Assembly (NCBI RefSeq): GCF_006345805.1
Contig: NW_021825901.1
Location: 1-13,981, forward strand
DNA from: Octopus sinensis
Taxonomy: Eukaryota
Direction of reading: 5' to 3'
Length of the DNA stretch: 13,981 nt
The notes beneath the pieces are model-generated. The model was not told the DNA's origin. It was given only the letters and a program-made list of their open reading frames with translations, and did no database searches. A program made the translations under genes and the position numbers. This document shows, piece by piece, positions 1-13,981 of this stretch (positions within the stretch are counted from its first letter, which is position 1; each line of letters starts with the position of its first letter).

Positions 1-190
1 ATGATGACGGAAGTGATGATGATGGTGATGATAATGGTGATGATGATGATGATGAAGAGGAATTAAGTTGATGACGACGACGATGATGATTGTGATGACG
101 ACGATGATGATGATGATGGTACTGGTGATGATGATGGTGATGATGATGATGATGATGATAACGACGGCGATGATGATGATGACGACGACA
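1..190. repeat. Degenerate (GAT)n trinucleotide microsatellite with GAC/GGT variants
   Basis: Directly visible GAT/GAC/GGT triplet run with phase slips. Confidence 0.95.
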
Positions 191-257
191 TTAATGGCTT
201 CTCGGTGATGGCGTGTGGTGGCCGCTGTATCGAAGGTTACCCTGGATAACGACGACA

Positions 258-360
258 ACAATAAACAAAAACAACGCGGAGATCAGACACACAGGAGCAA
301 CAAAGCAACAACAACAACAACAACAACAACAAAACAGCAGCAACAACGACAGCAACGATG
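258..360. repeat. (CAA)n microsatellite with degenerate flanks
   Basis: Pure CAA run at ~306-330; explains the poly-Q ORF 213..419. Confidence 0.9.
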
Positions 361-662
361 TCGATGACGTCAGCTACAGCATCAACAAGAACATGAAAAC
401 AAAGGTTCAAACCCCTTAAACAAAACAAAACAAAACTAAAGATAAAACGACCCCCCTCCCCCCACCCACAACAATTCGCAAAGGCAATACAACAAAGGAT
501 GTTATAAAAATTCCTCAAAGGCCTTCTCCCCGCCACCGCGCCCCCCCCCCACTTCAAGCCAATAAAAGCATCAGTGATCCTGTTGAAGTTTAATCCCCGC
601 TATTAACCACTCCTCCTCTGCACCTTTCACTCAATCCGACCCTTTGAGACCCCTAAACGAAG

Positions 663-669
663 ATTATTA

Positions 670-727
<58 letters not shown>
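663..727. repeat. (ATT)n microsatellite
   Basis: Near-perfect ATT run. Confidence 0.97.
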
Positions 728-800
728 CTTTCCGAGTCGGTGTTATGTAAAACTTTAGTGGCCTTTAACATCTGTTTGCGTAACAAAACATGCCGGCCGG

Positions 801-895
801 CTGTCTGTCTGTCTGCCTGTCTGTCTGCCTGTCTGTCTGTTTGTCTGTCTGGCTGGTTGGTTGGTCGGTAGGTCGGTCGGTTGGCTGGTTGGTTG
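801..895. repeat. Compound tetranucleotide repeat (CTGT)n-(TGGT/CGGT)n
   Basis: Directly visible. Confidence 0.92.
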
Positions 896-1203
896 GGAGA
901 AAGTGAAAGAAAAATACAGTTAACACGAAAGGTGCAGGATGAGCGCACATACTAAGCTTAGTGGCAGGCAATGAGTAACTGATCGATAGTCATAGTGAGA
1001 AAGATAAAAACATTTACCGTCTATTTTTCATTCCCTTCGAAGTTCATTCCTAATAGTGGTTTGGATTTCGGCTGTTCCTTCTAGCGTGTCAGGAATCCTG
1101 TGACGGATACCTCTTGTGTGTTAAAATGTATACTGTATTTAGATAGCTAGACAGATAGAATGCATGCGCGCGTGCATGCATTTGTATGTGTGAGAGTGTG
1201 TAA

Positions 1204-1204
<1 letters not shown>

Positions 1205-1234
<30 letters not shown>

Positions 1235-1266
1235 TGTATGTATGTATGTATGTATGTATGTATGTA
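1205..1266. repeat. (TATG)n microsatellite
   Basis: Perfect tetranucleotide run. Confidence 0.97.
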
Positions 1267-1539
1267 TATATATATTCGTACATATTTGTATATTCGCACT
1301 CGCTAGCACAGGCGCGCAAATACTAACATGCGGCATCATACACGCCCCTGCACGCGCAACATAGATTTTATTTCAATGTCGGTTGAACTCCGAATGCTTG
1401 TATGAGTCTTTCGACCAGAATTAGTTGCCGGTTTGAATGTCTGTTGTTGAAAAATGTGCGGAAGTTATCATAGAATGTCCTAATTGAGAAAGAAGATTAC
1501 GAGAAGACGAGAGAGAAAGCTAGAGAAATAACTATGCCT

Positions 1540-1652
1540 ATGTATGTATGTGTGTGTGTGTATACATATATATATATATGCATATATATATAGCATATGT
1601 ATATATAATATAATATATATATATAATATATATATATATATATGTGCATATC

Positions 1653-1701
<49 letters not shown>

Positions 1702-1797
1702 ATATTTATATATATATAGTATATACCTATCTTTCTATCTATCTATCTATCTATCTATCTCATCTATAGCATATAATTATATATATATATATATATA

Positions 1798-1849
<52 letters not shown>

Positions 1850-2010
1850 GAGAGAGAGAGAGAGAGAGAGAGATAGGCATATATGTATATATATGTATAG
1901 ACACAAACGCGCACACATGCACTGTCTCTGTCTGTCTGTCTCTCTCTCCTCTCACACACCACACAGATACACACACACATGCACACATATGTATATAAAC
2001 ACACACATGT
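1540..2010. repeat. Compound microsatellite field (TA)n/(CTAT)n/(GA)n/(CT)n/(CA)n
   Basis: Directly visible juxtaposed arrays. Confidence 0.95.
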
Positions 2011-2037
2011 ACGTGTATGTAATGCAGTGTGTGTTTT

Positions 2038-2130
2038 GGGCGGGCTGTAATATATAAAAGACTTGGCGGAAGAGGAAAGGAGTTATGTTGGGGAAAAACA
2101 GTACAGTTTTACGGAAGAATGGCGGTAAGT
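2038..2130 (+). promoter_or_regulatory. Candidate Pol II core promoter plus first exon ending ATG-GCG|GTAAGT
   Basis: GC box GGGCGGG 2038-2044, TATAAAAG 2053-2060, ATG at 2119 in AAGAATGGCGG (YY1-like), consensus donor GTAAGT 2125-2130. Motif co-occurrence only. Confidence 0.33.
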
Positions 2131-2176
2131 TATGTCGGGATATTATGTAAGACTCTCGCTGTAATCAGTCCCGAGT

Positions 2177-2227
2177 GTGAATAGTTTTGATACACACACA
2201 CACACACACACATATATATGTATACAT

Positions 2228-2278
<51 letters not shown>

Positions 2279-2480
2279 CAAACACACTAATATATAGATA
2301 CATATATATGCACCCACATACATAACCATTGACATACACATACACACATGCACTACACACAGACGCACGTACAGACACACACAGACGCACGTACAGACAA
2401 GTATGTATACAGATAGACACGCACACATATGTACACACATATACTCAACCATGAATATAACAAAGGACACACACACGTAT
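2177..2480. repeat. Compound (CA)n/(TA)n field containing an exact 22-bp tandem duplication
   Basis: ACACACAGACGCACGTACAGAC at 2355-2376 and 2377-2398. Confidence 0.9.
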
Positions 2481-2491
2481 GGTGATAACAT

Positions 2492-2530
2492 TGGTGCTGC
2501 TCCAGCAGGGCCATAGTCTTTGGGCTGAAC
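2492..2530 (+). mobile_element. Short remnant resembling the SINE family A 3' tail
   Basis: GGTGCTGCTCCAGCAGGGCCATAGTC..GCTGAAC aligns with GGTGCTCCAGCATGGCCATAGTC..ACTGAAAC at 3056-3092. Confidence 0.5.
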
Positions 2531-2633
2531 CGTATACATATCTATGGAATTGAATTTGTTTTCTTTCGGTTTTGATATAAAATCTGTTCACCACTTCAAG
2601 GAATCTATACACACATACATACATGCATACATA

Positions 2634-3113
2634 GGCGTAGGAGTGGATGTGTAGTAAGTAGCTTGCTTACGAACAACATGGGTCCGGGTTCGGCCCCACT
2701 GCGGGGTACCTTGGGCAAGTGTCTTCTACTATAGCCTCGGGCCAACCAAAGCCTTGTGAGTGGATTTGGTAGACAGAAACTGAAAGAAGCCCATTGTATA
2801 TATGTATATATATATATGTATGTGTGTGTATATGTTTGAGTGTCTGTGTTTTTCCCCCCCACCATCGCTTGACAGTCGATAGATATATATGTGTGTGTGT
2901 CTTTGTACTTGTGTTTGTAAACCCATCAACGCTTGACAACCGGTGCTGGTGTGTTTACGTCCTCGTAACATTAGCGGTTCGGCAAAAGAGACCGATAGAA
3001 TAGGTACTAGGCTTACAAAGAATATGTCCTGGGGTCGATTTGCTCGACTAAAGCCGGTGCTCCAGCATGGCCATAGTCAAAATGACTGAAACAAATAAAA
3101 GAGTAAAAGAGTA
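2634..3113 (+). mobile_element. Full-length tRNA-headed SINE (family A) with internal microsatellite linker and internal duplication
   Basis: tRNA-like head with B-box-like GGTTCGGCCCC 2687-2697; CCTTGGGCAAGT (CORE/V-SINE-like motif); (GAGTAAAA)n tail; homologous copies at 11255-11578 and 12921-13355. Confidence 0.88.
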
Positions 3114-3510
3114 CACACATACATACATATCTATTCGTGTGTGTGTGTGTGTGTCTGTCTGTGTGTAGAAGCTTATTTTCAGTTCGCAGGAGAGAAAGTG
3201 GATCTTGACGATGGATCCTTCATGGTCTGCCTTAAAGGAATATTTTAAAGCAAAATGCAGCGCAGTTTGTCTGTCTTTGTTTAACTCCAGCCCTATGAGT
3301 CATGCGCTTACAACGATAATTCCTACTTCTTAGCTGTTCTGTCAGTATTTACGCTTTGAAAAATATATCCTTCTGCTTGTTCTATATATTTTTCTGTAAT
3401 CTTATGTCTGATTTCTATTGTTCTTCGGCAGACTTCGTATTTATCACGCGGCCCAAAATAGGGAAAAGCTATATCCTATATTTTAGATAAATGACCAGTA
3501 TATCATATTC

Positions 3511-3726
3511 ATTTCTTTATTGCCCACAAGGGGCTAAACAGAGAGAGGACAGACAAAGGGATTAAGTCGATTACATCGACCCCAGTGCGAAACTGGTACT
3601 TTATTTATCGACACCGAAAGGATGAAAGGTAAAGTCGACCTCGGTGGAATTTGAACTCAGAACGTAACGACAGACGAAATACCGCTAAGCATTTCGCCTG
3701 GCGCGCTAACGTGTCTGCCATCTCGC
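3511..3726 (-). mobile_element. tRNA-headed SINE (family B) flanked by a perfect target-site duplication
   Basis: Reverse complement aligns with 9194-9392; B-box-like GAGTTCAAATTCC; CAGTATATCATATT at 3496-3509 and 3726-3739. Confidence 0.9.
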
Positions 3727-3790
3727 AGTATATCATATTGCTTTCAAAGCTGTATTATACAGCGTGGAATTCTTCATAAAAATGCACGGA

Positions 3791-4060
3791 TATTACTGCA
3801 GTTGATGTAACCGGAAGTGCTGCACCGGTTTATATAATACTTTTGCCGCCACCATTTTAATATTCTGCTTCAAACGCCTGAATATTGTTGCAGTTGACGT
3901 CACCGGAAGTCTCACCATGGATTATATAATATTTTGACTGACATAATTTCGGAATCCTTCATCAAATACGAGAACACTATTGCAGCTGATGTAAGCGGAA
4001 GTGTTGCAATAGATTTAGTAATACATTAACCGCCATTATTTTGCTGTAATAAATATTGTA
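3791..4060 (+). repeat. Degenerate tandem repeat, ~3 units, exact 92-bp period
   Basis: Core TGCAG(T/C)TGA(T/C)GT(A/C)A(C/G)CGGAAGT with the (C/G)CGGAAGT part at 3811, 3903 and 3995. Confidence 0.85.
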
Positions 4061-4380
4061 ATAATACATGAAAATCGCTGATGAGAAATATTGCCATAAA
4101 TAATGTTAACAATACACTTTAGCTGAATGTTTTCGCTAAAATGTTTTTGAGACTGTTCAAATGGAGGTCAATCTTTTAGTTTTCTCCTTCATTGTGTTTT
4201 TAGTTGTCAGATCTGGTCCGATGTATGCAGCATCGGATCTTACTACTGGTAAACTGTAAACCAGTACAACCTGTGTCAGTGGGGGTAGAAAGGGTTCCTT
4301 AGCCGTAGTGAAAGCAATCTGTCTAGGGAGATAACCTTACAATAAATCACTCAGTCCGTAGCTTAGAAATACTAGGTTGA

Positions 4381-4404
4381 TGTATATATATATATTTGTG
4401 TGTA

Positions 4405-4435
<31 letters not shown>

Positions 4436-4477
4436 TGTGTGTGTGTGTCTTTATGTCTGTGTTTGTCCCCCACCATC
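4381..4477 (+). mobile_element. SINE family A internal fragment (TA/TG linker plus TGTGTTTGTCCCCCACCATC)
   Basis: Matches 2845-2866 and 11388-11406. Confidence 0.65.
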
Positions 4478-4499
4478 ATTATTATTATTAGTGCCTTAC

Positions 4500-5424
4500 T
4501 AGTTGGGGCTGCCATGATTGTCAACGTGAACCTCACGAGGTACAAGTTCATCGTACCTGTCTATTACAAACACATGTCAAATCCATTCTGGAACAATATT
4601 CACTCAAGTATCGAAACAAAAACCCTTAACAATACTTCACAGCATAAACTATACAACGGAAATAGCCAGCCTAAGGAAAGCGAAAAGAAAATACTTCATT
4701 GAATATAAAGACCTATATAAGGATCCTCTATGTACCCACTAGATATACTACAGCTTTGTTTCATTGAGGAGGAAAGACCTTCTTTAGTGCTTGGTTGTAC
4801 AATGCTTTCCAATGTGTGTAGTAGCGGCGCGCGCACACATTATTAGCCATTTGAAAAGACTATGGAATTTACAATTAACTGCACCAGGGTTCCTCTTCCC
4901 CGGGGAACCAGACTTAATGGTATACCTGTGGATGTAGGTCCAGCCCTGCTTTGCCGGGTCCTATCTCTGATCACGTTTAGTTGCTATAAGCTAGGATTTA
5001 TTTGTTTCTTCTCTGGCCAAATCATCCTAGATTGAACTGGACTATGATCAAAACCTTCCAAGTCTTTCCTAGTATTTCAGATATTCTCTAACCGGAACGA
5101 CATTAACGAATGCATTCTGTCCCAGTTTTGAAATAATATAATGGGATGTTGAGGGAAATTTAGCTACTATTTGTAGTATATCTAGTGGGTACATAGAGGA
5201 TCCTTATATAGGTCTTTATATTTAAGGAAGTATTTTCTTTTCGCTTTCCTTAGGCTGGCTATTTCTGTTGTATAGTTTATGCTATGAAGTATTGTTAATG
5301 GTTTTTGTTTCGATACTTGAGTGAATAATGTTGGAGAATGGATTTGTCACGTGTTTGTAGTAGACAGGTACAATGAACTTGTACCTCGTGAGATTCACGT
5401 TGACAATCATTGCAGCCCCAACTA
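4500..5424. repeat. Long inverted repeat: 253-bp arms (4500-4752 and 5172-5424) around a 419-bp spacer
   Basis: Manual alignment gives 14 mismatches, no indels (~94.5% identity). Confidence 0.95.
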
Positions 5425-5512
5425 ATAATAGGGTCAATGATATCTTCGCAAATATTTTTCTCCTGAATTACTTGCTCCGTATTGAATATATATATATATA
5501 TAATATATATAT

Positions 5513-5676
5513 AAATATTGAATTTCTAAATTTCTCGTAGAGAATGTACGGTGGTGGGGCGATAGAATGGTTGTATACTGTCAATCTAACAAGAACGTGA
5601 CAGTAGGGGGTACACCACCGCTGTATAGCCCCACCACCGTACATGTCTCTACGAGAGATTTAGAAATTCAATATTT
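5513..5676. repeat. Hairpin with 48/49-bp arms (5513-5560 and 5628-5676) and a 67-nt loop
   Basis: Arms differ by one substitution and one indel. Confidence 0.93.
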
Positions 5677-5983
5677 CTTATTTTGATAATCAGTGAATAG
5701 ACTTCACTGAGTATAAATATATACAATTACGAAGTCGAGACAAATATCACCAGTTGACCGGTGTCTGCTACTCTAGGCCGATGAAGGACAACGATCCTGA
5801 AACACGTGTCCCTAGATGCAGTTTCGGCAGCCGGGGGTGTTTGTCTCCCCTCGTATATGATAAGGACACAGGGAAAAATGTGTCAAAAGCCATCAGGAGG
5901 CGTTCGATGCTTCCTAGGGCTATACAGCGGTGGTACCCCCCCTACTGTCACGTTCTTGTTAGATTGACAGTATACAACCATTC
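5565..5983 (+). mobile_element. Probable Penelope-like element pseudo-LTR remnant with an inverted copy of its end
   Basis: Contains a minimal hammerhead motif; 5917-5983 is the near-exact reverse complement of 5565-5631; no RT or GIY-YIG ORF seen. Confidence 0.62.
5765..5821 (+). ncRNA. Minimal type I hammerhead ribozyme motif (U4C core variant)
   Basis: Stem I TCTAGG 5772-77 / CCTAGA 5811-16; core CCGATGA 5778-84; stem II AGGA-caacga-TCCT 5785-98; GAAA 5799-5802; palindromic stem III ACACGTGT 5802-09; GUC triplet, predicted cut after 5810; stem I extended by CTGC 5765-68 / GCAG 5818-21. Confidence 0.8.
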
Positions 5984-6033
5984 CATATATATATATTATA
6001 TATATATTATATATATATATATATATAATATAT

Positions 6034-6082
6034 ATGGTGGGGGGGCAAACACAGATACAAAGACACACACACGCACATATAT
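6034..6082 (-). mobile_element. SINE family A internal fragment, inverted
   Basis: Reverse complement GTGTGTGTCTTTGTATCTGTGTTTGCCCCCCCACCAT matches 4441-4476. Confidence 0.6.
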
Positions 6083-6087
6083 GCACA

Positions 6088-6149
6088 CATGAGCAGGCTG
6101 TTCTGTTGATTGGTCCAACGGGAACCCTTGTCATCGTAACCGACGGAAT
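6088..6149 (+). mobile_element. Probable 3' fragment of another abundant SINE-like repeat (family C)
   Basis: GAGCAGGCTGTTCTGTTGATTGGTCCAACGGGAACCCTTGTCATCGTAAC resembles an octopus repeat as I recall it; single copy in this window, so not internally verifiable. Confidence 0.4.
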
Positions 6150-6458
6150 GCTTGATTATATCATGCGCACATGATATAATGCCTCACTTGCGTACTCACC
6201 AAGTAACGATTCCTTTATAAATAACGAAGGAAGTGTTTCCAAGAAGCCACTAAATCAGGTCTATGCTCAAAAATGTCAAAAGACTGCAACTGAATATAAT
6301 AACTCTCTGGAGTACCCAAGATGTTGCTGTGGATTAGCCTTTCGTTAGACCTTCCTTTATATAAAGAAAGCCGCCACAGCCATGACCATCAAGGATTTTT
6401 GTAGATATAATTCTGTGAAGCATAGCTACAGAATATGTTCCTTTTGAAGGTGATAAAA

Positions 6459-6643
6459 ATATTATTTAAAGATCATTTGGTTCCCATTCTGAGAGATCGA
6501 GAGGACATTCTCTCAAGCTGTCACCACGATATGTGATTTCTTTAGGTTTAGTAAATTTTTCCATTAATAAAATAAAATAAACCGTTTGGCCACACATAGT
6601 GGTTGCTAAATATGCGACCGTCAAGATTTGTACAGGATGTAAG
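6459..6643 (+). pseudogene. Possible decayed Gypsy/Ginger-type integrase zinc-binding (HHCC) fragment
   Basis: ILFKDHLVPILRDREDILSSCHHD, then a frameshift, then SLGLVNFSINKIK*TVWPHIVVAKYATVKICTGCK; G-x13-W and W-x13-C-x2-C spacing fits the integrase motif; second His lost. Confidence 0.4.
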
Positions 6644-6849
6644 TAATTATAAAATATAATTAAGTGATTGATTTTTTTTAAATATTCAATATATTGTGAT
6701 ATAATTGCTTCTACGTAATTCATTTTATCGATCTGCAATCGATGACAGAAAATAATTGCTACATCAACACACACATACACATTATTTTATACACGCACAC
6801 ATATACTCATACACACACATACACACGCATACACATCAGCAAGCTTACA

Positions 6850-7010
6850 ACAGACGCGGACATCTCCGTCCGTAATTCGTCGCTCGCGAAGAGAAACCAT
6901 GTGACTGACGCACGGTCTTGTTTTTCACTGCCGCCATTTTGGAGCGTTTCGTGCCGTGTGATGAGTTCATGGCTTACCACTGACGTCACACTCACAGATT
7001 CCGCAAACCA
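6850..7010 (-). promoter_or_regulatory. CpG-rich unique island with YY1 and CRE consensus sites
   Basis: About 16 CpG in ~160 bp; GCCGCCATTTTG 6930-6941; TGACGTCA 6981-6988; minus-strand GTAAGC donors at 6977 and 6848. Confidence 0.3.
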
Positions 7011-7016
7011 CCAACA

Positions 7017-7111
7017 GCACAACAACAACAACAACTACCACCACCACTACTACTACTACTACACTACTACTACTACTGCTGCTGCTGCTGTTGCTACTAC
7101 TACTACTACTA

Positions 7112-7178
<67 letters not shown>

Positions 7179-7197
7179 TTTGCTGCTGCTGCTGCTG

Positions 7198-7240
<43 letters not shown>

Positions 7241-7400
7241 CACTACTACTAAAAACGATAGTGCTACTTATACTCTACTATTACTACTATTTTTACAGCT
7301 GCTACTACAAATACTACTACTTCTACAACTACTCGACTCGTGCAACAACAACAACGACACCTACTACTACATCCATCATCATCACCAGCATCAGTAACCT
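7017..7400. repeat. Compound trinucleotide field (CAA)(CAC)(TAC)(TGC)(TAC)
   Basis: Directly visible; produces the poly-L/poly-T ORF 6742..7404. Confidence 0.95.
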
Positions 7401-7646
7401 GTAGTACCAATACTAATAGCATTGTCTTGCTGTTCGCATTGTTGCTGCTGTTTCTTTTGCTGTTGATGTTCGTTAGCATTTGCTGCTGGTGCTGTTTCCT
7501 TCTTCTGTTTACTGCTGCAAGGATTTTATTTTCTTCCCGTTCTTCATTCTTCGCTTTTCGTTCGCTTTTTTTTTCCTGCTTTTGTCTTCTTGTCTGTTTT
7601 GGCCAAATATTGTTTTGCCCTTCTCTTTCAATCCATCTCAATTTGA

Positions 7647-7780
7647 GTCTCTCTCTCTCTCTCTCTCTCTCTCCCTCCCTCCCTCTCTCCCTCCCCCTGT
7701 CTCTGTCTCTCTCCCTCTCCCTCGGTCTCTCTCTTTCTCCCTCGGTCTCTCTCTTTCTCCCTCGGTCTCTCTCTCTCTTT
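7647..7780. repeat. (CT)n-rich tract with a 20-bp minisatellite
   Basis: CTCGGTCTCTCTCTTTCTCC at 7721, 7741 and partially 7761. Confidence 0.9.
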
Positions 7781-7844
7781 CATTCTCTCTAACATTCTCT
7801 TCCGACACACGGAAACGCAAACACAGTCTCTTTAAATCTCTCTC

Positions 7845-7915
7845 TCACTCACGCACACACACACTTACATATACATACATACATACCTACCTACCTACCT
7901 ACATACATACATACA

Positions 7916-7948
<33 letters not shown>

Positions 7949-8091
7949 GTATACATGGATACACACATACATACATGCATACATACATATATATATGTAA
8001 ATATATATATATATGGAAATATATATATATATATGCATGCATGTTGTTATATATATATATATATATAATTTAATCCAAAGGAAAACAAAAA

Positions 8092-8144
<53 letters not shown>

Positions 8145-8145
8145 A
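7845..8145. repeat. Compound (CA)/(TACA)/(TACC)/(TA) field
   Basis: Directly visible. Confidence 0.93.
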
Positions 8146-8269
8146 TTAGTGTACATTTATGCACAAAAGACGTGACCTAACAGGACACCTTACATGCTAG
8201 AAGGAACAGTCAAAGTCCAAACCACTTTAATTTTCCTACCCTATATATTCTCTCTCTCTCTCTCTCTCC

Positions 8270-8735
8270 TCTGTATATATATATATATGTATTGTATGTA
8301 GGTCTATATATTTATACGGGTACACCTATAGAGGTTTCTCCTTCACCAACATTTCCACTCTCTTTCTCTCAGTACACACACACACACATTTATATATATA
8401 TGTGTATATACATAATGTTTATGCATGTAGGATGTATGCATATACTTATGTACATCTGTGTGTATATGTGTATGCTGGAGAAGCACATAATGGGGTGTAT
8501 ATGTGTCTGTACGTAGGTTTGTGTGTGTGTTCGCGTGCATGTATGTATATATATATAAACTCACAAAAACACTCATACACGTAAACGGGTACATATATAT
8601 ATATATTTATATTCACCTATACACATAAACGGGTATATATGTATATGTTCATATCCACCCCAGCATGCCTCTCCCTTTCTTTCTCTCTCTCTCTGTTCTC
8701 TCTCTCTCTCTCTCTCTATCTCTTTCTCTCTCTCT
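8270..8735. repeat. Degenerate (TA)/(TG)/(CT) field
   Basis: Directly visible. Confidence 0.85.
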
Positions 8736-9033
8736 AACCAAAATGTCTGTGAATATAGAATTTATTCTGTCTTTGAAGTTTCCCAAGCGGAAGCTAACCG
8801 AAACGAACTGTGTCAGCCTCACTCCATGATATTAGGAGAGGGAGGGGCACCTATTGAGCAAGGATGGCCAAGGTGACTGGTTGGTTGGTTGGAGGGGAGG
8901 GGGAATTGGTGTGATCTGAGGTGTGGTATATTGCGTTTTGAGCACGATATTTGGGGGAAAATGGGAGGGCGAACATCAGTCATTTTATTATTGTTGATGT
9001 TCTGATTATTACTCTTGTTGCTGTTGCTGTTGA

Positions 9034-9088
<55 letters not shown>

Positions 9089-9137
9089 GTCGTTGTTATT
9101 GATGCTGTTGTTGTGGATGATATCGATGTTGTTATTG

Positions 9138-9192
<55 letters not shown>
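9034..9192. repeat. (ATT)n arrays with degenerate GTT spacer
   Basis: Directly visible. Confidence 0.96.
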
Positions 9193-9193
<1 letters not shown>

Positions 9194-9392
9194 GGCGGCG
9201 AGCTGGCAGAATCGTTAGCACGCTGGACGAAATGCTTAGCGGCATTTCGCCCGTCGCTACGTTCTGAGTTCAAATTCCGCCGAGGTCGACTTTGTCTTTC
9301 GTCCTTTCGGGGTCGATAAAATAAGCACCAGTTCAACACGGGGATCGATTTAATAGACTCATTCTCATCTCCCCCGAGCTGCCCTTGTGAAA
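9194..9392 (+). mobile_element. Full-length tRNA-headed SINE (family B) embedded in (ATT)n
   Basis: Starts GGCGGCGAGCTGGCAGAATCG; B-box-like GAGTTCAAATTCC 9266-9278; homologous to 3511-3726. Confidence 0.9.
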
Positions 9393-9398
9393 TTATTA

Positions 9399-9438
<40 letters not shown>

Positions 9439-9447
9439 TATTATTAC

Positions 9448-9510
<63 letters not shown>
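9393..9510. repeat. (ATT)n array
   Basis: Near-perfect run. Confidence 0.97.
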
Positions 9511-9511
<1 letters not shown>

Positions 9512-9636
9512 TCCTTCGTTCTTCAAATTTTCTTCTGTTTCTCGCCGAAGTATTTTCCGTACACCAGGGGCAGAGAAGCTCATTGTATGCATTCCCAGAT
9601 TACACTCGCAAATTCACAGGTAAAATAGGTTACTTT

Positions 9637-9771
9637 GAAAAACTGTCGAACTATAAGGATCTTGAGATTGTGATATCTAGGACATGGCAATTAAAAACTC
9701 AAATCACCCCAGTTGTTTTAGGTGCCCTGGGAATGATTAAGAAACGTAGTGACAAATTTTTTGACCAGATC
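9637..9771 (+). mobile_element. Relic of a restriction-like endonuclease domain, R4/Dong-type non-LTR retrotransposon
   Basis: EKLSNYKDLEIVISRTWQLKTQITPVVLGALGMIKKRSDKFFDQI fits the K-x2-KY-x-DL...W...PVV-x-GALG motif of RLE-class elements. Confidence 0.75.
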
Positions 9772-10392
9772 TTGCTGTATTTTCTGCTACCCAAAGCCCA
9801 AATTTTACAGGGCTTAGAAAAACTGAAGGACTGCCGCAATAAGTGTGTGAATTTGAGAAGGGAATATGTTGACTAAAATCATAATTAACTGATCCTCCTA
9901 TATTTTGTTTTACCCAAAACCAAGAATTTTTACAGAGCTTAGAAAAACCGAAGGACTGCTGTAATAAGTATGTGAATCTGAGTGGGCATATTCTTTTATT
10001 CTTTTATTTGTTTCAGCTATATGACTGTGGTAATGCTGGAGTGTTGAAGAAAATCATAACTGATCCTCCTGGTAACATTTACGGGGCTTAGAAAGACTGA
10101 AGACTGTTGAAATATGTGTGTGATTTTGAGAGGAGAATATGTTGAATAAAATCATAATTAATTGATCCTCCTGTATTCCTCTTTACCCAAACCCAGAAAC
10201 TTTGACAGGGCTTAGAAAAAGTGAAAGACTGCTGCAATGAGTGTGTGAATCTAAGAGAATATGTTGAATAAAATCATAATTAACTGATCCTCCTATATTT
10301 TGTTTTACCCAAAACCAAGAATTTTTTCAGAGCTTAGAAAAACTGACCCTAACCCTAATACTCCTGTATTTTGTTTTACTAAAAGCTTAGAA
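9768..10392 (+). repeat. ~124-bp tandem satellite, about 5 units
   Basis: GCTTAGAA anchor at 9812, 9937, 10086, 10210, 10332 and partial 10385. Confidence 0.92.
9991..10041 (-). mobile_element. 51-bp SINE family A 3' tail inserted in the satellite
   Basis: Reverse complement matches 3060-3110; removing it restores GGGCATATGTTGAA, close to the satellite consensus. Confidence 0.8.
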
Positions 10393-10904
10393 CTTTTCTG
10401 CTCCTCCTTACACCTGTCAATCGATAATATATCGTCATTTGCAATGGAAAAGGCATCAAAACGATGATTACTTTCCGTCAAATTCGAACGCAAATACGCC
10501 AATCGCTGTTGTGATCGTCACAGGCGAACACGTCTTCCTTTACGGCGACTATGCGTTCACACCACACTCAGTTCGTTACTACGGTACGAATTGGTGATGC
10601 AAAGCAAAGAAAAAAGATAACAGATTTACCTGGTGTTAGATTTCTTTTAGAATCCGAAGCAATCTGGAGGAAATAGTAACTCTTACATCTGCTCGGAACA
10701 CTTCGCCATCTGCAGGAAATAGATTCTTTATCCTAAAATAAATAGAGGAAAAAAAAAAAAGGAAAACCAGAAATCTCTCTCTCAGGATTCAAGATGTATA
10801 TTCCGTAGTTCGATCCAATCTGCGGCTTAGTCATACAATTCATTATAATGTACATAGGTGGGTTTGCCAGCTACACATGTGGCCTTCACATGTGGCCTTC
10901 ACAT

Positions 10905-11254
10905 GTATACATACAAACACAAACACGCACGCATGCTCACAGTTATCTACATCAACTAACACATATTGTGTATACATACATACACACATACACTCATAAA
11001 CTCATATACATACACACGCTGATGTATATGTCTACATATGTATATATGTATGTATGTATATAATACATTTATACATATATATAATATATGTATATGTATA
11101 TATATATATAATGTAAATTATATATGTAATATATATGTATATATATATATATGTATAGATATATATAATGTATATATATATTATATATATATGTATATAT
11201 AAATAAATGTATATATATATATAATATATATAACATATATAATATATACTTATA
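10905..11254. repeat. Degenerate (CA)/(TA) field
   Basis: Directly visible. Confidence 0.88.
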
Positions 11255-11578
11255 TGTCTTCTGCTTTAGCCTCGAGCCGACCAAAGCATTTTGAGTGGAT
11301 TTGGTAGACGGAAACTGAAGAAGCCCGTCGTATATTTATATATATATTATGTGTGTGTGTGTCTGTGTGTGTGTAAGCATTTGTGTGTCTGTTTGTCCCA
11401 CACCATCGCTTCATAACCGATATTGGTCTGTTAGCGGTTCGTCAAAAGAGATCCGATAGGATAAGTACTACGCTTACGAAGAATAAGGCCTGGCATCGAT
11501 TTGTTTGACTAAAAGGCGGTGCTTCAGCATGGCCGCAGTCAAATTACTGAAACAAGTAAAAGAATAAGAATAAAAGAA
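11255..11578 (+). mobile_element. 5'-truncated SINE family A copy
   Basis: Collinear with 2720-3113, including linker and tail; lacks the internal duplication. Confidence 0.9.
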
Positions 11579-11840
11579 CACATACATATATGAGTCTGTG
11601 TGTGTGTCCTCACACACGAAGTGAGAATGGAACAGCTAATGAAGGAGTTCAACTCAAACCAGCACTTGAGTGAGAGTGGAGTCAATCATCTATTATACAT
11701 TTCATGGTGGGCGTGACTAGGTCATTGTTCTCATTCATGTCTGTATGCTTAATGTTCGAATTGTCAGCCGCACGACGTTGAAACAATTGTAAACAATGGA
11801 ATACATGCAATGTCAGTTACTCCGTTATTCATTTACTGCT

Positions 11841-11850
11841 TACATATGTG

Positions 11851-11936
<86 letters not shown>

Positions 11937-12166
11937 GTATGTGTGTGTACAGATGCACCTGCACTTACATACTACATATATATGCGTGTGTGTGTACATA
12001 TACACACACGCACGCAGACACAGATATATATATATATATATATACATATACCTCTCTGTGTGTTTGTGCGTGTGCATTTTCTTGCGTGCGCGTGTGTATA
12101 TTTGAGCGCGACTGCATCTGTGTATGTGTGTGTGTGTGTGTGTGTCTGTGTGTGTGTGTGTGTGTG
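11841..12166. repeat. Compound (TA)/(CA)/(TG) field
   Basis: Directly visible. Confidence 0.92.
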
Positions 12167-12283
12167 ATTCTTCAGACAGAATACATGTTGATACTTGATT
12201 GAAGAATGGATTTTAAACATCGATACGTGGGCAGGAAAAAAATAATGTTGACAGCGTGAGAGAAAGCGATATACAGATACAAG

Positions 12284-12284
<1 letters not shown>

Positions 12285-12360
<76 letters not shown>
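12285..12360. repeat. Perfect (GATA)19
   Basis: Uninterrupted 76-bp run. Confidence 0.97.
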
Positions 12361-12362
<2 letters not shown>

Positions 12363-12839
12363 GTGATAGAGAGAGGGATGGAGAGAGAATAAGAAAAACA
12401 AGAGAGGGTGAACTGAACGCAGAAAAGGAAGTAAGTGAACTAGGAACTCAGAAATAGCGGTTGGAATAAAAAAAAACCACAGAAAAATGGAATATCGCTG
12501 AATTTTATTTCCTTGTTTCTTTGTGTGTTTACGACAAGAGGGAACATTTTGGACCATAAAAAATATAACGAACGTCACGATTGTTTATGCAAATAGCTCT
12601 TGAGAAGTTGCACTTGAAGCCCTCTGAAAAAATAAAAAAAAGAAGTAAATAAATACATAAATAAATAAACATGCATGTATTGTGTAAAAAGTAGTGGAGA
12701 AGAAGGAAAGAAGGGAGAAATGGAAGCAGAATACAAAGCGTAGGGCAAATTCATGTAAGAAAAAATATCTTTTAAACTATTTTTTGATGTTTTTTTTAAA
12801 AATTCAAGTACTAGGCTATCAGTTTTTATGTGTGGGAAT

Positions 12840-12920
12840 CAGTCGATACCATCTACCAAAGCACTTGACTGGTACTTTATTTTATCGACCTAGAAAGGAT
12901 GAAAGAGAACATTGACCTCG
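12840..12920 (-). mobile_element. SINE family B central fragment
   Basis: ACTGGTACTTTATTTTATCGACCTAGAAAGGATGAAAG matches 3592-3628. Confidence 0.8.
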
Positions 12921-13085
12921 ATTGAAACTGGTTGGAAGCCCGTAATCTATCTATCTATATGTCTGTCTGTTCGTCCCACTGCTTGTCTGTTTGTCTGTCT
13001 GTGTGTCTGTCTGTTTGTCTACCTGTCCGTCCGTCCATCCGTCTATCTATTTATCTATTTCTCTGTCTGTCCGTCTATCTCTTTG

Positions 13086-13119
<34 letters not shown>

Positions 13120-13157
13120 GCCTGTCTATCTGTCTACTGGCTGTCTGTCTGTGTGTC

Positions 13158-13197
<40 letters not shown>

Positions 13198-13198
13198 C

Positions 13199-13234
<36 letters not shown>

Positions 13235-13355
13235 TCACCCATCTATTTATCTAAATGTGTGTGTGTGTGTCTTTTATCTTACGTTTTACCCAGCCCGCCC
13301 ACATCGCTTCACAGCCGTAACTTAGCGGTTCGGCCACAAGAGAAAAGTACAAGTG
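12921..13355 (+). mobile_element. Degenerate SINE family A fragment with linker expanded to ~330 bp of (CTGT)n/(CTAT)n
   Basis: GAAACTG..GAAGCCCGT upstream and CATCGCTTCACA..CGTAACTTAGCGGTTCGGC downstream match the family A linker flanks. Confidence 0.72.
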
Positions 13356-13451
13356 TTTGAAAAATTTTTATTTGAAATTCTTACCTTTCGAAAATTTTTC
13401 CTCCACGCCGAGACGACCAGTCCCATATCAATCACTTCTGGTCAGCTTCAC

Positions 13452-13543
13452 ATAGCCGACCTCGGCGGATTTTGGCTCAGAAAGTACGGCCGGTAGAAAT
13501 CCCACTAAGCCTTTTGCCTAGCGTGCTAAAGATTCTTCCAGCT
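13452..13543 (-). mobile_element. SINE family B tRNA-like head, diverged
   Basis: Reverse complement aligns with 9201-9295. Confidence 0.8.
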
Positions 13544-13550
13544 GAACACC

Positions 13551-13834
13551 AAGTGGTTAGGGTGTTTCACTCACGATCGCGGGATTGTGGTTTCAAGTCT
13601 TAGACCAGGTGCTGCGTGGTGTTCGTGAGCAAATCGCTTCCTCTCATAATGCTCTATGATCCCTGCAACACCCGACACGTGGTACACTGTTCCGGCAACG
13701 CCGATTTGATGGAGGGCGTGCGCTAATGTTCCGGCAGCAACATTTGATCATCATAAACAATTAATTCATTTGTGGAGGTCGTTCGGCAAAAGCTGAACGC
13801 TCATACGTCGCATTCCACGCGAGAGTCCGTCGTT
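13551..13834 (+). mobile_element. tRNA-headed SINE (family D), diverged
   Basis: AGTGGTTAGGGTG (A-box-like), GGTTTCAAGTC (B-box-like), degenerate V-like GTGAGCAA, followed by an AAT/GAA tail; single copy in window. Confidence 0.6.
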
Positions 13835-13868
13835 ATTATTAACAAGAACAACAATAATAATAATAAGT

Positions 13869-13981
13869 AGAAGAAGAAGAAGAAGAAGAAGATGAAGAAG
13901 AATTAGATGAAGAAGAAGAAGAATTAGAAAAATTAGATGAAGAAGAAGAAGAATTAGAAGAATTAGATGAAGAAGAAGAAG
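13869..13981. repeat. (GAA)n with a 30-bp higher-order unit, truncated by the window end
   Basis: AATTAGATGA at 13901, 13931 and 13961. Confidence 0.92.

Follow-up and report, generated by a model that had tools for sequence, protein, structure and literature searches.

The 363-nt unit and its hammerhead motif

The window, a stretch of 13,981 nt of Octopus sinensis DNA, carries a composite insertion whose left and right target flanks, read directly, are (TA)n microsatellites at 5486-5512 and 5987-6035. The left arm is an inverted, 5'-truncated copy of a repeat unit (5513-5631, minus strand), located by self-BLAST of the unit on the window, and the right arm is a full-length, non-coding unit of 363 nt (5624-5986, plus strand) belonging to family F1. 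The inverted copy consists of unit positions 294-363 (5562-5631) followed by a tail made of unit positions 1-53 (5513-5564), and its 3' end points outward into (TA)n. The two arms meet head to head and both end outward in (TA)n, an arrangement that recurs in many loci. The bounds of the unit were set by mapping the window onto 29 loci that matched the surroundings of the motif described below, which gave contiguous matches of about 363 nt at 92-97 % identity. The G+C content of the unit is 44.4 %, and the single open reading frame across it is a mechanical, TTG-started frame of 112 amino acids; none is meaningful. There is one hammerhead per unit, and the window itself holds a single motif, in sense orientation.

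Direct reading of window positions 5500-6100 identified a complete type I hammerhead layout at 5765-5821 on the plus strand, corresponding to unit positions 142-198. A stem I extension formed by CTGC (5765-5768) and GCAG (5818-5821) is separated by an internal loop, TAC (the UAC bulge, 5769-5771) opposite T (5817), from a 6-bp helix I in which TCTAGG (5772-5777) pairs with CCTAGA (5811-5816). The catalytic core strand CCGAUGA (C3 C4 G5 A6 U7 G8 A9) occupies 5778-5784 and is followed by the 4-bp helix II (5785-5798), composed of AGGA (5785-5788) and TCCT (5795-5798) with A10.1-U11.1 at its base and capped by the 6-nt loop 2, CAACGA (5789-5794). Next come GAAA (5799-5802), which includes G12 A13 A14, and the self-complementary 8-nt palindrome ACACGTGT (5802-5809), written ACACGUGU in RNA letters. 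Folded as a hairpin, the palindrome gives a 2-bp helix III within 5799-5810 (A15.1-U16.1 and C15.2-G16.2, loop ACGU). The GUC at 5808-5810 places C17 at 5810 and the predicted cleavage site at 5810/5811. The three helices are arranged in type I order around the core, helix I being open and helices II and III closed. When compared with the conserved hammerhead core (C3 U4 G5 A6 N7 G8 A9 / G12 A13 A14 / A15.1-U16.1 / H17), the motif has one mismatch, which is family-wide: position 4 is C (5779) in place of the canonical U4 of CUGAUGA. At 10.1-11.1, where hammerheads usually have G-C, the motif has A-U.

Every element named in a preliminary description of this DNA, including the C at position 4 and the A-U pair at the base of stem II, was found in the window sequence at the positions and in the type I order that it gave. 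Its term "minimal" was not borne out. The motif is a canonical animal type I hammerhead and not one of the reduced min-HHRs found in Penelope pLTRs (Cervera & de la Pena 2014, PMC4209133): helix I has 6 bp, helix II has 4 bp and closes on a 6-nt loop, the UAC bulge is present, and the 2 bp of helix III carry a palindromic tetraloop. The same paper describes canonical animal type I hammerheads with this build.

A descriptor was written that asks for CUGANGA with no more than one mismatch, GAAA and H17, together with helices I and II of at least 5 and 4 bp, respectively, and a short helix III. It matched once in both strands of the 14-kb window, at 5765-5821, and had no match in 300 dinucleotide-preserving shuffles. 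By a rough analytic estimate its chance rate is about 5e-9 per position, which corresponds to a few tens of chance matches in a 2.7-Gb genome (5.4 Gb of two-strand sequence), and chance is therefore excluded by the repeat-family context and not by the motif alone. Rfam gave nothing at gathering score over the whole window and nothing at E ≤ 10 over 301 nt. On 67 nt, Hammerhead_1 (RF00163) was the best of 4227 Rfam families, and all of its model (1-45 of 45) aligned at 5772-5816 in the expected structure, with a score of 14.3 bits (E 0.38), far under the gathering score of 34. A family copy with a core decayed to CTGATGA scored just 17.4 bits in RF00163, so C4 accounts for only about 3 bits of the shortfall.

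The sub-threshold Rfam score, the few tens of matches expected genome-wide for so relaxed a descriptor and the very many windows that were scanned would all suit a chance look-alike, that is, a repeat sequence that happens to satisfy the descriptor with one core mismatch. The absence of matches in the 300 window shuffles speaks against this, as do the insertion scars of Penelope-like elements (PLEs) in the family that holds the motif, and the homologous older families with a canonical core and compensatory helix changes described below. The helix III segment GAAACACGUGUC is, in addition, one base away from GAAACAUGUGUC, which is found in bona fide Rfam-scoring hammerheads of the same genome. 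A chance origin is thus highly improbable and close to refuted.

Copy number and insertion pattern in the genome

The genome searched comprised 2.7 Gb in 13,516 contigs. More than 1037 candidate copies of the 121 bases around the motif were detected genome-wide, and the best 40, which were scored, are 96-98 % identical. The 29 unit loci compared show 5' truncation of the copies; a full copy often follows the final tens of bases of another unit (a partial tandem), and (TA)n or other microsatellites flank most of the loci. Both in the window and at these loci, unit positions 1-58 are repeated as a tail after position 360/363, at one outer end only. Among the first 100 of 363 copies with exact flanks, taken in order of position, all 13 close inverted pairs are oriented minus then plus, head to head with their 3' ends outward, and seven tandem pairs are spaced 363-366 nt. 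Monomers measured from cleavage site to cleavage site are 347-365 nt long, and the arrays are short.

In the published anatomy of PLE insertions, tandems are partial, an inverted 5'-truncated copy lies alongside, the tail is on one side and microsatellites are favoured (Craig et al. 2021, PMC8557442). PLEs have also been described as cleaving and extending both strands of DNA into AT-rich targets, with two internal start sites of reverse transcription that explain the tail (Frangieh et al. 2024, PMC11167929). This insertion anatomy, including the AT-rich or microsatellite targets, is common to the window family and to the PLEs that carry hammerheads in their pLTRs (PMC4209133, PMC11167929, PMC8557442). 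The tail of the window family is 58 nt, against 30-40 nt in the PLE literature (PMC8557442, PMC11167929), and, unlike PLEs, the window element has no reverse transcriptase or GIY-YIG open reading frame. Judged from its sequence, the insertion belongs to a young mobile repeat family of about 1000 copies, inserted Penelope-style, and the two head-to-head arms with a one-sided tail in (TA)n bear the footprint expected when a PLE reverse transcriptase/GIY-YIG endonuclease works on both strands of the DNA. The copy census, the self-BLAST and the 29 loci, with their Penelope-type insertion scars and retrozyme-like units, uphold the earlier proposal of a retroelement RNA family.

More than 5000 GIY-YIG candidates were found in the genome, with open frames of up to 883 amino acids (781-883 in the intact PLE copies), so PLE enzymes are plentiful. 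Twenty GIY-YIG loci, taken with 1.5 kb on either side, were searched for an autonomous partner and had no similarity to the 363-nt unit. Pairs of HHRs lying about 4 kb apart (L044, L045) were considered as a possible autonomous element and rejected; the open reading frames between them are unrelated, with zinc-knuckle traces only and no reverse transcriptase.

Core position 4 and the older relatives

In the first loci, 38 of 39 motif copies read CCGATGA and the remaining one CCAATGA. A core census was made with exact flanks and seven free core positions; it found 363 copies, of which the first 100 were classified as CCGATGA (84), CTGATGA (7), CCAATGA (4) or other (5). CCGA contains a CpG, so CTGATGA and CCAATGA are its two deamination products, with similar low rates. 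CTGATGA was twice found in both members of a tandem or inverted pair, and RNA bearing CTG was therefore mobilised too, at least occasionally. The preliminary description had left a choice between a family-wide core variant and a single decayed copy in a family whose core is CUGAUGA. The seven CTGATGA copies in the census might be taken to favour the latter, which has almost no remaining probability: CCGATGA is present in 84/100 and 38/39 copies, the core of subfamily F2 reads CCGAYGA, and CTGATGA and CCAATGA are similarly rare, as CpG decay of CCGA predicts. The F1 copy counts and the F2 core refute the single-copy reading, and C4 is a family-wide variant. Another motif with a C4 core is present elsewhere in the genome, at the tip of a hairpin of about 36 bp in L067, near a GIY-YIG fragment.

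Subfamily F2 was reached by way of contigs from three sequencing runs that share only 5756-5821 with the window; these led to a single-copy fragment (L043) and then to F2, whose full-length identity to the window unit is about 88 %. Comparison of 40 F1 and 13 F2 copies gave 20 fixed differences, three of them in the hammerhead: U7-to-C (5782) and loop 2 positions 4 and 5 (5792, 5793). The perfect 8-nt palindrome, the UAC bulge and the CAAxxA loop are intact in both subfamilies, and across subfamilies loop 2 varies at positions 4 and 5 with C-A-A-x-x-A kept.

Homology to the Rfam-scoring hammerhead repeats of the genome (L031-L042) was considered and rejected, since nothing is shared with them beyond the motif itself. 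When G10.1-C11.1 was required, with loop and helix III unchanged, a search for relatives gave three matches only. One of these, L060, is an older relative with a unit 71-76 % identical to the window unit and a shortened helix I 3' strand, and it belongs to a family of 2475 candidates. A search anchored on the 5' strand of L060 brought out a superfamily, at least 468 copies strong, with the pattern GCUAC-UCCAGA-CUGAUGA-xGAG-CAAxxA-CUCx-GA, all with the canonical U4. Its helix II is AGAG/CUCU and its helix I UCCAGA/UCUGGA; the 3' half, GAAAC-UA-GUC-UCUGGA-UGCAG, comes from two identical copies only, found in a variable-gap search. A genome search with the full 53-nt L060 motif and up to 3 mismatches found no match besides L060, and when the 3' strand of the older family was sought at a fixed 6-nt spacing only CpG-decayed F1/F2 copies matched.

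The superfamily bears on the pair at the foot of helix II, which the preliminary description had flagged as unusual. The A-U is present in the window, as was stated, but it is ordinary for the superfamily, in which 10.1/11.1 varies by subfamily among A-U, U.U, C.A, U-A and G.U. The axolotl retrozyme HHR_Amex2 has a similarly weak pair, U.U, at the foot of helix II (PMC7229834). Half of the older superfamily copies are mismatched at 10.1/11.1, and selection on the ribozyme in this lineage may therefore be loose.

The window family keeps the UAC bulge, CAAxxA loop, GAAA, palindromic helix III and C17 of the superfamily. Two helix I pairs are doubly substituted between the two (U-A for C-G and G-C for A-U) and are compensatory, one of them being seen also at the real locus L060, and two pairs of helix II are compensatory relative to both L060 and the superfamily. 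The four compensatory pairs that set the window family apart from the superfamily strings are a small sample, with the helix I 3' strand taken from two copies. Among real loci only (F1, F2, L043 and L060), both partners have changed in three pairs and pairing holds in 96.6 % of cells, a result reached by 1 of 500 shuffles. Stem covariation among genomic copies, whose absence together with a lack of cleavage had been named beforehand as telling against the ribozyme, was thus found in this small sample. These comparisons show, at the level of sequence, that a canonical CUGAUGA lineage in this genome gave rise to the window hammerhead, whose helices were kept by compensatory changes. The U4-to-C change is fixed in the two youngest subfamilies, F1 and F2, and is a derived state that arose on the F1/F2 stem, because the older relatives in the same genome carry CUGAUGA.

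What became of the ribozyme after that change can be approached from the pattern of substitutions. It is quite possible, though rated at somewhat less than an even chance, that useful self-cleavage was lost with U4-to-C on the F1/F2 stem and that the motif is now a hitch-hiking fossil in a still-mobile element, whose spread would have continued because PLE reverse transcription needs only the 3' recognition region and the tail. In agreement with this, the F1/F2 comparison places the best-conserved parts of the unit at its 3' end and in the tail, outside the hammerhead; many older relatives are mismatched at 10.1/11.1, with the helix I 3' strand of L060 shortened; and the hammerhead module shows no reduction in the density of F1-F2 differences (0.045 per nt, against about 0.055 in the rest of the unit). 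The argument for constraint accordingly concerns placement only, at three sites. The three fixed differences in the motif, which arose after the C4 change, all lie at positions that hammerheads tolerate, an outcome expected in about 1-2 % of cases if they were placed randomly, and this counts against an inactive relic. So do the compensatory changes that maintained the helices up to the F1 ancestor, and the palindrome, bulge and loop that remain intact in F1 and F2.

Predicted RNA cycle and known hammerhead elements

The suggestion in the preliminary description that the palindromic stem III is a dimer element is supported by structure prediction. In the minimum-energy cofold of two 57-mers, a double hammerhead, the helix I strands are exchanged between the molecules and helix III is an intermolecular duplex of 8 bp; the predicted energy is -37.7 kcal/mol, compared with -28.0 kcal/mol (2 x -14.0) for two monomers. 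Circular folding of real tandem-derived monomers gave z values of -4.8 to -8.4 relative to shuffles, and the predicted fold is a long closed stem with side branches, as in retrozyme and viroid-like RNAs. Contigs from four putative RNA runs (labelled "RNA?" by guess, and possibly containing DNA) cover the unit and the junction of position 363 to position 1, a junction that exists in genomic DNA too. They cross 5810/5811 uninterrupted, assembled contigs carrying no RNA starts, ends or strand, and the sole joint among them is an opposite-strand join of the two arms (5584/5934) in one contig. Parts of the sequence were present in several other organisms as well. Differences of A>G type between the contigs and the window at 5713-5752 were considered as RNA editing; they are inseparable from subfamily differences, 5749 being a fixed F1/F2 difference.

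The explanation placed first, with about an even chance of being correct, is that the 363-nt element is a young, non-coding non-LTR retrozyme, a non-autonomous Penelope-like derivative, with the motif as its hammerhead, and that this hammerhead is an active though probably weak ribozyme. An RNA cycle modelled on the published retrozyme and PLE models would then run as follows. Transcripts through two tandem units would pair their palindromic ACACGUGU segments into a double hammerhead, and each site would be cut after C5810, probably slowly and perhaps only with the help of protein. Cleavage would release 363-nt monomers with 5'-OH and 2',3'-cyclic phosphate ends, which would fold into a very stable branched rod and could be ligated into circles. 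The autonomous PLEs abundant in the genome would copy the monomer RNAs back into AT-rich microsatellites.

Published work on PLEs bears on how much the ribozyme matters in such a cycle. Penelope hammerheads cleave poorly or only with protein (PMC4209133, PMC11167929), as the in vitro behaviour of their min-HHRs illustrates (PMC4209133). Low or protein-assisted activity, and a predicted action as dimers through a palindromic helix III, would be expected of the pLTR hammerheads and of the window family alike. Hammerhead cleavage is dispensable for Penelope-like insertion in vitro, catalytic mutants having had no effect on insertion, and in Anolis no reads ended at the hammerhead site (PMC11167929). 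The poor cleavage, the neutral mutants and the Anolis reads each favour the reading that useful cleavage was lost in F1 and F2.

The change from U4 to C itself has a natural counterpart in a viroid hammerhead, which is of type III topology. According to Perreault et al. 2011 (PMC3088659, their reference 30), this U4C variant has considerably reduced activity in vitro, yet its activity is sufficient in vivo for infectivity. This can be read both ways: the drop in vitro agrees with an inactive relic, and the function in vivo argues against one. The viroid variant and the window family have an identical single core substitution, and they differ in that the former is a variant in the quasispecies of an RNA replicon whereas the latter is fixed in a thousand-copy animal genomic retroelement family. 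A search of the literature for CCGAUGA as a natural hammerhead core found nothing relevant. Rather unlikely, on present estimates, is the idea that the hammerhead with C4 retains catalytic competence in vivo, as an alternative core specific to this lineage that has become fixed in its youngest and most successful retrozyme subfamilies. Recurrence of C4 in unrelated repeat families of the genome, to which the L067 motif may belong, would make this more probable. If it were so, this would be the first animal hammerhead lineage to give up the U of the uridine turn, and compensation through tertiary contacts, dimer formation or a Penelope protein chaperone would be implied.

The family amounts to a natural experiment, in which two young subfamilies with more than 1000 copies carry the U4C that cripples model hammerheads and their older relatives keep the canonical core. 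Should C4 transcripts fail to cleave, self-cleavage would be dispensable for Penelope-mediated amplification in vivo, as it is for insertion in vitro (Frangieh et al. 2024); should they cleave, the family would show the range of uridine-turn variation in a natural ribozyme.

The class of element is already described, as animal retrozymes and PLE-borne hammerheads, and the window family adds a member with a family-wide U4C. No example of a cephalopod retrozyme or non-autonomous PLE was found in the literature searched. Metazoan non-LTR retrozymes (Cervera & de la Pena 2020, PMC7229834; Li, Clavereau & Pollet 2026, preprint 10.64898/2026.07.22.740005) are non-coding units of a few hundred nt (about 170-400) with a G+C content below 45 %, to which the window unit corresponds at 363 nt and 44 %. 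Like the window unit, they each carry one type I hammerhead in which helix I has 6 bp, helix II 4 bp and helix III, capped by a palindromic tetraloop, 2 bp; head-to-tail copies, a monomer predicted to be very stable as a circle, and many coexisting PLEs are further points in common. The window family differs from them in having C4 instead of U4 family-wide, and in occurring mostly as dispersed insertions of one to three units with an inverted arm, where metazoan retrozymes form long tandem arrays.

The order of parts and the size of the helices are shared with the Schistosoma mansoni type I hammerhead Sm1/N79 (PMC12550524), a likeness of sequence only. In both, a 5' bulge containing UAC precedes helix I (6 bp), helix II (4 bp) closes on a 6-nt C-A-A-x-x-A loop, and there is an extension of the GCAG/CUGC type beyond the bulge. 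The window motif has C4 for U4 and A10.1-U11.1 for G-C, and its 2-bp palindromic helix III is natural, whereas that of N79 is long and engineered.

An isolated hammerhead module

The fragment L043 (L043:1515-1580, minus strand; genome C29:12718121-12718148) consists of 66 nt and holds only the hammerhead module of the F2 type, the subfamily that is about 88% identical to the window unit. It is 94% identical to window 5756-5821, and its module differs from the window copy by U7C, by a C-to-U change in helix I that gives a G.U pair, and by two loop-2 bases. The fragment is flanked on both sides by copies of ATTTTCTATAG (n = 2), the locus that holds it is single-copy, and it is covered by contigs of 197-579 nt from three putative RNA runs.

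Other hammerhead motifs and probable Penelope-like elements

The loci L031-L042 carry type I hammerheads that score up to 48 bits in Rfam and read GUAC-CUGAAGAG...GAAACAUGUGUC-GUAC; L036 and L037, at genome C16:25146363 and 25146794, are examples. At one of these loci two copies are arranged in tandem, 431 nt apart. Homology to the window unit was not found outside the hammerhead motif, and these repeats are a separate, older family. A second case of a C4 core, CCGACGA, is the hammerhead-like motif of locus L067 (reverse-complement positions 139-240, minus strand), which is unrelated to the window motif. Its helix II counts 3 bp and is closed by a GGAA loop, and GAAA and A17 are present. The motif caps a hairpin about 36 bp long that adjoins a (TA)n run, and a GIY-YIG ORF fragment lies about 1.3 kb away. 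Genome-wide, more than 5000 GIY-YIG candidates were found. Many of these share the same score and have open frames 781-883 aa long, which suggests Penelope-like elements that are young and possibly active.

Contig signals and neighboring repeats in the window

Within 5713-5755, contigs of the four runs show clustered differences from the window copy, namely A>G at 5713, 5716, 5740, 5743, 5749 and 5752 and T>C at 5754 and 5755. These may reflect RNA editing or copy variation, the two being indistinguishable in contigs; at least 5749 among the A>G sites is a subfamily difference. Shortly to the right of the insertion, at window 6106-6167, the contig depth summed for all four runs is very high, at about 2600-6700 in each, which points to a further repeat or transcript segment of great abundance.

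Directly upstream of the retrozyme insertion lies a 257-nt inverted repeat (4496-4752 and 5172-5428; arms 94% complementary, 419 nt apart), which may be a foldback element, a MITE, or another head-to-head insertion. An inverted pair of 167 nt (3560-3726 and 9198-9364; 83% complementary, 5.5 kb apart) is probably a further dispersed repeat present twice. In window 9829-10377 a 154-nt segment occurs three times in direct orientation, with 82% and 65% identity and spacings of 273 and 122 nt.
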